Shown here piece after piece: positions 1 through 64,000 of a stretch of 64,000 nucleotides of DNA; position 1 is the stretch's first letter, and each line of letters starts with the position of its first letter. The notes under the pieces are model-generated. The model made no database searches, was not told the origin of the DNA, and worked only from the letters and a program-made list of their open reading frames with translations. The position numbers were made by a program, and so were the translations under genes. This stretch comes from an uncultured Chloroflexia bacterium (GTDB lineage: Bacteria; Chloroflexota; Anaerolineae; Anaerolineales; RBG-16-64-43), in contig CAWADT010000016.1 of the NCBI GenBank assembly GCA_963780865.1, positions 27,793 through 91,792 on the forward strand. Reading direction: 5' to 3'.

Positions 1-1
1 G

Positions 2-481
2 CTCTACGCGCACATTTGGAATGAAGAGCGGAAAGCATTAACCCGGGCTGCGTTTTGGGGCGTGGGGAATGGATGGGCAGCCGCGGGGATAACCCGAGTT
101 ATCCGAGCCTTGCCGGAATCTCGGGCCCGGGAAAAGGAGACGCTGGTATCCCATGTGAGGGAAATAATAGATGGTTGTCTGGTTCATCAGCGCCCGGATG
201 GCTTGTTCCACAACGTGGTCGATCAACCGGACACTTTTATAGAAACCAATTTGGCGCAGATGCTGTCCTATTCCATCTATCGAGGCGTTGCTGGAGGGTG
301 GTTGCCTTCGGCCTATCTGGAACAAGCAGAAGGAATGCGTACAGCCGTTCATAAAAAGGTTGACTCTTCCGGTTACGTCCAGGGAGTGTGCGCCGCACCG
401 ACATTCGATCGGGCAGGTACGGCGCCCGAAGGACAGGCGTTCTTCTTGCTGATGGAAGCGGCAAGGCAAGAGTGTCGTTAA
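2..481 (+). CDS. Glycoside hydrolase family 88/105-like (unsaturated uronyl hydrolase), C-terminal part; 5' end outside window
   Basis: Frame 2 is open from the window edge to TAA 479-481 (LYAHIWNEERKALTRAAFWGVGNGWAAAG...HQRPDGLFHNVVD...). The W-G-x-G-N-G-W motif and overall pattern fit GH88/GH105 hydrolases (recognised from memory, no search run). Confidence 0.7.
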   Translation, partial: LYAHIWNEERKALTRAAFWGVGNGWAAAGITRVIRALPESRAREKETLVSHVREIIDGCLVHQRPDGLFHNVVDQPDTFIETNLAQMLSYSIYRGVAGGWLPSAYLEQAEGMRTAVHKKVDSSGYVQGVCAAPTFDRAGTAPEGQAFFLLMEAARQECR

Positions 482-549
482 TGAACAGCGGATAGTTCTA
501 TATTAATTGTAAACATTGGCCGAAAAGGAAATGCCCAATCCGCGAAGGT

Positions 550-584
550 ACAAGAAACCTCGCCTTGCGGCGAGGTTTCTTGTA
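550..584. terminator. Bidirectional stem-loop between two convergent genes
   Basis: Perfect hairpin ACAAGAAACCTCGCC-TTGC-GGCGAGGTTTCTTGT between the GH88/105 gene (+) and the RRM gene (-). Confidence 0.6.
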
Positions 585-595
585 CTGCCTGGTTA

Positions 596-862
596 TTATT
601 TCGCCGGGCGATCTACGCGCGGCTTGGCGATGTTGACTTTGAGCTCGTTCCCCGCCAGGGAGTAGGCGTTGTACTTGGCGATCGCCTTGTCTGCGTTTTC
701 CTGTGAGGTCATGGTGACAAAGGCAAAGCCCTTGGATTGACCAGTGTCCCGGTCCTTGACCAGATCGACCGAGGTGACTTCGCCAACCTGGGCGAACAGC
801 GCCTTGATTTCATCCTGGGTGGTCGACTTCGCCAGGTTGCCTACATAAATTCTGATGTCCAT
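596..862 (-). CDS. RRM-type RNA-binding protein (single RNA recognition motif)
   Basis: 88-aa ORF with RNP-2-like IYVGNL and RNP-1-like KGFAFVTM motifs, typical of bacterial Rbp proteins. Confidence 0.9.
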   Translation of the reverse strand: MDIRIYVGNLAKSTTQDEIKALFAQVGEVTSVDLVKDRDTGQSKGFAFVTMTSQENADKAIAKYNAYSLAGNELKVNIAKPRVDRPAK

Positions 863-1231
863 TGCTTACTTCTTTCTACGGCACGGCCGCGAATGGATTG
901 ACCGTCAGCCGATAAAGAAGTTGGCGGCCAAAGTACAACGGGAGATCGTCTTGCTCAACTACCCCTTAAGTGTAACACACATTCCGCCGGCACACCCGGC
1001 CTGTAAATCGGCGTCCGCTTTCTCTGCAACGGGTTGGGTTGGACGATTGGGTGGCGGCATCGTCGTTCCGGCGCCGGATAAAATGGAATACTTTCGAGGT
1101 TGAGCATACGATTTTTTTCCTATGGATTCCCACACCCGCTCCATATATAATAGTTATGCATCCCACGCTCGCCGGTTTTTCCCCGGCCGGAAATACGCAG
1201 GCCGGAATATCTCTTCCCCTGGAGGTGAGCC

Positions 1232-1996
1232 ATGAAAGATACTGTTCGGCAAGTGCTGGTCGTGCTTTCCGTCCTGGCCACGCTCGCGGTCAACTTCCTG
1301 TCCGAAGCCCTGCCCTTCAACGGGTTGAGCACGGCGAAAATCTCAGACACCTTCCACGTGTTTTTCGTTCCGGCCGGGTATGTGTTTTCCATCTGGGGCC
1401 TCATCTACATTGGGTTGATCGCCTATGCCGTTTATCCAGGCGCTGCCTTCCCAGCGCGAAAATCCCGTTTTGCGCCGGACGGTTATTCGGTGGTGGTCAG
1501 CGGACTGGCCAACATGGCCTGGCTATTCCTATGGCATTATCTGCAATTCCCGCTGACGCTGGTGGTCATGCTCGGGCTGCTGGCGGTGCTGATCGTCATC
1601 TACCTGGAGCTCGGAATCGGCCGGACGAAAGCCTCCGCCGCTGAAACCTGGGCGGTGCGCGTGCCGTTCAGCATCTATCTGGGATGGATCACCGTCGCCA
1701 CCATCGCCAACGTCACCGACGTCCTGTACTATTGGAATTGGAACGGGTTCGGAATTAGCGCGAGGAATTGGACGCTGGTCCTCTTTGCGGCGGTCCTCGT
1801 GATTGCAGGGCTCATGAGCCTCACCCGCCGGGACGTCGCCTACAACCTGGTCATCGTCTGGGCGCTGGTCGGGATCGCCGTGAAACAATCGGCGGCAAAG
1901 TCCATCGTGATCTCCTCCCTGGTCACGGCCGTCCTGGTGCTTGTCGTGCTGGTCTACAGCCTGTATCGCAAAGGATCGGCCAAAGTCGCATCCTGA
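1232..1996 (+). CDS. Trp-rich multi-pass membrane protein, TspO/MBR-related (tentative)
   Basis: 254-aa ORF with GGAGG 6 nt before the ATG and several hydrophobic segments. The N-terminal NFLSEALPFNG...PAGYVFSIWGLIY resembles TspO-like proteins. The product call is tentative. Confidence 0.55.
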   Translation: MKDTVRQVLVVLSVLATLAVNFLSEALPFNGLSTAKISDTFHVFFVPAGYVFSIWGLIYIGLIAYAVYPGAAFPARKSRFAPDGYSVVVSGLANMAWLFLWHYLQFPLTLVVMLGLLAVLIVIYLELGIGRTKASAAETWAVRVPFSIYLGWITVATIANVTDVLYYWNWNGFGISARNWTLVLFAAVLVIAGLMSLTRRDVAYNLVIVWALVGIAVKQSAAKSIVISSLVTAVLVLVVLVYSLYRKGSAKVAS

Positions 1997-2060
1997 TGGG
2001 CAAGATCTCAGTTAAATTGCCATTGATCGCTTGATGATTTCCTCCCGTTTGCTCGAATAA

Positions 2061-2100
2061 AAAAGCCCCTCCGAAGTCAGAGGGGCTTTTGATTCTTTTG
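2061..2100 (+). terminator. Rho-independent terminator
   Basis: AAAAGCCCCT-ccgaagtcag-AGGGGCTTTT followed by a T-rich tract, 65 nt after the stop at 1996. Confidence 0.6.
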
Positions 2101-2256
2101 TATTTACTCAGCCTGATTTCACTTTCTGGTACACCGAAACACCGAAAAGAGCCGAGAATACCGAATATATTATTTTTTTTAAAATCCGTGTAATTGGTTC
2201 TTCTCGGTGTAATCTGTGTACGCTTTTCCCGACCTGAGCGAATACGTTCTTTTTAT

Positions 2257-3297
2257 TTACTTGCTCAAGTACGCCTGCAAGGCTTCTTTTCCGATCCGGT
2301 AGGAAGTGCCGATCTTCTTGGCCTTGAGGTCGCCGCTGTTGATCAGCGCCATCACGTCATCCTCGCCCACTTTGAGGATGCTCGCCACATCCGACACGGT
2401 CATCACGTCGGACATCGCGGCGGCCGCGGCGCCGCCTACCACGCCCTGCCGGGACGCGCCCTGCTGCAACGCCTGGCCCATCACCTGGCCGATGCTCATC
2501 CCGGCGCCGATGCCGGCCGTGAGGCCCGCGCCGCCGCTTTGGTTCTGGGCCGCATCGCGCATGGCGTCGGCCGCCTGCAGCTGAGTATAGGTTGCCATAT
2601 CGAGCATTCCCATCGCGCGCAGTTCCTCGGCGCTTTTTTCGGAGGGTTTGAGGCTTTCGATGTAGAACGATTTCAGCGTCAGCCCGACGGCCTGGAAATC
2701 ATCCTGGGCTTTGGCGCGGACGCCCGCGCCGATTTCCTCGGTCATGCCGATCAGCGAGGGAACATCCTTCTTGGCGGCCGTCTCGCCGAGCAGATCCTGC
2801 AGTTTGGAAAGCAGGATCGCGCGCAGCCGTCCCTGAATGTCCGCCGTGGCGTAGGTGCCGGTGGTTCCCACGATCTGGGCGACGAACTGCTGCGGATTGG
2901 CCATCTGGAACGAGTAGGCGCCGAACCCCTGCATGAGCGCCACGCCCAGGCCCATGCCGGGATTGCGGATGATGATCGGCTGCGCCGTTCCCCATTTCTG
3001 ATCGGCGAATTCCTTCATCGAGACGAAATACACTTCCGCCGTGAAGGGGGTGCGATCGTTGAACGCCTTGCCGATCAGGTCCACGATCAGGGGAACGTTG
3101 GCGGTGGTGATGGTATGCCGTCCGGCGCGGAAGGTATCCAGCGCCTTGCCGTCGCGGAAGAAAACCGCGGCCTGCGCCTCGCGGACGATCACCTGCGAAC
3201 CGATCCGGAAATCCCCGAATCCGCTGTCGGGAAAACGATGAACGATCTCATCGCGCATTTCGTCCGGATATTCAACGACATCGAAAATTCTTGCCAT
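2257..3297 (-). CDS. SPFH/band-7 domain protein (YdjI/COG4260-like) with C-terminal excisionase-type helix-turn-helix
   Basis: The ORF track gives 2257..3333. An internal ATG at 3297 (MARIFDVVEYPDEM...) has GGGAGAG upstream and matches the usual N-terminus of this family. A Gly/Ala-rich linker is followed by MTVSDVASILKVGEDDVMALINSGDLKAKKIGTSYRIGKEALQAYL, an excisionase/MerR-like HTH. Confidence 0.8.
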   Translation of the reverse strand: MARIFDVVEYPDEMRDEIVHRFPDSGFGDFRIGSQVIVREAQAAVFFRDGKALDTFRAGRHTITTANVPLIVDLIGKAFNDRTPFTAEVYFVSMKEFADQKWGTAQPIIIRNPGMGLGVALMQGFGAYSFQMANPQQFVAQIVGTTGTYATADIQGRLRAILLSKLQDLLGETAAKKDVPSLIGMTEEIGAGVRAKAQDDFQAVGLTLKSFYIESLKPSEKSAEELRAMGMLDMATYTQLQAADAMRDAAQNQSGGAGLTAGIGAGMSIGQVMGQALQQGASRQGVVGGAAAAAMSDVMTVSDVASILKVGEDDVMALINSGDLKAKKIGTSYRIGKEALQAYLSK

Positions 3298-3332
3298 GTG
3301 TGTTCTCTCCCGGCGGGGAGCCCGTCCCCGCA

Positions 3333-3908
3333 TCAGATCGCCGGCCGCGGGGGCCGGAGGATGGAAGGTGCGATTATTGGCTGGCCGGGGGCGCTCGCGC
3401 CCAGGATCAATTCGTTGCGCCCCTGGAACGCGTCGAGCGCATCCTGCGCCAGCGCGGCGACGTTTCGGATTGCGGCGGGCAGCCCGTCGGATCCCATCGA
3501 GGCGGCCACGTTATCCACGGCGGCCGTCATTTGGGTCGCGCGGTCGACCAGCGCCGCATCGAACTGATAGAGCTTAACGAGTTCCGCCTCGTTGACCTTA
3601 ATGGCGTCGAAGAACCCCGCATACCCGTACGAGGCCGTGCGCACACGGTCGACCAACGTCCGCATTTTCACGGCGGCGGATTCGAGATCGTCAACCAACT
3701 CGATCGATCCCTGGTTGATCAAGTCCCGCTGGAGCCCCGAAATGCGCGACCATTGCTGTTCGAGCCGGGTGGCTACCGTCTCGCGAAGAAGTTTATCCGC
3801 GTCGCGTCGGGAATTGCGGTCCACATAGCCCTTGAATCCGGGGATGGCCGCGCCGATCTTTTCGATCAGATTCCTGCTATCGGTGATTTTCTGGAATAGG
3901 TCTGCCAT
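3333..3908 (-). CDS. Hypothetical helical protein, probably co-transcribed with the SPFH gene
   Basis: 191-aa ORF with AGGAGG 6 nt before the ATG. Its stop lies 35 nt before the SPFH start. I recognise no family. Confidence 0.7.
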   Translation of the reverse strand: MADLFQKITDSRNLIEKIGAAIPGFKGYVDRNSRRDADKLLRETVATRLEQQWSRISGLQRDLINQGSIELVDDLESAAVKMRTLVDRVRTASYGYAGFFDAIKVNEAELVKLYQFDAALVDRATQMTAAVDNVAASMGSDGLPAAIRNVAALAQDALDAFQGRNELILGASAPGQPIIAPSILRPPRPAI

Positions 3909-4244
3909 GCGAAACCTCCTGGCATGCTTTTTTTAGCCCGGTGGCGCTTGTCGTTCTATTATAGGCTTCTTCCCCTCCCGCGCAAGTTTTCCTTCGCGAC
4001 GGGAGCGGTGCCGGCGGCAAAGCGGTCCGGGCATCAATAACAATATACGCGGAAAGCATTAGAAAGGTGTCTGCGGGGAGGTTGAAAACCGGCACCAGAG
4101 AGGCAAAGACCGCGGTTCCATTCGGCGGAGAAAACCAGCTCAGCCCGAAAAAATGTTGGGCTCCGATGTTTCCCGGGCGGGGTGAAAGGCGAACGGTTCC
4201 GGCGGTCGCCCTCCGGCGTTCCTTCGCTTGTATATTTCCGCCGA

Positions 4245-5165
4245 TCACCAGGGTTTGGGAATCGGTTGTCTGCCGATTAACCGTCGGACGCGGTACCGAC
4301 GGGTGGGCCCGAGGGGAATGTTCTGGCTGGCGTCGGCAAGGAACACCTGCGCCAGTTGTCGGCCGCGGTCGATCAAGCTTCCACTTTGTGAGAAATCCCA
4401 AGGGCGGACCGATCCCGCATCGAGCGGAATGAAATGCACCCGGACGCCCGCGTGCCGGGCCCATTCCAACTGATTAGCCGTCAACTGGCCGATCATCGCC
4501 CCGATGGCAAATCCGGAAATGTTGATGATCCCGGATCCTTCCATCATGACAAAATCGCCCTGGATATTCAACGCCAGGATTTCATCGGCGCCGTACTCCA
4601 CCGCCACGCGCATTGGCAAATTGGCGGCAATCCCGCCGTCGAGATACCGCCGCGATCCGACTTTCCATGGCGGAAAATACGGGGGCATGGCGGAGGTGGC
4701 CATGGCCCCATCCAGCAGCTTATCGTCGCGCCGCTCCCCAAAAACCCGCACCAAGCCGGCGGGATATTCCACCGCCAGGGAAAATGCCCGCTCCCGCGTC
4801 CGGTCGAACACGTCGCCGAACGTTTCACACCCCGAAGGCAAATGCGAGGCGACGAATTCGGCGAGGGGTTCATTGGGGAACAAACTTTCCATCCCGGTGG
4901 CAAACCGGCGCGTGGCCGTGAAGATACTGGCCCCGCCCTGGGGAACGGGCCGCGCTTTGCGCCATAATTCCTGCAGCACCCGAACTCCCTCCAGCGTTGG
5001 ATCGGACGCCATCAAGATGGCGTTTAATCCGCCGGCCGAAGTGCCCACCCACAGGTCGGGATGAATCCCGGCCCGCATCAGCACCTCCAAAGCCCCGGCC
5101 TCGAGTGCGCCATAGTTCCCCCCGCCGCTCATGACCAATGGCAAGCATAGAATCCTCTCCGGCAA
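4245..5165 (-). CDS. Patatin-like phospholipase
   Basis: Oxyanion motif SGGGNYG, nucleophile elbow G-T-S-A-G and catalytic Asp motif YLDGG are all present in the 306-aa ORF. Confidence 0.85.
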   Translation of the reverse strand: MPERILCLPLVMSGGGNYGALEAGALEVLMRAGIHPDLWVGTSAGGLNAILMASDPTLEGVRVLQELWRKARPVPQGGASIFTATRRFATGMESLFPNEPLAEFVASHLPSGCETFGDVFDRTRERAFSLAVEYPAGLVRVFGERRDDKLLDGAMATSAMPPYFPPWKVGSRRYLDGGIAANLPMRVAVEYGADEILALNIQGDFVMMEGSGIINISGFAIGAMIGQLTANQLEWARHAGVRVHFIPLDAGSVRPWDFSQSGSLIDRGRQLAQVFLADASQNIPLGPTRRYRVRRLIGRQPIPKPW

Positions 5166-5269
5166 AAGAATACCACGCTATTGCAAAAAGGAATCACCGG
5201 GTTATCCGAGCGTTTCTCCGCCGGCCGAACGGCCCATTCCGGGACGGTTCCTTATTTTGCTATAATTCC

Positions 5270-6169
5270 ATGGGAAGGGGAGAGATCACTTTGCCGGGAC
5301 ATTTGTCCGTCGAACAGGATTTGCTCATCTTTGCAGGCGTCCTCGTGGCGATCGCCCTGCTCGTCGTTGCAGCGGGGGTGTTGCTGCTGCGCAGGGCGCC
5401 GCGGCAACCCTTCTTCCTGATCCGCCAGCAAACAGCGGCCGCCGGGTGGAGGTTGCTGATCGTCGCCGTCGCGATCCTGGCTCTGGCCAGCACTGTCCGG
5501 TTGTTCGGAGCGCACGTGGTGTTTCAAGTGATCACGCCCACCCCGTCGATCACGCTCACTCCCAGCGTCACCCTCACCCCGACCATCACCTTCACCCCTT
5601 CGCAGACGCCGCCGCCGACCATCACCCTGACCGCGACCCAAACCTTCACGCCGACGTCTTCGCCGACGCCGCTGGTTCCGTTCAACATCCAACAGCAATT
5701 CACCAGCAACGTAACCCCCGATCCGAAATTGGCGATCCACCCCCTGACCTTCGCCGAAGCGCTCACCAAAGACTACGAGCCCGTCCTCCCCGGCGAGGTT
5801 TTCTTCAACCCGATCCAGAAAATCGTCGGGCTATTCAATTATGAAAATGTCAATTTTGGAGTGCAGTGGACCGTGATTTGGCTCCGCGATGGAAGCCTGG
5901 CGTATTGGGAATCCTATCCTTGGAGCGGCGCCCCATCGGGGAAGGGAGCTGTCACCTGGAACACTTCGCCGAATTTCTTTTTTCCGGGGACGTATGAAGT
6001 GCAGATCTTCGCCGGCGGAGTATGGCAACAGACGGGACAATTCAATATCGTCGGCCCCGCTCCCCTGCCGACGGACACGGTCTCGCCAACGATTACTCGG
6101 CTGCCGCCTCCCTCCGCCACTCCCTCCGTTGCAAACACTCCGACCCTGACGATTACCGCCACCAAATAG
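5270..6169 (+). CDS. Membrane-anchored protein with Thr/Pro-rich linkers and an uncharacterised globular domain
   Basis: The ORF track gives 5138..6169. The ATG at 5270 avoids overlap with the patatin gene. One TM segment (LLIFAGVLVAIALLVVAAGVLLL) is followed by the repeats ITPTPSITLTPSVTLTPTITFTPSQTPPPTITLT. Confidence 0.65.
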   Translation: MGRGEITLPGHLSVEQDLLIFAGVLVAIALLVVAAGVLLLRRAPRQPFFLIRQQTAAAGWRLLIVAVAILALASTVRLFGAHVVFQVITPTPSITLTPSVTLTPTITFTPSQTPPPTITLTATQTFTPTSSPTPLVPFNIQQQFTSNVTPDPKLAIHPLTFAEALTKDYEPVLPGEVFFNPIQKIVGLFNYENVNFGVQWTVIWLRDGSLAYWESYPWSGAPSGKGAVTWNTSPNFFFPGTYEVQIFAGGVWQQTGQFNIVGPAPLPTDTVSPTITRLPPPSATPSVANTPTLTITATK

Positions 6170-6236
6170 CCGACCATAGACCGTGGACTTTGGACCATGG
6201 ACGATGGATCATTGTCGATGGTCGATGGTCCATGGC
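6169..6236. repeat. Short palindromic repeat cluster (GGACCATGG / ACCATAGACC family)
   Basis: CGACCATAGACCGTGGACTTTGGACCATGGACGATGG...CGATGGTCGATGGTCCATGG. The same motif family forms the pheS-pheT intergenic palindrome at 52294-52437. Confidence 0.6.
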
Positions 6237-6247
6237 CGTTTTTTCCC

Positions 6248-7190
6248 CTACATCATCTCTTCGTACAGACGTTCCAGCGTCAGATCGGGGATCACCGTAT
6301 GCTTGGACCGCAGGGTTAGCGAGGCGGCCGAGATACCAAGCTTCACCGCCTCGTCGATGGGGATGTCGTTGAGCACGGCGAAGAGCACGGTTGCCGTCAA
6401 CGCATCGCCGGCGCCGGTCGGATCGACGATGACGGTGCGCAAACCCGGGACGTGTCCCCGGCCTTCGCGCGTGGCGTAGGCTACGCCGAACTCCTCGAGG
6501 GATATCACCGCGATGCAAACTCCCCGAGCGACCAGTTCCTGCGCCGCCGCCACCGCCGCGGATGGATCATCACTGCGAATGCTACCGCCCGAGCAGGATT
6601 TCCGCTTCCCCGGCGTTGGGAGTGACGAGGAACAGATCGCGCAAATGGGGTGTCAATCGGGAGGCCAAATGCCTGGAGGTTGGATCGGCGCTGATCGGGA
6701 TGCCGGTCTTCCGCGCGAGGCGGATCGCTTCGGCGATGGTTTCCGGCGACAAATTCGCGTCCAGAAACACCATGCCCGCGGTTTGGAACAGGGCTTCCTC
6801 TCTTTTTAGGCATTCCGGCGTCAGGGCTTTCAGCGGCGTCATATCGTCTAGCGCCATGCGCAACCGGCCGCGGGAATCCACTACCGCAAGATACGCGCCG
6901 GTGGTTTGCCCGGCAAGCACTTGCATGTGGGAGACGTCCACTCCGGCTTCCTTTAACAGGTCCATCAGCCCGCGTCCCTGGGGATCGTCGCCCACCGCCG
7001 AGAGCAACGTGCAGGGTTGGCCGAGCCGCCCCAGATTCTCGGCAACGTTGCGGGCTACTCCTCCGAAAGCAAACCGGATGCTGGCCGGCATGGAGGTTCC
7101 CTCCTCCGGGTCGCCGCGCAGTCTGCCAACCATATCCAGCCCGGAGGTGCCAATCACCAGCACCGGCTTTTCAGTGTCCAGCTTTGGCAT
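6248..7190 (-). CDS. PfkB-family carbohydrate/nucleoside kinase, interrupted by an apparent 1-nt frameshift near 6588-6590
   Basis: Two ORFs (6582..7190 and 6248..6553) together make one ribokinase-like protein with N-terminal VIGTSGLDMV...FGGVARNVA and C-terminal DPTGAGDA. Removing one C from CCC 6588-6590 restores ...EAEILLGGSIRSDDPSAAVAAAQELV... Confidence 0.8.
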
Positions 7191-7372
7191 GGCGACGCTC
7201 CTTACACAATCATCCTACACCCCCCAACTCCGGACGGGGAAGCCTCGCACAAAGCTCTATGAATCCGGGTGGGGCGGAAACGATAGCGGCAATTTTATCC
7301 CGTTCCCGAAAAAATGGATTTTTGTAAGGGATCAGTCAATATTGTTAGGGGGTGCGGAAAAAATCGGGTTTT

Positions 7373-7506
7373 GTCATTGCGAGCGACCAAAGGGAGCGAA
7401 GTAATCTCCCAATGACAGACGTAAAAAACTCTCTACCAAGGGAATGGATAATTCTTTTGCCAATCAATAAACCGGATTGCTTCGTCGCTTCGCTCCTCGC
7501 AATGAC
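7373..7506. repeat. Imperfect inverted repeat (GTCATTGCGAGCG...CGCAATGAC element)
   Basis: Left arm GTCATTGCGAGCGACCAAAGGGAGCGAAGTAATC (7373-7406), right arm GATTGCTTCGTCGCTTCGCTCCTCGCAATGAC (7475-7506). It is intergenic. Confidence 0.6.
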
Positions 7507-7531
7507 TGGTTTAGACTTTTTCAGCACCCTG

Positions 7532-9071
7532 TTAGAAATTTTGGCGCGGGCGATACTGCAACGCCTCAGCCAGATGCGCGGGCGTGATATTTTCAGCGGC
7601 CGAGAGATCGCCGATCGTGCGCGCCACTTTCAGCACGCGGTGGAAAGCGCGGGCCGAGAGCTGCAGCTGCTGCATGGCCGCGCGCATCAGCGCGGAGCCG
7701 GCGTCGTCGAGGCGGCAGTAGCGGCGCACGTCGCCGGCGCGCATTTCCGCATTGCACGTGAGGCCGCTCCCGGCGAACCGCTCGCGGGCCCGCGCCCGGG
7801 CGGCTTCCACGCGGGCGCGCACAGCCGATGAGCTTCGCCCGGCTGCGGATCCGCGAGTTTTGCGAACTCCACCCGCGGCACCTCGACGTGAATGTCGATC
7901 CGGTCGAGCATCGGGCCGGAAATGCGCTTTTGATAGCGGGTGACCAGGGCCGGGGCGCAGGTGCAGGCGCGCACGGAATCGCCGGCGTAGCCGCACGGGC
8001 ACGGGTTCATCGCCGCCACCAGCATGAAGTTGGCCGGGAAGGTGAGCGAGCCGTGGGCGCGGGAAATGGTCACCACTTTGTCTTCCAGCGGCTGGCGCAG
8101 CACCTCCAGCACGCGCGTCCCGAATTCCGGGAACTCGTCCAGGAACAGCACGCCGCGATGGGCCAGGCTGATCTCGCCCGGCCGCGGCCAGTTGCCCCCG
8201 CCCGCCAGCCCGGCGTGCGAAATGGTGTGATGCGGCGCGCGGAACGGGCGGCGGCGGATCAGCGGGACATCCGGCGGGAGCTGGTCCGCTACCGAATAGA
8301 CGCGGGTGATATCCAGCGCCTCTTCGAGGGATAGCCGGGGGAGAATGGACGGCAGCGCCCGCGCCAGCAAGCGTCTTCCCCGCGCCCGGCGGGCCGATGA
8401 GCAATACGTTGTGTCCGCCGGCGGCGGCCACTTCCAGCGCGCGCTTGGCGTGTTCCTGCCCGCGGATTTCTTCCAGCGCGGTAAAGATCGTTCGGCCGTT
8501 GTCTTCTCCCGGCGTTTCTTCGTCGCTCAGGCTCAGCGCCTGGGCGGGCGAGAGCGGGCTTTCGCCGGTGAGGTGCCGGACGAGCGCGACGACATGGTCC
8601 ACCGGATACACTTCCAAATCCGGGATCAGCGCCGCCTCGCGCGCATCGCAGGCCGGGACGAACACCCTCTTCAACCCCAGACGCCGCGCGAGCGCCGTCA
8701 TCGGCAGCACGCCGCGCACGTGGCGGACCGAACCGTCCAGCGAAAGTTCGCCGACCATCAAGGTCTGGTCCAACGCCGTCGCCGGGAATTTGGCCGGAAG
8801 CAACCAGCAACCCGACGGCGATCGGAAGATCGTAGGCCGGGCCTTCCTTGCGCAGATCGGCCGGCGCCAGGTTGACGGTAACGCGCCGGTACGGAAACGA
8901 GAGGCCGGCGTTCTTCACCGCGGCCTGAACGCGTTCGCGGCTTTCCTGCACGGCGGTATCCGGCAGGCCGACAATAACAAACGACGGCATGCCGTTGGAT
9001 ACGTCCACTTCCGTTTGGACCACGGCGCCGTCGAGACCGATCACTGCACAGGATGAAACGCGAGCCAGCAT
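7532..9071 (-). pseudogene. comM: YifB/ComM-family Mg-chelatase-like AAA+ ATPase, broken by three frameshifts
   Basis: N-terminal part in ORF 8289..9071 ([15 protein letters not shown]...[16 protein letters not shown]). Middle part in ORF 7532..8803 ([15 protein letters not shown]...[11 protein letters not shown]). ATPase core in ORF 7687..8370 ([11 protein letters not shown]...LFLDEFPEF...). C-terminus again in the frame of 7532..8803 ([13 protein letters not shown]...ITPAHLAEALQYRP). The shifts are near 8774-8780, 8369-8374 and 7833-7836. Confidence 0.85.
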
Positions 9072-9251
9072 AGTCTCCCCCTTGGAGCGAAAGTTCAGCG
9101 GCAGTGTAGTCCGCGCCGGTAGTGCATGTCAAGCCGAACGCAAGCCGATTGTCTTCATTATAAATAAACAACCGTCCCGGACCGCTTGCAGCAAACGCCG
9201 AAGCTCCGGCGCCTTTCCAACGGAAGAAGACTATGCTTAAATGAAGGCGCC

Positions 9252-9677
9252 ATGGTACGCGTCACTTCCGCAATCTCCATCCCCGAAGGGGAACTTGAAT
9301 TCGAATTCCTGCGCGCATCCGGGCCGGGCGGCCAGAACGTGAACAAGGTCGCTACGGCGGTGCAGCTGCGGTTCGATGTTTTCCGCTCCCCGTCGCTGCC
9401 GGAGGACGTCCGCCGGAGGTTAATCCGGCTGGCGGGCAAGCGGATATCGAAAGACGGGATCCTCCTGCTCCAGGGACGGCGCTTCCGCACGCAGGAACAA
9501 AATCGCGCCGATACGGTCGAGCGGCTGCGTGAGCTGATCGCCCGCGCCGCGGTCGCGCCCAAACGGCGGACGCCGACCCGTCCGACCAAAGGCTCCCGGG
9601 AACGCCGTTTGCAAAGCAAGCGCCGCATCGCCGAACGAAAAACCTCGCGCCGCAAAGGGCAACCGGGAGAAGACTAG
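9252..9677 (+). CDS. arfB: Alternative ribosome-rescue factor ArfB (peptidyl-tRNA hydrolase, GGQ domain)
   Basis: ATG at 9252 (MVRVTSAISIPEGELEFEFLRASGPGGQNVNKV...), a GGQ motif and a basic C-terminal tail (KRRTPTRPTKGSRERRLQSKRR). Confidence 0.85.
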   Translation: MVRVTSAISIPEGELEFEFLRASGPGGQNVNKVATAVQLRFDVFRSPSLPEDVRRRLIRLAGKRISKDGILLLQGRRFRTQEQNRADTVERLRELIARAAVAPKRRTPTRPTKGSRERRLQSKRRIAERKTSRRKGQPGED

Positions 9678-9882
9678 CATTTTAGGGACACTCTCCCAAA
9701 CCGGAAATTGAATGCCGCGCATCATGGCACCCTCTCCCGCCGCATGCTGATTGCCCGCGAGGACGGAATAGCAAATATTCTCATTCCTACATAGTCTCCG
9801 GGAAGGTGCGGTTGTTTTCACTTCATTTTCCGCGTGACCGGGTAAGCGCAAAGTCTGAGGGTTGAGGTTTATAATATCCCGC

Positions 9883-10227
9883 ATGTCCGACTATGAAGCG
9901 TTTAACTCTTTTCCGGGCGCCGTTATCCTGTGCACCCCGGATGGAATAATTCAATATATGAACTCTACGGCTGAAGCGGACCTGGCCGAGCATGGAGGCC
10001 GGGCGCTGATCGGATCCAACGTTCTGGATTGCCATCCTGCTCCGGCGCGGGAAAAACTCGAGGCTTTGATGAGGGACCGGCAATCGAACACCTATACGTC
10101 CGAGAAGAATGGGAAGAAGAAGCTTGTCTACCAGTTCCCCCTCTATCGCGACGGCATATATTCCGCCTACGGGGAAATCTCGTTTGAAATCCCCTTTGTG
10201 ATCCCCAATTTTATCCGGACCAATTAG
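9883..10227 (+). CDS. Small PAS-domain protein
   Basis: MSDYEAFNSFPGAVILCTPDGIIQYMNSTAEADL...VLDCHP is a PAS-fold pattern. TATAAT at 9870-9875 lies only 7 nt before the ATG. An alternative TTG start exists at 9862. Confidence 0.65.
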   Translation: MSDYEAFNSFPGAVILCTPDGIIQYMNSTAEADLAEHGGRALIGSNVLDCHPAPAREKLEALMRDRQSNTYTSEKNGKKKLVYQFPLYRDGIYSAYGEISFEIPFVIPNFIRTN

Positions 10228-10327
10228 CCCCTTTCCATTGGATTTGCGCGGATTTCCCTGCGCCATCGCAATCCCAAGCAACCAAACCCTCTGCAATCCA
10301 GGGCGGCATCGCTTCCGGGGAAGAACC

Positions 10328-10472
10328 AATGAATGACCGCGCGGTAAGCCGCGCAGTATCCATGGGCGCAACCCCCAAGAACTGCGCAGCAAGCCCCGCA
10401 CTCTTCGATTAATATAGAGGAGTGCGGGGCAAATTGCGGGGTATTCATCATCCCGCGAGAGTGGGATAAATT
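10328..10472 (+). repeat. Hairpin-string repeat element, copy 1 (upstream flank of the rSAM cassette)
   Basis: AATGAATGACCGCGCGGTAAGCCGCGCAGTATC...GGTATTCATCATCCCGCGAGAGTGGGATAAATT. It is about 85-90% identical by eye to 16188-16372, in the same orientation. Confidence 0.75.
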
Positions 10473-10575
10473 GAATCCTTCGGAACCTGCCGCACGTATA
10501 TAGAAAGGAGGGAGCGGGACGGTTGCCTCCTCCCTTCCCTCGTGCTACACTTTGCCCAACGAGAGGTTGCCATGA

Positions 10576-10938
10576 ATGCTTTGCGAAGTCATCGGTTACA
10601 TTGCCGCCGCCATCCTGATCTTCTTCGGGGTGCTGTTTATCTGGGCCGCCTTCGGGGCGCAATCGCATCCCGAATATATTTGCGTCGGCGTGATCAGCGC
10701 GGCCATCGGATTCGGCCTGATCTTGCTCGCCTCGTGGAAACCGGGCGCCCCCAAACCAGCCGACAACGTCACGCTGAACATCGATCTGCCCGCCAACGTG
10801 AACCTGGATTCGCTGAAATGCAAATCCTGCGGCGGGGCGCTGACGACCGACAACATCAAGATGGTCGCCGGAGCGCCGGTGGTCACCTGCCCATACTGCC
10901 ATACCACCTACCAACTGACCGAAGAACCCAAGTGGTGA
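10576..10938 (+). CDS. Small membrane protein (2 TM) with C-terminal zinc ribbon
   Basis: 120-aa ORF with two hydrophobic helices, then KCKSCGG...TCPYCH (CxxC-x19-CxxC). It is the first gene of the cassette. Confidence 0.75.
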   Translation: MLCEVIGYIAAAILIFFGVLFIWAAFGAQSHPEYICVGVISAAIGFGLILLASWKPGAPKPADNVTLNIDLPANVNLDSLKCKSCGGALTTDNIKMVAGAPVVTCPYCHTTYQLTEEPKW

Positions 10939-10996
10939 CGGACCGACCGGTCGACCCCCGGCCTCCGAACCCGGAATCCGCACCGGAGCGCAGCGT

Positions 10997-12694
10997 ATGA
11001 AAAACAAATTCCTCTTCTCCGCCGTCCTACTGTTTGTGCTGCTGGCATTTCCGATCCGCGCCGCGGCCGCGTCCTATTCGTTCGCCCTCCCTCAGGAAGA
11101 CGTACAAGCGTATTGGAACGCCGACGGAACCCTTTCGATCGACTACACGTTCGCGTTTCAAAACGATCCCGGCGCGAGCCCGATCGACTACGTGGACGTG
11201 GGCATTCCCAATTCCAATTACGATATCTCCAAGGTCACCGCCGACGTCGACGGCTGGCCGATCACCGACATTCAAACCTCGCAGTACGTCTCGGTCGGGG
11301 TCGCGCTTGGATTGGGAGCCCGGGCTATCCCGCCCGGCACCTTAGGCACCGTCCACGCCCACATCGACCGGGTGAGCAGGGTCCTTTATCCGGACAGCAG
11401 CGATTCCAAATATGCCAGCGCGGATTTCTCCCCCACCTGGTTCGATTCCTCCCTTGTGCACGGATCGACGAACCTGAGCGTGACCTTCCATCTGCCCCCG
11501 GGAGTCGGACCCAACGACCCGCGCTATCATAGCAATCCGCAAAATTGGCCCAACGCGAATGCGCCCGCCACGGCGCTGGACAGCAATGGATTAGTGACCT
11601 ATACCTGGCAAAGCGCCGACGCCAATGGGTCTACCCAATACACCTTCGGCGCCTCCTTCCCGGCGAGCGTCGTGCCGGCATCCGCGATCGTCACTCAAAC
11701 CATCTTCGATCAACTCTCCGCGGTTTTGGCGCCGATCCTGGCGGCCGCCGCCCCCTGCCTGTGCGTGTTGGGTTTCTTCTTTTTCATCATTCTCCTGGGC
11801 GTGCTCGGCGCCTGGCAACAGAACCAGCGCAAGAAGGCTTACCTTCCGCCGACGATCGCGATCGAGGGGCACGGCATCAAACGCGGCCTGACCGCCGTCG
11901 AAGCGGCGCTGCTGGCGGAACAACCGCTGGACAGGGTGATGACGATGATCCTCTTCGGCCTGGTGAAGAAAAACGCGGCGACCGTCACCTCCAGCGATCC
12001 GCTCCAACTGAAGATTTCCGATCCCCTGCCTGCGGGGCTCTATCCGTACGAGACGGATTTCCTGGCCGCCTTCAAACCGAATGCCGCGGGTGTTCCAGCC
12101 TCGAACCAACTCGCCCTCCAGCGCAAAGGTTTGCAGGATATGACCATCAACATGCTCAAAAGCCTGCAGGAAAAGATGAAGGGGTTCTCCCGCAAGGAGA
12201 CGCTGGATTATTACAAGACGATCACCGAAAATGCCTGGCAACAGGTGGCCGCGGCGGGAACGCCGGAAGTGAAAGCCCAGGCCCTGGACGACAACCTCGA
12301 ATGGACGATGACCGACCGCGACTTCGAAACCCGCTCGCAGACCGTCTTCGGCGGCGGACCGGTGTTCGTCCCGATTTGGTGGGGGCGCTACAACCCGACC
12401 TTCGGCGGCGGAACGGCCGCGCCGATGCCGTCCCTCGGCGGGCACGGCGGCGCGATCTCGCTGCCGCATCTGCCCGGCGCGGACTTTGCCGGTTCGATCG
12501 TCGGCGGAGTGCAATCGTTCTCGAAAAACGTGATCGGCGATCTGACCGGATTTACCAGCAACATTACAAACAAAACCAATCCCATCCCGGTCGCCACTTC
12601 CTCCGGCGGCGGATGGCACGGCGGCGGTGGCGGCTGCGCTTGCGCGTGCGCGTGCGCCGGTTGCGCCTGCGCCTGCGCGGGAGGCGGACGGTAG
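10997..12694 (+). CDS. DUF2207-like single-pass membrane protein with C-terminal Gly5-(Cys-Ala)n-GGGR tail
   Basis: Signal peptide (MKNKFLFSAVLLFVLLAFPIRAAAA). The N-terminal ectodomain pattern (YSFALPQEDVQAYWNADGTLSIDYTFAF) resembles DUF2207. Central TM is APCLCVLGFFFFIILLGVLGAW. A segment of the ~290-aa C-terminal part (GLTAVEAALLAEQPLDRVMTMILFGLVKK) is reminiscent of the TIGR04222 domain. The protein ends GGGWHGGGGGCACACACAGCACACAGGGR*. Confidence 0.85.
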   Translation: MKNKFLFSAVLLFVLLAFPIRAAAASYSFALPQEDVQAYWNADGTLSIDYTFAFQNDPGASPIDYVDVGIPNSNYDISKVTADVDGWPITDIQTSQYVSVGVALGLGARAIPPGTLGTVHAHIDRVSRVLYPDSSDSKYASADFSPTWFDSSLVHGSTNLSVTFHLPPGVGPNDPRYHSNPQNWPNANAPATALDSNGLVTYTWQSADANGSTQYTFGASFPASVVPASAIVTQTIFDQLSAVLAPILAAAAPCLCVLGFFFFIILLGVLGAWQQNQRKKAYLPPTIAIEGHGIKRGLTAVEAALLAEQPLDRVMTMILFGLVKKNAATVTSSDPLQLKISDPLPAGLYPYETDFLAAFKPNAAGVPASNQLALQRKGLQDMTINMLKSLQEKMKGFSRKETLDYYKTITENAWQQVAAAGTPEVKAQALDDNLEWTMTDRDFETRSQTVFGGGPVFVPIWWGRYNPTFGGGTAAPMPSLGGHGGAISLPHLPGADFAGSIVGGVQSFSKNVIGDLTGFTSNITNKTNPIPVATSSGGGWHGGGGGCACACACAGCACACAGGGR

Positions 12695-12698
12695 CGCC

Positions 12699-14016
12699 AT
12701 GCTCCGCGAGCGTTTCTTCCGCGCCCGGATCAAACCGCCCGCCCCGGGGTTGTATCATTTCCGCCGCGAGGCCGGCGGCGGATTCTCGCGCGTCCACCTG
12801 CGGGTGGACCCGGACGGCCACGGAACACTGGTGGTCGACGCCGCGCGGATCCTGCACCTCAATCCCACCGCGGCACAAATGGCCTACCTGGCCTTGGAAG
12901 GAATCCCGTCCGACGCAGCCGCCCGCTCGATCGCCGGCGAATACCGAGATTCGCGGGCGCAGGCCCGAGGCGGATTTCCTCGGCATCGCGGCCCAGGTGG
13001 ATGCGCTCACCCGCCCCGACGGGCCCTGCCCGGTTTGCGACCTCGAATTGGACATCCGCGCGCCCTTCAGCCACACCCCCTCGGCGCCGTACCGAATGGA
13101 CCTGGCGCTTACCTATCGCTGCCAGAACGATTGCGCCCACTGCTATAACGCGCGGCCGCGATCGTTCCCCGAGCAGCCCGCCGCGGTCTGGAAACGGATG
13201 ATCGACCGCTTATGGGATCTCGGCATCCCGCACATCGTGTTTACCGGCGGCGAACCGACCCTGCGGGGCGACCTGCCCGAGCTGGTAGCCTACGCCGAAC
13301 GAAAAGGGCAGATCACCGGCCTCAACACGAACGGACGCCGGTTGCAAGACCGGACGTTCCTGCAATCCCTGGTGGACGCGGGTCTGGACCACGTGCAGAT
13401 CACGCTCGAGAGCCACGAGGAAGCCCTCCACGATTCGATCGTCGGCGCGCACGGCGCCTGGCGGCAGACGGTGGACGGGGTGCGCAACGCGCTTGACACC
13501 CGCCTCTACGTGATGACCAACACCACGCTTTTGCGAAGCAACACCCCTGCGCTTGAGGAAACTCTCGAATTTCTGGCCGCTACCGGCGTGCCGACCGTGG
13601 GGCTGAACGCGCTGATTTATTCGGGCCGGGGCGCGACGGTGGGCACCGGGCTTTCCGAAGGGGAATTGCATCCGCTGCTCGAGCTCGCGCGGGAGAAGAC
13701 CGCCCGAAACAAACAAAAGCTCATCTGGTATACGCCGACGGAATATTGCCACTTCGATCCGGTCCAGCAGGAATTGGGAGTGAAGGGCTGCACCGCGGCG
13801 ATGTACAACATGTGCGTCGAACCCGACGGCGGCGTAATCCCGTGCCAATCCTATTACCAACCGCTGGGCAACCTGCTCGCGGAGGAATGGAACAGCATTT
13901 GGAACAGCGACCTGGCGGTTTCGCTTCGCGAGCGCCGGCACGCCGCGGAGAAGTGCCGGGAGTGCGCGCTCTTCGCGGAATGCGGCGGGGGATGCCCGCT
14001 GGCTCCGCGCGGCTGA
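12699..14016 (+). CDS. Radical SAM/SPASM enzyme with N-terminal PqqD/RRE-like domain (apparent 1-nt frameshift at 12964-12966)
   Basis: The ATG at 12699 is 4 nt after the preceding stop. N-terminus is MLRERFF...LHLNPTAAQMAYLALEGIPSDAAARSIAGEYR, in the frame of ORF 12627..13148. The rest is in the frame of ORF 11545..14016. CX3CX2C (CQNDCAHC) is at 13120-13143, GGEPTL follows, and the SPASM signature CX2CX5CX3C (CRECALFAECGGGC) is at 13954-13995. Removing one C of CCC 12964-12966 joins the frames. Confidence 0.85.
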
Positions 14017-14091
14017 CCGCCCGCCTTTCTAACAAAGAATTTTCGGTTTGCCGCAGAATAGGAAATCGTAGACCATTGCAGGGAGGTAGGC

Positions 14092-15246
14092 ATGGCAGCC
14101 TTGATTAAATCCTTACGCGATCGATTGCAACCCGTCGCCGCGCTTCCGGCCGGGGTGCATCACTATCAATCCAAACCCTCTTCGCCCTCGCCCTTCCGCC
14201 TTCATCTGCGGCTGGAAACCGACGGCAGCGGCATTCTGATCGTGAACGCGTCAACCATCCTCCATCTAAACCAGACGGCCGCCGAGTACGCCTACCAATG
14301 GGTGAAGGATTTCCCGCCCGACGATGCCGCCAAAGCAATCGCCGCGCGGTACCGCGTCAGCCGCAAGCAGGCCCGGCAGGATTACCAGGATTTCATCCAA
14401 AGGGTGGAGACTATGCTTAATACACCGGACCTGGATCCGGTGATGTATCTGGATTTCGCCCGCGAGGAACCCTACTCCAAGGAACTCTCGGCGCCCTACC
14501 GGCTGGATTGCGCGCTCACCTACCGATTGCCCGAGGGGGAAAACGTTCATTATGCCCCGATCGAACGGGTCAAGAGCGAACTTTCCACCGAGGAATGGAA
14601 GACCATCCTCTCCAAGGCCTGGGAGGCCGGGATCCCGCACGCGGTCTTCACCGGCGGGGAACCAACACTGCGCGAGGATCTGCCCGCGCTTGTGGCGCAC
14701 ACGCAAGCCATCGGGCAGGTCTGCGGTTTGCTCAGCGGCAGCCTGCGCCTCGCTTCGGCCGACTACCTCAAGACCATCCTCGACAGCGGGCTGGACCACC
14801 TGATGTTCCTCTTGCAGCCGGACCGGGAGGAATCCTGGACGGCGCTCGGCAACGCCATGGCCTCCGATCTGTCCACCACCGCCCACCTTACCCTCAACCG
14901 CGCCCTGGCCCCGCGCGCCGGATCGATCCTCGAGCGGCTCGCCAAGCTGGATGTGCGCTGGCTCTCCCTGAGCGCGTCAGACCCCGAAGGCGCGCAAGCC
15001 CTGACGGTCCTGCGCAACCGGGCGGCCGAGCTCGGGCTTTCGCTGCAATGGGACCTGCCCGTTCCGTACTCCCCGGCCAATCCCATTTCGCAGGAGATCG
15101 GCACGCCTTCGGCGGGAGCGGGCAAGGCCTGGCTGTACGTCGAACCCGACGGCGATGTCCTCCCCGAGCAGGGAGTCAACCGGGTGCTGGGCAACTTCCT
15201 GCGCGATCCCTGGGCTCAGATCTGGGCCGCCGCCCGGTCGAAGTGA
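14092..15246 (+). CDS. Cysteine-less paralog of the radical SAM enzyme (pseudo-rSAM) retaining the PqqD/RRE-like N-terminus
   Basis: The 384-aa ORF aligns along its length with the preceding gene (ILHLNQTAAEYAYQWVKDFPPDDAAKAIAARYRVSRKQARQDY; FTGGEPTLREDLPALVA). The CX3CX2C position reads ALTYRLPEGENVHY, and the SPASM cysteines are absent. Only 2 Cys occur in the whole protein. Confidence 0.8.
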   Translation: MAALIKSLRDRLQPVAALPAGVHHYQSKPSSPSPFRLHLRLETDGSGILIVNASTILHLNQTAAEYAYQWVKDFPPDDAAKAIAARYRVSRKQARQDYQDFIQRVETMLNTPDLDPVMYLDFAREEPYSKELSAPYRLDCALTYRLPEGENVHYAPIERVKSELSTEEWKTILSKAWEAGIPHAVFTGGEPTLREDLPALVAHTQAIGQVCGLLSGSLRLASADYLKTILDSGLDHLMFLLQPDREESWTALGNAMASDLSTTAHLTLNRALAPRAGSILERLAKLDVRWLSLSASDPEGAQALTVLRNRAAELGLSLQWDLPVPYSPANPISQEIGTPSAGAGKAWLYVEPDGDVLPEQGVNRVLGNFLRDPWAQIWAAARSK

Positions 15247-15393
15247 ATTAGCGTTCGGCCGGCCGCGTGATGCCGCGGAGCAATCTCCGGGTTCGCGCGC
15301 CGCAAGCGGCAGGGTATTCTTCATCCCGCAAGAACCGAAAAAGCTCCGGCCGCAACCGCAGGACTCAGCTTGTGCCCCGATAAAAATCCATCC

Positions 15394-16158
15394 ATGCCCC
15401 TCTCGATCGAAGAATGGCACAATCGATTTTGCCAACAAGCCCGCTGGACCGAATCCCTGCGGGCGCATTTTTTTTCACGGATGGATTTGGGCCGCCTCGA
15501 TCGAATTCTCGAGGTGGGCTGCGGGACGGGCGCGCTAAGCGCTGCCCTCGCCCGGGACCACCCGGCGGCGAAGGTGAGCGGAGTGGATCTGGATATTCGG
15601 CGGCTGGAGTTCGCCCGGTCGCACGATCCCGCGTGCGCGTATGCCGCCGGCGACGCCCGACGGCTTCCCTTTCCCGCCCGCGCGTTCGACGCGGTTCTTT
15701 GCCATTTCCTGCTGCTGTGGATTCCATCGCCCGCGGCGGCCGTGCGCGAAATGGCGCGGGTGGTGCGCCCGGGAGGCTGGGTGATCGCGCTGGCCGAGCC
15801 GGATCATACCGCTCGGATCGATTTTCCCCTGCCGCTGGAGAGGCTGGGCGGATTGCAAACCGACGCGCTCCGCCGGCAGGGAGCCGACCCCACACTAGGC
15901 CGCCGACTGGCGGAATTATTCGCCAATTCCGGATTGAGCGTCGAGGAAACAGGCATCCTGGGAGCACAGGTTATTCCCGCGGAACCGAGCGGCGGGGATT
16001 CTGAGCTTGAATGGAGGATCCTAAAGGAGGATATCGGCCCCCGGGTTTCGGAATCCGAATGGGAGACTTTCCGCAAAGCCAATTCCGTTTCGCGTGAGCG
16101 CGGTGCACGCGTGTTGTTTGTTCCCACTTTTTATTGTTTTGGCCGGCGAAGGGATTAG
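15394..16158 (+). CDS. Class I SAM-dependent methyltransferase
   Basis: Motif I is ILEVGCGTGALS, followed by a post-I acidic residue (GVDLD) and RVVRPGGWV. The ORF track start is 15370 (TTG). I prefer the ATG at 15394. Confidence 0.8.
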   Translation: MPLSIEEWHNRFCQQARWTESLRAHFFSRMDLGRLDRILEVGCGTGALSAALARDHPAAKVSGVDLDIRRLEFARSHDPACAYAAGDARRLPFPARAFDAVLCHFLLLWIPSPAAAVREMARVVRPGGWVIALAEPDHTARIDFPLPLERLGGLQTDALRRQGADPTLGRRLAELFANSGLSVEETGILGAQVIPAEPSGGDSELEWRILKEDIGPRVSESEWETFRKANSVSRERGARVLFVPTFYCFGRRRD

Positions 16159-16187
16159 GCTCAGGCCGAGTCTTCCATCCGGGGAAA

Positions 16188-16372
16188 AATGAATGACCGC
16201 GCGGCAAGCCGCGCGGTATCGAGGCACGCAACCCCCAAGAACTGCGGGGCAAGCCCCGCATTCTTCAAGTAATAAAGAGGAGTGCGGGGCAAGCCCCGCA
16301 TTCTTCAAGTAATAAAGAGGAGTGCGGGGCAAGCTGCAGGGTATTCATCATCCCGCGAAAGCGGGATAAATT
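16188..16372 (+). repeat. Hairpin-string repeat element, copy 2 (downstream flank of the cassette), with an internal 40-bp tandem duplication
   Basis: AATGAATGACCGCGCGGCAAGCCGCGCGGTATC...(GCGGGGCAAGCCCCGCATTCTTCAAGTAATAAAGAGGAGT)x2...GGTATTCATCATCCCGCGAAAGCGGGATAAATT. It is built from GC-rich stems with 4-nt loops (CAAG/GAAA). Confidence 0.8.
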
Positions 16373-16496
16373 ACCAACGTCAAAGGCAGTGGCTATGGAT
16401 GGCAGCGCTTGGAAGAAGCGCTCCTTCCGATTCTAGGTGTGAAAAACACCCTCGTTGCAGGTTGGTCCGCCTTCTCCTACCTTTTGGCTTCCTCCC

Positions 16497-16672
16497 GGAT
16501 GGATTCCATCCCATCCAACCCCTCCCATCCTTTGGGTTGATATTCACTGTGCTGAAAATCCCTCCCCTTCCTTCCCGTGATATGGCCTGTCCTCGAGCGC
16601 CTGCCCTGAGCGAAGCGAAGGGAAGCGAGGGGAGAAGGAAGGGGAGGAGAAGGCGGGGAAGAATGGGGTGGT
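16497..16672. repeat. CCCTTCC-type palindromic (MITE-like) element
   Basis: Outer arms are CCATCCCATCCAACCCCTCC ... GGCGGGGAAGAATGGGGTGG. Inner perfect 14-nt arms are CCTCCCCTTCCTTC (16561-16574) and GAAGGAAGGGGAGG (16634-16647). Family members are listed in the findings. Confidence 0.7.
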
Positions 16673-16785
16673 TCCTGACGGGTAGCAAGCGCAACCTATT
16701 CAATGGCATAGCTTCGAAATTACGCCCATGACAGAACTTTTTCCATCTATTCACTACCCAAGGCGGTGGCTTTGCCCCTAAAAAT

Positions 16786-16833
16786 AAAAACAGCCGCGAC
16801 CGCCGGATTTTCTCCAGTGCCGCGGCTGTTTTT
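16786..16833 (-). terminator. Rho-independent terminator of the SIMPL gene
   Basis: Stem CAGCCGCG (16791-16798) pairs with CGCGGCTG (16821-16828). A T-run follows on the minus strand. Confidence 0.55.
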
Positions 16834-16844
16834 GGATCGATTAA

Positions 16845-17624
16845 TTAGTCTCCGATTTCGAAGATCACGCTGAGAGAATACGAGACCTGCCAGGTTCCCA
16901 CCTGGATGGGCACCGAGGAGCCGCCTCCCCCGCCCATTCCGGCCGCGTTGTAACCCTTGTCCACCACTGGAAATGGAACGGATGCGCCGTATTCATTGAT
17001 GGACATCACCCGGACGATTTTCACGCCCAGACCTTTGGCGATTTCATTCGCCCGGGCGATGGCATCGGCTACGGCCAGCGCGCGCGCCTGCGAGACGGCC
17101 TGGGTGGGATCGTTTAGCGAGAAGCTCACCCCACCGACCGAATTCACACCCGCCGCCTGGGCGGCGCCGAGAATGTCGCCCACCTTGGTTAAATCCCGCG
17201 CGGTGACTGTCAGCGAGTGGGTTACGAAGTAATCCGTTTCCCCGGTCGGTTTGCCGCTGACTGGATCGTATTTATCCTGTTGAGTAACAGTGAAATCGCT
17301 CTGGATATCCTCCGCCTTAACCCCCAGCCCTTCGATTGCGGCGACCGCCGCGGTGGCCTTGGCGTTGTTATCGTCCCAGGATTTCGAGATGCTCGGGTCC
17401 TGAGTGATTACGCTCAGGTAAATCGTGGCGATGTCCGGCGCCACTTTGACTATGCCCTCCCCGTTGACCGAAAGCGTGCGGAGGTTCGATTGCGTGGGCA
17501 CGACACAATTCACATTACACGGCGTGCTGGGCAAGGCAGTCGCCGCGGCGGTTCCGGAGCAGCCGGCCAGCAGCAAAAACATCACACTGGCCGCGGCTCC
17601 TAAAATGATCGATTTTCGGTTCAT
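16845..17624 (-). CDS. SIMPL/DUF541-domain lipoprotein
   Basis: Lipobox LLLAGC. LSVNGEGIVKVAPDIATIYLSV...ARALAVADAIARANEIAKGLG is the SIMPL (26-kDa periplasmic immunogenic protein-like) pattern. Confidence 0.8.
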   Translation of the reverse strand: MNRKSIILGAAASVMFLLLAGCSGTAAATALPSTPCNVNCVVPTQSNLRTLSVNGEGIVKVAPDIATIYLSVITQDPSISKSWDDNNAKATAAVAAIEGLGVKAEDIQSDFTVTQQDKYDPVSGKPTGETDYFVTHSLTVTARDLTKVGDILGAAQAAGVNSVGGVSFSLNDPTQAVSQARALAVADAIARANEIAKGLGVKIVRVMSINEYGASVPFPVVDKGYNAAGMGGGGGSSVPIQVGTWQVSYSLSVIFEIGD

Positions 17625-17798
17625 GGTTCCTCCTCATGGATTCCCGGCGGGCCCCATTCTCCACCGGTTCGATTACAGTGTATCAGACGACACCCAAAGG
17701 CAAATGGTTCCCATCTCCATCGCCAAGATCGGCTGTTCTCGTATATTTCAGCCGCGAGACAGATAACCAGAATCTGCAGTCCTTATGCCGTGATTCGC

Positions 17799-17906
17799 AA
17801 TTCTTGCAGCCGGAATCGACAATTCCTTTCGCCGGGTTCCCGATTCTTGTAGCCGGGATCGACGATTCCTTTCGCCGGGTTCCCGATTCTTGTAGCCGGG
17901 ATCGAC
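17799..17906. repeat. 43-bp tandem repeat (~2.5 copies) carrying the TGTAGCCGGGATCGA motif
   Basis: Units start at about 17799, 17842 and 17885 (GATTCTTGTAGCCGGGATCGACGATTCCTTTCGCCGGGTTCCC). The last unit pairs with the first unit of the adjacent 21-bp array to form the palindrome TGTAGCCGGGATCG/ACGATCCCGGCTACA. Confidence 0.8.
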
Positions 17907-18049
17907 GATCCCGGCTACAGCCACGACGATCCCAGCTACAGCCACGACGATCCCGGCTACAGCCACGACGATCCCGGCTACAGCCACGACGATCCCAGCT
18001 ACAGCCACGACGATCCCGGCTACAGCCACGTCGATCCCGGCTACAGATT
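17907..18049. repeat. 21-bp perfect-period tandem array (6 full + 1 partial copies)
   Basis: GATCCCGGCTACAGCCACGAC repeats at 17907, 17928, 17949, 17970, 17991, 18012 and 18033, with G/A variation at one position. There are no spacers. Confidence 0.9.
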
Positions 18050-18150
18050 AATCGAGTATTAAAGAACCTCCCGGATAAGAATGCCATTAATCTTTCGCGC
18101 TAATCTCCGGCCATCCCGGCTCGGGAAGCCGGCGGGCCTTTTCGCGCGCC

Positions 18151-18179
18151 TTGCACCTTGGAGGGCGCTCGTCTACAAT
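18151..18179 (+). promoter_or_regulatory. Putative sigma-70 promoter of pnp
   Basis: TTGCAC (18151-18156), a 17-nt spacer, then TACAAT (18174-18179). This would give a ~235-nt leader before the pnp ATG. Confidence 0.4.
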
Positions 18180-18421
18180 AGAACGAGGCGGGATAAACCG
18201 CCTCCGAAATCTCTCGGAGACAATACACCCCCGAAGGGTTGGAGTTCGTCCGAAAGGCATCACGCGGGTTAAAAAACCGCTCCCCGGCGGGAAAACCCCC
18301 TGAGGGATTTCGAAAATCTTAGCCCAGCGGCAAACGGATTGGGAATTGGAAGGCGCGCGTTGGATTTCATCCGGCGCCCGGCTTCCAGTCCCTAACCCCT
18401 GCCGCCATTCTTGGAGGAGTT

Positions 18422-20665
18422 ATGGACAAGCATAAAACGTTTCAAGCGGTGGTGGAAGGGAAAACATTCCTCCTTACCACCGGTGGGCTCGCCGCGCAGG
18501 CGGGCGGAGCCGTTACGGTGAGGGTCGGTGAATCGCTGATCTTCGCCGCCGCCACCATGAGCCGGGAGCCGCGGCTGGGGATCGATTTCTTCCCGCTTTC
18601 GGTGGAATACGAGGAACGAATGTACGCCGGCGGCATCATCCCGGGTTCGTTCTTCCGCAGGGAAGGGCGTCCGTCGGAAACCGCAATCCTGGTCGCGCGC
18701 CTGACGGACCGGCCGCTGCGCCCGCTGTTCCCTAAGGACATGCGCAACGACGTCCAGGTCATCATGTATGCCTTCTCGTCCGACGCCGAGAATCCGCTCG
18801 ACGTCCTGGCGATCAACGCCGCCTCGGCCGCGTTGTCGGTCTCGGATATCCCGTGGGGCGGCCCGATCGGCGCTGTCCGGGTGGGGAGGATCGAGGGACG
18901 CTGGGTGTTCAACCCGACCTACGAAGAAATCAAACATTCGGAACTCGACCTGCGCGTGGCCGCTTCCCGCGAAGCGATCCTGATGGTCGAAGCAGGTGCG
19001 AGTGAATTGCCGGAGCACTTGATGGTGGAAGCCCTCAAGGAGGCGCATCGCGCCATCCAGCCGCTGATCGACGCCCAGGAAAAGATGGCCGCCGAGGCGG
19101 GCAAGCCCAAGCGCGATTATGTCCACTACGCGCTCACCGATAAGGTGCGCGAAGCGGTCTCCAAGAGAGTTGGCACGCGCCTGGCCGAGGCGTTTCGCGA
19201 CGAGCTCGATAAAACCGAGCGGCAGGCGGTGCTGGACGCGATCGAAGGCGAGGTGCTGGCGGGATTCGAAAACGACGCCGACATGGCCGAAGCCGACCTG
19301 CGCGAGGCGTTCTACGATCTGTACCACACCGAAGTCCGCTCGCACATCCTGAATTCCAACCAACGCACCGACGGGCGTGATCCGAAACAGATCCGACCGC
19401 TTTCGGCCGAGGTTGACTTCAGCCCGCGCGCGCACGGATCCGGGCTCTTCGCCCGCGGCGAAACCCAGGTGCTTTCCTTCACCACGCTCGGCACTCCGCG
19501 CGACGCGCAGGAACTCGACGGGCTGGCTCCGATTGACGAAAAGCGCTACCTTCACCACTACAACTTCCCGCCGTTCAGCACAGGCGAAGTGAAGATGCTG
19601 CGCGGGTCCTCGCGCCGCGAAATCGGGCACGGCGCGCTCGCCGAACGCGCGCTGATTCCGGTCCTGCCCCCGCAGGAGGAATTCCCCTATACCATCCGGG
19701 TGGTCTCGGAGGTGCTGTCTTCCAACGGCTCCTCCTCGATGGCGTCGGTGTGCGGCTCCACTCTGGCGCTGATGGACGCCGGCGTGCCGTTAAGAGCGCC
19801 GGTGGCGGGGATCGCGATGGGGCTGGTGAAGGAAGGCGAGAAGTACGTCATCCTCACCGACATCCAAGGCGTGGAAGATCACCACGGCGACATGGACTTC
19901 AAGGTGGCCGGCACGTCCCACGGCATCACCGCGCTGCAGATGGACATCAAAATCAAAGGTGTGACGCCGCAGATCATGGAAGAAGCGCTGGCCCAGGCCC
20001 GCGAAGCGAGGCTCCAGGTGCTGGAAGTGATCCGCGCCTGCATCCCCGCCCCGCGGCCGGACCTCAAGGCGCATGCGCCGCGAATCACGATCCTGAAAAT
20101 CGACCCGGAGAAAATCGGGGCGGTGATCGGCCCGGGCGGCAAAGTCATCCGCAAGATTCAGGAAGACACCGGGGTCAAGATCGACATCGAAGACGACGGC
20201 CGGGTGTACATCGCGGCGGTCGACGGACCGAGCGCGGCGGAAGCCCGCCGGCGCGTCGAGAGCCTCACCGAAACCCCGGTAGTGGGACGCATCTATACCG
20301 GTAAAGTGGTACGGGTTGCGGACTTCGGAGCGTTCGTCGAGATCCTCCCCAACATCGACGGGCTGGTGCACATCTCCCAACTAGATTCCACCCGCGTAGA
20401 AAAAGTGGAAGACGTGGCCAACCTGGGCGATGAATTGACCGTGATGGTGACGGGCATCGATCCGGAAGGCAAAGTGCGGCTGTCTCGCACCGCGGTGCTG
20501 GAAGGTTGGACCGTCGAGGAAGCCGCCGAGCACGACCGGAAGCCGTCCGGCGGGGGCCGCAGCGGGGGCAGTCGCAGCGGACCAAGCTCGCATCGCCCTT
20601 CCGACAGCCGCGGGCATGACCGCGGCGGCGAACACCGGGAACCCTCCGGCCCGCGCAAGCGATAA
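18422..20665 (+). CDS. pnp: Polyribonucleotide nucleotidyltransferase (PNPase)
   Basis: 747 aa with GGAGGAG before the ATG, two RNase PH-like domains, KH (ITILKIDPEKIGAVIGPGGKVIRKI) and S1 (GRIYTGKVVRVADFGAFVEI) domains, and a basic Gly/Ser/Arg tail. Confidence 0.97.
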   Translation: MDKHKTFQAVVEGKTFLLTTGGLAAQAGGAVTVRVGESLIFAAATMSREPRLGIDFFPLSVEYEERMYAGGIIPGSFFRREGRPSETAILVARLTDRPLRPLFPKDMRNDVQVIMYAFSSDAENPLDVLAINAASAALSVSDIPWGGPIGAVRVGRIEGRWVFNPTYEEIKHSELDLRVAASREAILMVEAGASELPEHLMVEALKEAHRAIQPLIDAQEKMAAEAGKPKRDYVHYALTDKVREAVSKRVGTRLAEAFRDELDKTERQAVLDAIEGEVLAGFENDADMAEADLREAFYDLYHTEVRSHILNSNQRTDGRDPKQIRPLSAEVDFSPRAHGSGLFARGETQVLSFTTLGTPRDAQELDGLAPIDEKRYLHHYNFPPFSTGEVKMLRGSSRREIGHGALAERALIPVLPPQEEFPYTIRVVSEVLSSNGSSSMASVCGSTLALMDAGVPLRAPVAGIAMGLVKEGEKYVILTDIQGVEDHHGDMDFKVAGTSHGITALQMDIKIKGVTPQIMEEALAQAREARLQVLEVIRACIPAPRPDLKAHAPRITILKIDPEKIGAVIGPGGKVIRKIQEDTGVKIDIEDDGRVYIAAVDGPSAAEARRRVESLTETPVVGRIYTGKVVRVADFGAFVEILPNIDGLVHISQLDSTRVEKVEDVANLGDELTVMVTGIDPEGKVRLSRTAVLEGWTVEEAAEHDRKPSGGGRSGGSRSGPSSHRPSDSRGHDRGGEHREPSGPRKR

Positions 20666-20673
20666 TCCTCATC

Positions 20674-20702
20674 CCGCCGGTCCATTGGACCGGCGGTTTT
20701 TC
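20674..20702 (+). terminator. Rho-independent terminator of pnp
   Basis: CCGCCGGTCC-ATTG-GGACCGGCGG followed by TTTTT. Confidence 0.75.
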
Positions 20703-20749
20703 AATCTACAACCCGTGACGGCGTCGGAAGAATGGTGGAATTTCCATCG

Positions 20750-22813
20750 ATGGAAAGCTCACCGCGTTGGTCCAACAACACGAAATTAATCGCCATGACG
20801 GCCGTCCTGGCCATGATCGGATTCTTCATCATCCGGTTCCAGATTCTGATCATGCCGCTGATCATGGCCGTCATCCTGGCCTACCTGCTCAATCCCGTCG
20901 TCACCGCTCTGACGAAGTATCTGCGGCTGTCTCGCACCATCGCCGTATTGCTCCTCTACGGAATTCTGATCCTTCTGCTGATCGGCCTGGTCGGCGGGGC
21001 CGGCTTCCTGCTGCAGCAACAGCTTTCCGGTGTTCTGGCAACCGTGCTGGATTTCTTCAACACCATCCCGGAGTGGATCGGAACTCTCTTTGTCCGGCCG
21101 GTCGTCATCGGGCCGTTCACCTTTGATCTATCGACCGTCAACGTCACGCTGCTTCAGGATGCGCTGCTGCCCACCGCGCGGGACGGGGTCGGGCGGATCA
21201 CTGCATGGATGACCAGCGCCGCTTCCGGCGTGGCCTCCTTACTGGGTTGGACCACGTTCGCCTTCATTGTCGCCTACTACCTGATGCACGACATGGACGC
21301 GATGCGGCAAGGCCTGCTGCGGATTGTCCCGGAGAACTATCAAAAGGATGTTCGGCGGCTGCTGGCCGAACTCGCGCCGATCTGGAACGCCTTCCTGCGC
21401 GGGCAACTGCTGCTCAGTCTGGTCATGGGCGTAGCCATCGCTTCGATGATGACGCTTCTGGGTTTGCGCTATGCAGTCATCCTCGGGCTGCTGGCCGCCC
21501 TGGCGGAGTTCGTTCCCATCCTTGGCGCCAACGTGGTCGGCGTGACGGCGATCCTAACCGCATTTTTCCAACCGTCCAACTGGTTCGGCCTCTCCCCGAT
21601 CGCGTACGCCGTCCTCGTCGGGCTCGGCGGGGGATTGATCCAGCAGCTCGAAGCCAATTTCCTGGTACCGCGGGTGATGGGAGACAAACTCAAGCTGCAT
21701 CCCGCGATCCTGATCGTCGGCGCCCTGGTCGGGTTCACCCTGTTGGGGCTTCCGGGCCTTCTCCTGTCCGGACCGATTATCGCCACCGTGCGTCTTTTCG
21801 GAAATTATATGCATGCGAAGATGTTCAACCTGCCGCCCTGGTCCGACTGGGAGGAGGAGGATTTCCTCAGCGGCAAAACGCCGTCTGTGCGGATCCGCCC
21901 GGCGCGAGAATCCGATCAGCAGGATATGCTCGCATTGACCGAGCAGTTGCTGGAAGGGCGCGATGGGATCCCGCAGGCGCGGCCCGAGCGGTTGGCCGAT
22001 CGGGAGGGGATTACGGCCGCGGCCGAGGCGGCGGGACGGGTGGTGGGAATTGCAAAATTATCCCGCCTGGGTCCGAAGGAGTTTTGGCTTGAGGGGTTGC
22101 GGGTGCATCCCGGATATCAGGGTTTGAAAATCGGGTCGCAACTCATTGAGCATTTAATAGGAGAGTGGAACCGCCGCGGAGGCGGCGTGATCCGCATGGC
22201 GGCCTCTTCGGAACGCGTGCAAGTCCACCACCTGTGCGAGCGTCTGGCATTCCGGCGTGTGGAAATTTGCCGCGGAATGGCGGCACCCGCCGGGCGCGGC
22301 GCCTGTGAGTTTCAGATCCTGACAGCGGCGGAGGCGCCGGAAGCGATGGCGCTTTGGAAGGAGAAATCCGCCGCCTGGGGAACGCCGCATCTCGTTAATG
22401 ACGGCTGGCGATGGTGCTCCTTCACGGAAGATCGAATGGTCGAATATATCCGCCGGCAACGCGCCTGGTGGTGGCGGGAGCGGTCCGGAATCCTGCTGGC
22501 CTACGACTCCCCTCATGAGGATAAGCACAGTTTGGAAGTGGCCGCACTCGCCGCCCCGATTGAAAAACTTGCCCCGATGCTAAGCCAGTTGCGGGTGCTG
22601 GCAAAGCAGCAGGCAGCTGATCGGGCGGCGTGGGTCCTGCCCGATGATCCGACGGTTGCGAAAGCCGCCGCGCGCGCCGGCTTCGCATCGGCCTGGGATG
22701 CCCAGCTGTGGATCTTCGAGCGCACCGATCCGCCTGTGGTCCGGCCCCTAAAAAGAACGAGGGGTACGGCTGCAAAAATCACCAGAATTAGGAACCAAAA
22801 CCGCCGCCGATAG
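20750..22813 (+). CDS. AI-2E family (PerM/UPF0118) permease fused to a C-terminal GNAT acetyltransferase-like region, paralog 1
   Basis: The ORF track gives 20732. The ATG at 20750 (MESSPRWSNNTKL) aligns with the paralog's start. About 8 TM segments with the AI-2E pattern (LEANFLVPRVMG...HPAILIV) are followed by about 320 aa containing a GNAT motif A-like segment (LRVHPGYQGLKIGSQLIEHL). Confidence 0.8.
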   Translation: MESSPRWSNNTKLIAMTAVLAMIGFFIIRFQILIMPLIMAVILAYLLNPVVTALTKYLRLSRTIAVLLLYGILILLLIGLVGGAGFLLQQQLSGVLATVLDFFNTIPEWIGTLFVRPVVIGPFTFDLSTVNVTLLQDALLPTARDGVGRITAWMTSAASGVASLLGWTTFAFIVAYYLMHDMDAMRQGLLRIVPENYQKDVRRLLAELAPIWNAFLRGQLLLSLVMGVAIASMMTLLGLRYAVILGLLAALAEFVPILGANVVGVTAILTAFFQPSNWFGLSPIAYAVLVGLGGGLIQQLEANFLVPRVMGDKLKLHPAILIVGALVGFTLLGLPGLLLSGPIIATVRLFGNYMHAKMFNLPPWSDWEEEDFLSGKTPSVRIRPARESDQQDMLALTEQLLEGRDGIPQARPERLADREGITAAAEAAGRVVGIAKLSRLGPKEFWLEGLRVHPGYQGLKIGSQLIEHLIGEWNRRGGGVIRMAASSERVQVHHLCERLAFRRVEICRGMAAPAGRGACEFQILTAAEAPEAMALWKEKSAAWGTPHLVNDGWRWCSFTEDRMVEYIRRQRAWWWRERSGILLAYDSPHEDKHSLEVAALAAPIEKLAPMLSQLRVLAKQQAADRAAWVLPDDPTVAKAAARAGFASAWDAQLWIFERTDPPVVRPLKRTRGTAAKITRIRNQNRRR

Positions 22814-23059
22814 GATAATCAATTATCGGCTTCCGTTTGTCCATAAAAAACGGTCCTCCCCTCTCGGCGGCTTCATCGATGGGTAGGATTGTTGACTGCG
22901 GACGGGACCGGCGGATTCATACATCTCCGCGGTATTCCGTCCGGGCAGTGATCGTGCCCCGGAACCATCCAGTAAATATTATAATCATGAGCAATTCCAT
23001 GCTCCTATCGACGGCATCATGGCGATCCGGATGGCGAGATAAAGGAAATTCCTCAATCC

Positions 23060-25144
23060 ATGGATAACTCCCCGCGTTGGTCCACCACGACAAAGTTAAT
23101 CGTGATGCTGGCCGTTCTGGCCGCCGTCGCATTCCTGCTGATTCGTTTCCAGGGGGTGGTCGCGCCGCTCATCCTGGCCGTGATCCTGGCCTATCTGCTC
23201 AATCCGATTGTCACCGCGCTCGCCAAATACTCGCGCCTCTCGCGGACGCTGGCCGTTCTGCTGGTCTACATGGTCCTCATCCTGCTGGCGCTCGCCCTGG
23301 TCAGCGGCGCCGGGCTATTAATCCAGCAACAGCTCTCCGGTGTCCTCTCCACCGCGCTTACCTTCCTTAACAGTATCCCGGTTTTTGTCAGCTCGCTGTC
23401 GTCCAAACCGATTTCCCTCGGACCCTTCACCGTAGACCTATCCACGACCAATGCGAACGCGTTGCAAAACGCGCTCCTCCCAACGGCGCGGGATTGGATC
23501 GGGCGAATCACGAACTGGATGACCGGGGCCGCCTCCGAAGCGGCCACCACGGTGGCCTGGGCGGGATTCGTGTTCATCATTTCCTTTTACCTGATTCACG
23601 ACATGAACGCGATGGAAAAAGGAATACTGCGCCTGGCTCCGGACGAATATCAGAAGGACGCCCGGCAGTTGCTGGCGGATCTCGGCCCGATCTGGAACGC
23701 GTTCCTGCGGGGGCAATTGATGCTCAGCCTGATCATGGGATCGGCATTCGCGCTGGTGATGAGCCTGCTCGGATTGCGCTACGCCCTGATCATCGGTTTG
23801 ATGGCCGCCTTGATGGAATTCGTGCCCGTCATCGGCCCATACCTCACCGCCGGCACGAGTATCCTGGTCGCTCTTTTCCAGCCTTTCAATTGGATGGGGT
23901 TTTCCCCGACGGCGTATACCCTGAGCGTCGCCGCCGCGGCGCTTTTGCTGCAACAATTGGAAGCCAATTTTCTCTCTCCCCGGGTTATGGGGCGGCAGTT
24001 GCGGATGCATCCGGCGATCCTGATCACTGTAGCGTTTGTCGGCGCGAGCCTCATGGGGATTCCAGGCCTGCTGCTTTCGGGGCCGATCCTGGCCACCACG
24101 CGCCTGCTCGGCCGTTACGTGCGCGCGAAAATGTTCGATCTGCCGCCCTGGCCGGATCGGAAGGCGGCAAGTCCGAACGCCTCCGGCGAGAATCCGGTTT
24201 CTTGCCGTCCGGCGCGGGAAGCCGATACCCCGGACGTTCTCGAAATGACCGCGCGGGTGTGGGAGGGGCATGATTATGTTCCGCAGGCGTGGAGCGGATG
24301 GCTGGGCGACCGCGTGGGAATTCTGGCCGCGGCGGAGTGGAAGGGCAAAGTGGTGGGAATCGGCAAATTGACCCGGCTGGCGCCGGGTGAATGGTGGATC
24401 GAAGGATTGCGGGTGCATCCGGATTATCAAGGGAGGAAAATCGGCTCGCAAATCTTCGAGTATCTGCTGGAGGAGTGGAAGGAACGCGGGGGCGGCGCAA
24501 TCCGCCTCGCCACTTCCTCGGAGCGCGTTCAGGTCCATCACTTATGCGGCCGGCTGGGATTCCAGCACAGCGAAACCTTCCGAATCATGTCCGCTTCGCC
24601 GAGAAGCAGCGGGGAGAGCGCATTTGAATTAATCAGCGAGGCGGATGCCCCGGCCGCGTTCGCGCTCTCGAAGAAGGTCCGCTTTACGCGCTTCGCCTCC
24701 GGGCTAGTAAACACCGGCTGGCGGTGGAGTGAGCTGACGGAAGAGAGAATAAGGGAGTTTGCCCGGCGCGGACGCGCCTGGTGGTGGAAGAACCGGTCCG
24801 CGGCCCTGATGCTTTTCGACTCAGACCGCGAGAACCAGCCGGGATTGGAGATTGCTGCGGTTCTCTCCCCGGCCGCACAGTTGACGGCGATGCTCGGGCA
24901 GGCGCGGCGTCTCGCCGCCCTCGCGGGCGCGGAGCGGTTGGCGTGGGCGATGCCAAATCTTCCCGCCGCTGCGGAAGCGGCCCGGCGCGCCGGCTTCACG
25001 CAGGAATGGGACGGACAGCTTTGGATATTCGAACGGCCCTCTCCGCAGGCCGCCGAGCAAACAGCGGTTCTCGCGCAAATCGATCCCGGCCGGCAAGGGC
25101 GGACGGCCCGACATCCAAGAAAGGCGAAGGGCGGCAATGTCTGA
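23060..25144 (+). CDS. AI-2E family permease fused to GNAT acetyltransferase-like region, paralog 2
   Basis: 694 aa, colinear with the preceding gene over its whole length and roughly 55-65% identical by eye (MDNSPRWSTTTKL...LEANFLSPRVMG...LRVHPDYQGRKIGSQIFEYL). Confidence 0.85.
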   Translation: MDNSPRWSTTTKLIVMLAVLAAVAFLLIRFQGVVAPLILAVILAYLLNPIVTALAKYSRLSRTLAVLLVYMVLILLALALVSGAGLLIQQQLSGVLSTALTFLNSIPVFVSSLSSKPISLGPFTVDLSTTNANALQNALLPTARDWIGRITNWMTGAASEAATTVAWAGFVFIISFYLIHDMNAMEKGILRLAPDEYQKDARQLLADLGPIWNAFLRGQLMLSLIMGSAFALVMSLLGLRYALIIGLMAALMEFVPVIGPYLTAGTSILVALFQPFNWMGFSPTAYTLSVAAAALLLQQLEANFLSPRVMGRQLRMHPAILITVAFVGASLMGIPGLLLSGPILATTRLLGRYVRAKMFDLPPWPDRKAASPNASGENPVSCRPAREADTPDVLEMTARVWEGHDYVPQAWSGWLGDRVGILAAAEWKGKVVGIGKLTRLAPGEWWIEGLRVHPDYQGRKIGSQIFEYLLEEWKERGGGAIRLATSSERVQVHHLCGRLGFQHSETFRIMSASPRSSGESAFELISEADAPAAFALSKKVRFTRFASGLVNTGWRWSELTEERIREFARRGRAWWWKNRSAALMLFDSDRENQPGLEIAAVLSPAAQLTAMLGQARRLAALAGAERLAWAMPNLPAAAEAARRAGFTQEWDGQLWIFERPSPQAAEQTAVLAQIDPGRQGRTARHPRKAKGGNV

Positions 25145-25325
25145 TTCTCCTGAAATTCACACTGAAACACTCGCCGAGACGGAAAATTATATGGTCTACA
25201 CCGCGGAAGAGCCCGACGGCGAGACGACGTGGAACGTGGAACTCGGAACGGCCACGCTGCATTTCTTCCGCGAAGAATGGCTGGAGTTCCTCGAACTCGT
25301 TTCCCAGGTCAAACCGAAAAAATGA
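25137..25325 (+). CDS. Small acidic hypothetical protein (62 aa)
   Basis: The ATG overlaps the stop region of the upstream gene (ATGTCTGA, 8-nt overlap), suggesting translational coupling. No family recognised. Confidence 0.5.
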   Translation: MSDSPEIHTETLAETENYMVYTAEEPDGETTWNVELGTATLHFFREEWLEFLELVSQVKPKK

Positions 25326-25428
25326 AGGTTGATACGGGAGGTCGCACGGCAATTGAGAGACCGGCCTCGAAGAATCCACGCCTCCTGCAGCGGGGGACCG
25401 TTCATCCCGCGCAAGCGGGGTAAACGGC

Positions 25429-26526
25429 ATGCGTTACCTCGCGCGGTTAGCCCCGGCTTTGGTTGTCACCTTATTGGCGGCGGGATATTTAGGGTGGGTG
25501 CTGATTACGGGGGGAAACGATCCGCGGATTTTCGCGAACATCGGCACGCAGTTTAGCGTTCTCAATCCCTCCGGCACGGAGGGATACGATGGGCAATTCA
25601 ACTATTACATCGCGCTGGATCCGAATCCGGAGCAGGTAAAACCGCACCTGGACGTGCCGGCGTACCGCTACCAACACATTCTGTACCCCTTGCTGGCGAG
25701 GTTCCTCGCCCTGGAAAATGCGGAAGCAATCCCCTGGACGCTGGTCGGGATCAACCTCATTTGTCTGGCCTGTTTATGTTTCATCACCGGCGACCTCCTG
25801 GTCGAGCGCGGGGCCAGCCGCTGGGGGGCTCTCGTTTTTGGATTGTGGTTCGGTGTAATTCTTGGCGTGCGGTTGGATCTTTCCGAGCCGCTGGCCCTGC
25901 TCCTGGTCGTGGCCGCCCTGCGGATCGCGGGTCCCCAACTCGACCGGCGGATCATCCCCGCGGCGCTGCTGCTTGCTCTGGCGATGCTCTCCAAAGAGAC
26001 CGTGATTCCCTTCCTGCTGGGATGGGCGGCATGGTTGATTTTGCAGCGCAAGATCGGCAAAGCCGTCTGGATCGCCCTCGCTTTGATTCCGTATCTCGGG
26101 CTGCAGGTTTGGCTTTGGTCAGTGTTTGGATCGCCGGGGTTGGGAAGCGGCGGCGCCGGGGCGACACCCTTCGAGTGGATCCCCTTCGCCGGTCTGTTTC
26201 GCGTGGCGGGAGTGAACCTCCGCATCTTCGCGGCGCTCTTCGCGCTCTACCTGCCGGGTTTGTTAATCCCCGCCGTCTACGGCTTGTGGGCGCCGCTCGT
26301 GGATCTCATCCGCAGGCGGACCAGCGCGGAAGGCTGCCTGCTGTTCCTTAACGCGCTGATGGTCGCCTTCGCCCCCTTCTCCACATTTCGGGAGCCGCTC
26401 GGAATCGTGCGCCTGGCGTGCGGATTAATTCTTTGCCTGTGGCTCTACACCGCCGCGAAAAAAATCCGATGGTGGAACATGTTTAGTTTGATTGGACTAG
26501 TGTATCTGCTGTTTATCTTGATTTAA
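25429..26526 (+). CDS. Polytopic membrane protein, possibly GT-C-type glycosyltransferase-like (tentative)
   Basis: 365 aa with about 9 hydrophobic segments and a conserved-looking N-terminal loop (GYDGQFNYYIALDPNPE...PAYRYQHILYPLLA). The product call is low-confidence. Confidence 0.6.
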   Translation: MRYLARLAPALVVTLLAAGYLGWVLITGGNDPRIFANIGTQFSVLNPSGTEGYDGQFNYYIALDPNPEQVKPHLDVPAYRYQHILYPLLARFLALENAEAIPWTLVGINLICLACLCFITGDLLVERGASRWGALVFGLWFGVILGVRLDLSEPLALLLVVAALRIAGPQLDRRIIPAALLLALAMLSKETVIPFLLGWAAWLILQRKIGKAVWIALALIPYLGLQVWLWSVFGSPGLGSGGAGATPFEWIPFAGLFRVAGVNLRIFAALFALYLPGLLIPAVYGLWAPLVDLIRRRTSAEGCLLFLNALMVAFAPFSTFREPLGIVRLACGLILCLWLYTAAKKIRWWNMFSLIGLVYLLFILI

Positions 26527-26687
26527 CCGCCGACACCCGCGTTGTCCGGTTTCTCTACAATCCTTCCAGACCCCAATAAAATTGATTTCCTCCCTCGCCG
26601 CGCAAAATATACGGGCCGCGCACCCTGCGCAGCCCGTCAACATCAAATACTCTTAATAGTGCGGATGGCTTCTTCCTGTTGCAGCGC

Positions 26688-27887
26688 CTATTTTTCCTCG
26701 GCGGCCCAGAACCGCCACACCGCCAATGCAAAGAACAGCAATGCGTAGCCCGCCAGGACCGCAACCGGGATCAGGACCGAGGAAAATCCCAACCCACGCG
26801 CGACGATGTTTTTAAATCCGTCCATCGCCCAGGCAACCGGCGAAGCGTGGCCGATCATTTGAAAAGTTGCGCCGGTATATTCGAGCGGCATCCACGCTCC
26901 GCCCAGGCCGGAGAAGACAAACATCGGAATCATCACGAGAATGGTCGTCTGTTCCTCTGACTTGGCAAAGACCCCAATCAGCAGGCCGAGCGCGGAGATG
27001 CACGCCGCCGCAGCCGCGGCCACCAGCAGCGTCGCCGCCGGTACGCGCAGGTAGTCCACGCCCAGGAAGATCCTACCGAACAGCATCAGGACGAGAAATT
27101 GACCGAAGATCAGCGCGAACATCGCTAGGTAATGCCCGACCAGAATATGCACCCGGGACGTGGCCGTTGTAAGCAGGCGCTGCAACGAACGCGATTTGCG
27201 TTCGGTGACGATGACCGTCGCGGCGGCCATCAGCCCGGCGATCGCAAACTGGAGCATCATACCCGGCGAGCTGTTCTCCGCCGACATCGCGTTCGAATTC
27301 TGAACCTTGACTGCGGCGCTTGCCGTCTGATCCAGACGGATGGGCGGGTTTTGCCACGCCGCCAGCGCGGCGGCAAGGGCGGGATCGAAGGCCGTCAGGT
27401 CGGAAGAGGTTTGCGCGGCGATCTGCGCGATGCGGGCCGCGCTCGTCAATCGCTCGAGCGTGCTCAGCACTTCATTTTGGACAGTCGACGTCGCCGGCTT
27501 GGAGGGATCGCCGATCATGGCGGATTTCAACGGTTTTCCGTCCAGGATCGATTGGCCGAATCCGGCCGGAAGGATCACCGCCGCGGCCAGTTTTTCATCC
27601 GCCACCAGCTGATCCAGGTCCGCGGCCGAGCGTTCCGCATTTTGATCCAGGCGGATAACGGTCGACCCGGTGAGCAGTTGCTCGAGCTCGCCGCTGAGCG
27701 CGGAATGATCTTGATCGAGAAACCCGACCGGCAGGCGGGCATCCGCCGTGCTCTGGCTGGCGCCGCCGAAGGCAATCGCAAAGAAAAAGGTGAAGGCAAT
27801 CGGCATGATCAGCAGGAACAACAACGTCTTGCGGTCCCGCAGGATCTGCACAAGGTCTTTTTGGGCAATATCCAGGATTCGATTCAT
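26688..27887 (-). CDS. ABC-2 type transporter permease
   Basis: 399 aa. The N-terminal TM is followed by a large external loop and then a cluster of 5 C-terminal TM segments, the typical ABC-2/NatB-like layout. GGAGG precedes the ATG. Confidence 0.8.
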   Translation of the reverse strand: MNRILDIAQKDLVQILRDRKTLLFLLIMPIAFTFFFAIAFGGASQSTADARLPVGFLDQDHSALSGELEQLLTGSTVIRLDQNAERSAADLDQLVADEKLAAAVILPAGFGQSILDGKPLKSAMIGDPSKPATSTVQNEVLSTLERLTSAARIAQIAAQTSSDLTAFDPALAAALAAWQNPPIRLDQTASAAVKVQNSNAMSAENSSPGMMLQFAIAGLMAAATVIVTERKSRSLQRLLTTATSRVHILVGHYLAMFALIFGQFLVLMLFGRIFLGVDYLRVPAATLLVAAAAAACISALGLLIGVFAKSEEQTTILVMIPMFVFSGLGGAWMPLEYTGATFQMIGHASPVAWAMDGFKNIVARGLGFSSVLIPVAVLAGYALLFFALAVWRFWAAEEK

Positions 27888-27896
27888 CGCATCCTC

Positions 27897-29177
27897 CTAC
27901 GCGTACCGTTTTTGAAAGCGCATGGCGCCGACGGCGAACAGGACCGCGCCGATCACCAGGAGCGCGACGACGGTGAGCAGGACGTCGCCCAGGGCGACCC
28001 CGTTCATCGTCTGGATCAGGCCGCGCACGGCCCAGCCTTGCGGCACGAACAGCGAGACCGTATCGAGCGCGCCCGAGGTTGAAGTCCCCCCGGTGAATAT
28101 TTTCGCCATGCCAAGCATTCCCGTGGCGGTGACCACGCCGCCAAAGACCACCGAAGCCTGCTTGGAATTTTTCAGAAGCGACATCAAAAATACTCCGAAA
28201 GCGGACGCGGCGGCGATCGAGCCGAGGATGACCAGCGCCAGCGGGAGCACGGCGCCCCAATCAATTCCGAAGATCAGCCGGCTGAGAATGACCATCACGA
28301 TCATCTGCACGCCGACCGTGAGAATCACCGCGAGGAGTTTTCCACCCAGAATGGTGGATTGGGATGTAGGCGTGGTGAACAGCCGCGGCAACGTTCCTTC
28401 CTCCTCCTCGCGCAGGATGGATTGGGCGCAAGAGGCGCCGGTGAAGAACGCGTAGAAGACGGTCATTCCCGCCATGATCAAACCGACGATGGCGCTGATC
28501 GGATTGGACGGCGTCTTGACGGCGGCGGGGACATGGACCTCCAGCAGCGAAGCCGCGGCATCCCCCGCGGGGGACGCGGCCAGGTAGGCCTGGAGCACCG
28601 AACCGATCTGTTTCGGATCGGAGCTTCCGGTTTGTTTGGCGACGACGTTCACTGCGATTTTTGCGCCCGACATCCCGTCCAGGAACTGCGACAGGATGGA
28701 CTTCACGATCGCCGGACCGAGGGAAAGGGTCGGATCCTGATAGAGTTCGATCGCCGCCTGGCCGGAGAGATTGGAAAACTGTTCCGAGAAGTCGGCCGGG
28801 ATGATGATCGCCACGCCGGCCGCTTGCTTGTCGACCGCGGCTCGGGCGGCGTCGGCGCTGCCCGCCGTTGTCACTTTCATCAGATTCTCGAACCCCTTGC
28901 CTTGCAGCGTTGTCAGAATCAGATCGCCCATCGAAGCGGCGCTTCCGACGGGGAATTGCGACTTTACGGCGTCGAAGCCCGGGCCGCCGCGGTCTAGATT
29001 GGCGACCACCACCTTTGTCGCCGGCAGGGAGAAGCTATTTCCAGTTTTCCCCTGGCTTCCGAACATGAAGTAGAACATCCCTCCCATCAGCAGCGGAACC
29101 CCGAACATAAACATCAGGGCGAAATAACTGCGGAAGGAGCGGGTCATATCTTTGAACGCGATATCGAATAGTTTCAT
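27897..29177 (-). CDS. ABC-2 type transporter permease
   Basis: The ATG at 29177 (MKLFDIAFKDMTRSF...) has GGGAGG upstream; the ORF track start is 29213. It has the same architecture as the downstream permease. Confidence 0.8.
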   Translation of the reverse strand: MKLFDIAFKDMTRSFRSYFALMFMFGVPLLMGGMFYFMFGSQGKTGNSFSLPATKVVVANLDRGGPGFDAVKSQFPVGSAASMGDLILTTLQGKGFENLMKVTTAGSADAARAAVDKQAAGVAIIIPADFSEQFSNLSGQAAIELYQDPTLSLGPAIVKSILSQFLDGMSGAKIAVNVVAKQTGSSDPKQIGSVLQAYLAASPAGDAAASLLEVHVPAAVKTPSNPISAIVGLIMAGMTVFYAFFTGASCAQSILREEEEGTLPRLFTTPTSQSTILGGKLLAVILTVGVQMIVMVILSRLIFGIDWGAVLPLALVILGSIAAASAFGVFLMSLLKNSKQASVVFGGVVTATGMLGMAKIFTGGTSTSGALDTVSLFVPQGWAVRGLIQTMNGVALGDVLLTVVALLVIGAVLFAVGAMRFQKRYA

Positions 29178-29328
29178 TTCTGCCTCCCTGTCCCGCTTGC
29201 GCCATTCGAGCATAGCCGCAGCGAGAAAAAAATTCCTTGGCGCTTCAGCGCAGGAGCCACTTGGGCAATTTCTCCTGCTGGAAAAAATTCAGCTTTGGAC
29301 CGGAGTCCCTCGCCTGGCAAAAGCGGGG

Positions 29329-30267
29329 CTAGTCGCGCAGCGCGCGGCCGGTGAGGTGCAGGAACACGGATTCCAGGTTCGGTTCCTGGATGTTGACGGA
29401 GGTAATCCGCACCCCGCGCGCGGCGGCCGCTTCGAACAGGCGCGGCAGAACCCGGTTGCTGTCGTCGGCCAGGATCGAAAGCGTTCCATCCTCGGCGGTC
29501 ACCTTTTGCACGCCGGGAACCGATTTCCAATTGTCCATCACCTTGGCGGATTCGGCGTTGATGGTGACGGTGATCCGGTCCATCGCTCCGACGATCCGGA
29601 CCAGCTCTTCGTTCGTTCCGCCGGCGATGACCTTGCCGTGATCCATGATGGCGATGTGGTCGGAAAGCTCCTGGGCCTCTTCCATATAATGGGTGGTATA
29701 CAGCACGGTCATGCCGTTGTTCTTCAGGGCGATCACGTTATCGAGGATGCTGCGCCGCGACTGCGGATCGATGCCCACGGTCGGTTCATCCATGTAGATG
29801 ATTTGCGGTTTGTGCAGCAGGGCCACGCCGATGTTCACCCGGCGCTTCATTCCGCCGGAATATTTTTTGAGGAAATCGCCGGCCCGGTCCGTCAAACCGA
29901 TCACCTCGAGCACCTCGGCCACGCGCGTCGCGAGCTCCGCGCCGCGCAGGCCGTACATCTTGCCCCAGAAATTCAGGTTCTCGCGCGCGGTCAGGTCCTC
30001 GTACAGCGCGATCTCCTGCGGAACAACTCCCAGCACCGACTTCACTCCCATCGGATCCTTGAGGATGGAATGACCCATCACCATGGCGTCGCCGCCGGTG
30101 GGATGCAGCAAGCAGGAAAGCATCGAAAGCAGGGTGGTTTTTCCCGCCCCGTTCGGGCCGAGCAGGCTGAAGATTTCCCCTTGGCGAACCTGGAAGCTGG
30201 CGCCGTCCACCGCTTTCACTTCGCCGAAGGACTTATAAAGATTCTGTACTTGAATTGCGCTATCCAT
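29329..30267 (-). CDS. ABC transporter ATP-binding protein
   Basis: The ATG at 30267 (MDSAIQVQNLYKSFGEVKAVDG) has AGGAG upstream. Walker A is GPNGAGKTT, the signature is YSGGMKRR and Walker B is IIYMDEP. Confidence 0.9.
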   Translation of the reverse strand: MDSAIQVQNLYKSFGEVKAVDGASFQVRQGEIFSLLGPNGAGKTTLLSMLSCLLHPTGGDAMVMGHSILKDPMGVKSVLGVVPQEIALYEDLTARENLNFWGKMYGLRGAELATRVAEVLEVIGLTDRAGDFLKKYSGGMKRRVNIGVALLHKPQIIYMDEPTVGIDPQSRRSILDNVIALKNNGMTVLYTTHYMEEAQELSDHIAIMDHGKVIAGGTNEELVRIVGAMDRITVTINAESAKVMDNWKSVPGVQKVTAEDGTLSILADDSNRVLPRLFEAAAARGVRITSVNIQEPNLESVFLHLTGRALRD

Positions 30268-30598
30268 GATCTCCGCTCCTTTTATCGATCCAACTGATTG
30301 AATTTCTTTGCAGGCGGTCAACTTGCTCCCGGAAAAACCATTGTATTTAATATACGTACGAACTGAATATCTGTTCTGATTCCCGCGACCGACCACGACC
30401 CAACCATGCCAGATACACGGCGGTTAGGTAGATCAGCCGGATACTCGGCCGGTCGAGCGGCGGAGCCGCGGGATACCGGGGACGGCGCCGGGCAGCCAGT
30501 CAATGTTCGTCCATTTGCTTTTTTGATATCAGCCTTCCGCCGGTCCATGCAAGGTTTGCATTTTTCAGAGAGCACCAACCTATGGCTCAAAGGCGCCA

Positions 30599-31222
30599 TC
30601 ATGATAACCGGTCCGCAGCCAAGGATTTTGGAAATCCATTGAAGCGTCTAAGGATGATCAAGACGGAAATCATTGAAAGACCGGCCGAGAACAGGATGAA
30701 CGACCAAATCGCAAAAGGTCCGACCATCTGCTGGATGGCGAAGAAGTCGCCTCGATCGCCAGTAAGAAAAGCGATGGGCTCGCAGACGAAGTCGAAGGCC
30801 GGCCTGAGACAGAGAAACATGAAAACAAATCCCACCACAAAAGGGTTTCTGGAGAAACCTTTTTGCAGAATGAACATGACCGCAATGAGACAAACGATAT
30901 CCAATAGATACGGGGAAGCCGAAAACACAAGTTGCTGCCAATTCTGTGTGATTCCGCTGGGCGTGATCCACGCTCGACCGAACTCGCCAATCCAGAATTG
31001 TGGAATAAGCCTGTAGTTCAGAACCTTGCCTCCCGCTAAATACAATCCAACGACATGGCTTAACTCATGCACAATCGCGTAAGTCAGATACCATCCCAGG
31101 GGTATGATCAAGAGCGCAAGGACAACCGAGGGCAGAGGCCAGTTCCCCCTGAGGTACAGAACAATCAGGGGCGCGACGACAACGAGCAAGATTTCAAGGG
31201 TAATCAGAATTTCTTTTTGCAT
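30599..31222 (-). CDS. Membrane protein with HExxH motif (DUF3267/putative zincin-like)
   Basis: The ATG at 31222 gives MQKEILITLEILLVVVAPLIV... An HELSH motif lies within or next to a TM helix. The gene is visibly lower in GC than its neighbours. Confidence 0.6.
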   Translation of the reverse strand: MQKEILITLEILLVVVAPLIVLYLRGNWPLPSVVLALLIIPLGWYLTYAIVHELSHVVGLYLAGGKVLNYRLIPQFWIGEFGRAWITPSGITQNWQQLVFSASPYLLDIVCLIAVMFILQKGFSRNPFVVGFVFMFLCLRPAFDFVCEPIAFLTGDRGDFFAIQQMVGPFAIWSFILFSAGLSMISVLIILRRFNGFPKSLAADRLS

Positions 31223-31480
31223 TGGGTAACCTCGTCGGCGAAACTCTACAAAAGCTGGCCAGGATTTTTTTGCGATTGACCAGGGCCGCTTTTTCATCGC
31301 GCACGGCTTCACGCCTTCCCCCTGCCCGTCGAAGCGATCCCCCGCCCTCTGATTTGCACCTGTCAGCATATCCGGTTCCATCCCGGATCGCATCGTCCGT
31401 TGGGTTTGGACTACCCCGTCCATTCGGACACTGTCCGTCCGGACAATGGAAGCGGTTGTTCCCCGGAGTAAAATAAGCGC

Positions 31481-32698
31481 ATGAAGAAAAACCGCCCCCT
31501 GAATTTTCATTGGATCGCCTCGTGGTATCCGGTCTCGGAATCGCCGTTCATGCTGTTCCTGACCTGCATCTTTGCGTTCATTTATGTCTGGACCATCGCC
31601 TCCACGCCCCGCTTGCGGGCGCCCGGCCTGCTGATGGCGTTCACTTTCCTATTCATCCTCCACCTGGGATTGCATTGGCTGATCATCTGGTGGATAAAAC
31701 ATGAAGGAAGCCTCTGGCTTTACCTCGGAATCCAAACGGCGCTGGTTTTCACGCTCTCCGCGCTGGCCGCGTCGATCGGCCCGCTCCTGGGGCTGTATCT
31801 CGGCTTAGTGGGGGTCTCGGTGGGAATGCTGCACTCGGCGCGCCGCATCGCGATCGGTGTGCTGGGAGTGCTGTCGGTCTCGGCGGTCAATTATTATTTA
31901 ATCACCCGGGGAACGGGGATGGCATGGTGGGCGTTCGCGATCATCCCGATGGCCGTTTTCGTCGTGATTTACGTCGTGCTGTACTCGCGCCAGAGCGCGG
32001 CGCGCGAAAAAGCTCAGCGGCTCGCCCTGGAACTTGAGGCGGCCAACCGCCGCTTGACGGAATATGCCGATCGGATCGAGGACCTGACCCTGGCGAGCGA
32101 ACGCCAGCGCATGGCCCGCGAACTGCACGACACCCTGGCCCAGGGATTGGCCGGCCTGGTGCTGCAGCTCGAAGCCGCGGATTCCCATTTGAGCGGCGGC
32201 CGGCCCGATCGGGCGCAAACGATCATCCAGCAGGCGATGACCCGCGCCCGCGCCGCGCTCGCCGAATCCCGCCGCGCGATCGACGGTCTGCGCGGCCGTC
32301 AGCCCGACGATCTGACGGAGGCGATCCCGGGCGAGGTCGAGCATTTCATTTCCTCCACGGGAGTCCCTTGCGCGCTGAACATGTCCCTTCCCGAATCCCT
32401 GCCCGAAAAGGTCCGGGATTTTGCCTTCCGGACCGTCGCCGAGGGCTTGACCAATATCGCCCGCCACGCCCGGGCGCACCAAGCCCGAGTGTCCATCCGG
32501 AGCAGCGCGGATGCCCTCGAGATCGAGATCGGCGACGACGGGATAGGCTTCGATATCGCCCGCGACGCGGAACGCATGGGTCATTACGGGTTGACCGGTC
32601 TGCGCGAACGCGCCCGGCAGGCCGGGGGAACGCTCGAGATCGAAAGCGGCGCTGGCAAAGGTTCGACGCTGAAAGCGCGAATCCCGATTACGAAATAG
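31481..32698 (+). CDS. Sensor histidine kinase (HisKA_3 / NarX-LiaS-DegS type), no adjacent response regulator
   Basis: About 5 N-terminal TM segments, the H-box ERQRMARELHDTLAQ, and an HATPase_c domain (NIARHARA...DDGIGF...GLTGLRERA). Confidence 0.85.
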   Translation: MKKNRPLNFHWIASWYPVSESPFMLFLTCIFAFIYVWTIASTPRLRAPGLLMAFTFLFILHLGLHWLIIWWIKHEGSLWLYLGIQTALVFTLSALAASIGPLLGLYLGLVGVSVGMLHSARRIAIGVLGVLSVSAVNYYLITRGTGMAWWAFAIIPMAVFVVIYVVLYSRQSAAREKAQRLALELEAANRRLTEYADRIEDLTLASERQRMARELHDTLAQGLAGLVLQLEAADSHLSGGRPDRAQTIIQQAMTRARAALAESRRAIDGLRGRQPDDLTEAIPGEVEHFISSTGVPCALNMSLPESLPEKVRDFAFRTVAEGLTNIARHARAHQARVSIRSSADALEIEIGDDGIGFDIARDAERMGHYGLTGLRERARQAGGTLEIESGAGKGSTLKARIPITK

Positions 32699-32706
32699 CG
32701 ATAGAG

Positions 32707-32873
32707 CCACCCCATCCCTCCACCCCTCTTCCCTCCTCCCTTCCCGTGATACGGCTTGTCCTCGAGCGCCTGTCCTGAGCGAAGTGAAGGAAAGCGAGGG
32801 GAGACGGGAGGAGGGGGAAGATCCGCAGTCTGAATGTAAAAGCACTCTTGGGGGAGGAAGGATGGGATGGCTT
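32707..32873. repeat. CCCTTCC-type palindromic (MITE-like) element
   Basis: CCACCCCATCCCTCCACCCCTCTTCCCTCCTCCCTTCCCGTGATACGG...GGGAGGAGGGGGAAG...GGGGGAGGAAGGATGGGATGG. It shares the CCTCGAGCGCCTG(T/C)CCTGAGCGAAG module with 16497-16672. Confidence 0.7.
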
Positions 32874-32918
32874 CGGCAACGGTCATCCTCTTTTAAAATA
32901 TGGTATCCTTCCTTTCCG

Positions 32919-33866
32919 ATGACCATCGAATCCGCACACGACCTCTCCGTTCGATTAATCGATAATATCGATCTTGTCATTTACGGCAAACGCAGCGAGA
33001 TCGAGCTCGCCGTCGCGGGGCTGCTCGCCCAGGGGCACCTGCTGATCGAAGATGTTCCCGGGGTGGGCAAGACGATGCTGGCCAAGTCCATCGCCCGCTC
33101 GCTCGGGTGTTCCTTCAACCGGCTGCAATTCACGCCCGACATGCTTCCCAGCGACGTCACCGGCGTCTCGATCTGGAATCCGCAGGCGCGGGAATTCGAA
33201 TTCCGGGCCGGCCCGGTGATGGCCGAGATTGTCCTGGCCGACGAGATCAACCGCGCCACCCCCAAGACCCAGTCCGCGCTGCTGGAGGCGATGGAAGAAC
33301 GCCAGGTGACGGTGGACGGGATAACCCACGCGCTGCCGGAACTTTTCCAGGTGCTGGCGACGCAGAATCCGATCGAGCACGAGGGCACCTTCCCCCTTCC
33401 CGAAGCCCAGCTGGATCGCTTCCTGATGCGGATCAGCCTGGGGTATCCGCCGGCGGCGGAGGAGGAACGCGTGGTCGAAAGCCAGCAACTCCGGCATCCG
33501 ATCGAAAGTCTCGCCCCGATCGCCTCCGCGGCGGAAGTGGTGGAGGCGCAAAAGACGGTGCGCGAGGTTCACGTCGAACCCGGCATCCGGCGCTATTTGG
33601 TGGATCTGGTGGGACGCACGCGGTCTCTGCCCGACGTGCACCTCGGCGCGAGTCCGCGCGGCAGCCTGGGACTCGCCCGCGCGGCGCAGGCGCGCGCCGT
33701 CATCGCCGGGCGGGATTACGTGACGCCCGACGACATCAAAGCCGTTACCCAGCCGGTGCTGGCCCACCGCTTGCTGCTTTCCCCGTCGGCCCGGCTCAAG
33801 GGCATCGCGCCGAGGACGCTGATCGAGGATATCGTCGCCGTCACGCCCGTGCCGGGAAATCTGTAA
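32919..33866 (+). CDS. MoxR-family AAA+ ATPase
   Basis: The ATG at 32919 gives MTIESAHDLS... Walker A is DVPGVGKT and Walker B is LADEINRA. The ...YVTPDDIKAVTQPVLAHRL C-terminal pattern is typical of MoxR. Confidence 0.9.
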   Translation: MTIESAHDLSVRLIDNIDLVIYGKRSEIELAVAGLLAQGHLLIEDVPGVGKTMLAKSIARSLGCSFNRLQFTPDMLPSDVTGVSIWNPQAREFEFRAGPVMAEIVLADEINRATPKTQSALLEAMEERQVTVDGITHALPELFQVLATQNPIEHEGTFPLPEAQLDRFLMRISLGYPPAAEEERVVESQQLRHPIESLAPIASAAEVVEAQKTVREVHVEPGIRRYLVDLVGRTRSLPDVHLGASPRGSLGLARAAQARAVIAGRDYVTPDDIKAVTQPVLAHRLLLSPSARLKGIAPRTLIEDIVAVTPVPGNL

Positions 33867-33921
33867 AAAAATAAACGCCCCGAATAATAAATATGGATCC
33901 CCAAAATAAACCCGTTCGCCC

Positions 33922-34116
33922 GGAGCTAAAGCTCCGGGCTTTCAACCGCGCCGGGTAAACCCGGCTTTACATCATTTGGTTTACCGGGTTTTTTATTTCC
34001 TCGATAGATACATATTCCAGCAAATGCAATCGTTGATAGTAACCAACCATCGGATGATATTTTTAAAGCCCGGCTTTTAGCCGGGCACCGTAAATAGTTC
34101 GGGGTTTTAGCCCCGG
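33922..34116. repeat. Cluster of short GC-stem/AT-loop hairpins (AGCCCGG/CCGGGCT family)
   Basis: GGAGCTAAAGCTCC, CCGGGTAAACCCGG, GCCCGGCTTTTAGCCGGGC and CGGGGTTTTAGCCCCG occur in a non-coding stretch. Confidence 0.55.
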
Positions 34117-34153
34117 GGAATTATCTTCCACTTATCGGTTATCACGGACCTCC

Positions 34154-34354
34154 CTACGCCCCGCCGAACCGGCGGATAAACCACGTTTTCACCCCTTGCG
34201 TGAGGACCACGTACGCCAGCAGCATCGCTCCCAGGATGGGCCAATACATCGCCGGGAGCGGGATAAACCCGAGCGCGGGAGCCAGCGGCGAGACGGTCAG
34301 CCACGCCCCAACCGCGACGATGGCGAGCGAGGTGGCGATCAACGGCAGCCGCAC
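34154..34354 (-). pseudogene. Remnant of the C-terminus of a Mg2+-importing P-type ATPase (MgtA-like)
   Basis: The 66-aa ORF ...GFIPLPAMYWPILGAMLLAYVVLTQGVKTWFIRRFGGA matches the last TM helix and tail of MgtA-type ATPases (E. coli MgtA ends ...LTQLVKGFYSRRYGWQ, from memory). No upstream ATPase body is present. Confidence 0.55.
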
Positions 34355-34436
34355 TATCCTACAACAAAAATAATATTTATGGAATCGGATTGCCGTTCAT
34401 CCGACGACGCCCGGGGGTCGCCGGCCGCTCGACTCT

Positions 34437-35603
34437 TCACGATCGTTTTCCGGCCAGGAGAAAAACAGGGAGGGCGGCCAGCTGAGCCGCAACGGAAAAG
34501 ACGATCAACGCCGGAAGAGAGACCTCATACAGAAGGCCCATCACCGCGCTTCCAAGAAACCAGGCCGCCCCGAAGCCGGTGTCGAACACGCCGTAAGCCG
34601 TGCTTCTCTTTTCCACGGGGGTCACGCCGGTCAGCGCGGCTTTGAGCAGCGAATCCTGCGCCCCAATCCCGATCCCCCACAATACCATCCCGATCAACGC
34701 GAAAGACAAGCCGCCCAGGAAAACCAATGGTGCGAAAAACGCGGCGAGGAAGAACGCCAGCACAAGCGTGAAGACGCCGAGCCGGTCGTAGAGTCCGCCG
34801 AACACCAGCGCAGCCAGGGCGCCGGTCGCCATCGCGACGGCGTAGAGCAGCGGAGTGGCGACGACCGATACGCTGCCCGCCTTCTGAAAGTGGAACGCGA
34901 TCAGGGAGAAATCCGCGAATCCGGCAGCGATTAACCCCCCAGCCGCCAGATACAACCAATAGGCGCGCGAAAAACCCTTCGCCTGCAGCGGGACTGGCGC
35001 GCGGTTATCCAATTCCTGCGGCCGCGGGAACCACAGCCGGGCGATGGTCAGTGTTATCAGGCAGAGCAGCGCCGAAACAAGCAGTACGGCAAACCCCTCG
35101 CGGTATCCTCCGCGCAAATAAAGAACCAGCGCTACGATCATTGGCCCGATAGTCGCTCCGCCCTGATCCATCGCCTCGTTGAGTCCGAACACCCAGCCGA
35201 TTCCCATCTTCCCGCCGGTGTAGGAAAGCATCGTTTCCACCGAGGGACGGCGGATGGCGCGCCCCGTCCGTTCTGCAATCATCAGCGCCGCCGCCGCCGG
35301 CCAGGATCCGGCCAGCGCGAGCGCCGGCACCGCCAGCATGTTGATCGCATACCCTAGGAAGGCAACCGCCCAATAGCGGTGTGTTTTATCCGCGAGGTAT
35401 CCCGTCACCGAGCGTAGTGCGTATCCGGCGAACTCGCCGAAGCCCGCCACCGCGCCGACCCACGCCGCGCTCGCCCCCAGCATTCCGAGAAACGGACCGG
35501 TGATGCTGCGCGCTCCCTCGTAGGTAAGGTCGGCAAACAGATTGACCAGACCGATGAGCAAAACAAACCGCAAAGCCGTGGATTTGGAGAGGATTTTTGT
35601 CAT
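34437..35603 (-). CDS. MFS transporter
   Basis: The ATG at 35603 gives MTKILSKSTALRFVLLIGLVNLFADL... There are about 12 TM segments. The ORF track start is 35690. Confidence 0.85.
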   Translation of the reverse strand: MTKILSKSTALRFVLLIGLVNLFADLTYEGARSITGPFLGMLGASAAWVGAVAGFGEFAGYALRSVTGYLADKTHRYWAVAFLGYAINMLAVPALALAGSWPAAAALMIAERTGRAIRRPSVETMLSYTGGKMGIGWVFGLNEAMDQGGATIGPMIVALVLYLRGGYREGFAVLLVSALLCLITLTIARLWFPRPQELDNRAPVPLQAKGFSRAYWLYLAAGGLIAAGFADFSLIAFHFQKAGSVSVVATPLLYAVAMATGALAALVFGGLYDRLGVFTLVLAFFLAAFFAPLVFLGGLSFALIGMVLWGIGIGAQDSLLKAALTGVTPVEKRSTAYGVFDTGFGAAWFLGSAVMGLLYEVSLPALIVFSVAAQLAALPVFLLAGKRS

Positions 35604-35837
35604 GGCAAAACCTCTCTGATATTTTTCCCGTAGCCGGGACGGCCCGTCCCGGCTACATTCTTTTTCACTATATTTATCGGAACAGACCATCCGGCTACAT
35701 TCTATTTCGTCTCCGCTTCACATCCTCTTGGAACATTTCTGGATTTTATTCTACAACTCCCGCGATTAACGGATTGTCAGAATCCGCCCGGCCAAGGTTT
35801 TTTCCGCCGCCGTCCTTGACGCCCCTCTCGTTTCTTG

Positions 35838-35952
35838 CCATCCCATCCTCCCTCCCTAATCCCTCCCTCCTTCCCGTATCACGGGAAGGAGGGAGGGGGA
35901 GAGGATTCCATGTTTGCAGGAAATCATTCTTTGGGGAGGGTAGATGGGGCGG
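35838..35952. repeat. CCCTTCC-type palindromic (MITE-like) element
   Basis: GCCATCCCATCCTCCCTCC...CCCTCCCTCCTTCCCGT-ATC-ACGGGAAGGAGGGAGGG...GGGGAGGGTAGATGGGGCGG. The central stem is 17 bp and perfect. Confidence 0.75.
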
Positions 35953-36048
35953 TCACCCGCGGCCTCAAATTCAATCCGTTGCCCCGATCGGCGGATTCCA
36001 TCGCAGCATCCTAAGGCGTTTGGAATTTGTTTCCAACCTCCCGCGTCC

Positions 36049-36076
36049 TTGACGCCCTATCTCCCTCCTGTATAAT
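36049..36076 (+). promoter_or_regulatory. Putative sigma-70 promoter of serS
   Basis: TTGACG (36049-36054), a 16-nt spacer, then TATAAT (36071-36076), about 85 nt upstream of the serS ATG. Confidence 0.5.
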
Positions 36077-36161
36077 CCGACCACGATCCGCGCAAAGAGG
36101 CGCCCGCTTGCGTCCACGCTCCGGTGAACGCCCGGCGCGGGATTGCTTCACGGAGAAAGCC

Positions 36162-37436
36162 ATGCTCGATATCAACTACGTCCGGTCCCATCCGGAGGAA
36201 ATCCGCAAATCCCTGCGCCAGCGCAACACCGACGCGCCGCTCGACCTGGCGCTCGACGCCGACGCGCGCCGGCGGACGCTGCTGGGCGAGGTGGAAACGC
36301 TCAAAGCGGAACGCAACGCCGCGAGCAAGGAAATTAGCAAGCTAAAGGATTCGACCGAGCGCGAATCTAAAATCGCCGAGATGAAAAAGGTCGGCGACCG
36401 GGTGGCGGCGCTGGACGAGGAAGTGCGCCAAGTCGAGGACGAGCTGCACCGGGCTCTTTCCGCGATCCCCAACCTGCCCGACCCGCGCACCCCCATCGGC
36501 CGCGACGAAAGCGAAAACGTCGTTTTGCGGACCGCGGGGGAAATAAAACAATTTTCCTTCGAACCCAAGGCGCACTGGGACCTGGGGCCGGCGCTGGGGA
36601 TCATCAACTTCGAACAGGGCGCGCGGATGACCGGCACGCGCTTTTACGTCCTGCACGGCGCGGGGGCGCGGCTGCAGCGCGCGCTGATTTCCTGGATGGT
36701 CGACCTGCACGTCCGCCAAGGATACCGGGAAGTGTACCCGCCTTTCATGGTGCGCGGCGACGCGCTGTTCGCCGCGGGCCAGCTCCCGAAGTTCGCCGAC
36801 AACCTCTACCACGACGCGGAAGAGGATCTGTGGATGGTGCCCACCGCCGAGGTGCCGCTGACCAATTTGCACGCCGGCGAAATTCTGGAAGCGGACCGGC
36901 TCCCGCTGTGGTACACCGCCTACACCGCCTGCTTCCGGCGCGAGAAGATGGCCGCCGGGCGCGACGTGCGCGGGATCAAGCGCGTCCACCAGTTCGACAA
37001 AGTAGAGATGTATAAATTCTGCCTGCCGGAAACCGCGGACACCGAGCTGGAGAAGATGCTCGCCGACGCGGAACAGACCTGCGCGGAATTGGGGTTGACC
37101 TACCGGGTGAAGGCGCTCTGCACGGGCGATCTCGGCTTCTGCGCGACGCGCACCTTTGACGTCGAGGTGTGGGCGCCGGGCGCGGGGGAATGGCTGGAGG
37201 TTTCATCGGTAAGCCATTGCGGGGATTTTCAAGCGCGCCGCGCCGGGATCCGCGTCCGCCGCGAAAAGGGCGCGAAGCCGGAGCTCATCCATACGCTCAA
37301 CGGCTCAGGGCTGGCGCTGCCGCGGACAATGATTGCAATTCTGGAAAATTACCAACAAGAAGATGGAACCATCGAGATTCCCGAGGCGCTGCGGCCGTTG
37401 ATGGGGGGAATGAAAGCGATAGAAAAAGAAAAATAG
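36162..37436 (+). CDS. serS: Seryl-tRNA synthetase
   Basis: The ATG at 36162 gives MLDINYVRSHPEEIRKSLRQRN... An N-terminal coiled-coil arm is followed by class II motifs (FRRE...GIKRVHQFDKVE; GSGLALPRTMIAILENYQ). The ORF track start of 36027 is an upstream extension. Confidence 0.95.
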   Translation: MLDINYVRSHPEEIRKSLRQRNTDAPLDLALDADARRRTLLGEVETLKAERNAASKEISKLKDSTERESKIAEMKKVGDRVAALDEEVRQVEDELHRALSAIPNLPDPRTPIGRDESENVVLRTAGEIKQFSFEPKAHWDLGPALGIINFEQGARMTGTRFYVLHGAGARLQRALISWMVDLHVRQGYREVYPPFMVRGDALFAAGQLPKFADNLYHDAEEDLWMVPTAEVPLTNLHAGEILEADRLPLWYTAYTACFRREKMAAGRDVRGIKRVHQFDKVEMYKFCLPETADTELEKMLADAEQTCAELGLTYRVKALCTGDLGFCATRTFDVEVWAPGAGEWLEVSSVSHCGDFQARRAGIRVRREKGAKPELIHTLNGSGLALPRTMIAILENYQQEDGTIEIPEALRPLMGGMKAIEKEK

Positions 37437-37487
37437 AGGGCGGTCGAAGTTTCAGCGTATCATATCAAACGATCACCAGATATTACC

Positions 37488-37511
37488 AAGCCCGCCTTCG
37501 CGGGCTTTTTG
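37488..37511 (+). terminator. Rho-independent terminator of serS
   Basis: AAGCCCGC-CTTC-GCGGGCTT followed by TTT. Confidence 0.65.
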
Positions 37512-37535
37512 CACTCGTTCAATGATTTCCGCTCG

Positions 37536-37640
37536 TCCATCCCATCCTCCAACCCCTTTCCCCTGCCTCCTTCTGTGATACGGCCTGTCCTCAAGCGAAG
37601 CGAGGGGAGAAGGAGGAAGGGGATTAAATGGTTCGATCTG
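37536..37640. repeat. CCCTTCC-type palindromic (MITE-like) element
   Basis: TCCATCCCATCCTCCAACCCCTTTCCCCTGCCTCCTTCTGTGATACGGCCTGTCCTCAAGCGAAGCGAGGGGAGAAGGAGGAAGGGG. Confidence 0.65.
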
Positions 37641-37693
37641 CTCAGGGAGGCCATATAGGGGTAGGAGAATAGTATGGTAAGGGAATTTAAAAA

Positions 37694-37730
37694 ATAAGAG
37701 CGGCTCAAACGAGCCGCTCTTATTTTTTTT
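37694..37730. terminator. Bidirectional terminator (serS side / FHA-gene side)
   Basis: ATAAGAGCGGCTC-AAAC-GAGCCGCTCTTAT is flanked by an A-run on the left and T8 on the right. Confidence 0.75.
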
Positions 37731-37754
37731 CGATTGTTCTCCCTCAATCTAGGA

Positions 37755-38327
37755 TCATCCACAAGTCGTGATCAGGCCGAAGATCGAATTGAACGGCGGC
37801 GTGCAGTACAGGTTGGCGCTATCGAAGAGGTATCCACCAACCAGAACGATGATGCAGAGAAAGATAATCACCAGGAAGCAACCAAGCCACAGCGGAAATC
37901 CCCCCTTCTTGGCCGGCGCAGGGGCTTGCGGCGCGTACTGCGGCTGGGGTGCGGGAGGAGGAGGCGCCGGCTGGCGCGTGGCCGCCTGCCCCCGTCCGGG
38001 CGCCGCCACCGTGGGCGCCGCTCCTTCGCCTTGGAAGGAGAGCATCACATTTTCGCCGAACCCCACCTCGTCACCGGGATTGAGCTGGCGCGGAGAGGAG
38101 ATCCGCTGGCGGTTGATGAACGTTCCATTGGTGGAGCCGAGGTCCTCCAGGAGGAACGTCGCACCGCGCCGCGAGAGGCGGGCATGGTTGCGGGACAATT
38201 CCGCATCCTGGATGACGATATCGTTGGTGGCTTCGCGGCCGATGCTCATCGAATCCATGTTGAGTTCGAACACTTTGCCGGGGTTGGGCCCCGCGCTCAT
38301 TACCAGACGATATTTTTCGCCGGACAT
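37755..38327 (-). CDS. FHA-domain protein with Pro-rich linker and C-terminal TM anchor
   Basis: FHA pattern is SIGREATNDIVIQDAELSRNHARL...LEDLGSTNGTFIN. It is followed by PAPPPPAPQPQYAPQAPAP and the TM segment LWLGCFLVIIFLCIIVLVGGYLF. Confidence 0.85.
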   Translation of the reverse strand: MSGEKYRLVMSAGPNPGKVFELNMDSMSIGREATNDIVIQDAELSRNHARLSRRGATFLLEDLGSTNGTFINRQRISSPRQLNPGDEVGFGENVMLSFQGEGAAPTVAAPGRGQAATRQPAPPPPAPQPQYAPQAPAPAKKGGFPLWLGCFLVIIFLCIIVLVGGYLFDSANLYCTPPFNSIFGLITTCG

Positions 38328-38456
38328 AATCTCCTCCTGGGATAGGGGATACTCGGAGTGTACAACCGCTTCCGCGGGAAGTCAAACGCGGAAGGGTTCG
38401 AGCGAGTCTATCGAGACCTGTCAGGTCTTGAAGGCCTGACAGGTCTATTGCCGACC

Positions 38457-41369
38457 TCAACGGAAGACCACCGAAACAATTTCGTGCCCCTTCACGGCAA
38501 AGCTCACTTCGCCTCCGCGCCCGGTCCGCAGCGCGCCGGTTCGTTCCTCCGCCAGGTTGGCCCGCTCGGCTCGGGCGAAGACGCGCCACGGCCGGACCCG
38601 CGCGCGAATGGCTTCGCCGGTTGCATTCCAACCGCGAACGAGGAGTCCGCGTCCGTCCGCGGTCCTTTTGATCGCGCTGATCTCGAACGCCGGCGGCGTC
38701 GCCTCCACAAACGATCCTTCCGCCGGAAGAGATCCTCTATGCGCGCCGGTTTCCGCCGCGCGCAGCGGCGATTCAAATGCGCGCGCCTCGCGCGACGCCG
38801 CGAGCCAATCCCCGTCGTGGGGGATGATCGCATAATCGAACGCCCACTCACCCTGCATCTGCGCACCCGGCAGCGGCAGCATCGGCCCGGCGTGGCCCGT
38901 GCGCGAAGGGAAGTCGTCGCGCGAGAGCCAACCCACGCAGCGCAGCAGGGTAAGCGCGAGCTCGCGCCCTTGCACCACCTCCACTTCGGGCAGGCCGCGG
39001 TTGGCGATCATCAGCCCCCGCCGCGAGGTCGAAAGGTCGGTGAAATCGCGCTGCGGCGCTTCCGGCCGCCAGCGCTCCACCCAGTCCGAATCGTCGGCGG
39101 GCGGCCGGCTCTCGCGCTCGACCACTTCGAAATGTCCGTCGAACCGCGCGACGGGTTTCTCCGCCGAGGCGTCCTCCCCAAACGGGAAGTGAACCCGCAG
39201 GCGGTGATCCAGCGCGCGGTTGACGACCACCGTATGGATATCGGCGCGCGGCACTCCGTTCACGAGGGTGACGCGGGTGGTGATGGGAATGCGCACGGTC
39301 GCCTTGCCGCGGTTTTTGCGGTCTGCGGCAAGCATGGCCGGCGCGGCCATCTCCAAATCCACCTCCAGCGTTTGTTCCACCGCGGCCGGGCGCACGCGGA
39401 CCGACCTCGGCCGGGCGCGGATGACAGAATCGCGCGCGGGGGGACAGTAGTTGTAACTGTCGCCGCAATCGCCCCCGTCGAGAAAACGGTTTAATCCGCG
39501 ATAGGTTACGCCGCTGCGCTTGTCCAACAGACTCAGCGTCCCGTCGGCGGCGGCCGCCACCCGGAAAAATTCGTTTTCGATCGCCGCCGGTGTCCGCCGG
39601 GCGGTCAGTCTTCCGATGAAATATTTTCCGACAGCCGTCTGTGAAAACCGTATTCCCATGGGCATAAGCGCGCGCGCCAGCGGAGGAAGGAGGATCGGCG
39701 CCTGAGGCGCTGTGATTTTGTTTCGCAACCGGAAGGCTTTCCAACCGAAGCCGGGGATCCTCGGCGCGGCAAATACCACCTTGGCCGAGGCTTCGTTGCG
39801 CGCCCGGATGTGGTACTTGGCAATCGTCGCATCGGCCAGATATTCTCGGAAGCCGTCGGTCGCGCGCCGCCAGGCCTGCGGATCCGGGGCGGAATCCTCG
39901 GCCATGACGGCGTCCACCCGCAGCGTATCTCCCTCGCGGCGGAAGCGGACATCCCGCAGCGAAAGATTCCCTGCCCGCCCTTCGGAAAGATTGCCGACGA
40001 TCCCGCGCAGGCTGGCGGGGTCCAGCACGACGTTGATCCATTCGGCCGTCGCGCCTCCCGCCGCCTGGTGGGGAATGATCACGCCGCGGGCGTCGGCAAT
40101 TTCGAAGGCTTCCCATTCCGGAGGCGGATGCACCTCCGCCTCCACCAGGTCCGTGCGCGGGCCGGAGGTGGGATTGAAAACTACGATCGCGTGCGGGTCC
40201 GCCCGCGTGTCGACCGAAGCGGCGAGCGCCGCCAGGCTCGCGCGGACGACCTCGCCGCCGATCTGCTCGGCCTGGGTGAAGCGTGGCTTCATCTCCTCGT
40301 GAACCTCGTCGATCGAACAACCGCAGATCGAATCGTGCGGATGATTTTGAATGAGCAGCCGCCAGGCGGCATGCAGCGCGCCGGAGGAGTTGCGCACCAG
40401 TCCGTCAAAGGTGGCATCCTTCCTCCCGACGAGCGACGCAAACGCCGAGAACGGCTCCGCCCAGCGCTCGAGCAGCGTTTCGCACTCGCGGTTGCGCTGT
40501 TTGATCCACATCCGGGAGGAAAGCACACCGGGGAGAAGGTGGTGGCGCTTGGGGGAGCGCAACTCGCCCGCAACCTCCGGCAGCTCGAGCTTGCGGGAGC
40601 GAATCTCGGCGCTCACGGCCGCGAAATATTTCGGCAGGGTGGAATGAATCAACCGGTCGCCTTGCAGCTTTCCGGCGGCAGAGCGGATCGCGGCGGCGGT
40701 GTCGGGCGGCGGCGCCATATGGTCCGTGCCGTGCATGAGCAGCAAATCATGGACCGCCGAATGCGGCCGGAGCGAATCCCGCCGCGCGGCGGCCTCCCGC
40801 GCAAACAGCGCCGGGTCCGCCGTGGGCAGACCCGCGGCGTTGTCGTACCCATCGCGCAGGTACGCGGCCAGCACGCGCGAGCCGTCCGGCGATTGCCACC
40901 ACAGCTCGCACGGTTCGTCCGAAAGCCCGCGCCGGAAGGCCGCCCATTCGATACCAAACCCGCGCAGAATCTGCGGCAACTGCCCAATATGGCCGAAGGG
41001 ATCCGGCGTGTATCCCACCGGCAGGCGCGCGCCGAATTCTCGGCACAGCCGCGCCCCTTCCAGCAAATTGCGAATCGTGGACTCGGGACTTACGAGGAAC
41101 TCGTCGGGCAGGATATGCCACGGACCGATGAGGATCCTGCCCGCGCGAATATAACTCCGGAGTTCCGCTTCGCGCTCCGGGCGTATCTCGAGGTAATCCT
41201 CCAGCACGATCGTCTGGCCGTCGAGCATGAAATATTTGTAGTCCGGATCCCGCGCCAGCAGATCGAGCAGGCCGTCGATCAGCCGGACGAGTTGGAGGCG
41301 AAAAGCCTGGTAGGGCTTGTACCATTCGCGGTCCCAATGCGTATGCGAAATAAGGTGAAGCGTAGTCAT
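38457..41369 (-). CDS. GH38 alpha-mannosidase
   Basis: The ATG at 41369 gives MTTLHLISHTHWDREWY... and has GGAGG upstream. The protein is about 970 aa with the HTHWDREW and GHIGQLPQI motifs of GH38. Confidence 0.9.
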   Translation of the reverse strand: MTTLHLISHTHWDREWYKPYQAFRLQLVRLIDGLLDLLARDPDYKYFMLDGQTIVLEDYLEIRPEREAELRSYIRAGRILIGPWHILPDEFLVSPESTIRNLLEGARLCREFGARLPVGYTPDPFGHIGQLPQILRGFGIEWAAFRRGLSDEPCELWWQSPDGSRVLAAYLRDGYDNAAGLPTADPALFAREAAARRDSLRPHSAVHDLLLMHGTDHMAPPPDTAAAIRSAAGKLQGDRLIHSTLPKYFAAVSAEIRSRKLELPEVAGELRSPKRHHLLPGVLSSRMWIKQRNRECETLLERWAEPFSAFASLVGRKDATFDGLVRNSSGALHAAWRLLIQNHPHDSICGCSIDEVHEEMKPRFTQAEQIGGEVVRASLAALAASVDTRADPHAIVVFNPTSGPRTDLVEAEVHPPPEWEAFEIADARGVIIPHQAAGGATAEWINVVLDPASLRGIVGNLSEGRAGNLSLRDVRFRREGDTLRVDAVMAEDSAPDPQAWRRATDGFREYLADATIAKYHIRARNEASAKVVFAAPRIPGFGWKAFRLRNKITAPQAPILLPPLARALMPMGIRFSQTAVGKYFIGRLTARRTPAAIENEFFRVAAAADGTLSLLDKRSGVTYRGLNRFLDGGDCGDSYNYCPPARDSVIRARPRSVRVRPAAVEQTLEVDLEMAAPAMLAADRKNRGKATVRIPITTRVTLVNGVPRADIHTVVVNRALDHRLRVHFPFGEDASAEKPVARFDGHFEVVERESRPPADDSDWVERWRPEAPQRDFTDLSTSRRGLMIANRGLPEVEVVQGRELALTLLRCVGWLSRDDFPSRTGHAGPMLPLPGAQMQGEWAFDYAIIPHDGDWLAASREARAFESPLRAAETGAHRGSLPAEGSFVEATPPAFEISAIKRTADGRGLLVRGWNATGEAIRARVRPWRVFARAERANLAEERTGALRTGRGGEVSFAVKGHEIVSVVFR

Positions 41370-41440
41370 CAATCCTCCAGCCCCTCTTTGGTCCTCCCGC
41401 TTGCCAAAGGCAAATGGGAGGACAGTGGTTTTCAGGGAGG

Positions 41441-42373
41441 TCAACTTGCTGTCAGCGTGGAAAGAATCTCCTCCCAATACCTAAAGATCAACAAATGGCT
41501 TTCGCCCTCCAGAAAACGGGCGCGGCAATCGGGCAGCAGGCGGGCAATCGCTTGCCCCATTCCCACCGGCGCATCGGGATCCTGCATCCCATGCCAGAGG
41601 TGAACCGGCATTCCAATTTCTTCCAGCGCAAATCCCCACGGCCGGGTCAACAGAAATCCCTCCCAGGCGTGCCCAAGCAATCCCGCGCGGAATGCCTCGC
41701 GCGTGCTGTCGAGGCAAATCTGCAGCGCGCCCGGCATCGCCAGCATTGCATTATCCGGATTGGCCGGGTTGCGATGGTCCGGGTGGACATATTCCTCCGG
41801 GTGATCCCGGCCGCGCCGGAAAATAAAATACATGGCCATTCGGAAGAGGGGCCAGGGCAGCCTGCGGCCGAGCGTGAACCCGAGCCGGTTTTGCAGGATG
41901 ATCCCGTCGAGCCCCGCTTTTGCGGATTGTTTTTGATTGATATCCGCAGGTGAACGCGGGGCGGGCGTACCGAGCGCGCCGACCGGGGCGAGGCCGGAGA
42001 TCACGCCTGCGAACGTCAACCGAATTGGAATAAATGCCGCGCACGCCAGAACGTACGGCCCGCCACCGGAATGGCCGCAGACCGCAAAGCGCGCCAGCCC
42101 CAGCGCATCCGCGAGCGCGCTCACATCCGCCGGCCAATCGCAAATGCGGCGGCCGGGCTGGAAGGAAGATCCCCCATATCCCGGCCGGTCGACCGTGATC
42201 AACCGCACCCGCATCCGCGCGGTCAGATCATCCAGCGGAGGACGAAAGATGCGCGAGCCGGGAATGCCGTGAAATAGGAAGACCGGCTGGCCGCGCGGAT
42301 CCCCATATTCGGCATAGGCCAGGCGCCGGCCGTCCTGTAGGACGATCGAAGAGTCCATTTGGAAGTTTCTCAC
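41441..42373 (-). CDS. Alpha/beta-fold hydrolase
   Basis: HG oxyanion motif (FLFHGIPGSR) and nucleophile elbow G-H-S-G-G. 310 aa. Confidence 0.8.
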   Translation of the reverse strand: MRNFQMDSSIVLQDGRRLAYAEYGDPRGQPVFLFHGIPGSRIFRPPLDDLTARMRVRLITVDRPGYGGSSFQPGRRICDWPADVSALADALGLARFAVCGHSGGGPYVLACAAFIPIRLTFAGVISGLAPVGALGTPAPRSPADINQKQSAKAGLDGIILQNRLGFTLGRRLPWPLFRMAMYFIFRRGRDHPEEYVHPDHRNPANPDNAMLAMPGALQICLDSTREAFRAGLLGHAWEGFLLTRPWGFALEEIGMPVHLWHGMQDPDAPVGMGQAIARLLPDCRARFLEGESHLLIFRYWEEILSTLTAS

Positions 42374-42382
42374 TCCTTCTGA

Positions 42383-42481
42383 CCCATCCCCCTACCCCTC
42401 CATTGTTAAATATACATTTTTGCTAATTCTTATCCCCTTCCCATGATGGGAAGGGGGAAGGGGCCAGGGGTAGGAGGTTAG
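42383..42481. repeat. CCCTTCC-type palindromic element (short variant)
   Basis: CCCATCCCCCTACCCCTCC...CCCCTTCCCATGATGGGAAGGGG...GGGGTAGGAGG. Confidence 0.6.
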
Positions 42482-42494
42482 GTCAGTCTCCATT

Positions 42495-45038
42495 TCACAA
42501 TCGCACCTTCTCCATAGTCAACACCCGCGCCTCCTCCATTGCCGCGGCGCGAATGCGGACCGGGAACCGGTTATGCAGCGGGCTGAGGCGCGCGCCCGCG
42601 GCCGAAGCCGCCCAGATCAACCAGACCACCGGACGCAGGCTGCCGGTCATATCGACCGCTTCCTTTAATTCACCGAGCGTCCCGTCGTCCCACCCGCCCG
42701 CCAGGCCGTAGAGGAACATGTAGACCGGGAACGACGGCAGGATCGCGATGAAAAAGATCAGCATACTCGTCACCTGATCCCCCCGCCAGAGCAGAACTGC
42801 GATCCCGCGCAGGAGCAGCCAATGCGCCGCTCCCGCCAGAAGCGGCGCGGCGATCGACTGGTAGAGGTAGATCTTCTGTGGAAAGCACAGTTTGTGGTTG
42901 ACAACAAACGCGCTCAAGCCCTTGGCCAGCAGGCCGATGAAGTAGGCGATGATCAGCGCGGGCACCTGGAAGAAAACCAGCAACACGAACAGCAAGAAGA
43001 TCCGCGTGGATTGCTCGCCGATAGTGAGCGCGGTTTTCAGGTAGGGCTTGTTCGACCCGAGCTGGACGATATCCCCCACCCACGAAACGTATTGAATGGC
43101 ACCCCAGAAAGCCAGCGGCACCACGTACAACGCCGAGCGGTGGAATTCCGGTCCGGTCGCACCGAGCAGAAAGCTCGGCGCCACCGCCAGCAGGACCGCG
43201 CCGATAAACGCGCTGATCAGCCCGCCCCACTTGTAGGTGATCGCTGCGTAATACGTGGAGAGAATCCGCTTCCCGTGCGAGACGGATTCCGAGATCGCCG
43301 CCATCACGCCGTCGGTGAGCGTTTGCAGCACCTGGTACGCGAACAGGAAGTTCTGCGCCAACACCCAGTTGCCCCAGATCTCAGCATAATTGACCAGCCG
43401 GCTCTGGGTGATCCAGATTTCCGCGGCCTGCCCCGCGGACCAGGCCGCCGAGGCGAGCATTTCGAACACGCCAAATCCGAAGCCCTTGCGTACGACCTCC
43501 CAGTCGAAATGCGCCAGGAACAGCACGCCGGCGTTGTATCCGAGCCGCCGATAGATCGCCAGCCCCAGGAGGAACGTAAATAACTCAGCGGCATACGCGG
43601 CGACCCCCAAGCCCAGCAGCCCGCCCATCGATCCGCCGAAGGCCGGGTGTCCCCGGCCCCAGGCGTAGAACAGCGCGACGAACACCGGCTGGACCAGGAC
43701 CGGCATCACCACGTTGAGCGCAACGTCGAGGATGCGGGCGGCATCCTGCCGCTGGAACCCCGAGAGCGTGTGTCGGAATATCTGGTAGAAGCCGGGAATC
43801 TGAATGGTCGCATGGATGATCACGCTCCAGGCGTAGAGCGCGTAGGCCGAGGAGGGCACCCAGGTGCTGGCGAGCCCGATCACCAGCGCCACCTGAATCG
43901 CTCCGGACAGCGCCTGCCACCACACGAACAATTGGCCGAATTGAATCCCCTTCTTCGGATCATGCACCCTATATTCCGAAAGGTATTTAATGAAAGCGAC
44001 GCTCGTGCCCATGTCGAAGAAGTACCAGGCCAGGTTGAAAAATTGCGTCACCCGCCCCCAAATGCCAAGCGCCTGGGCGGAGGGAAGGATGTACGTGGGG
44101 AGAATCAGATTCTGATAGATGATCAACGGCACGAACAGGATCAGTCCGAGCGTGAGGCCGATGAGGAATCCGGAAAGCGGCCGCTCGAAACCGACTTTTT
44201 CCCAAGCTTTGGTTTTTCCGGCGGCGTCGACGGGCTGGATTTCCCGAAGGGTGATGTGATCCAGCGCCTCCGGATGGCGCAAACTGTACCGCCGGACGAG
44301 GAGAAACACGCCGAACGTCGCCGCGATCAGCGCGGCCAGGATGGCCCAAAGGACGTTGCGCTCGGCGGCGTGCGGCACGGGCGATCCGGGATATTGGGCA
44401 TAGTCCTCCGGCGTCCGGCCGGCGGCGCGCGTGACGAGATGATAGATCAGAAAGTTGTAATAGGCCCAGTCGCGGAACTGAGGATTGTCGCGCGCTTCCA
44501 GATAGAAATTAACGACGAAAGTTTTTTTCTGCGGGATGCTCCAAATCAGCCAGCTGCCGTCTTCAAAACCGTTCACCAGCGGCTGGACGCTGGAGATCGG
44601 CGTTTCAATCGCAGCGCGTTCGCGCACCTGCGGCGCGCCGTTCCACACGATCTGCCGCCCGATGGGATCCCCGCTGGACGGGATGGCCTGAAAGCTGACG
44701 GCGGTATCCAGCCGCTCGAATTGCGCCGGGATACCCGTCGCTGAGGTAAAGGATTCCTGCGAGACGTCCGGCCCGAGGATGATGACTGCTCCCGCGCCGG
44801 CGCTCGTGCGCGCGGCAATCGCCGCCGGATCTGGGATCTCACCGTTAAGCAGCAGGACGTCCGCCGATTGGGGATCTGTGACGATGAGGAACGCCCCGCT
44901 GCCGGCCAGATCGAGCGCCGGCCGCACAGTGGAAACATCTCCGGCGATAAAGACGCGGATGGAATCCGAGGCGCTCGCGCGGGAGAGCGGGAGGAGAAAC
45001 CAACCCAGGAGCAGCGCCGGAATCAACCGGCGAATCAT
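42495..45038 (-). CDS. Large membrane protein: secreted N-terminal domain plus MOP/polysaccharide-flippase-like multi-TM region
   Basis: The ORF is open to 45203. The ATG at 45038 gives a classical signal peptide (MIRRLIPALLLGWFLLPLSRASA); an alternative ATG lies at 45086. The C-terminal ~600 aa has 12 or more TM segments resembling Wzx/MurJ-type flippases. The product call is tentative. Confidence 0.65.
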   Translation of the reverse strand: MIRRLIPALLLGWFLLPLSRASASDSIRVFIAGDVSTVRPALDLAGSGAFLIVTDPQSADVLLLNGEIPDPAAIAARTSAGAGAVIILGPDVSQESFTSATGIPAQFERLDTAVSFQAIPSSGDPIGRQIVWNGAPQVRERAAIETPISSVQPLVNGFEDGSWLIWSIPQKKTFVVNFYLEARDNPQFRDWAYYNFLIYHLVTRAAGRTPEDYAQYPGSPVPHAAERNVLWAILAALIAATFGVFLLVRRYSLRHPEALDHITLREIQPVDAAGKTKAWEKVGFERPLSGFLIGLTLGLILFVPLIIYQNLILPTYILPSAQALGIWGRVTQFFNLAWYFFDMGTSVAFIKYLSEYRVHDPKKGIQFGQLFVWWQALSGAIQVALVIGLASTWVPSSAYALYAWSVIIHATIQIPGFYQIFRHTLSGFQRQDAARILDVALNVVMPVLVQPVFVALFYAWGRGHPAFGGSMGGLLGLGVAAYAAELFTFLLGLAIYRRLGYNAGVLFLAHFDWEVVRKGFGFGVFEMLASAAWSAGQAAEIWITQSRLVNYAEIWGNWVLAQNFLFAYQVLQTLTDGVMAAISESVSHGKRILSTYYAAITYKWGGLISAFIGAVLLAVAPSFLLGATGPEFHRSALYVVPLAFWGAIQYVSWVGDIVQLGSNKPYLKTALTIGEQSTRIFLLFVLLVFFQVPALIIAYFIGLLAKGLSAFVVNHKLCFPQKIYLYQSIAAPLLAGAAHWLLLRGIAVLLWRGDQVTSMLIFFIAILPSFPVYMFLYGLAGGWDDGTLGELKEAVDMTGSLRPVVWLIWAASAAGARLSPLHNRFPVRIRAAAMEEARVLTMEKVRL

Positions 45039-45349
45039 CGGGGATCGAGCGGACGGTGATTTAATTTTTACGGCGTCGTCGGGCATTCCCGAATCGTACA
45101 GCCGGTTCCCATTCTCCGCAAATCCGGATGGTTCCTTTCCACGGTCTTCCGCCTTCCGAGGATCGGTAAATGAAGAACATCTGATTTTTCGGATTTCAGG
45201 CATGGAAAATACTTCCGGCGAGTTGCCGGTGAAACATTACTCCGGAACCTACAAACCTACGTAATTTGTACATAAAGCCTCCATAATCCCCAGTTATAAT
45301 TCCGCCTTATATGGTGCAGAAAATTAAGCTATTTCTTATATTTTTTCCC

Positions 45350-45378
45350 TTGACACATTATCAACAAATATTTATATT
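45350..45378 (+). promoter_or_regulatory. Putative sigma-70 promoter of the marR-ABC operon
   Basis: TTGACA (45350-45355), a 17-nt spacer, then TATATT (45373-45378), in an AT-rich intergenic region. Confidence 0.55.
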
Positions 45379-45411
45379 TAACCAAAGTTAACTAATAAAA
45401 AGGATTAAGAA

Positions 45412-45864
45412 ATGAGCGAAAGCGATCCCTTCATTACCACTATGCACGAAAGCATCCATGTGATCATGCAGCGTTTCACGCCGTATATCTTCCATTTTGC
45501 CAAAGAATGCGGCCTATCCATGCCGCAAATCGGTGTGCTCTTCCAATTGGATCATGGGGGAGCCAGTGGAATTTCAAATCTCAGCGACGATCTGGGCATC
45601 ACCAGCGCCGCCGGGAGCCAGATGCTGGACCGTCTGGTGCAGCAGGAATTGATCCTGCGCACCGAGGATCCGATCGATCGCCGGGTGAAAAAGATCGTCC
45701 TGACCGTGAAAGGCCGTAAGATCCTACAGGAAATCGTTCACATGCGTCAAGCTTGGATGGAGCAACTGGCAGGATCGCTTTCCACCGACGAAAAAGAACA
45801 GATTATCGCGGCAATGAAAATCCTCATCGAGAAAGCCAACCAAATCGATCGACCCGCGAAATAG
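45412..45864 (+). CDS. MarR-family transcriptional regulator
   Basis: 150 aa with a winged-HTH pattern (LSMPQIGVLFQLDHGG...ISNLSDDLGITSAAGSQMLDRLVQQELILRTEDPIDRRVKKIVLT). Confidence 0.85.
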   Translation: MSESDPFITTMHESIHVIMQRFTPYIFHFAKECGLSMPQIGVLFQLDHGGASGISNLSDDLGITSAAGSQMLDRLVQQELILRTEDPIDRRVKKIVLTVKGRKILQEIVHMRQAWMEQLAGSLSTDEKEQIIAAMKILIEKANQIDRPAK

Positions 45865-45906
45865 CGGACCGAATGCGGAAAATGTCGTAAAGGAGAACAT
45901 GCAAAT

Positions 45907-48147
45907 ATGCTGCGGATATTAAAGTATCTAAAACCCTATCTTTGGCTGATCTTGATCGCCGTCGGCTTGCTGTTCGTGCAGGCCAACGCCGACCTGGCGC
46001 TGCCGGATTACATGTCCAAGATCGTCAACGACGGCATCCAGCAGGGCGGCATCGTCAACGCCGTCCCGCAGGCGATCCGTCAGAGCGAGATGAACAAATT
46101 GGTCATCTTCCTCAGCGCCGACGACAAAGCGTTGGTCCTGGGGGATTACACCCTGGTGGACAACACTTCCGCCGACTACGACAAGTACCTCAAGGATTAT
46201 CCTTCCCTGGCCAGCGGTCCCGTCTACATCCTGAAAAACGTCGACTCAGCGGAAATCAATAAACTAAATCCGATCATGGGCAAGAGCCTCCTGGTGGTGG
46301 GCACGATAAATACGGTACTTGCTAACCCCACCCAGGCCGCGGCGATGGCCAAGACCTTCGGCTTTGATCTTTCCAAGATCCCCGCCGGAGTGGATCTGTT
46401 TACCGTGCTGGCCAGCCTTCCCCCGGCTCAGCTTTCCCAAATGACCGCCACGATCGACACGAAATTCTCCACGCTGGGCGCGAGCATGATCAACCAGATG
46501 GCGGTGATCTCGGTCAAAGCGGAATACACCGCGCTGGGGATGAACACCGTATCGCTGCAGACCAACTACATCATCCACACTGGACTCTTGATGCTGCTCT
46601 TGACCCTGCTCTCCGGAACCTGCACCGTCATCGTCGGCTTCCTTTCGGCCCGCACGGCCGCCGGCGTGTCGCGCGATTTACGCCGGTCCGTCTTCCAGCG
46701 CGTGGAAAGCTTCTCCAGCACGGAGTTTGACAAGTTCTCCACCGCCTCGCTGATCACCCGGTCCACCAACGACATCACCCAGATTCAAATGGTGGTGATC
46801 ATGGTGATGCGCATGGTCATCTACGCCCCGATCATCGGCATCGGCGGCGTGATCCGCGCGGTGGGCAAGAGCGCCAACATGTGGTGGATCATCGCCCTGG
46901 CGGTCATCATCCTGCTCGGGCTGATCCTCACCGTCTTCACCATCGCCCTGCCCAAGTTCCAGAGCATCCAGAGACTGATCGACCGGCTCAACCTCGTCAT
47001 CCGCGAGAATCTCTCCGGCATGATGGTGATCCGGGCGTTCAATATGCAGAACTTCGAGGAAAAGCGGTTCGACAAGGCCAACACCGACGTCACCGGCACG
47101 CTGCTGTTCATCAACCGCATCATGGTGGTGATGATGCCGGTGATGATGATGGTGATGAACGGCCTGGTCCTGCTAATCATCTGGGTGGGCGCACACCAGG
47201 TGGCCGATTCGAAGATGCAGGTGGGCGACATGCTCGCCTTCATGCAATACGCCATGCAAATCGTCTTCGCCTTCCTGATGCTTTCGATTATGTTCATCAT
47301 CCTGCCCCGCGCCGCCGTCTCCGCCGACAGGGTGGCCGACGTGCTCGAAACCAAACCCTCGATCCACGACCCGGAAAAACCAAAGAACTTCCCGGAACCG
47401 TTCCGCGGCACGGTCGAGTTCCGCGACGTATGCTTCCGGTATCCCGGCGCGGAGGAGGATATCCTGCACAACATCACTTTCACGGCCAAACCCGGCCAAA
47501 CCACTGCCTTCATCGGCACCACCGGTTCGGGCAAATCCACCATCGTCAGTTTGATCCCGCGTTTTTACGAAGTGACCGACGGCGAAATCCTGGTCGACGG
47601 GGTCGATATCCGCGAGGTGACCCAGCACGACCTGCGCGCCAGAATCGGCTACGTCCCGCAGAAGAGCAGCCTCTTCTCAGGCACGATCGAATCCAACCTG
47701 CTCTATGCGGATGAACAAGCCAGCGCTGAGGAGCTAAAGCAGGCGACCGACATCGCCCAGGCCTCGGAGTTCATCTTCGAAAAGCCGGAGGGCATGCAGA
47801 CGGAAGTGGCCCAGGGCGGGGGGAACGTCTCCGGCGGCCAGAAGCAGCGCCTCTCGATCGCGCGCGCGCTGGTCAAGAAGGCTCCGATCTACATCTTCGA
47901 CGACAGCTTCTCGTCGCTGGATTTCAAGACCGACGCAGCATTGCGCAAAGCGCTCAGGGAGAAGGTGGCCGGCAGCACGTTGTTCATCGTCACCCAGCGC
48001 ATTTCCACGATCATGAAATCCGAACAAATCATCGTCCTCGATGAGGGCAAGATCGCCGGCAAGGGGACCCACGCGGAACTCATGAAGAGCTGCGATGTGT
48101 ATCAGGGAATTGCAACGGCACAACTGAGCAAGGAGGAACTGTCATGA
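45907..48147 (+). CDS. ABC exporter, fused permease/ATPase half-transporter with a large insertion between TM1 and TM2
   Basis: 746 aa. Walker A is GTTGSGKST, the signature is VSGGQKQR and Walker B is IYIFDDSFS. About 170 extra residues lie between the first two TM helices. Confidence 0.9.
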   Translation: MLRILKYLKPYLWLILIAVGLLFVQANADLALPDYMSKIVNDGIQQGGIVNAVPQAIRQSEMNKLVIFLSADDKALVLGDYTLVDNTSADYDKYLKDYPSLASGPVYILKNVDSAEINKLNPIMGKSLLVVGTINTVLANPTQAAAMAKTFGFDLSKIPAGVDLFTVLASLPPAQLSQMTATIDTKFSTLGASMINQMAVISVKAEYTALGMNTVSLQTNYIIHTGLLMLLLTLLSGTCTVIVGFLSARTAAGVSRDLRRSVFQRVESFSSTEFDKFSTASLITRSTNDITQIQMVVIMVMRMVIYAPIIGIGGVIRAVGKSANMWWIIALAVIILLGLILTVFTIALPKFQSIQRLIDRLNLVIRENLSGMMVIRAFNMQNFEEKRFDKANTDVTGTLLFINRIMVVMMPVMMMVMNGLVLLIIWVGAHQVADSKMQVGDMLAFMQYAMQIVFAFLMLSIMFIILPRAAVSADRVADVLETKPSIHDPEKPKNFPEPFRGTVEFRDVCFRYPGAEEDILHNITFTAKPGQTTAFIGTTGSGKSTIVSLIPRFYEVTDGEILVDGVDIREVTQHDLRARIGYVPQKSSLFSGTIESNLLYADEQASAEELKQATDIAQASEFIFEKPEGMQTEVAQGGGNVSGGQKQRLSIARALVKKAPIYIFDDSFSSLDFKTDAALRKALREKVAGSTLFIVTQRISTIMKSEQIIVLDEGKIAGKGTHAELMKSCDVYQGIATAQLSKEELS

Positions 48148-50039
48148 CGACCCCAGCAGCACCCTCTCGACCGACCCAGGGCCCGGCCGCGCGCGGCGGC
48201 CTCATGCGCGGCGCCATGCCGATGGGGGGCGGCGGTCCGCGGGCAATGATGCGCGGGGAAAAACCCCGCGACTTCCGCGGCACGATGGTCAAGCTGATCC
48301 GCTATCTGGGCCAGTACCGAATCCTGATCCTGGTGGTGATGCTCTTCGCCATCGCCTCGACGGTCTTCTCCATCGTCGGCCCCAAGATCCTCGGCAACGC
48401 CACCACCAAACTGTTCGAAGGCGTGATGGCACAGATTGCCGGGACGGGCACGATCGACTTCACGTACATCCGCAACATCATTCTCGAAGTGCTCGGGCTG
48501 TACCTGGTTTCGGCCCTGTTCGCTTACGCGCAGGGTTGGATCATGTCCGGCGTGTCGATGAACATCACTTACCGGTTCCGCAAGGACATCTCGCAGAAAA
48601 TCAACCGCATGCCGCTGCGCTACTTCGACGGCACCAACCACGGCGAGATCCTTTCGCGGGTGACCAACGACGTGGACACGGTCAGCCAGACGCTCAACCA
48701 GAGCCTGACGCAGATCATCACTTCCGTGACGACCCTCGTCGGCGTGCTGGTGATGATGCTGACCATCAGCTGGCAGATGACGCTGGTGGCGGTGGCCATG
48801 CTGCCGCTGTCGTTCGTGATTATCGCCTTGATCGTCAGCGTGTCGCAGGTCTTCTTCAAGCGGCAGCAGGATTACCTCGGCCACGTCAACGGCCACGTCG
48901 AGGAGATGTACGGCAGCCACGTGGTGATGAAGGCCTTCAACGGCGAGGAAAAAAGCGTCCAGCAATTCGACGGCCTCAACAACACGCTTTACGACTCGGC
49001 CTGGAAATCCCAATTCCTCTCCGGCCTAATGTTCCCGATCACCAACTTCGTGGGCAACCTCGGGTACGTGGCCATCTGCATCCTGGGCGGGTATCTGGCC
49101 GTGCGCAACATGATCACGGTCGGCGACATCCAGGCGTTCATTCAATACGTGCGCTCCTTCACCCAGCCGATCACGCAGATCGCCAACATCTCCAACGTCT
49201 TCCAGCAGACCGCCGCCTCGGCCGAGCGCGTCTTCCAGTTCCTGGCCGAACCGGACGAGACGCCCGACAATCCCACCGTGGTGAAGCTCGAGAAGGTGCT
49301 CGGCCGCGTGGAGTTCAAGGACGTCCACTTCGGATACAGCCCAGACAAAATCATCATCAACGACTTCTCGGCCACGGTGCAACCCGGCCAGAAGATCGCG
49401 ATCGTCGGCCCGACCGGCGCCGGCAAGACCACCATGGTCAAGCTGCTGATGCGCTTCTACGATGTCACCAGCGGCGCCATCCAAGTGGACGGGCACGACA
49501 TCCGCGATTTTGCGCGCGACGACCTGCGCTGCATGTTCGGGATGGTGCTGCAGGACACCTGGCTCTACAACGGCACGCTAATGGAGAACATTCGCTACGG
49601 GCGCAGCGGGGCCAGCGACGACGAAGTGGTCGCCGCCGCCCGGGCCGCGCACGTGGACCATTTCATCCGCACCCAGCCGGCCGGCTACAACATGATGGTG
49701 AACGAGGAAACCACCAACATCTCGCAGGGACAGATGCAGCTGATGACCATCGCCCGCGCGATCCTGGCCGACCCCGCGATCCTGATCCTCGACGAGGCCA
49801 CCAGCTCGGTCGACACCCACACCGAGGTGCTGATCCAAAAAGCGATGGACAGCCTGATGAAAGGGCGCACCAGTTTCATCATCGCCCACCGGCTCTCCAC
49901 CATCCGCGACGCGGACTGGATTCTGGTGATGAACAACGGCGACATCGTCGAACAGGGCAAGCACGAAGACCTGCTGGCCAAGCACGGCTTCTATGCCGAT
50001 TTGTACAACAGCCAGTTCGAACGGGTAGAGACGGCCTAA
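48144..50039 (+). CDS. ABC exporter, fused permease/ATPase half-transporter (heterodimer partner)
   Basis: ATGA start/stop overlap with the upstream gene. Walker A is GPTGAGKTT, the signature-like segment is ISQGQMQL and Walker B is ILILDEATS. Confidence 0.9.
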   Translation: MTTPAAPSRPTQGPAARGGLMRGAMPMGGGGPRAMMRGEKPRDFRGTMVKLIRYLGQYRILILVVMLFAIASTVFSIVGPKILGNATTKLFEGVMAQIAGTGTIDFTYIRNIILEVLGLYLVSALFAYAQGWIMSGVSMNITYRFRKDISQKINRMPLRYFDGTNHGEILSRVTNDVDTVSQTLNQSLTQIITSVTTLVGVLVMMLTISWQMTLVAVAMLPLSFVIIALIVSVSQVFFKRQQDYLGHVNGHVEEMYGSHVVMKAFNGEEKSVQQFDGLNNTLYDSAWKSQFLSGLMFPITNFVGNLGYVAICILGGYLAVRNMITVGDIQAFIQYVRSFTQPITQIANISNVFQQTAASAERVFQFLAEPDETPDNPTVVKLEKVLGRVEFKDVHFGYSPDKIIINDFSATVQPGQKIAIVGPTGAGKTTMVKLLMRFYDVTSGAIQVDGHDIRDFARDDLRCMFGMVLQDTWLYNGTLMENIRYGRSGASDDEVVAAARAAHVDHFIRTQPAGYNMMVNEETTNISQGQMQLMTIARAILADPAILILDEATSSVDTHTEVLIQKAMDSLMKGRTSFIIAHRLSTIRDADWILVMNNGDIVEQGKHEDLLAKHGFYADLYNSQFERVETA

Positions 50040-50169
50040 ACCCGACAGGGCCGCAGACCAACAGGTTCTCCCTGCGGCCTCAAACCGCAATTGAAAGAAA
50101 CCGGCGCCGGCCGGCGCCCGATTCATGAAGCGGCGCGAAGGCCGGCACCTTCGCGGGAGGAACGGCACC

Positions 50170-50799
50170 ATGGCCAACGAACTGTACGCAATCACCGTCA
50201 GCCATCAACTGGGCGCGAGCGGCGCGCCGGTGGGAAAGAAGCTATCGGAGCGGTTGAATATCCCCTTCTTCGACCGCGAGATCCTTAAGCGCGTGTCGAA
50301 CCGGCTGCAAATGGCCGAAGCCGACCTGGAACACCGCGAGGAGCGGCTGCGCACCTTCTGGCAGACCTACTCGCGCACGGCGGAGCTTTTGGATCCGGCT
50401 CAGACCCTGACGGCGGACCGTTATATTCCCACCGACAAGGAATTCTTCCAGTTGGAATCGGAAACCATCTGCAGCATCGCGGAAAAGACGAACGCCGTCT
50501 TCATCGGCCGTTGCGGCCGGTACATTCTCCGCGATCACCCGCGGCAACTTCGGCTCCTGGTCCTGGCCGATCCGCCTGCCCGGATCGAGCGCCTGCAAAA
50601 CCTGTTTCACCTCGCCGCTCCGGAGGCGGCCAAGCTGATGGAAGATAACGACCGGGACCGCTCGGCCTACATCCGCGCTTTCACCGGCCAGGATTGGACG
50701 GACGCGCGGTTGTACGACCTCGCGATCAACACCTCCACCTCCGGTGTGGACGGTGCGGTTGAGCTGGCGCTGGAATGCCTGAAGCATAAAATTTCCTGA
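50170..50799 (+). CDS. Cytidylate kinase-like family protein
   Basis: The ATG at 50170 gives MANELYAITVSHQLGASGAPVGKKLSERLNIPFFDREIL..., the pattern typical of the cytidylate-kinase-like family with a degenerate P-loop. Confidence 0.7.
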   Translation: MANELYAITVSHQLGASGAPVGKKLSERLNIPFFDREILKRVSNRLQMAEADLEHREERLRTFWQTYSRTAELLDPAQTLTADRYIPTDKEFFQLESETICSIAEKTNAVFIGRCGRYILRDHPRQLRLLVLADPPARIERLQNLFHLAAPEAAKLMEDNDRDRSAYIRAFTGQDWTDARLYDLAINTSTSGVDGAVELALECLKHKIS

Positions 50800-50884
50800 A
50801 CCGTCCTCCCCGCGGCCGAACTTCCCTTCGTTTCCTTTCGCGCCCGGCGATGCATTTTTCTGCGCGCCGGGCGCTTCGTCTCAC

Positions 50885-50913
50885 TTGACAGAACCTTCCG
50901 TTGGGAGATAATT
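50885..50913 (+). promoter_or_regulatory. Putative sigma-70 promoter of the pheST leader
   Basis: TTGACA (50885-50890), a 16-nt spacer, then GATAAT (50907-50912). Confidence 0.55.
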
Positions 50914-50919
50914 CCCGCA

Positions 50920-51253
50920 TCTACCACAGGCTGTGAAAGAGGAAAGTATGCGGTCGGGCGCCGATAGGGAAGAACGGACCCGGACTGAAATCCGTTCGCG
51001 GAAGCCAGCCGCAGAAGTTCCCTCCCAAGCTCTTTCTTTGAACGGGCCTCGCCGGACAGTAAAGGATCGTATCAAGCGCAACCGCGACCGGCCGGCCCCA
51101 GTAGAAGAAAGCGGATCCCCGCCGTTAGCCGGGGAACCGGTCCTCCGAGCGCGTTTTCCGGAGCGCCGGGGCGAGCAGGCCCCCAGACGGGGCAATCAGG
51201 GCGGTACCGCGGGAGACCACTCCCGTCCCTGAACCGGACGGGGGTTTCTTTTT
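50920..51253 (+). promoter_or_regulatory. T-box riboswitch leader (tRNA-Phe sensing) with terminator
   Basis: The conserved T-box sequence AATCAGGGCGGTACCGCGGGAG (about 51194-51215) matches the consensus AAnnnGGGUGGUACCGCG. The terminator stem is 51220-51228 / 51236-51244, followed by TTTCTTTTT. GGGAG of the T-box can alternatively pair with CTCCC of the terminator 5' arm (antiterminator). A stem-I-like AGAGGAAAGTA lies at about 50937-50948. A UUC triplet at 51018-51020 is a candidate specifier. Confidence 0.8.
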
Positions 51254-51264
51254 AAGGAGGATGG

Positions 51265-52290
51265 ATGCTCGAACAACTGGACGCGCTGGAGCAGGAAGCC
51301 CTCGCGGCGCTGGAACGGGCGAACGACCCGGCCGCGCTCGCCGCGTGGAAGCAATCCCACCTTGGGCGCAGCGCCCCGCTGACGGCGTTCCTCGGCGACC
51401 TGGGGAAGCTGCCCGCCGCGGACCGGCCTCTGGCGGGAGCACGCGGGAATGAAGTCAAACGCCGCCTGGAAGCGGCCTTCTCCGCCGGCGAGGAGCGGTT
51501 GAACGCCGCGGCGCTGGACCACGCGCTACAAAGCGAGGCGCTCGACATCACGCTGCCGGGCCGGCCACTTAGGCGCGGGCGGCTGCATCCTTCCACGCTG
51601 ATCCTGCGCCGGATCTATGCGATCTGGGCCGAGATGGGATTCCAAATTTACCGCAGTCCGAACGTCGAGCTCGACGATTTCAACTTTACTTTGCTCAACA
51701 TCCCGCCCCACCATCCCGCGCGCGACATGTGGGACACTTTCTACACCACCCAGGAGGGTGTGTTGCTGCGGACCCACACCAGCCCCGGACAGATCCGCGC
51801 CATGCGCGAGTACGCGCCCAATCCCGTGCGGGTGATCCTGCCGGGAATGTGTTTCCGCTACGAACAGATCACCGCCCGCTCGGAGATTCAGTTCCATCAG
51901 GTGGAAGGGTTGGCCGTCGGGCCGGGGATCACGTTTGCGAATCTCAAAGCAACCCTCGCGGACTTCGCCCGGCGCATGTTCGGCGAAGGCGTGCGCACCC
52001 AGTTCCGCGCCGATCACTTCCCGTTCACCGAGCCGAGCCTGGAAACCGACGTCGAATGTTTCGTCTGCGGCGGAAAGGGATGCCCGGTGTGCAAATACAG
52101 CGGCTGGCTGGAAATTCTCGGCGCCGGCATGGTCCATCCGACGGTGCTCCGCAACGGCGGATACGATCCGAAGGTTTTTTCCGGATTCGCGTTCGGCATG
52201 GGCCCGGAACGGATCGCCATGTTGCGCCACGGGATCGAGGACATCCGCTATTTTTGGGGAAACGACCTTCAATTCTTGGAGCAGTTCTAA
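51265..52290 (+). CDS. pheS: Phenylalanyl-tRNA synthetase alpha subunit
   Basis: 341 aa with AAGGAGG upstream and class II motifs (HPARDMWDTFY; FRYEQITARSEIQFHQVEG; GFAFGMGPERIAML). Confidence 0.95.
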   Translation: MLEQLDALEQEALAALERANDPAALAAWKQSHLGRSAPLTAFLGDLGKLPAADRPLAGARGNEVKRRLEAAFSAGEERLNAAALDHALQSEALDITLPGRPLRRGRLHPSTLILRRIYAIWAEMGFQIYRSPNVELDDFNFTLLNIPPHHPARDMWDTFYTTQEGVLLRTHTSPGQIRAMREYAPNPVRVILPGMCFRYEQITARSEIQFHQVEGLAVGPGITFANLKATLADFARRMFGEGVRTQFRADHFPFTEPSLETDVECFVCGGKGCPVCKYSGWLEILGAGMVHPTVLRNGGYDPKVFSGFAFGMGPERIAMLRHGIEDIRYFWGNDLQFLEQF

Positions 52291-52293
52291 AAC

Positions 52294-52437
52294 CGACCAT
52301 GGACCATAGACCGCGGACCATAGCCGACAATCTCTCAGGTAGGGTTTCCCGCCTATTGGCCAGAAACCAATGGAGAATAATAAACAGCTATGGTCTATCG
52401 TCTATCGTCCATGGTCTATAGTCGATGGTCCATGGTC
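52294..52437. repeat. ~145-bp imperfect palindrome (GACCATGGACCATAGACC family) between pheS and pheT
   Basis: Left arm CGACCATGGACCATAGACCGCGGACCATAGCCG (52294-52326). Right arm CTATGGTCTATCGTCTATCGTCCATGGTCTATAGTCGATGGTCCATGGTC (52388-52437). Confidence 0.75.
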
Positions 52438-52483
52438 AAAAAGTTTTTCTTGAACCAACGATTTTTCGAAAGGGAGTCATGCG

Positions 52484-55082
52484 ATGAAGGTTCCATTATC
52501 TTGGTTGAAAGAGTACGTGGAGTTCGATCTCCCTCCGGAGGAAATCGCCTCGCGGCTCACCTTCGCCGGGTTGGAAGTGGAATCGATCGAGTACATCGGG
52601 CTGGCGCCGCTCAGCGGGCAAATCGACGGGCTGCCTCGAACCGACGGCTCGGGCCCCAAGGCCAAGGGGCTGGCGTGGGACCGCGAGAAGATCGTCGTGG
52701 GCCGGGTGTTCGAAGTGATGCCTCATCCCAATGCCGACCGCCTGGTGCTGTGTAAACTAGACGACGGACAGAGCATCCACACCGTGCTCACCGGCGCGCC
52801 CAACCTGTTCCGGTACAAGGGCCAGGGGCCGCTGGCAAAACCCTTGAAGGTGGCGTACGCCCGGGAAGGGGCGGTGCTCTACGACGGGCACCAGCCGGGG
52901 AACGTCCTGACCACCCTGGCGCGAATGAAAATCCGCGGGGTGGAATCCTATTCCATGATCTGCTCCGAAAAGGAACTCGGGATTTCCGCCGACCACGAGG
53001 GCGTGATGATCCTGCCGGACGAAGCGCCCTCCGGAACTCCTCTGGCGGACTACCTCGGCGACGTGATCCTCGACGTGAAGATCAACCCGAACATGGCGCG
53101 CAACGCCTGCCTGGTGGGGATCGCCCGCGAGGTGTCAGCCCTCACCGGCCGGAAACTCAAGCAGCCTTCTTACCTATTCCACGCGACGGGCGAGCCGCTG
53201 CGCAAACTGCTCAAGATCCTCATCCAGAATCCGGAACTCAACCCGCGCTTCACGGCGATCCTGCTGCGCGACGTGCAAATAGGCCCCAGCCCGGCCTGGA
53301 TGCAGCGCCGTCTCGCACGGGCCGGCATGCGCCCGATTAACAACATCGTCGACATCACCAATTACGTGATGCTCGAAACCGGCCAGCCCCTGCACGCCTT
53401 CAATTGGGACTCGCTCGTAATGCGCGCGGCCGGGAGAGCGGTGACAATCACCACTCGCACCGCCCGCCCGGGCGAAACGATTGTCACGCTCGACGGGGCC
53501 ACGCGCACGCTCGACGATTTCACGGTCCTGGTGTGCGACGAAAAGGGGCCGCTGTCGATTGCCGGCGTGATGGGCGGCGCCGAGAGCGAAGTGCGCGACG
53601 ACACGGTCAACATCCTGCTCGAAATCAGCCTCGTGGAATTTCCTCTCGATCCGCCGCACGGTGCAAGCCCAGAAGCTGCCGTCGGAAGCCGCCTTCCAAT
53701 TCTCGCGCGGCGTGCACCCGGCCACCGCGCTGCGCGGTTTAGGGCGCGCGGCCGAACTCATGCGCACGCTCGGCGGTGGGATCATCTCGCGGGATATGGT
53801 CGACGCGTATCCGCGCAAAGCGCCGGTCGTGCGCGTCGACCTTCCCATGCGGGAAGTCCGCCGGCTGCTGGGCATCGCCATTCCGCCGCGCAAAGTGGCT
53901 CAGATCCTCGAAAGCCTGGAGTTTGTCTGCCGCGTGAAAGAAGCTCCCGCCCGGAGCAGGCGGAGCGGAAAAATATCCGACGACGACCTGACGCTGCAGG
54001 TGATCGCGCCGGATCACCGCCTGGACATCGGCACGGGCGTGGTCGGCCAGGCGGATTTGGTCGAGGAGATCGCGCGCATTTACGGTTACGCGCGCATCCC
54101 GGAAATCCAGATCGCCGATCTCCTGCCCCCTCAGCGCGGCAACCCAAGCCTGGAGCAGGAGGAAGCCGCCCGGGACCTGCTGGTGGACCTCGGGCTGCAA
54201 GAAGTGCTCACCTATCATCTGACCGCTCCTGAAAAGGAAGCGGCCCTCTATCCGCCCGGGATGGAAGCCCCGGGGGCGGAATACATCCGCCTGGCCAACC
54301 CGATCGTTCCGGAGCGCCGGGTGATGCGCCACTCGGTGCTGGCTTCGGTGCTGGAGACGGCTGCGCGGAACGCGGCGCGAACCGACCGCCTGGCGCTCTT
54401 CGAACTAGGACCGGTTTACCTTCCGAAGGGCGAAGCGCTTCCGGCCGAGCCGGTCCAACTGGCGATTCTGCTCGCCGGGCCGCGCGAGCACAGGGATTGG
54501 CGGCCTTCCGACCGCACCCCGGCGGACTTTTTCGACCTGAAGGGGATACTCGAAGGCGCGCTCACGGGATTGCACGTTCCGCCTCCCGCGTTCGAATCCA
54601 CCCGCGATTCGCGGTTCCATCCGGGCCGCTGCGCCAAAATCCTCGTCGACGGAACGGCGCTCGGCGTGATGGGCCAATTGCATCCGCAGGTTGCCGCGCG
54701 CTTCGAATGGGGCGGGCGCGACCTGCTCGCCGCCGAACTCGATTTCGAACTCTTGCGGCCGCACCTGCTGCGCCGCTATCCCGTTCATTCCATTCCCGAT
54801 TATCCCCCGGTGCTCGAAGACCTGGCGGTGGTGGTGGCGGAGGAGGTGCCCGTTGAACGGGTGATCCGGAAGATCCGCTCCTCCGGCGGAGAGATCGTGC
54901 AATCCGTGCAGTTGTTCGACGTGTATCGCGGCGAGCAGGCCGGGGCGGGCAATAAAAGCCTGGCCTTCGCGCTTACCTACCAGGCCGCGGATCGGACCCT
55001 AGGGAGCACCGAAGCCGAGGAGATTCGAATGCGGATAATCCGCGCGCTGGAGGGGGAGTTGGGCGGAAAGGTGCGGCGATAA
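52484..55082 (+). CDS. pheT: Phenylalanyl-tRNA synthetase beta subunit, interrupted by an apparent 1-nt insertion at 53622-53624
   Basis: ORF 52484..54232 carries the N-terminal two-thirds (MKVPLSWLKEYVEFDL...). ORF 53661..55082 carries the rest (...FQFSRGVHP...B3/4, FDX-ACB). Removing one A from GAAATC (AAA 53622-53624) gives continuous ...NILLESASWNFLSIRRTVQAQKLPSEAAFQFSRGVHP... Confidence 0.9.
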
Positions 55083-55124
55083 GGTTTTTTTTACACTCCA
55101 ACTATTGATCAATCATCCCTTCCC

Positions 55125-55375
55125 CCCTCCCATAGGGTTGTCCTGCTCATAGCATGATCTTATTTTCCCCTCCCCCCTTCCCGTGATACGGGAAGGGGGG
55201 AGGGTTTATTTTGACATACATAGAGGAGGAATTTTTCATTGGGAGGGGGAATGGGATGGGATCGCGTCTACCCCCATTTGCTCCACCCCCTTCCCAACCC
55301 TCCCCCCTTGATCCCCTCATTTGCTCCACGGCAATGATCCGCAGACGCGAAGTTGTTCTGGAGCAAATGAGGGGA
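55125..55375. repeat. Composite palindromic repeats (CCCTTCC-type hairpin plus a second 16-bp inverted repeat)
   Basis: Hairpin CCCCTCCCCCCTTCCCGTGATACGGGAAGGGGGGAGGG (about 55167-55204). The perfect inverted repeat CCCCTCATTTGCTCCA (55312-55327) / TGGAGCAAATGAGGGG (55359-55374). Confidence 0.7.
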
Positions 55376-55395
55376 GTGCACTTGGGGGGTAAATA

Positions 55396-55432
55396 AAACG
55401 GCCCGCTTGCGCGGGCCGCTTTTTGGTTTTCG
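55396..55432. terminator. Terminator hairpin downstream of the cold-shock gene
   Basis: CGGCCCGC-TTGC-GCGGGCCG has U-rich tracts on both strands. Confidence 0.65.
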
Positions 55433-55441
55433 GCGTCTGGA

Positions 55442-55654
55442 TTATTCCATCGGGGTAACCCGAGCCGCCTGAAGACCCTTGGGGCCGGTTTCGATTTCAA
55501 ACTCGACCTTCTGGCCTTCGTGCAGCTTCTTGTATCCCTCCATCGTTATTGCGGAGAAGTGAACGAACACGTCTTCGCCGCCATCGCGGGCGATGAAACC
55601 GTAGCCCTTGGTGGCATTGAACCACTTCACGGTACCGACGATGCGATCTGCCAT
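55442..55654 (-). CDS. Cold-shock protein (CspA family)
   Basis: 70 aa: [30 protein letters not shown], with RNP-1/RNP-2 motifs. Confidence 0.95.
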
Positions 55655-55825
55655 CTTGCCTCCTGTTGCAAGAAAAATTTCCGAATCGGGACCGGGAGGT
55701 GGGCATAAAAAAACCGCTCGGCGGTTTCCGAAGCGGCTTTCAGTGCCTGCTTACCCAATCCCGCTCTTACCAATTTATGGTATCACCCGGTTTTCCGGTT
55801 GTCAAGCGGGAAGCGGCAGGCGAGC

Positions 55826-56677
55826 TTATTTTTCCTCAGCGACTCCCGCGAACAGGTCGCGCTCGGCGCGCGCCGGCGGCGGAAGCGGATACGCGCGCGT
55901 GAAGGATTCCGACGCCCCGAACAACCGGGAGATCCACCGTTGGGACGATGCCATCCCTCCTCCACCCTGGCTGGAGTGGCAGGCGGACGCTTTTTCCTTG
56001 ATTTCCAGAACCGTCCGGATGTCGATTTTGGCATGGACTGGAAAATCCACATTCACCAGTGCCGCCAGGTCGATGTCCTTGTTCTTTCCGAAATGGCTCG
56101 GATCCCGTCCAAGGAGGCGCAGAAGCCGCACTCCCCATCGCAAAAAAGCGTGCGGGAAAGTGTGGAAATATAGCTTCTGCGCCTGATATGGTTCCGTCCC
56201 CGCAAGAGCCCACGCGGAGTTGGCCGCGAGTTGGAACGCCTCGACCGTTGCGCGGTGGGCGGCGATGTGATCCGGATGCCGGTAGCCGCCGATTGGATCG
56301 AAGGTGACGACAACTTGCGGACGAAGTTCTCGGATATACCGCGCCACGGCGCGCGCCGTATCTTTGAGCGGGGCTGCGGCGAACGCCTGTGGGTGGGTGT
56401 TATCCGCCGAGCCCGGCATGCCGGAATCCCGGTACCCGAGAAAATGGACGCCCGTCAGCCCGAGAATTCCCGCCGCGCAACGCAATTCCGATTCGCGCAT
56501 CGCCCCCACCGTGGGAAACCCCTTCAGGTCCGGCGGGGCTTCGCCCACTTCTCCGCGCGTCGCGCACACCAGGTGAACTTCCACGCCGCGACGCGCGTAA
56601 AGCGCCAGCGTCCCCCCCGCGCCAAACGTTTCATCGTCCGGATGCGCAAAAACCGCCAAGAGCCGACTTCCGGTCAT
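55826..56677 (-). CDS. PIG-L/LmbE-family N-acetylglucosaminyl deacetylase
   Basis: The signature AVFAHPDDETFGAGGTLA and downstream HPDH motifs are present. 283 aa. Confidence 0.85.
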   Translation of the reverse strand: MTGSRLLAVFAHPDDETFGAGGTLALYARRGVEVHLVCATRGEVGEAPPDLKGFPTVGAMRESELRCAAGILGLTGVHFLGYRDSGMPGSADNTHPQAFAAAPLKDTARAVARYIRELRPQVVVTFDPIGGYRHPDHIAAHRATVEAFQLAANSAWALAGTEPYQAQKLYFHTFPHAFLRWGVRLLRLLGRDPSHFGKNKDIDLAALVNVDFPVHAKIDIRTVLEIKEKASACHSSQGGGGMASSQRWISRLFGASESFTRAYPLPPPARAERDLFAGVAEEK

Positions 56678-56714
56678 AAGTCGCCGTTCTCCTTTTCTCT
56701 TTTATCGCCGAAGG

Positions 56715-56912
56715 CTACGGCTGCGGATACCCGGGCGCGGGAGTGGCGGTTTCCGCCCCGCTCGGATACCCCGCCTGGGCTGATGGCAGCGTGTGTTCCT
56801 CGCCGGTACCCGGCGTGGAATTGGAAGATCCCCTTCGGCTGCAACCCGTCAGGGCGATCGAAACAACCAGCGCGGCAAGACATATCCTCCATCCGATTTT
56901 TTTCGCTGCCAT
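56715..56912 (-). CDS. Small putative lipoprotein
   Basis: 65 aa with a signal peptide and lipobox (LVVSIALTGC). It lies immediately upstream of, and is co-directional with, the PIG-L gene. Confidence 0.5.
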   Translation of the reverse strand: MAAKKIGWRICLAALVVSIALTGCSRRGSSNSTPGTGEEHTLPSAQAGYPSGAETATPAPGYPQP

Positions 56913-56973
56913 CTCCCGGCTCCTTTGGGTGAGATTTCCCCGTCCGCGGCTATGGTAAAATCCAAGTCGTCAC

Positions 56974-57045
56974 GCCCCTGTAGCTCAATGGATAGAGCGC
57001 CACCCCCCGGAGGTGGATGTCGGCGTTCGAGCCGCCGCAGGGGCA
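56974..57045 (+). tRNA. tRNA-Arg (anticodon CCG)
   Basis: Hand-folded cloverleaf. Acceptor is GCCCCTG/CAGGGGC, D arm is GCTC-AATGGATA-GAGC, anticodon arm is CCACC-CCCCGGA-GGTGG (anticodon CCG), variable loop is ATGT, T arm is CGGCG-TTCGAGC-CGCCG and the discriminator is A. No CCA is encoded. Position 33 is C rather than the near-universal U. Confidence 0.85.
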
Positions 57046-57084
57046 CCTTTTATTTTAATCCCCAAGTCATTGATATCACATCGT

Positions 57085-57465
57085 CCATCCTATCCTCTAT
57101 CCCCTAGTACATTCCCCGTATATCAGAAAGAATTCTTCTCTCCCCTTCCTCCTCGCCTCGCTTCACTCGAGGAAGGACTATCCTTGTCGCTGGTACCTTC
57201 CTATCCTCCATCCCCTTCCATCTTCCTCTTTTACCAGAAAGAATTCTTCTCCCCCCTTCCTCCTTCCCTCGCTTCACTCGAGGAAGGACTATCCTTGGCG
57301 CTGGTACCATCCTATCCTCCATCCCCTTCCATCTTCCTCTTTTACCAGAAAGAATTCTTCTCCCCCCTTCCTCCTTCCCGTGATACGGGAAGGAGGAAGG
57401 GGAAAAGTACAATCACCAAATGAGGAAGTCGAGCTTGGGGGTTGGAGGATGGGATGGTTACGAAA
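57085..57465. repeat. CCCTTCC-type element expanded by a 111-bp tandem duplication, adjacent to tRNA-Arg
   Basis: Units begin with CAGAAAGAATTCTTCTC at 57124, 57235 and 57346, giving a period of 111 bp. The element ends with hairpin CCCCTTCCTCCTTCCCGTGATACGGGAAGGAGGAAGGGG and the terminal GGGGTTGGAGGATGGGATGG. The left end is TCCATCCTATCCTC. Confidence 0.8.
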
Positions 57466-57483
57466 AGAAGGACCGCGGACCGG

Positions 57484-57999
57484 TTAATTCTGCAGTCCCG
57501 TTTTCAATTCCCCAACTCCACCGTGGCAACCTTTTTCGTTCCGGTCATAAACAGGGCCATTGTGCTGCGGCCGAAGAGTTCCGTGGACTTCGCCCGGGTT
57601 GAGCAGGATCGTCCGCCCGATGTGCTCTTCGTTGGCTTTATGATCGTGACCGTAGCAAACGAGGTCGTACTTTCCGGATTCCGCCAGCGGGCGCGCAATC
57701 TCGGGATAGTGCGTGAGGGCGATCTTCAAACCATCCATGGTCAGATCACCGAACTCGCCCAGGAAGTGGATATTCTCGGCGCCGGCGGAGACGAGGAGGT
57801 GCAGCCGGCGGTCGCCGTCGTTGTTGCCCCAGACGATGTAGACGGGCTTGCCCTTGACCCCGGCGATCAACCGCTGAGTGACGAACGGCGAGCATAGGTC
57901 GCCGCAATGCAGGATCGCATCGGCCTCCGCCAGATGAGGCATGGCACAATCGAGTTTCCAGACGTTATCGTGGGTATCGCTGAGAACGGCAATCCGCAT
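57484..57999 (-). CDS. YfcE/MJ0936-family metallophosphoesterase
   Basis: MRIAVLSDTHDN...HCGDL...GNND...GHDH motifs. 171 aa. Confidence 0.85.
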   Translation of the reverse strand: MRIAVLSDTHDNVWKLDCAMPHLAEADAILHCGDLCSPFVTQRLIAGVKGKPVYIVWGNNDGDRRLHLLVSAGAENIHFLGEFGDLTMDGLKIALTHYPEIARPLAESGKYDLVCYGHDHKANEEHIGRTILLNPGEVHGTLRPQHNGPVYDRNEKGCHGGVGELKTGLQN

Positions 58000-58103
58000 G
58001 GACCCCTCCCGGAATGCAGCATTCGACGGTCAGAATATACCATTCTCGCGCGGATACAGGAAATCCGGCTCGGCGGGGGCGGTCCACTCGCAGAGGCGAT
58101 ATA

Positions 58104-58532
58104 ATGCGCTTCCGGAGCGAAACCATGACCACTCAACCGCCGAGCCTGCCCGCACCACAGGGAAACGTCGTTCGCCAAACCATCTTTCGCGCGCGCCTGA
58201 TCTGGCGGCTGATGAAGGACGGCCGCGTCCTGTGGGTTTGGAAGCTGATCCCGATCGCGGGATTAATCTACGTCATCTTTCCTTTTGATTTGATTCCGGA
58301 TTTCGCCCCCGTCATCGGCCAACTGGATGATTTGGGAATCTTCCTGGGCAGCCTGTGGCTCTTCACGGAACTATGCCCACCCGACGTGGTGAAAGAAATT
58401 TGGGATGATTTGGCGGCGGTGACGGTGAAGGGATCGTGGCGCGAGGTGGATACCGGCACTTTGCCTGAAAAAACCGGAAGCGAAACCGTTCCGGACCAAA
58501 AGCAAAAAAGCACTCCGGCAAGTCAGAAGTAA
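58104..58532 (+). CDS. DUF1232 (YkvA-like) membrane protein
   Basis: LIPIAGLIYVIFPFDLIPDFAPVIGQLDDLG is the DUF1232 signature. The start is uncertain (ATG at 58104 or 58125; the ORF track gives 58014). Confidence 0.7.
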   Translation: MRFRSETMTTQPPSLPAPQGNVVRQTIFRARLIWRLMKDGRVLWVWKLIPIAGLIYVIFPFDLIPDFAPVIGQLDDLGIFLGSLWLFTELCPPDVVKEIWDDLAAVTVKGSWREVDTGTLPEKTGSETVPDQKQKSTPASQK

Positions 58533-58630
58533 TCGGGCTCAAGGATAAATTTTGTTTCGCCGGAAACGAAAAAATTTTTGCTGTCGGAATTGACGATAAG
58601 ATTATCGTAGAGGGGACGTCAAAAATAAAT

Positions 58631-58659
58631 TGTAGCCGGGATTGACGATCCCGGCTACA
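58631..58659. terminator. TGTAGCCGGGA-type hairpin, likely terminator of rimO
   Basis: TGTAGCCGGGA-ttgacga-TCCCGGCTACA. On the minus strand it is followed by ATTTATTTTT. It uses the same motif as the 17799-18049 arrays and the hairpin at 35631-35657. Confidence 0.55.
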
Positions 58660-58683
58660 TGCATTAACGCAAGAGCGGTTTTT

Positions 58684-60069
58684 TTATTCGCCGCCTTTTC
58701 TTCGCGGTCGGGGATTTTCCCCGGCCGATTTTTCTTCTTCCTCCGGCGCGCCGATCAGATCGTACGGCAGGGCGCCAGTGACGCGTACGCGCACCATCGC
58801 GCCGACGGGCGCGTCCCCTTCGATCAAAACAACGCCGTCCACTTCGGGCGCGTCTCGGTAGGATCGCCCCACCGCGAGCCCCTTGCGGCGCCCCTCCACC
58901 AAAACATCCAGCGACCGCCCCACCCATTTGCGGTTCTCCTGCAGCGATATTCCCTGCTGCAGCTCCATCAGCCTGCCGCGCCGCTCCTCCTTCAGCTCGG
59001 TGGCTACGTCGTCGGGGAGCACGGCGCTTGGCGTTCCCTCTTCGCGCGAATACAGGAAGCAGCCCACGCGGTCGAAGCGGACGGCGCGCACAAACGCCAG
59101 GAGCGTTTCGTACTCCTGCTCGCTTTCGCCGGGATACCCAACGATGAATGCGGTGCGGACCGCGAGCCCCGGCAGGCGCACCCGCATGCGGTCGATCAAC
59201 CGGCGCGCCTCGTCCGGATCGTCGGGGCGGCGCATGCGCCGCAGGACGGCCGGGTCGGCATGCTGCAACGGCAGATCGAGATATGGCAGAATTTGCGGAT
59301 GGCACGCCATCGTGTCGATCAGTCGCCCGCTTACCGCCCCAGGAAAGGAATACATCACGCGGATCCACTCGATGCGCGGCGCGGCCTCCGCCAGGGATTC
59401 CAGCAGCGCGGCCAATCCTTCGCGCACTCCGAGATCCCGTCCGTACGCGGTCGTATCCTGCGCCAGGAGGACCAGCTCGCGCACGCCCCGGTCCTGGAGG
59501 ACGCGCGCCTCCTCAAGGATTTGTTCCAAGGGACGGCTCCTCAGCGGCCCCTTGATGGCGGGGATGGCGCAGAAGGCGCAAGCCCGGTTGCAGCCGTCGG
59601 CGATTTTCAAATAAGCGCTGGCGCCGCGCACCGCGGCGCGCAGCACTCCGCGTTCATCGATTCCGACGGCCGGATCAGGAGGCAGATGGGTCACCGGAGA
59701 TGCATTCGCCCGGCTTCGCACTTCCTCCACAACCTCAAGGATGTCCATCCAGCGGCGGGTTCCCAGTACGCCGTCGAGCCCGGGCACGAGCCGCTCAAGC
59801 TCCGCTCCCATGCGCTGGGACAGGCAGCCGGCGGCGATCAGCCACTGACCGGGCTTTTTTTTATCGACGAGCCCGCGCAGCGCGGAAAGCGATTCCTCGC
59901 GCGCCGGTCCGATGAAGCCGCAGGTGTTCACCACGATCACGTCCGCCAGTCCCGGCCGCGGGGCCGGAAGCAGGCCGCCGCGTCCGAGCAGTTCGGCCAT
60001 CGAATCAGAATTGACGGTGTTCTTGGCGCAGCCAAGCGTCAGGAGAAAATATCGCGAGGAAGCGGGCAT
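58684..60069 (-). CDS. rimO: Ribosomal protein S12 methylthiotransferase RimO
   Basis: UPF0004 N-domain (LTLGCAKNTVNSD...VVNTCGFI), radical SAM CNRACAFC, FIVGYPGESEQEYETLLAFVRAVRFDRVGCFLYSREEGT (RimO-type) and a TRAM domain. Confidence 0.85.
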   Translation of the reverse strand: MPASSRYFLLTLGCAKNTVNSDSMAELLGRGGLLPAPRPGLADVIVVNTCGFIGPAREESLSALRGLVDKKKPGQWLIAAGCLSQRMGAELERLVPGLDGVLGTRRWMDILEVVEEVRSRANASPVTHLPPDPAVGIDERGVLRAAVRGASAYLKIADGCNRACAFCAIPAIKGPLRSRPLEQILEEARVLQDRGVRELVLLAQDTTAYGRDLGVREGLAALLESLAEAAPRIEWIRVMYSFPGAVSGRLIDTMACHPQILPYLDLPLQHADPAVLRRMRRPDDPDEARRLIDRMRVRLPGLAVRTAFIVGYPGESEQEYETLLAFVRAVRFDRVGCFLYSREEGTPSAVLPDDVATELKEERRGRLMELQQGISLQENRKWVGRSLDVLVEGRRKGLAVGRSYRDAPEVDGVVLIEGDAPVGAMVRVRVTGALPYDLIGAPEEEEKSAGENPRPRRKGGE

Positions 60070-61175
60070 CAGGGTTTTTTCACGGCGGTGAGCGTCGGCG
60101 TCACCGTCGGGGTCGGAGTGATGGTCGGAGTTGGGCTGGCTTCGGGGGTGGGAGTGACCGCGCCCTGCGGGGTGTACGTGAGCGTCACCACCTCCCCAAA
60201 TCGTCCGAGCGCGCCTTCGTCGACCCCGTTGAAGAGGATGCTTATGCCGGCTCCGTTGCCGGTGGCGATGGTGACGGTTCGCTGGCCGATGTAATCGAAC
60301 GTCTGGCCCGGCGCGACGCGGTCGGAAAATTTTACATTCCCATCCACGGTCACCATCAGGTAGGCGCGTTGCAACACGGTGATGTGAACGCGCACGTCGG
60401 TGTACACACCCCCCAGGGGAGTGGGAAACGAGGTGGGAGATACCGCGGCGATCGAGACTGTTCCAGGGATGACAATGCCTTCCGACGGGGTTTCCCCGGA
60501 GGCAAGCTCCGCCGTTCCGGACGGCGTGAGTTCACTACTTACGCTAGCGACGGTCCCGGATGGAGTGGATGGATTGGCCGCGCTCTCTCCCGTCGTTGTT
60601 CCCGTGCCGACGACCAGGAAGGGCTCGGTCGCTGTTAACCACGGGGTGGCGGCGAAACTCACGATCATCGAGTATCCGCCCCAGCCCAGAAGCGCGATGA
60701 TGATCAGGGCGATGATGCCGCCGAAGATCCGGTCGAAGCGGAACCATTCGCGGGCGATCGACCGGTCGGCCAGCGTTCGCGGCCGGGCGTAGGTTTCCGG
60801 GCGGGGAACGGCGGGAACGCCGGTGGACCGATCCTCGCGGAATGGGGAAACCGGTTCGGTCGCCGGATTCGGAGCGGTGCGCGGAGCGGGGGTAGCGACG
60901 GGCGGAGGCGGAATTTTAACAGGGGGAGGAGCCGGCGGCCGGGGTTTTCCATCGCCCAGATGCGCCGCAATTTCTTCCGGCGTGATTCCGAGAAATGCCG
61001 TGTAATTGCGGATGAACCCGCGCGCCTGAGGCACCGACGGAATTGTGCTCAGGTCGTCCGCCTCGATGGCTTTCAAATGTTTGGCGCGGATGTGGGTATG
61101 CCTCTCGACCTCTTCGAGGGTTAATCCGAGAGACTCCCTTTTCTGGCGGAGGAAGCTGCCCAGCGATTCGGCCAT
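60069..61175 (-). CDS. RodZ-like protein (HTH_25 domain, TM anchor, Thr/Pro-rich regions, DUF4115-like C-domain)
   Basis: N-terminal LGSFLRQKRESLGLTLEEVERHTHIRAKHLKAIEADD...ARGFIRNY. One TM segment (IIALIIIALLGWGGYSMIV). The C-terminal beta-rich domain is followed by TPTPEASPTPTITPTPTVTPT. Its stop overlaps the rimO start (TGATG). Confidence 0.75.
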   Translation of the reverse strand: MAESLGSFLRQKRESLGLTLEEVERHTHIRAKHLKAIEADDLSTIPSVPQARGFIRNYTAFLGITPEEIAAHLGDGKPRPPAPPPVKIPPPPVATPAPRTAPNPATEPVSPFREDRSTGVPAVPRPETYARPRTLADRSIAREWFRFDRIFGGIIALIIIALLGWGGYSMIVSFAATPWLTATEPFLVVGTGTTTGESAANPSTPSGTVASVSSELTPSGTAELASGETPSEGIVIPGTVSIAAVSPTSFPTPLGGVYTDVRVHITVLQRAYLMVTVDGNVKFSDRVAPGQTFDYIGQRTVTIATGNGAGISILFNGVDEGALGRFGEVVTLTYTPQGAVTPTPEASPTPTITPTPTVTPTLTAVKKP

Positions 61176-61209
61176 GAGCCGCCGTGCCTATTGGTTGGAA
61201 AGCGACGGA

Positions 61210-61716
61210 TTACCCGGCGGGCACGGGCGGTTCGGCGGGGACCGGCGGAGCAACGGCCGCCTGTTCTTCCTCGCCTTCGCCCCTGACCACGACCACGATT
61301 TCCGGGATCAGGTCGACCGTCAGGCGGATGGGAACCTTGTGGGTGCCCAGTTCGCGCAGCGGCTGGTGGGCGATATGGCGGCGGTCGATGTGGATGCCGG
61401 TCTCGCGTTCGATGGCGGCGGAGATGTCGCCCGTGGTGATCGATCCGAACAGCCTTCCCGTTTCGCCGGCGCGCGCGGAAAAAACCAGCGAAACGGCGGT
61501 GAGCTTTTCCGCCACGGCGCCCATCTCCTGATTAAGTCGGGCGCGGTCGGCCAGAGCCGCGGAGCGGATGCGCTCGGCTTGCTTGATCACGCCCGGCGTG
61601 GCCAGGACCGCCAGCTTTTGCGGGAGGAGAAAGTTGCGGCCGTATCCGTCGGCAACCTTTTTCACATCCCCCGCCCGTCCGAGTTTGTATACGTCTTTGA
61701 GGAGGAGTACTTTCAT
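61210..61716 (-). CDS. rplI: 50S ribosomal protein L9
   Basis: MKVLLLKDVYKLGRAGDVKKVADGYGRNFLLPQKLAV... has an acidic/Pro-rich C-terminal extension. The ORF track start 61722 adds 2 residues. Confidence 0.92.
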   Translation of the reverse strand: MKVLLLKDVYKLGRAGDVKKVADGYGRNFLLPQKLAVLATPGVIKQAERIRSAALADRARLNQEMGAVAEKLTAVSLVFSARAGETGRLFGSITTGDISAAIERETGIHIDRRHIAHQPLRELGTHKVPIRLTVDLIPEIVVVVRGEGEEEQAAVAPPVPAEPPVPAG

Positions 61717-61957
61717 CGTCAAGCCCTTTCCTGGGGAGCGGGCGCATCTAGCGCCCCGAAGATTCAGCGTCCCGATGGGACGCCGCCGGCGAAGGGTACA
61801 ACGCCGAGGCCGGATTTTACCAGAAGGGATGCGGGACGGTCAATCCGGGGCCCTTCGGGCGCTCGATCCCGTCATTGTGCCCCAGGATTTCACGTCTTTT
61901 CAAAAACGACCGCATCTCTACAATTCCCACTTGTTGTCCGCTCCCAGGTTCCCAGTG

Positions 61958-62110
61958 GCCATCCCATTCTCCTTCCCCAAATTCGTTCCCGTAGTATCTG
62001 GAATCTCTTTCCCCCTTCCTCCTTCCCGTATGACGGGAAGGAGGAAGGGAAGTTGATGGGACTCACCTATAAAGGAAATCGAACTAGGGGTTGGAGGATG
62101 GGATGGTTAC
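61958..62110. repeat. CCCTTCC-type palindromic (MITE-like) element
   Basis: GGCCATCCCATTCTCCTTCCCC...CCCCCTTCCTCCTTCCCGTATGACGGGAAGGAGGAAGGG...GGGGTTGGAGGATGGGATGG. Confidence 0.75.
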
Positions 62111-62142
62111 AGAATAAATTTAACTAGAGGAGTTAAACAAAA

Positions 62143-62163
62143 AGCCCGCTTTCGCGGGCGTCT
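62143..62163 (-). terminator. Rho-independent terminator of the GH1 gene
   Basis: GCCCGC-TTTC-GCGGGC is followed by TTTTTG on the minus strand. Confidence 0.65.
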
Positions 62164-62203
62164 TGACCGAGCGGTACCAATCACCGGAGCGCGGCGTAGC
62201 TCT

Positions 62204-63544
62204 TTATTCATCCACTCCGTTCGCCGCAATCACTTCTCCGTACCAACGCGCGCTGAGCTTGGGAATGCGGCGCATGGTCTTGTAGTCCGTGCGGACAATC
62301 CCAAACCGCAGGGCATACCCGCGGGCCCATTCGAAATTATCCATGAGACTCCAGACGTAATATCCGCGCACGTCGCAGCCTTCGGATATCGCGCGATGCA
62401 CAGCGCGGAGGTGAGCGCGGAGGTAATCGACCCGCCCCCAATCCTCAACGTATCCTTTGCGGTCCGGCCGGTCTTCGATCGCGCAGCCGTTCTCGGTGAT
62501 GTAGACCGGCGGATTGCCGTAGCGGTCCCGGAGCCCTCTTAGCACTTCGGTCATCCCCAGCGGATCGATCCCCCAGTCCATGTCGGTCTTTCCCCAGCCG
62601 GGGGCGCAGTAGGGGTCCGAGACGGCTTTATAGAATCCTCCGCGGGTGTTGTTCGAGACAACCTGGGTTCTGTAGTAGTTGATTCCCACATAATCCATCG
62701 GGCGCGAAATTTGCTGCATGTCGCCCGCGCGCACTTCGGGCTTCATGGGCCCGATCCATTCGATCAGATCGTCCGGGTACCGGCCCTGGAAGAGCGCTCC
62801 CAGGAACAGTCCCTGGTTGCTGGCATACACTCTCCGGCAGGCGGCGACGTCCGCCTCCTTCGAAGAAGCCGGAATGGAGTTGGGATGATCCAGCACGATG
62901 CCGATCTTCCCGCGGTATCCGCCCTGCCGGTAGGCGTCCACCGCCTTGCCGTGCCCGAGCAGCAGGTGGTGCGCGGTGCGGAACCCGAGGCTGTAATCGC
63001 CCGTACCCGGCGGGAAATCCCCGGTGGCATAACCCGGAAAAGCAACGACAAACGGTTCGTTGTGCGTGGCCCACAGCGCCACGCGATCGCCGAGCCGCTC
63101 GAAAACGACCCGCGCGTAATCGGCGAACCAGTCCGCGCTATCGCGGTTGGGCCAGCCGCCTTTCTCTTCCAGCGCCTGCGGATAATCCCAGTGGTTGAGC
63201 GTCGCGTTGGGTACGATCGCAGCCTGAAGAAGTTGATCCACCAATCGGTCGTAGAATCCGATTCCCTTTGGATTGATTTTTCCGCGCCCTTCGGGAAGCA
63301 CGCGAGTCCAGGCAATCGAGAATCGGTACGATTTCAACCCCAATTCCTTCATGAGCGCGACGTCCTTCGGCATCAGCCGATAATGGTCGCACGCGTCGTC
63401 ACCCGTGTCTCCGTTTCGAATTGTATATTTTCGATGCGTAAACCGATCCCAAATACTCTCCCCGCGACCGTCCTTTTTCCATGATCCTTCGATTTGATAG
63501 GCGGCGGTCGATGCCCCCCAGAGAAATCCCTCCGGGAAGTTCAA
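62204..63544 (-). CDS. GH1 beta-glucosidase
   Basis: [20 protein letters not shown], the NEP acid/base motif (THNEPFV) and the ITENG nucleophile motif (YITENG) are present. The annotated TTG start lacks an RBS. An ATG at 63554 with GGAGG upstream is in another frame (see the frameshift finding). Confidence 0.9.
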   Translation of the reverse strand: [446 protein letters not shown]

Positions 63545-63652
63545 ATGAACTCATATAGCCTCCGATTTGTTTCTCCCGCCTTCGCCTCTCCGCGATCGGC
63601 GTGAAGACGATGATTATACAACCTCGTCCAACCCGGAGTAGAATGAGTGCCT

Positions 63653-64000
63653 ATGGGAAGCTACAATTTCTCCGACCGCAAATGGTTCCCCGGAACCTAT
63701 GAAGGACCGTTCCACGTTTTAATTCAACTCGCGCAGCGGATCGAACGCCTGCCCTGGCCGGTGTTCGCGTTGATTCTCCTGGTGCTGGCCTGGCTGCCGA
63801 GCCGGGGCTCCCCGCCGCACGCGGCGATCTTGCTGGCGTTCTTTCTTTCGGATTGGGCGCTGATCGCGGCCCTGCCGGCGGCGAAGAAATCGTACGGGCC
63901 CGCCAAACCTCCGGCGCTGCTGATGGCAATCCTGCGGATGCCGTTTGCCTACCTGCCCCTGCCGTGGTTCCTGGTCTTTCAGGCGACGGGGACTTTCCTC
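63653..64000 (+). CDS. Hypothetical membrane protein, N-terminal part (3' end outside window)
   Basis: From the ATG at 63653 the frame is open to the window edge, 116 codons hand-translated: MGSYNFSDRKWFPGTYEGPFHVLIQLAQRIERLPWPVFALILLVLAWLP...LLAFFLSDWALIAALP... It contains at least 3 hydrophobic segments and is not in the ORF track because no stop is reached. Confidence 0.5.
   Translation, partial: MGSYNFSDRKWFPGTYEGPFHVLIQLAQRIERLPWPVFALILLVLAWLPSRGSPPHAAILLAFFLSDWALIAALPAAKKSYGPAKPPALLMAILRMPFAYLPLPWFLVFQATGTFL

Follow-up and report, generated by a model that had tools for sequence, protein, structure and literature searches.

What does a radical SAM (rSAM)/SPASM enzyme act upon when its gene directly follows that of a large membrane protein ending in alternating cysteine and alanine residues? 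The question is raised by a window of 64,000 nucleotides, the whole stretch of DNA analyzed here, from an uncultured Chloroflexia bacterium. A preliminary description of the window proposed that five co-directional genes form a cassette for modifying a protein tail, and the five genes and every motif quoted for them are present in the sequence.

Gene content of the cassette

The first gene (10576–10938; this and all genes below lie on the forward strand) encodes a 120-aa protein with the two hydrophobic segments and the zinc ribbon (CKSC...CPYC) originally described, the ribbon predicted to be cytoplasmic. This Zn-ribbon protein matches no Pfam or NCBIfam family, and the pattern C..CG...GAP.V.CP.C..YQ..EEPKW, followed by the stop, is nearly invariant across 73 aligned orthologs, with the C-terminal variants EEPLW in the archaeal locus L161 and, once, EEPRW. 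The conserved EEPKW had been overlooked, as had a gene at 9862–10227 for a small, 121-aa PAS-only protein (PAS_4, E 5.5e-6). Homologs of the latter occur within the cluster in 22 of 80 genome loci, mostly straight after the rSAM gene, and in several metagenome loci; judging by this neighborhood, part of the family has the PAS gene as an accessory to the cassette.

The second gene (10997–12694) encodes the 565-aa tail protein, which has a signal peptide, a β-sandwich ectodomain (aa 29–222) and one transmembrane (TM) helix (about aa 245–273), followed in the AF2 model by a winged-helix and helical domain and a disordered C-terminus ending, as reported, in GGGWHGGGGGCACACACAGCACACAGGGR. An RKK after the TM helix and the single predicted TM helix suggest that this C-terminus is cytoplasmic. 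Structure comparison yielded a fold match limited to a generic β-sandwich. The designation 'DUF2207-like' was not upheld by profile searches: the window protein matches no Pfam or NCBIfam model, DUF2207_C matches just 2 of 34 relatives (E 0.17), and TIGR04222, also suggested, is faint (5 of 34, best E 2.5e-5). The tail protein has more than 4127 homologs, in 870 clusters at 50% identity.

The rSAM gene (12699–14016) begins with an ATG 4 nt past the tail-protein stop. Its start, RRE, CQNDCAHC and CRECALFAECGGGC agree with the preliminary description, which nevertheless missed that its 1318 nt are not divisible by three. The 5′ part (12699–12965), bearing the PqqD/RRE-like domain (LHLNPTAAQMAYLALEGIPSDAAARSIAGEYR), reads in the 12699 frame, which meets a stop at 13148, and the 3′ part (12967–14016), bearing the radical SAM core and SPASM domain, reads in the +1 frame. 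DNA alignment with the 92%-identical ortholog of locus L002 places one extra base around 12962–12967, within GGCCCGAGG. The orthologs are intact, and because a neighboring ComM-type gene is likewise split, across three frames, an indel-prone assembly is the likely cause; real decay is possible. Profile searches bear out the Radical_SAM (E 1.8e-24) and SPASM (E 6.6e-10) calls in the window, and PqqD matches 30 of 32 orthologs (best E 3.9e-9). Invariant cysteines in these 32 orthologs occupy positions 143, 147, 150, 352, 366, 374, 384, 421, 424, 430, and 434, and the SPASM domain holds eight conserved cysteines, those of CRECALFAECGGGC among them. No NCBIfam equivalog reaches its cut-off; the nearest profiles are PqqE, NirJ, AhbC/D, MftC, and SkfB, and these do not single out one chemistry. 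By sequence, the solved structure that matches best is SkfB (E 3.9e-23), and SuiB also appears among the matches by sequence and by fold.

The fourth gene (14092–15246) encodes a paralog of 384 aa with an RRE-like N-terminus, a (β/α)6 core and a Cys-free SPASM remnant. It contains just two cysteines and no CX3CX2C, in keeping with its earlier description as lacking Fe-S cysteines. Its RRE likewise stands: the PqqD score of 23.4 bits equals the Pfam cut-off, and the paralog's model is RRE-like. Radical_SAM is weak, and the AF2 model (pTM 0.81) is structurally closest to PqqE, SkfB, and SuiB, SkfB being second by fold. Among 62 intact single-ORF orthologs none has CX3CX2C or the SPASM cysteines, while WLYVEPDGDVLPxQG is conserved; the sole CX3CX2C-like match lies in a split, frameshifted copy (L060). 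The paralog of the Planctomycetota-type cluster L162 retains CX2CX5CX3C.

The fifth gene (15394–16158) encodes the expected class I SAM-dependent methyltransferase (Methyltransf_11, E 1.4e-22) and is separated from the paralog gene by the repeat fragment already noted (family D5, 15297–15342). In 37 of the 51 loci with both genes, the two abut or overlap, their ORF ends being −213 to +140 nt apart, and the methyltransferase is also retained beside the tail gene in the rearranged loci L162, L163, L166, and L167. Repeat comparison further placed an intergenic element 5′ of the cassette (copy 1, 10328–10472), which is 89% identical to 16188–16292, 5860 nt away, in a second copy 3′ of the cassette (16188–16372) with an internal 40-nt tandem duplication. 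Elsewhere, a C_GCAxxG_C_C gene lies within the cluster in 10 loci, and Redoxin or thioredoxin-reductase genes neighbor L162 and L163.

Conservation of the tail and of its gene neighborhood

The Cys-Ala tail proper, CACACACAGCACACAGGGR (aa 547–565; 12635–12691), follows a Gly-rich linker and is identical in 120 of the 120 best homologs. Its general form, (CA)3-5-G-(CA)3-GGGR, is kept down to about 31% protein identity. Among 159 tails, taken from the window and the fetched loci, the commonest first blocks have four units (120 tails), five (16), or three (15), and three tails start with CVCA; the tail cysteines never vary. The DNA beneath is far from fixed: 154 tails are encoded by 149 different DNA sequences, in which every position shows synonymous codon variation, and the tail is shown to be under purifying selection. 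It is predicted to be disordered (pLDDT <50). The number of units ranges from three to five, archaeal tails have up to three blocks, and tail genes are sometimes tandemly duplicated beside one rSAM gene; varying unit number and tandem copies are features typical of substrates. Ahead of the tail lies a 'leader-like' conserved segment (aa 490–531; 12464–12589; LPHLPGADFA...FTxxxTxxTNPxP), in which P493, G494, A498, F519, T520, T527, N528, P529, and P531 are invariant across 34 diverse relatives. It is a candidate recognition sequence.

A one-genome-per-species collection holds at least 318 stretches with the cluster in the same gene order, its members highly conserved. Eighty were fetched, all labeled Chloroflexota and mostly Anaerolineae. 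In this forward sample of 80 species genomes, with loci picked via the tail protein, 75 of 76 loci have the Zn-ribbon gene 5′ of the tail gene, 66 of 71 have the rSAM gene 3′ of it, and 64 of 65 have the cysteine-less paralog likewise on the 3′ side. A reverse sample of 80 metagenome loci picked via the rSAM gave the tail protein 5′ of the rSAM in 44 of 44 loci, the tail or its motif in 65 of 66, and the paralog 3′ of the rSAM in 57 of 59, so that phylogenetic profiling, which the preliminary description had set as its own check on the pairing of the rSAM and its paralog with a (CA)n-tailed neighbor, supports that pairing from both directions. In most loci the rSAM frame has its first ATG 0–60 nt beyond the tail stop. 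More than 160 independent loci share the tail motif and the gene order, a recurrence that is not due to chance.

The association of tail and rSAM also survives rearrangement and crosses domains of life. The order is rSAM-(paralog)-tail-methyltransferase in L162, L166, and L167 and Zn-tail-tail-rSAM in L163, and reduced versions comprise Zn-tail-rSAM only (L161, L164). Tail-protein clusters of L161 and L166 include members labeled Aigarchaeota and Ca. Brocadiia, and a neighbor-gene cluster of L164 has one member labeled Bathyarchaeota; these labels suggest hosts beyond Chloroflexota, in Planctomycetota and archaea. On the strength of these comparisons, the cassette is a real, deeply conserved small operon extending from Anaerolineae to Planctomycetota and archaea. 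Five genome loci (L007, L037, L056, L060, L073) retain an intact tail and the paralog with no rSAM within up to 8 kb on either side. Either these genomes encode the rSAM at another site, as is suggested by an inverted module in L076, or the tail serves some purpose without the rSAM.

Candidate substrates of the rSAM enzyme

Gene content, domain identities, and co-conservation are direct observations on these loci. We hypothesize that the cassette works as one unit, whose function is post-translational modification of the membrane protein's C-terminal tail on the cytoplasmic side. One TM helix would anchor the 565-aa protein with its β-sandwich outside the cell, while the helical domain, the flexible Gly-rich linker, and the (CA)n-G-(CA)3-GGGR tail would face the cytoplasm. 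The rSAM/SPASM enzyme, predicted to carry one SAM cluster and two auxiliary [4Fe-4S] clusters, would use its N-terminal PqqD-type RRE to bind the conserved segment ahead of the tail, probably in complex with the catalytically dead, RRE-bearing paralog, and would take H atoms at the tail cysteines or neighboring residues, repeatedly along the Cys-Ala units. The product would most likely be either thioether cross-links of the sacti/ranthi type or Cys-derived thiooxazole-type heterocycles, as with the rSAM/SPASM enzyme SbtM, and either would create a membrane-tethered thiol-, metal-, or redox-active module. The methyltransferase may supply a later methylation, and the 2-TM Zn-ribbon protein may serve as adaptor or partner at the membrane. 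We infer the cytoplasmic topology, the choice of the tail as substrate, complex formation with the paralog, and every chemical step; that an RRE-guided rSAM/SPASM enzyme with a dead paralog modifies the tail cysteines strikes us as somewhat probable.

The EEPKW end of the Zn-ribbon protein is as conserved as the tail, a counterpoint to the tail as substrate. The main alternative, which we regard as unlikely, is accordingly that the rSAM acts on this C-terminus (…YQLTEEPKW), where it could form a Lys-Trp or other Trp-centered cross-link like StrB/SuiB-type RRE-rSAM/SPASM enzymes, leaving the Cys-Ala tail as an unmodified metal- or cluster-binding element. EEPKW persists in distant clusters, the Zn-ribbon gene occurs in 75 of 76 loci and is kept in the archaeal version reduced to three genes, the matches of the rSAM and its paralog by sequence and by fold include SuiB, and two RRE-bearing proteins could serve two C-termini. 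However, the Lys is replaced in EEPLW and EEPRW whereas the tail cysteines never vary, no Zn-ribbon gene is detectable in L166 with its rSAM, tail, and methyltransferase, and the genes duplicated beside a single rSAM are tail genes rather than Zn-ribbon genes. A fixed five-residue end also resembles a docking motif, the other role open to EEPKW, more than a core peptide.

Cys-X-Cys runs are classic metal-binding motifs, and the tail would also fit an unmodified metallothionein-like metal or Fe-S site. A further alternative, quite unlikely in our estimate for its two halves together, is that the tail serves unmodified as such a metallothionein-like or Fe-S/thiolate metal or sulfur-relay site and that the rSAM pair acts elsewhere, on a small molecule, cofactor, or other protein, and is merely co-regulated. 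The closest NCBIfam profiles do include the cofactor enzymes NirJ, AhbC/D, and PqqE, five loci retain the tail with no rSAM next to it, and accessory genes of redox type are repeatedly found inside or alongside some clusters. Yet the RRE is conserved on both paralogs, whereas SPASM enzymes of the cofactor type, NirJ and AhbD for example, are not known to have one; adjacency is 93–100% in both directions and outlasts rearrangement; and small-ORF clustering across 71 loci produced no other conserved candidate substrate gene.

Relation to known maturation systems

Three known systems come closest to the proposed tail modification: HXS, the MNIO-linked TIGR04222 tails, and SbtM. In HXS, now characterized, HxsB/HxsC mature the repeat-bearing protein HxsA (PMC13128918). 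Like the cassette, HXS combines an rSAM-family pair with one small protein and a full-size short-repeat protein. HXS repeats, however, are His-Xaa-Ser and periplasmic, whereas in the cassette Cys-Ala units form the very end of a membrane protein, in a tail predicted to be cytoplasmic, the second 'rSAM' has no Fe-S cysteines, both paralogs bear an RRE, and a methyltransferase is included. HxsC and HxsC4 profiles fall far under their cut-offs on the cassette proteins. The likeness in architecture, two rSAM(-like) proteins with a small protein and a short-repeat effector (PMC13128918), could point to an anti-phage or conflict system of the HXS kind, a role compatible with tail modification that we consider very improbable. 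A PADLOC family search of the cassette gave no evidence of a defense role, its families matching only as generic rSAM and methyltransferase; HxsC reaches 70.7 of the 267.9 bits that its cut-off requires, and the effector tail is probably cytoplasmic. Defense islands are typically patchy and fast-evolving, unlike the highly conserved cassette with its recurrent gene order.

MNIO (DUF692) enzymes are the proposed maturases of Cys-rich tails on TIGR04222 membrane proteins (PMC12452194), with which they are genetically linked. In both systems a RiPP-type maturase is suspected to act on an unstructured, Cys-containing, Gly-rich tail of a membrane protein, and both are known as proposals. They differ in enzyme class (rSAM/SPASM vs MNIO), in protein architecture (signal peptide, ectodomain, and one TM helix in the cassette), in the tail (a fixed motif, predicted to lie inside, vs loose, low-complexity Gly/Ser/Cys-rich and periplasmic), and in hosts (mainly Anaerolineae vs Actinomycetota).

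Closer in enzyme class is SbtM, an rSAM/SPASM enzyme that converts Gly-Cys to thiooxazole (PMC9204691). It oxidizes the β-carbon of Cys/Sec between small residues (GGUG), and by analogy such chemistry is plausible for C-A-C-A; SbtA, however, is a small peptide, the candidate substrate here is without selenocysteine, and the SbtM profile scores 56 bits against a cut-off of 350. Sactipeptide (SkfB, AlbA, CteB), ranthipeptide (PapB), and QhpD maturases share RRE, rSAM, and SPASM and have Cys-rich substrates. PapB modifies repeated units iteratively, and QhpD acts on a protein subunit, QhpC. The thioether families nevertheless stay under their cut-offs (SkfB 56.6/300, AlbA 61.6/850, StsB 67.4/625), the candidate substrate differs in being a 565-aa membrane protein, and alternating Cys-Ala shows no obvious acceptor pattern. 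GeoRSP (TIGR04303) and TIGR04347 'pseudo-SAM/SPASM', known only as NCBIfam families, likewise set an rSAM/SPASM enzyme beside a homolog without SAM-cluster cysteines, and score 96/400 and 110/525. RRE-rSAM/SPASM enzymes mostly act on small peptides, but a classical RiPP cluster with an overlooked precursor gene is most improbable, as the genes abut in most loci and clustering of the 18–110-aa intergenic ORFs of 71 loci gave no conserved small precursor, in line with the preliminary description, but only shadows of accessory genes and a tRNA-like sequence.

The system had been presented as undescribed, and we likewise found neither a Pfam or NCBIfam model specific to the family nor a paper describing it. 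MNIO on TIGR04222 tails (PMC12452194) and HXS (PMC13128918) are partial conceptual precedents, and the conserved pairing of rSAM and tail points to an undescribed modification of the tail of a whole protein.

Gene content, linkage and distribution of the cassette

The ORF list and its translations recover all five co-directional genes of the cassette, together with every motif quoted for them in the preliminary description. The first gene (10576-10938, +) encodes a 120-aa Zn-ribbon membrane protein with two hydrophobic segments and a CKSC...CPYC signature, and is followed by the gene for the 565-aa tail protein (10997-12694, +), whose C-terminal end is GGGWHGGGGGCACACACAGCACACAGGGR. The radical SAM (rSAM)/SPASM gene (12699-14016, +; 1318 nt) begins with an ATG at 12699, 4 nt past the tail-protein stop, and precedes the genes for a 384-aa paralog with two cysteines only (14092-15246, +) and a class I methyltransferase (15394-16158, +; Methyltransf_11, E 1.4e-22).

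The rSAM gene carries the motifs attributed to it, but it is not the single intact ORF it was taken for. Its RRE-like N-terminus lies in the frame of 12699, which meets a stop at 13148, and the CQNDCAHC motif and SPASM body lie in the +1 frame; DNA alignment with the 92%-identical ortholog of the closest relative (locus L002) places one surplus base in GGCCCGAGG, at about 12962-12967. A programmed frameshift is ruled out because all rSAM orthologs, including the 92%-identical one, keep a single frame. An indel-prone assembly is the simplest explanation, because a ComM/YifB-type Mg-chelatase-like gene 4 kb upstream (7532-9071, -) is likewise split over three reading frames (Pfam pieces ChlI 2-77; ChlI 77-119 with Mg_chelatase 2-38; Mg_chelatase 37-206; and Mg_chelatase_C). 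Genuine gene decay in this genome would be a possible, less simple account of both broken genes.

The order Zn-ribbon, tail, rSAM, paralog, methyltransferase recurs across 80 species genomes found by alignment of the tail protein. Here the Zn-ribbon gene lies 5' of the tail gene in 75/76 loci, the rSAM gene 3' of it in 66/71 and the paralog gene in 64/65, and, of the 51 loci with both genes, 37 have the methyltransferase gene abutting or overlapping the paralog gene, with ORF ends -213 to +140 nt apart. An independent sample of 80 metagenome loci, retrieved by alignment of the rSAM enzyme at 59-79% identity, has the tail protein 5' of the rSAM gene in all 44 loci with at least 1.9 kb of upstream DNA, the tail protein or its motif in 65/66, and the paralog downstream in 57/59. 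Tail stop and rSAM start are separated by 0-60 nt in most loci. The preliminary description had expected the rSAM pair to travel with a Cys-Ala-tailed neighbor, and this held in both directions of sampling. A collection with one genome per species contains the cluster in at least 318 places; the 80 that were fetched all bear a Chloroflexota label, most of them Anaerolineae, and among them are cultured Leptolinea, Bellilinea and Levilinea (named hosts Bellilinea caldifistulae, Levilinea saccharolytica and Leptolinea sp. HRD-7).

The absence of a small precursor ORF was also confirmed, as none is conserved in the intergenic space of 71 loci; the genes abut in most loci. An Rfam scan for a riboswitch or leader returned just a distant tRNA. 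In at least six loci (among them L031, L059, L062 and L075) a tRNA-like sequence lies just 3' of the methyltransferase gene and casts a conserved 'ORF' shadow, GRGAVRLARLHGVQEVGGSNP.

Five loci (L007, L037, L056, L060 and L073) are exceptions in which the paralog follows the tail protein and the flanks hold no rSAM gene. Four of these and a further locus, L076, are mutually somewhat closer than to other loci. Within its Anaerolineales cluster, L076 contains an inverted module (11400-14210, -) encoding a divergent 544-aa rSAM/SPASM enzyme with a Cys-rich C-terminal extension (GGGCSGCSGSCGTGN) and then a 333-aa protein that is homologous to the predicted cytoplasmic domain of the tail protein and lacks tail and ectodomain. 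This rSAM enzyme is of a second type, that of Brocadiia-like clusters, and its presence in the inverted module suggests that the rSAM gene of the five exceptional loci may have been relocated or replaced, not lost.

Divergent clusters vary the gene set further. L161 and L164 hold the Zn-ribbon, tail and rSAM genes alone; Aigarchaeota MAG proteins share the 90% cluster of the L161 protein, and a neighbor gene in L164 clusters with a Bathyarchaeota protein. In L162, L166 and L167 the order is (Zn-ribbon), rSAM, (paralog), tail in one or two copies, methyltransferase; the cluster of the L166 protein holds a Ca. Brocadiia (Planctomycetota) MAG protein, and the L162 paralog lacks CX3CX2C and retains CX2CX5CX3C. 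L163 reads Zn-ribbon, tail, tail, rSAM, with the methyltransferase on the other strand. From these contents, the conserved core is therefore the Zn-ribbon protein, the tail protein and the rSAM enzyme, to which the paralog and methyltransferase are frequent additions. Because the gene set stays together despite rearrangement and across domains of life, there is strong evidence that the cassette is one functional unit.

Other genes join the cluster in parts of the family. PAS_4 homologs lie inside it in 22/80 genome loci, usually straight after the rSAM gene; the window has a small PAS_4 protein at 9862-10227 (+). One sub-clade (L004, L009, L014, L023, L036, L045, L054, L070, L074 and others) has four further genes between the rSAM, paralog and methyltransferase genes, for a phosphatase-like protein of the DSP type (17 loci), a 'redox-active' C_GCAxxG_C_C protein (10), a membrane HExxH protein (14) and a 334-aa family-less protein (12), and a thioredoxin reductase-like gene and a Redoxin gene adjoin the clusters in L163 and L162. 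Accessory genes such as the C_GCAxxG_C_C, Redoxin and thioredoxin reductase-like genes may point to a thiol/redox theme. The SIMPL/DUF541 gene beside the cassette (16845-17624, -) was rejected as a member, since L002, the closest relative, is the one locus among 167 that has it.

The Zn-ribbon-to-methyltransferase block is flanked by direct copies of an intergenic repeat of about 145 nt (10328-10472 and 16188-16372; 5860 nt apart, 89% identity), a fragment of which lies at 15297-15342 between the paralog and methyltransferase genes; the downstream copy has a 40-nt tandem duplication. The repeat has GC-rich hairpin-like arms and is possibly REP- or MITE-like. The spacer between the SIMPL gene and a PNPase gene (18422-20665, +) has two tandem arrays side by side at 17800-18046, of 43 nt x 2.6 and 21 nt x 6.9 (95% matches).

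The rSAM/SPASM enzyme and its cysteine-less paralog

With its frame repaired, the window rSAM enzyme matches Radical_SAM (PF04055; 87.2 bits against a gathering score of 29.5, E 1.8e-24) and SPASM (PF13186; 39.6 bits against 21.5, E 6.6e-10). The CX3CX2C motif reads CQNDCAHC, and its SAM-cluster cysteines (C143, C147 and C150) are unchanging across 32 orthologs, as are eight cysteines of the SPASM region (352, 366, 374, 384, 421, 424, 430 and 434), which would be enough for two auxiliary clusters. The proposed RRE-like N-terminus is supported by PqqD (RRE; PF05402) matches in 30/32 rSAM orthologs (best E 3.9e-9; the match of the window's repaired copy itself falls short of E 0.1), by a PqqD score of 23.4 bits for the paralog, which equals the cut-off, and by an RRE-like domain in the paralog's AF2 model.

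The paralog matches Radical_SAM weakly. It had been described as devoid of Fe-S cysteines, and CX3CX2C and the SPASM cysteines indeed occur in 0/62 orthologs with intact single ORFs; the sole CX3CX2C-like match among paralogs lies in a split (frameshifted) copy in L060. A WLYVEPDGDVLPxQG motif and a GGE motif are kept in the orthologs. The AF2 model (pLDDT 79.6, pTM 0.81) combines an RRE-like domain (strands within residues 21-59, then three helices at 61-110) with a (beta/alpha)6 core and a C-terminal hairpin, and its closest structural matches are the RiPP maturases PqqE, SkfB and SuiB. No NCBIfam equivalog reaches its cut-off with the rSAM enzyme or the paralog, and the named rSAM families PqqE, NirJ, AhbC/D, MftC, GeoRSP, HxsC, SkfB, AlbA, SbtM and WgkB, tested on the window rSAM enzyme and the divergent clusters, all fall far under their cut-offs.

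A strictly selected Cys-Ala tail

Among the best 120 of more than 4127 tail-protein homologs, reaching down to 40% identity, all 120 end in CACACACAGCACACAGGGR or a one-unit variant. The motif is kept down to 31% identity among cluster representatives, with clade-specific forms that include (CA)3-G-(CA)4-GGGR, (CA)5-GGGR, a central Gly replaced by Ser, and an archaeal three-block version, CVCACVSCACVCACVSCACACAGGGAG. The 154 tails of the fetched loci comprise 149 distinct DNA sequences, and both Cys codons, all four Ala and all four Gly codons and all six Arg codons occur at every position; selection therefore acts at the protein level and not on the DNA. The tail is a motif under strict selection and no low-complexity stretch, and its sequence contains a clustered Cys-X-Cys pattern of the metallothionein-like kind. 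A conserved segment 20-75 residues before the tail (aa 490-531; invariant P493, G494, A498, F519, T520, T527, N528, P529 and P531) would suit a role as recognition sequence.

In the AF2 model of the tail protein, the beta-sandwich ectodomain (aa 29-222) is predicted with confidence and is followed by a single long TM helix, a winged-helix-like unit (about aa 300-340), a bundle of helices and a disordered C-terminus (aa 532-565). The C-terminal half is predicted to be cytoplasmic, because a signal peptide and a single TM helix are present and RKK stands just after the helix. A fold search with the model gave no functional lead, returning only the generic N-terminal beta-sandwich of M1 aminopeptidases and ribophorin-like OST subunits. 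In some family members (P0042, P0049, P0062, P0089 and others; about 770 aa) the ectodomain is duplicated, with the cytoplasmic part and tail unchanged.

The assignment of the tail protein to DUF2207 (PF09972 / PF20990) was not borne out: neither Pfam nor NCBIfam gives a match for the window protein, and DUF2207_C is found in 2/34 relatives, at E 0.17. TIGR04222 (NCBIfam) does not match the window protein at E up to 10 and matches 5/34 relatives (best E 2.5e-5), which suggests that the two families are distantly related at most. Neither Pfam nor NCBIfam release 20 holds a family-specific model for the core proteins. An exhaustive search of cluster representatives (E ≤ 1e-3) resolves the tail-protein family into 870 clusters at 50% identity.

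Substrate, candidate products and significance

The C-terminus of the Zn-ribbon protein, EEPKW (10921-10935 in the window), is a second conserved end that the preliminary description missed. It is nearly invariant across 73 Zn-ribbon sequences (QLTEEPKW in 45/73; EEPLW in an archaeal copy) and is a real rival as the substrate, or possibly a docking motif. However, the Lys of EEPKW is replaceable, whereas the tail cysteines are absolutely conserved. Tails differ in how many repeat units and blocks they have, and tail genes are tandem-duplicated beside a single rSAM gene, each copy with its own Cys-Ala tail (L066:6145-9659; L103; L111; L163:273-3571; L167:7001-10657). L166 has no detectable Zn-ribbon gene, and the Gly-rich linker and predicted disorder of the tail suit a substrate role. 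On balance, we consider the tail of the membrane protein the probable substrate.

We hypothesize that the RRE-guided rSAM/SPASM enzyme, presumably in complex with its dead paralog, would modify cysteines of the tail on the cytoplasmic side, and that the methyltransferase would then add a methyl group. By analogy, the product may be thioether cross-links, as in sacti- and ranthipeptides, or thiooxazole formed through beta-carbon oxidation of Cys flanked by small residues, as was shown for the rSAM/SPASM enzyme SbtM (PMC9204691). The nearest rSAM profiles and structures (PqqE, NirJ, AhbC/D, MftC, SkfB and SuiB) score alike, and the chemistry cannot be derived from sequence. Only tentatively, as something possible rather than probable, do we propose that rSAM/SPASM enzyme and dead paralog, in Bacteria and Archaea, turn the Cys-Ala tail into a new protein-derived structure, a thiooxazole-type run or thioether ladder, optionally methylated, that would act as a membrane-tethered metal- or redox-active cofactor.

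The closest characterized architecture is that of the HXS systems, in which a small protein and two rSAM enzymes accompany a protein effector with repeats (PMC13128918). The cassette differs from them in profiles, repeats, predicted localization and distribution, and membership was rejected on scores of 70.7 against 267.9 bits for HxsC and 85.7 against 500 for HxsC4, and on a tail without HxS repeats. In concept, the nearest parallel is the proposed modification of Cys-rich tails of TIGR04222 membrane proteins by MNIO enzymes, whose thiooxazole serves copper binding in bufferins (PMC12452194). The cassette differs in enzyme class, in its fixed motif and in a protein family that would be at most distantly related; MNIO Pfam families (DUF692, MbnB_TglH_ChrH) match none of the window cassette genes, of which four match other families and two none, and none of the called genes of the divergent loci L161-L164, L166 and L167. 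GeoRSP/TIGR04347 pairs were likewise rejected (GeoRSP_rSAM 96.3 against 400; pseudo_SAM_Halo 110.5 against 525 for the rSAM enzyme and 35 against 525 for the paralog), as was the sacti-/ranthipeptide cluster type, since no small precursor gene stands beside the maturase. Membership of a defense system is dismissed on PADLOC matches confined to generic viperin (rSAM) and mad2 (methyltransferase), with zero for the tail, Zn-ribbon, paralog and PAS proteins.

Full-text literature searches (DUF2207 with radical SAM, CACACA with SPASM, Anaerolineae SPASM/RiPP, GeoRSP) found no account of the system; across this literature, Pfam and NCBIfam release 20, no described system links an rSAM pair to a Cys-Ala-tailed membrane protein, as the preliminary description had supposed. 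Its reading of an rSAM enzyme acting on the tail survived those of its own refutation tests that were run, and the finding is real. The system is a widespread, uncharacterized variant of rSAM/SPASM maturation, most likely with the tail of a membrane protein as substrate.

RRE-dependent rSAM/SPASM maturation has nearly always been studied on small secreted peptides, and to our knowledge heterocycle and thioether chemistry of this type is so far confined to small peptides (RiPPs). In this cassette, conserved candidate substrates are confined to two membrane proteins, at their C-termini. Nor is the system rare, with 870 clusters, at least 318 places and relatives labelled Ca. Brocadiia (Planctomycetota) and Aigarchaeota, and the 19-residue invariant motif and cultured hosts put the question within direct reach of experiment. 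Should the tail prove to be modified, a full-size protein would carry a new post-translational modification, and Cys-rich membrane-protein tails would have a second maturase route, enzymatically unrelated to the one hitherto proposed for MNIO enzymes only. A large family of hypothetical proteins in abundant, poorly understood bacteria would then also gain its first functional handle.

Follow-up and report, generated by a model that had tools for sequence, protein, structure and literature searches.

A Conserved Alternating Cys-Ala Tail on a Membrane Protein as a Probable Substrate of an Adjacent Radical SAM/SPASM Enzyme

Introduction

The window, by which we mean the whole 64,000-nucleotide stretch of DNA analyzed here, encodes a membrane protein that ends in seven cysteines spaced by alanines, and a radical SAM (rSAM) gene lies directly downstream. 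What is such a tail for? A preliminary description offered two readings. The array could be selected and regularly spaced, acting as a metal or Fe–S ligand, a thioether cross-link substrate, or an acylation site, or it could be low-complexity sequence drifting in a GC-rich genome, perhaps with copy number varying by slippage. Here, we examine the tail, the protein that bears it, and the genes that accompany it.

Results

The open reading frame terminates in GGGWHGGGGG-CACACACAGCACACA-GGGR-stop, and the features of this region are as follows.

10997..12694, + strand: tail-bearing membrane protein, 565 aa (domain prediction, AF2 model, and homolog alignment)
12590..12634, + strand: flexible Gly/Ser/His-rich linker, aa 532–546, variable in length and sequence (homolog comparison)
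12635..12679, + strand: core (Cys-Ala)4-Gly-(Cys-Ala)3 with seven Cys, codons C-A-C-A-C-A-C-A-G-C-A-C-A-C-A (homolog alignment)
12680..12694, + strand: invariant GGGR C-terminus (12680–12691) and TAG stop codon (12692–12694)

The codons at 12635–12694 confirm the Cys-Ala array with its single Gly, followed by GGGR and a stop, at the end of the reading frame. The Gly-rich preface GGGWHGGGGG is also present as first described, although it occupies 12605–12634; the start given earlier, 12608, is one codon late, a trivial difference. At the DNA level, TRF detects a period-6 array at 12630–12678 (7.7 copies, 78% matches); its score, 43, falls short of the default threshold of 50. The tail DNA is thus an imperfect hexanucleotide repeat, described earlier as a near-perfect (TGC GCN)7 microsatellite. 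A degenerate pattern back-translated from the tail matches once in the window and not at all in 100 dinucleotide-preserving shuffles. The strongest evidence that the tail would not have arisen by chance, however, comes from its conservation.

In 114 of 120 homologs (40–100% identical overall), the tail reads exactly CACACACAGCACACAGGGR. These 19 residues are therefore identical in 114 of 120 proteins, whereas other regions are 47–75% conserved, and the tail is the most conserved part of the protein in the homolog alignment. The encoding DNA was compared in parallel. Among 128 genomic copies of the tail, 126 distinct DNA spellings are found, with every synonymous codon represented; the mean pairwise nucleotide identity is 80%, and all differences are synonymous. 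All six Arg codons and all three stop codons are used at the end of these copies, and the GGGR end is present in each of 121 open reading frames matched by a pattern that specifies neither Arg nor stop. Identical peptides encoded by almost as many DNA versions as there are copies indicate purifying selection on the peptide, not on the DNA. The Cys register and the terminal GGGR are thus conserved among orthologs, and a selected, regularly spaced Cys array is strongly supported by this invariance, by the saturation of synonymous change, and by the radical SAM/SPASM adjacency described below. Variation in copy number by slippage is unsupported among close relatives, only 4 of the 120 homologs differing by one Cys-Ala unit.

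A tail-less ortholog, in which co-loss of the rSAM genes could be followed, was also sought; only P0255, with an acidic Gly/Asp/His tail, was found, and it is uninformative. P0255 is an extra paralog, truncated at its N-terminus; the homolog immediately downstream of it has a normal N-terminus and a C-terminus cut by the contig end.

An exact-motif scan of species-representative genomes, one per species, returned at least 120 loci. Among the matches listed, most are from Anaerolineae, and the others are on MAG contigs labeled Acidobacteriota, Aminicenantes, Zixibacteria, Coatesbacteria, Planctomycetota, Clostridia, and Promethearchaeota. The flanks of two contigs with the last label carry only sirtuin, transporter, and Nramp genes; no archaeal marker genes were found in them, so the Promethearchaeota assignment derives solely from MAG binning. 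Cultured Anaerolineae in the family include Ornatilinea apprima and Leptolinea sp. HRD-7, and proteins from human-gut metagenomes belong to it as well. In total, the long form comprises more than 4,000 clusters at 90% identity, and the short form, described below, more than 3,400.

The tail-bearing protein is predicted to consist of a signal peptide (aa 1–24), an extracytoplasmic β-sandwich (aa 28–225), a transmembrane (TM) helix (aa 236–280), a cytoplasmic winged-helix-like plus helical domain (aa 300–464), and a disordered C-terminal region. Because a signal peptide and a single TM helix are followed by the basic stretch QQNQRKKAY, the tail is predicted to lie in the cytoplasm, on the same side of the membrane as the rSAM enzymes. 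Its disorder in the AF2 model suggests that it would be accessible. Just upstream of the tail is a further conserved element.

12479..12589, + strand: leader-like conserved segment, aa 495–531, consensus FSxxVIGxLTxFTSxVTxKTNPxP

The mean column identity of this segment is 75%, as compared to 57% in the flanking linkers; G514, F519, T527, P529, and P531 are invariant, and the AF2 model places helices here with moderate confidence. We infer that it is a candidate recognition sequence for RRE domains.

Searches of Pfam and NCBIfam with the whole protein and its halves (E ≤ 10) gave nothing usable, the matches being to MerT (E 0.15) and ZirU (E 0.09), and a profile search of the PDB gave only a spurious telomere-binding match (E 0.0012). 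An architectural parallel is DUF2207 (PF09972), which likewise combines an N-terminal extracytoplasmic β-sandwich and one or more TM helices with a C-terminus rich in Gly. For the window protein, PF09972 gives no match at E ≤ 10; the short class has weak matches (E ~0.2), and one of its members carries a precomputed PF09972 annotation. That annotation, together with the homology between the short-class and window-protein ectodomains (hhalign 98.5%), suggests remote relatedness to DUF2207. To our knowledge, the DUF2207 description apparently includes neither a Cys-Ala tail nor a link to rSAM enzymes.

The tail gene is the second in a cassette whose order is small Zn-ribbon membrane protein, tail protein, rSAM/SPASM enzyme, Cys-less pseudo-rSAM with a PqqD domain, and methyltransferase.

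10576..10938, + strand: small membrane protein (120 aa) encoded by the cassette's first gene, with two TM helices, a C-terminal CxxC...CxxC zinc ribbon, and the ending YQLxEEPKW
12699..14016, + strand: rSAM1, radical SAM/SPASM with a putative PqqD-like N-terminal domain, starting 5 nt after the tail gene stop (Pfam/NCBIfam profiles)
14092..15246, + strand: rSAM2, pseudo-radical-SAM paralog with a PqqD domain, lacking CX3CX2C and the SPASM cysteines
15370..16158, + strand: class I SAM-dependent methyltransferase, last gene of the cassette (Pfam/NCBIfam profiles and synteny)

Among the matches listed, an rSAM homolog directly follows the tail gene in 97 of the 104 loci with enough flanking sequence and is not adjacent in the remaining 7. 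The zinc-ribbon protein is upstream of the tail gene in most loci, and its Cys residues and PKW ending are invariant in 117 homologs.

rSAM1 matches Pfam Radical_SAM (E 1.7e-24) with the motif CQNDCAHC, and the CX3CX2C signature is kept in all 90 high-scoring full-length homologs. It also matches Pfam SPASM (E 7e-10) and contains CRECALFAECGGGC; the SPASM motif CX2CX5CX3C is kept in 87 of the 90. Among solved structures, the nearest to it are those of peptide modifiers, namely PqqE (best), SkfB (second), and SuiB. The PqqD profile scores 16.6 bits (E 0.01) against frame-corrected rSAM1, below the Pfam cutoff, and 23.4 bits (E 7.7e-5) against rSAM2, exactly at the gathering score. Frame correction was applied to a 1-nt frameshift at ~12964–12966, which is probably an assembly error; if real, it would leave the system inactive in this window. 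No curated maturase family in NCBIfam scores above its cutoff against rSAM1, so its chemistry is not transferable by homology. Neither Cys motif is kept in any of 63 rSAM2 homologs, which points to rSAM2 probably being a non-catalytic substrate-binding partner.

The tail exists in several deep subfamilies that differ in the number of Cys-Ala repeats (4+3, 3+4, 3+3, 2+4, and a single block of five), each fixed within its lineage; a 3+3+3 arrangement also occurs among divergent tails. Divergent tails preserve the Cys register and have nothing but Ala or Val between the cysteines, which argues that these intervening residues are more than spacers. In the 3+4 subfamily, the five cassette gene families are kept in permuted order, with the rSAM gene adjacent to the tail gene at 35 of 35 loci. 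The short class (~320 aa) is reduced further. Of the cassette, its loci retain only the tail protein and an rSAM/SPASM gene (3 of 3), with no methyltransferase, Zn-ribbon protein, or pseudo-rSAM, and the protein has no cytoplasmic domain. The rSAM linkage of the tail therefore persists after loss of all other cassette components. In this class, the motif lies inside the protein, with a conserved AGCSxKDFY after it. The leader-like segment is absent, so recognition must differ there, and no PqqD domain was found in the short-class rSAM.

Discussion

The invariance of the tail across contigs labeled as different phyla and its near-constant rSAM neighbor suggest that it probably undergoes a hitherto undescribed modification and is not a junk repeat. 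On balance, we favor the view that the tail is a protein-borne, RiPP-like rSAM substrate, with thioether cross-linking as the leading guess for the chemistry. This reading draws on conservation, synteny, domain content, and predicted topology, and its support is genomic association. That rSAM1 acts on the tail is likely; that the product contains thioethers is a tentative proposal.

In the proposed mechanism, the C-terminal ~70 residues would constitute a RiPP precursor fused to a full-size protein, with a recognition segment at aa 495–531, a linker, and the core CACACACAGCACACA-GGGR. The tail, tethered at the inner face of the membrane and exposed to the cytoplasm, would be bound by rSAM1 through PqqD/RRE-type domains, assisted in Anaerolineae by the catalytically dead, PqqD-bearing paralog rSAM2. 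Radical chemistry by rSAM1 on the Cys/Ala array could then form several Cys-S-to-carbon thioether cross-links of the sactionine or ranthionine type onto neighboring Ala residues (Val in the variants), or onto Gly or Arg. The floppy tail would thereby become a rigid, sulfur-rich module still attached to the protein, to which the methyltransferase, where present, might then add a methyl group. The product would plausibly be a redox- or metal-responsive or structural module, linking the extracytoplasmic β-sandwich to the cytoplasm.

A counterpoint is that regularly spaced CxC motifs also bind metals unmodified. The tail could be a metal- or Fe–S-binding module in the manner of metallothionein or CopY, its seven thiolates binding Cu(I), Zn, Cd, or an Fe–S cluster, with the rSAM enzyme linked in some other way, such as cluster transfer or action on another substrate, for example a lipid. 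CxC spacing is a classic thiolate metal-binding pattern, and the 4+3 count recalls cluster ligand sets. The C-terminal CxCxxxxCxC of CopY is reported to bind Cu(I) and Zn(II) (PMC12648655). Metallothionein and CopY tails share with the present one close CxC pairs in a short flexible segment, but have varied intervening residues and no dedicated enzyme, whereas here Ala/Val is fixed and an rSAM gene is genetically locked to the tail. Metal-binding CxC tails usually tolerate many intervening residues, which fits poorly with Ala/Val alone and an invariant GGGR. A Cys number that differs by subfamily (3+3, 2+4, 5, and 3+3+3) is likewise a misfit with a fixed cluster geometry. A lipid substrate for the enzyme would accord with a weak match of the rSAM core to the lipid-modifying GDGT-MAS and with the lipid-synthesis genes between two rSAM genes at one locus; over its full length, however, rSAM1 resembles PqqE and SkfB rather than lipid enzymes. 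The predicted PqqD/RRE peptide-binding domains on the rSAM partners and an rSAM linkage that outlasts every other component also argue against an unmodified metal site, which we consider unlikely.

Alternatively, the tail might be cut out, for example after the Gly run, to release a small Cys-rich peptide or a redox cofactor like PQQ or mycofactocin, with the 540-residue membrane protein acting solely as an outsize leader or scaffold. Among the best curated matches of rSAM1 are PqqE and the mycofactocin maturase, the Gly-rich stretch before the core is reminiscent of double-glycine leaders, and cofactor precursors typically have a short core that is extremely invariant. At one locus (L003), the two rSAM genes flank an M28 peptidase, but across 240 loci the cassette has neither a conserved protease nor a conserved exporter. 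The tail is always found within a membrane protein of 300–780 aa. No stand-alone small precursor ORF carrying it was found, every short ORF being a contig edge or a frameshift. The other domains of the large protein are well conserved too, and the short-class motif is internal, with conserved residues after it. Cleavage therefore seems quite improbable. A functionless low-complexity sequence or hypervariable hexanucleotide microsatellite, although suggested by a period-6 repeat in a GC-rich genome and by the few homologs that differ by one unit, has a negligible chance of being correct, this drifting or contingency-type tail being refuted by an identical peptide in contigs labeled as different phyla, by saturated synonymous change, and by the tail's rank as the protein's most conserved region.

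Returning to the modified, protein-borne substrate, the closest known systems include the sacti- and ranthipeptide (SCIFF) maturases, such as those for subtilosin (AlbA) and SkfA (SkfB). Like rSAM1, they combine CX3CX2C with SPASM; they also have a PqqD-type recognition domain, for which the signal in rSAM1 is below cutoff. In both cases, the enzyme adjoins a Cys-rich substrate laid out as recognition segment, linker, and core. The proposed substrate, however, is not a short exported peptide but the C-terminal end of an integral membrane protein of 565 aa, its core alternates strictly between Cys and Ala and offers no acceptor residue that is bulky or polar, and it has a housekeeping context with no conserved protease or transporter. 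The scores of rSAM1 are far below the cutoffs for StsB (67 against 625 bits), AlbA (62 against 850), and SkfB (56 against 300).

The pathways for PQQ (PqqA/PqqD/PqqE) and mycofactocin (MftA/MftB/MftC) likewise rely on a chaperone of PqqD type and on a C-terminal core that is short and invariant. For rSAM1 and the pseudo-rSAM alike, PqqE is the top relative among solved structures and ranks among the leading NCBIfam matches; the rSAM1 scores are below cutoff (PqqE, 112 against 381 bits; MftC, 95 against 265). Their core chemistry involves Glu/Tyr or Val/Tyr, not Cys; the window tail contains neither Glu nor Tyr, and the precursor motifs (E-x3-Y or a C-terminal GVY) are absent. In addition, a dead rSAM paralog appears to act as the chaperone here, and the proposed substrate is protein-borne rather than a free peptide.

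Modification of a full-length protein has a precedent in the HXS system, in which the HxsB/HxsC rSAM pair and a small accessory protein mature the full-length repeat protein HxsA, a periplasmic, N-terminally processed antiphage effector (PMC13128918). As in that system, an rSAM pair here accompanies a protein with short tandem peptide repeats. The repeats there are HxS rather than Cys-Ala, the HxsC score of rSAM1 is 71 bits against a cutoff of 268, and PADLOC returned only generic rSAM (viperin-like) and methyltransferase superfamily matches in our cassette, with no defense signal. The ACGX system (NCBIfam TIGR04340) is another uncharacterized rSAM/SPASM family that owes its name to a short tandem repeat with Cys, which we take from the family description to be Ala-Cys-Gly-Xaa. 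A homolog from a Promethearchaeota-labeled locus scores 92 bits against its cutoff of 400, and ACGX is absent from the top 25 family matches of the window rSAM1.

No description of a Cys-Ala tail motif, an alternating-Cys rSAM substrate, or an Anaerolineae SPASM link was found in the literature, nor was a record describing the tail system found in Pfam, NCBIfam, PADLOC, or PDB sequences. One paper mentions generic "RRE-containing" clusters in Anaerolineae MAGs without detail. The present analysis thus offers a concrete, testable function for a very large family of "hypothetical" membrane proteins. If correct, it would carry RiPP-type radical SAM maturation beyond small secreted peptides, to a tail borne by an integral membrane protein. 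A strictly alternating Cys-Ala substrate is unusual and could lead to new sulfur chemistry, whether radical thioether formation or another kind. The absolute conservation of 19 residues across contigs labeled as different phyla implies a precise, important structure.

A broader and more speculative possibility is that the (Cys-Ala)n-GGGR tail and its dedicated rSAM/SPASM enzyme form an ancient two-component system that builds a previously unknown, protein-tethered prosthetic group at the cytoplasmic membrane face of anaerobic bacteria (Chloroflexota, Acidobacteriota, gut Clostridia, and others) and perhaps Asgard archaea. Candidates for the group are a poly-thioether "ladder" and a sulfur-rich cofactor or metallocluster site, built from the alternating Cys and Ala. 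Both the post-translational modification and the functional class of membrane protein would then be new. With only two genes, the minimal module lends itself to heterologous reconstitution.

The genomic context of the cassette is one of housekeeping genes; the lipid-synthesis genes between the two rSAM genes noted above are at locus L001. In the window, the cassette is bracketed by a 145–185-nt direct repeat with hairpins and a GNRA-loop stem, which has two copies in the window only and none in the other fetched loci; a search of 9000–19000 against Rfam at the gathering threshold gave no match. The downstream copy contains an extra internal 40-nt unit.

10328..10472, + strand: upstream copy of the bracketing direct repeat
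16188..16372, + strand: downstream copy of the bracketing direct repeat

Conservation of the Tail Peptide

The 565-residue membrane protein encoded by ORF 10997-12694 (forward strand), referred to here as the tail protein, terminates in ...SSGGGWHGGGGG-CACACACAGCACACA-GGGR, followed by TAG. The codons at 12635-12679 that a preliminary description read as a Cys/Ala array match the window sequence exactly; the array stands as described, but the feature drawn around it began one codon late, because GGGWHGGGGG occupies 12605-12634. Tandem Repeats Finder reports a period-6 array at 12630-12678 (7.7 copies, 78% matches) with a score of 43, which falls under the default threshold of 50. A back-translated, degenerate tail pattern has a single match in the window, whereas 100 shuffled sequences give none. 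There is no entry for the tail protein in Pfam, NCBIfam, PADLOC, or the PDB sequences.

Searched as a whole, the protein has homologs in more than 4,127 clusters, drawn from MAGs of Anaerolineales and other Chloroflexota and all named "hypothetical" or unnamed. Among the best 120 hits, which share 40-100% overall identity with the query, 114 end in exactly CACACACAGCACACAGGGR. Three others carry one additional Cys-Ala unit, one lacks a unit, and two have a single substitution within the GGGR end. In a 63-sequence alignment, majority identity is 100% across the tail versus 47-75% elsewhere in the protein. The DNA encoding the tail exists in 126 different versions among 128 genomic copies. TGC and TGT are used about equally, Ala and Gly are each encoded by all four of their codons and Arg by all six of its own, and each of the three stops is represented. 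Synonymous change is thus saturated while the amino acids stay the same; what is conserved is the peptide and not the DNA. For close relatives, this pattern refutes the earlier proposals that the tail is drifting, low-complexity sequence or a microsatellite whose length varies by slippage, and only 4 of the 120 differ by one unit.

An exact-pattern scan for CACACACAGCACACAGGG, using one genome per GTDB species, found at least 120 loci. Most of the matches listed are from Anaerolineae, among them Ornatilinea apprima P3M-1, which is in culture, and Leptolinea sp. HRD-7, whose genome is complete. Outside Chloroflexota, phylum labels derive from MAG binning only; those listed beyond Anaerolineae are Acidobacteriota, Aminicenantes, Sabulitectum/Hyd24-12, Planctomycetota, Zixibacteria, Coatesbacteria, Edwardsbacteria, Clostridia, one deltaproteobacterium, and two Promethearchaeota, for which the flanking genes are not decisive on archaeal origin. 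Arg and a stop codon, neither of which was part of the search pattern, follow the motif in all 121 listed ORFs. Clustering of the tail-protein family at 50% gave 870 clusters at E<=1e-3. In distant clusters, the Cys-Ala units are arranged in blocks of 4+3, 3+4, 3+3, 2+4, or 3+3+3, or in a single block of five, with Gly, Ser, Asn, or Asp at the break. Consecutive cysteines are separated by Ala or Val and no other residue, and the C-x-C register and GGGR end are retained.

Linkage of the Tail to Radical SAM Genes

The tail gene belongs to a five-gene cassette whose order recurs in the other loci fetched:

10576-10938: small membrane protein upstream of the tail gene, 120 aa, two TM helices and a zinc ribbon
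10997-12694 (+): tail protein
12699-14016: rSAM1, a radical SAM/SPASM enzyme
14092-15246: rSAM2, its paralog, with a PqqD domain and without cluster cysteines
15370-16158: class I methyltransferase

The ATG of rSAM1 lies 5 nt past the tail-gene stop. A radical SAM homolog is found downstream of the tail, mostly within tens of bases, in 97 of the 104 listed loci with at least 1.5 kb of sequence 3' of the tail; the remaining seven have unrelated genes there. The 3+4 tail variant is abundant in metagenome contigs (at least 120 loci), and its cassette is permuted, with the small-protein gene followed by an rSAM gene, a second rSAM paralog, a single tail gene or a pair of them, and the methyltransferase gene. 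In the second paralog the rSAM motif is missing but the SPASM cysteines are kept. All 35 loci of this variant with adequate flanks have an adjacent rSAM gene.

A short, ~320-aa class of tail-motif proteins (range 300-390 aa) is very large, at over 3,400 clusters, several of them from human-gut metagenomes. Its members comprise no more than a membrane anchor, an ectodomain, and a TM helix, with ...CACACAGCACACACAGGGR-AGCSxKDFY... about 25 residues past the helix. The motif is internal, and one additional Cys is conserved. The window tail protein and these proteins have homologous N-terminal regions (hhalign, 98.5%); matches to DUF2207_N are weak or precomputed. These proteins form a two-gene module with a 450-475-aa rSAM/SPASM enzyme, in either order and in housekeeping neighborhoods (L132, L174, L213, L224, and L246-L248). 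The permuted 3+4 cassette and this module strengthen the link between tail and rSAM enzyme, a pairing that persists through gene-order permutation and the loss of all other components. A search for a stand-alone small ORF bearing the tail found none.

Tandem tail-protein paralogs sharing one rSAM gene set are common (L001 6216-10331, L078, L130, L133, L135, L142, L145, and others). The L001 pair (554 and 776 aa) has the same tail and differs elsewhere, the longer form having ~200 extra N-terminal residues. At L245, protein P0255 (5650-6654) is a paralog without the ectodomain in which an acidic Gly/Asp/His-rich tail (GHDSGYDGGHGSGYDGG...) replaces the Cys-Ala tail; the gene immediately downstream of it encodes a homolog that has a normal N-terminus but is truncated at its C-terminus by the contig end. 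Unrelated genes are inserted between cassette members at L001 (11764-14793; CDP-alcohol phosphatidyltransferase, two lipid A-type acyltransferases, and PAP2), L003 (11127-12613; M28 peptidase), and L004 (9699-11810; PAS/HD-GYP protein). In L001 and L004, the upstream sequence carries PhoU together with phosphate or polyphosphate genes.

Architecture of the Tail Protein and Its Partners

An AlphaFold2 model of the tail protein, built from the 63-sequence alignment (mean pLDDT 77.7), has the following parts:

N-terminus: signal helix
aa 28-225: beta-sandwich, confident (pLDDT >93)
aa 236-280: single long TM helix
aa 300-464: cytoplasmic winged-helix-like and helical domain, with a disordered stretch after it
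aa 495-527: two or three helices, moderate confidence
aa 533-565: disordered tail

The ectodomain resembles the N-terminal beta-sandwich of ribophorin I and M1-aminopeptidase. The signal peptide is of the AxA type and the TM helix is followed by basic QQNQRKKAY, so that, by the positive-inside rule, the C-terminal half including the tail is predicted to be cytoplasmic. Radical SAM enzymes work in the cytoplasm. Residues 495-531 (FSxxVIGxLTxFTSxVTxKTNPxP) are better conserved than the flanking sequence, and their spacing to the core is that expected of a RiPP leader recognition sequence.

The nearest solved relatives of rSAM1 are PqqE, SkfB, and SuiB, all peptide-modifying radical SAM enzymes. 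Its top NCBIfam matches (NirJ2, PqqE, AhbC/D, GeoRSP, and MftC) all score 3-5-fold under the cut-offs, which places it outside every curated family. CX3CX2C and the SPASM CX2CX5CX3C are kept in 87 of 90 rSAM1 homologs. Neither motif is present in any of 63 rSAM2 homologs, and rSAM2 is therefore a predicted conserved pseudo-enzyme. The PqqD domain reaches the Pfam threshold in rSAM2 and is weak in rSAM1 after frame correction. The methyltransferase is a generic Methyltransf_11/25 protein, with LahSB as its best solved match over the SAM-binding core only.

The window rSAM1 is split by a 1-nt frameshift near 12964-12966; with one C removed from a CCC run, the reading frame is restored over 438 aa and is colinear with its closest homolog, at L064. 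The frameshift is likely a sequencing or assembly error, since other window genes also look split, although it could be a real inactivating mutation. A ComM/YifB-like Mg-chelatase-family gene (7532-9071, reverse strand) appears to be divided among three ORFs that overlap and lie in different frames, suggesting more indel errors in the assembly.

Proposed Role of the Tail

Comparative genomics, the basis of all inferences on this system, best supports the reading that the tail is probably the substrate of rSAM1. It would be a RiPP-like core borne by a full-size membrane protein; rSAM2 would assist in recognition without being catalytic, and the methyltransferase would be a tailoring enzyme. Thioether formation from Cys is common for rSAM/SPASM enzymes, the intervening residues are limited to Ala and Val, and no other side chains are available to react. 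Our leading, still tentative, guess is therefore thioether cross-links from Cys to carbons of neighboring Ala or Val (or Gly/Arg). The main rival, an unmodified tail that binds metal or an Fe-S cluster, is rather unlikely given the strict requirement for Ala or Val between cysteines, the varying number of Cys, and the presence of peptide-binding domains in the partner proteins. Release of the tail as a peptide or cofactor is less likely still, as neither a protease nor an exporter is conserved and short-class proteins carry the motif internally.

Conceptually, the nearest precedents are the PQQ and mycofactocin systems, RiPP systems whose rSAM/SPASM enzymes form thioethers, and the HXS system. 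HXS, characterized recently, uses a pair of rSAM enzymes to mature a full-length protein with repeats (PMC13128918). Full-text literature searches found no description of the motif or system. The logic of the system is already known; what is new is the type of substrate, its extreme conservation, and its breadth.

Repeats around the Cassette

A direct repeat of 145-185 nt (86-89% identical) exactly flanks the five-gene cassette:

10328-10472: upstream copy
16188-16372: downstream copy, with an extra 40-nt internal unit

Both contain GC-rich hairpins and a GNRA-loop stem (CCCGC-GAGA-GTGGG versus CCCGC-GAAA-GCGGG) in which a U-to-C change keeps pairing. These are the only copies in the 64 kb, none occurs in the other fetched loci, and Rfam gives no match. 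The repeat may act as a terminator or regulatory RNA, or it may have been left by movement of the cassette. Further downstream, the intergenic stretch 17800-18046, upstream of the gene for polynucleotide phosphorylase (18422-20665), carries tandem arrays (43 nt x 2.6, then 21 nt x 6.9 with 95% matches).

Follow-up and report, generated by a model that had tools for sequence, protein, structure and literature searches.

What could a radical SAM (rSAM) homolog be doing beside an active relative when it carries only two cysteines and no Fe-S motif? The question is raised by a gene at 14092..15246 on the + strand of the window (the whole 64,000-nucleotide stretch of DNA analyzed here, from an uncultured Chloroflexia bacterium), whose product we refer to as the pseudo-rSAM. 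The gene belongs to a co-oriented row that runs zinc-ribbon protein, tail protein, active rSAM, pseudo-rSAM and methyltransferase, and an earlier note on this DNA had read it as a catalytically dead copy of the enzyme encoded upstream.

Sequence and fold of the pseudo-rSAM

The pseudo-rSAM gene starts at an ATG preceded by a GGGAGG Shine-Dalgarno sequence at a spacing of 5 nt, and its GC content by codon position (0.66/0.47/0.80) is similar to that of the neighboring genes. Translation of the intact frame gives 384 aa with exactly two cysteines, C140 and C211, in agreement with the earlier description of a full-length open frame of normal codon usage encoding a 384-aa protein with only 2 Cys. 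That description had also called the protein colinear with the upstream rSAM/SPASM enzyme. BLASTP against both frame pieces of that enzyme returned 43% identity over 90 aa in the N-terminal RRE part (E 2e-20) and 33% identity over 310 aa in the remainder (E 2e-47); because these matches cover the RRE and the next 310 aa, the similarity extends over the full length instead of being confined to a short region, and the colinearity is confirmed by pairwise alignment.

Domain searches and structure prediction describe the same architecture. The Pfam Radical_SAM model (PF04055) scored 30.6 bits on the pseudo-rSAM (cut-off 29.5) and the PqqD model (PF05402) scored 23.4 bits at aa 51-104, equal to its cut-off of 23.4 and rising to 31-32 bits in divergent relatives, while SPASM reached 17.8 bits, under its cut-off of 21.5. 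An AlphaFold2 model built from a 40-sequence alignment (pLDDT 81, pTM 0.82) predicts an N-terminal RRE of four strands and then three helices, followed by an alternating beta/alpha barrel, so that both the partial (beta/alpha)6 TIM-barrel of PF04055 and a winged-helix N-terminal RRE are present in the model. PF05402 and the model together place the RRE / PqqD-like winged-helix domain at 14149..14421 (+ strand; ~aa 20-110). Among orthologs the invariant residues of this domain fall within the region HLRL...G..L..NA..LHLN.TA.E.A, and the RREs of both paralogs share the strand motif (I/V)LHLN.TAA. The top Foldseek matches of the model in the PDB were PqqE (6c8v), SkfB (6efn) and SuiB (5v1q), with E 1e-10, and PqqE was also the best sequence-profile match. 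Positions of conserved residues on this fold, here and below, were inferred from alignment and secondary structure.

The cysteines that would hold iron–sulfur clusters have been replaced or removed. The former radical SAM cluster loop (14512..14553, + strand) carries ALTYRLPEGENVHY in place of the A(L/I)TYRCQNDCAHCY of the active enzyme, and both ALTYRLPEGENVHY and WLYVEPDGDVLPEQGVNRVLGNF occur in the protein as the earlier note had quoted them. In the alignment TYRCQNDCAHCY of the active rSAM is paired with TYRLPEGENVHY, its CX3CX2C loop with LTYRLPEGENVHY, and its YC.FDP with YSPANP; the pseudo-rSAM loop is LPEGENVHY, and since neither of the two cysteines lies within it, the CX3CX2C motif of PF04055 is absent. 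Toward the C terminus, a Cys-free remnant of the first SPASM hairpin (15130..15174, + strand), WLYVEPDGDVLPEQG, is aligned with MCVEPDGGVIPCQSY of the active rSAM, which corresponds to LYVEPDGDVLPEQGV in the pseudo-rSAM, and the protein ends 23 residues further on. No cysteine was found downstream of residue 211, and the seven-Cys SPASM motif (PF13186 / TIGR04085), which binds two auxiliary [4Fe-4S] clusters, is missing. When 81 pseudo sequences were aligned with 63 active ones, the pseudo-rSAM end point fell just past the first SPASM hairpin and the entire CX2CX5CX3C...CGGGCP part was absent. The earlier claim that the C-terminal region aligns with SPASM and has no cysteine is therefore right about the cysteines, but the alignment extends only to the first beta-hairpin. 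According to the same alignment, the C-terminal half-barrel carries two deletions of ~14 residues, and the beta3 NTN motif and the ES..HD segment after beta4 are changed or deleted.

The GGEPTL motif (14653..14670, + strand) is retained; it is located on beta2 and makes the SAM-methionine contact in active rSAM enzymes, and T187, G188, G189 and E190 are invariant in our A1 alignment of pseudo-rSAM. Two further residues, C140 and H265, are invariant in most pseudo-rSAM members and missing from the active enzyme, though less strictly kept in divergent members. It is plain from the sequence that the protein lacks the ligands of all three [4Fe-4S] clusters; it can neither hold the radical SAM and auxiliary clusters nor cleave SAM reductively, and radical chemistry is thus beyond it.

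Conservation, gene order and origin

We found more than 7,000 matches to the pseudo-rSAM in a large protein collection. The best 120 of these, from Anaerolineae/Chloroflexota metagenome-assembled genomes, are 56-92% identical to it and nearly all 380-392 aa long; nearly all carry LTYRLP....(Y)A and WLYVEPDGDVLP.QG, and none of the 120 has CX3CX2C. The motif is equally absent from all 80 species-level orthologs, which carry 1-5 cysteines each and come from loci that take in the cultured Levilinea saccharolytica KIBI-1 and Ornatilinea apprima P3M-1, and it is present in all 63 full-length active partners, which have 11-15 cysteines. The loss of the cysteines, which the earlier note had thought worth checking in orthologs, is thus conserved (0/120 homologs and 0/80 loci with the motif). 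A length of 380-392 aa is constant over more than 100 homologs, down to ~50% identity, and the frame shows no indel relative to the close relative L001 (91% amino acid identity). Between the window and L001, dN/dS was 0.074 for the pseudo-rSAM, which matches pnp (PNPase) at 0.077, and the active enzyme gave 0.10. The pseudo-rSAM is a selected, maintained protein under strong purifying selection, and the suspicion that it might be a product of recent decay can be set aside.

To what parts of the protein this selection applies is best seen among distant members. When 1.84 billion cluster representatives were searched with the family profile, 181 matched below 1e-30, active relatives included; about 29 of these, each standing for a 50%-identity cluster, are both full-length and Cys-less. 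Mean pairwise identity among the divergent members is highest in the alpha1-beta2-alpha2-beta3 segment (0.51), the RRE (0.40) and beta1 (0.40), and lowest in the C-terminal barrel and SPASM stub (0.19-0.29). Within the Anaerolineales, ortholog conservation of the RRE is higher in the pseudo-rSAM than in the active enzyme (0.57 versus 0.51), and that of the C-terminal barrel is lower (0.50 versus 0.68). Identity between pseudo and active proteins was 0.354 within genomes and 0.350 between genomes, giving no signal of gene conversion or of a co-evolving interface.

The surrounding genes form a recurrent cassette. In the window it begins with a 120-aa protein that has a transmembrane (TM) segment and a zinc ribbon (10576..10938, + strand), a gene found upstream of the tail protein in 63 loci. 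The tail protein itself (10997..12694, + strand) is a 565-aa signal/TM protein ending in GGGGCACACACAGCACACAGGGR and is the presumed substrate, its tail being encoded at ~12626-12691. Nearly all of 68 readable loci have the same tail, the differences being in how many CA units come first, in a single A-to-V change and in one copy with a frameshift, and a conserved segment, (V/I)GN..(F)T..(V/I)T..TNP.P, is located just upstream of it. The cassette closes with a class I SAM methyltransferase (15394..16158, + strand; Methyltransf_11, 80.5 bits). A small 121-aa protein (9862..10227, + strand) has a variable position within the cassette: many loci have a homolog of it placed between the active gene and the pseudo gene, and here its gene sits upstream of the zinc-ribbon gene.

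The active RRE-rSAM-SPASM paralog (12699..14016, + strand), which the earlier note had called the upstream rSAM/SPASM enzyme, is an active homolog by its sequence, but in this assembly an extra C near 12962-12966 breaks it into two frames. Its orthologs in the close relatives L001-L003 are intact at 438 aa; across the cassette, which has ~85-88% nucleotide identity to L001, the extra base is the only net frameshifting indel, and without it the gene reads AQAEADF, exactly as in the relatives. Because the relatives are intact and comM, a few kb upstream, also contains 1-nt insertions (at 8368 and 8775), we consider the frameshift probably an assembly error, though it may instead be a real inactivation of the active paralog in this strain.

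Linkage was counted wherever the upstream flank reached 5 kb or more, which gave 64 loci. In 62 of them the pseudo-rSAM gene is preceded by an active gene in the same orientation, at a gap of 17-3818 nt (median 515 nt), and the tail protein was likewise found in 62 of the 64. Eight loci had no active gene upstream; in seven of these cases the genome has one elsewhere, usually on another contig and paired with the tail protein, so the question of whether loci carry both copies can be answered in the affirmative almost always. We found no convincing terminator between the active and pseudo genes, and the two are probably co-transcribed. The arrangement reaches the divergent Cys-less proteins as well: P0166, P0150 and P0153 are each encoded directly after a 445-450-aa rSAM-SPASM gene, at a gap of 2-11 nt. 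On the P0166 and P0153 contigs, genes for a 123-aa zinc-ribbon protein and a 581-588-aa tail protein lie upstream and a complete 246-aa methyltransferase gene downstream, and the 3-kb P0150 contig starts at the rSAM gene and has an incomplete downstream ORF. One further protein, P0160, was considered as a pseudo-rSAM/methyltransferase fusion and rejected, being a frameshifted read-through and not a Rosetta-stone fusion.

We followed the phylogenetic spread of the pair in a 301-genome sample of the class. Within the same order, nine of ten genomes have both a Cys-less ortholog (50-59% identity) and an active paralog. Outside the order a single family (G272) has both copies, and every other positive family has the active enzyme only. 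In these lineages without a pseudo-rSAM, a tail protein with the identical CACACA...GGGR ending is encoded immediately upstream of the rSAM and the methyltransferase immediately downstream of it. In a quick maximum-likelihood tree the pseudo sequences all fell into a single clade (100% SH-aLRT), whose sister group (87%) is formed by the active enzymes from that order. The pair is nested among the enzymes of active-only lineages, and sub-groupings are mirrored between the pseudo and active clades. The simplest history is a single tandem duplication within the row of tail protein, rSAM and methyltransferase, followed by cluster loss in the downstream copy; the duplication would have taken place in an ancestor of the Anaerolineales.

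Possible roles in tail maturation

We consider it rather probable that the pseudo-rSAM serves as a non-catalytic, RRE-bearing subunit or scaffold in the maturation of the CACACACAGCACACAGGGR tail. The downstream copy has shed its cluster ligands, two barrel segments and the distal SPASM half, and the RRE together with the alpha1-beta2-alpha2-beta3 part of the barrel has been kept under strong selection. In such a scheme, the conserved segment that precedes the tail would be bound by the RRE of the pseudo-rSAM, and its half-barrel would pair with the active rSAM, leaving to the latter the radical chemistry on the (Cys-Ala)n tail, which would probably be thioether cross-linking. The active rSAM would next be offered the tail by the pseudo-rSAM, which might also hand it on to the methyltransferase, with the active rSAM step taking place before or alongside that of the methyltransferase.

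Several lines of evidence point to a partner role. It is the RRE and the N-terminal half-barrel that selection seems to favor, instead of a substrate cavity or SAM site, and some members do without GGEP, which makes a non-catalytic subunit or scaffold the most likely function. The single origin, the ancestral row of tail protein, rSAM and methyltransferase, the co-occurrence of the two genes, the conserved Cys loss, the purifying selection and the presence of divergent relatives in the same cassette all argue for it, as do a fold nearest to the RRE-bearing peptide maturases PqqE, SkfB and SuiB and the precedent of TrnC/TrnD. Against it, an identical tail occurs in lineages without a pseudo-rSAM, which means that such a helper is not essential to the basic reaction. 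The cassette is also sometimes split between the paralogs, and in two loci the pseudo-rSAM gene directly follows that of the tail protein with no active gene between them. Most solved RRE-rSAM-SPASM maturases are monomers, and the residues peculiar to the pseudo clade, C140 and H265, could point to a new activity instead.

The pseudo-rSAM might instead be mainly an adaptor for the methyltransferase, its RRE holding the tail, modified or not, for that enzyme and any pairing with the active rSAM being secondary. This appears unlikely, though it has the gene neighborhood on its side: the downstream class I methyltransferase has no recognition domain of its own, and its gene lies within 6.5 kb downstream of the pseudo-rSAM gene in 49 of 56 loci and is adjacent to or overlaps it in 25. 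Where cassettes are split, the tail protein and active rSAM form a pair apart and the pseudo-rSAM and methyltransferase stay together. No methyltransferase is within reach in the other seven of the 56 loci, however, and the adjacency is inherited: in the lineages without a pseudo-rSAM the methyltransferase directly follows the active rSAM, and an order of rSAM, copy, methyltransferase is the natural outcome of a tandem duplication. As a sign of special coupling the adjacency is weakened by this.

We regard as more improbable still the idea that the pseudo-rSAM is a neofunctionalized enzyme, whose remodeled barrel would carry out a cluster-independent step on the tail as a lyase, an isomerase or a thiol-dependent catalyst. 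The invariance of C140 and H265 in most members and their absence from the active enzyme mean that a new activity may exist; other residues, too, are invariant in the pseudo clade and different from the active enzyme, the constraint is very strong, and GGEP is kept in most members. Yet C140 would sit at the N-terminal start of beta1, off the usual active-site face as judged from alignment and secondary structure, and it is replaced by leucine in several divergent Cys-less members. GGEP has been lost in four of 30 sequences (the 29 divergent Cys-less representatives and the window protein), which read FCGTEPTEV, FVGSDPQES, FYGDEPTRR and FLDVPEEEK at this site, and conservation is lowest in the C-terminal half-barrel, from which rSAM enzymes build their substrate cavity.

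A competitive regulator, the RRE of the pseudo-rSAM keeping the tail away from the active enzyme and in this way setting how far or when the tail is modified, is very doubtful. The strand motif common to both RREs implies that the two proteins could bind the same segment, but genes that are co-oriented, close together and probably co-transcribed fit stoichiometric co-production better. A decaying pseudogene or an annotation or assembly artefact is scarcely credible, since the 1-nt frameshifts that this assembly has in the active paralog and comM are outweighed by the intact frame, the low dN/dS, the constant length and the good ribosome-binding site of the pseudo-rSAM gene, and decay is refuted by the conservation data.

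Because the gene is also present in cultured organisms, Levilinea saccharolytica KIBI-1 and Ornatilinea apprima P3M-1, the function of the dead paralog is directly testable. The origin of the protein is clear and polarized, with sister lineages running the cassette of tail protein, rSAM and methyltransferase without it. For Anaerolineales systems, reconstitution of the Cys-Ala tail chemistry with the active enzyme alone may fail.

Comparison with known pseudo-rSAM proteins and maturases

The earlier note had named, as a precedent, pseudo-rSAM partners in the GG-Bacteroidales system, and this precedent holds: TIGR04150 is named pseudo_rSAM_GG. According to a 2023 paper (PMC10352776; see also PMC4573289), experiments have yet to assign a function to pseudo rSAMs of this kind (IPR026418), which are presumed to be partners of an rSAM. 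The family studied here is large and under strict selection, and none of the catalogued pseudo-rSAMs has an experimental role (PMC10352776). TIGR04150, which is paired with the TIGR04148 rSAM/SPASM and the TIGR04149 precursor, resembles the protein studied here in being a motif-less look-alike beside an active rSAM/SPASM and a Cys-containing substrate. It differs in its phylum and in its substrate, a small GG-leader peptide there and the tail of a 565-aa membrane protein here. TIGR04150 (threshold 250 bits) did not match the pseudo-rSAM, and its search of the whole genome gave 21.5 bits on another contig. The two are of independent origin, as the pseudo clade here is sister to its own cassette's enzyme.

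The haloarchaeal pseudo-SAM/SPASM family TIGR04347 (pseudo_SAM_Halo) is likewise a curated rSAM/SPASM-like family without a functional radical SAM site. Its name indicates a retained SPASM domain, whereas that of the pseudo-rSAM is truncated and Cys-free. This model scored 35 bits on the pseudo-rSAM, far under its cut-off of 525, and higher on the active paralog (111 bits). No NCBIfam model reaches its cut-off on the pseudo-rSAM, and literature searches for pseudo-rSAM and related phrases returned only the Bacteroidales papers and no description of this family or cassette. On its sequence, the pseudo-rSAM is a new, uncurated family within the known pseudo-rSAM category, belonging neither to TIGR04150 nor to TIGR04347.

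Among catalytic maturases, PqqD/PqqE, SkfB, SuiB and CteB offer the closest solved folds and sequences, and in these the RRE docks the substrate peptide for the barrel. PqqE, SkfB, SuiB and CteB differ from the pseudo-rSAM in being catalytic, and PqqD differs in that it consists of a small RRE standing alone, where the pseudo-rSAM is a dead paralog of full length. CrpC/CrpA and QhpD/QhpC bear on the active partner and the tail protein, in that an RRE-rSAM-SPASM enzyme acts there on a Cys-rich protein and not on a short peptide. In Methanococcus voltae, the rSAM-SPASM CrpC cross-links the whole Cys-rich protein CrpA (PMC13692751), and QhpD/QhpC is another case in which an rSAM-SPASM enzyme cross-links a whole protein. 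The abstract and outline of that paper name no pseudo-rSAM partner, in which CrpC/CrpA would differ from the cassette here.

The best experimental model for a possible mode of action of the pair is that of thuricin CD, where the sactisynthases TrnC and TrnD are paralogous rSAM/SPASM proteins that work only when joined in a tight complex, and in which only the radical activity of TrnC is essential (PMC12093266). In both systems two paralogous maturases are encoded together. TrnD still binds clusters and is an active rSAM enzyme, whereas the second partner here has lost all of them. We tentatively raise the possibility that the pair is an end-point of the TrnC/TrnD type of asymmetry, in which duplication turned a maturase that worked by itself into an enzyme that needs both subunits: docking of the substrate would have passed to the cluster-free copy, whose RRE is now the more conserved of the two, the catalytic copy having shed a C-terminal, Cys-bearing extension. 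If this is true, neither protein alone would process the Cys-Ala tail, and a comparison of lineages with and without a pseudo-rSAM would show, as a natural experiment, the states before and after a pseudoenzyme subunit became entrenched in radical SAM chemistry.

Divergence of the active enzyme and integrity of its gene

We compared the C-termini of orthologs of the active radical SAM enzyme (the catalytic paralog encoded upstream of the cysteine-less pseudo-rSAM) between loci L018–L037 and loci L038–L117 of related genomes. In lineages without the pseudo-rSAM, the active enzyme ends in a conserved Cys-bearing extension beyond CGGGCPL, such as YVEEHAYRCLDTQSNAV or YVNEGEYLCVESQSTAP, whereas in lineages with the pseudo-rSAM nearly all active enzymes (61 of 62) carry no Cys at all beyond CGGGCP. 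Judged from these sequences, change after the duplication is found in the catalytic copy also, and not in the pseudo-rSAM alone.

The active gene of the window (12699–14016) lies in two frames, split by one extra C within 12940–12990, where CCC is present and the reading AQAEADF requires CC; the gene is unbroken in relatives and encodes 438 aa. Compared with L001, a locus from a close relative, the comM gene (7532–9071) likewise contains single-nucleotide insertions, at positions 8368 and 8775. The frameshift in the active gene and the insertions in comM are probably assembly errors.

Cassette layout and the membrane-protein tail

Apart from how many CA units lead it, a single A-to-V substitution, and one copy with a frameshift, the membrane protein's C-terminal CACACACAGCACACAGGGR (12626–12691) is unchanged in nearly all loci inspected, which comprise the window and 68 related loci. 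The Gly/Ser linker that precedes this tail is freely variable. Families without the pseudo-rSAM also carry the tail at the C-terminus.

The order of genes varies among loci. A small protein of 121 aa (9862–10227, + strand) belongs to the cassette but changes position within it: its homolog sits between the active and pseudo-rSAM genes in roughly half of the loci, and its gene in the window is upstream of the zinc-ribbon gene. At two loci from other genomes, L044 and L107, which represent two species, the tail protein is followed directly by the pseudo-rSAM, with the active gene absent between them. Both genomes have an active-type gene elsewhere: one contains another, complete cassette, and the other encodes a divergent enzyme of 46% identity.

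Other observations in the window and among homologs

Translations of open reading frames on both strands revealed a perfect short tandem repeat of RRSRLQP and CSRDRRG units at 17700–18100, downstream of the SIMPL-domain gene; the pattern points to a tandem array in the DNA with units of ~21 bp.

The metagenome protein P0160, a candidate fusion of pseudo-rSAM and methyltransferase, was rejected as an artefact in which the stretch between the domains is an out-of-frame translation. The search of cluster representatives also returned five longer relatives of 404–460 aa (P0180, P0186, P0192, P0218, and P0250) that lack CX3CX2C and contain 2–6 Cys. These proteins may be further, independently derived Cys-depleted paralogs of rSAM/SPASM enzymes.
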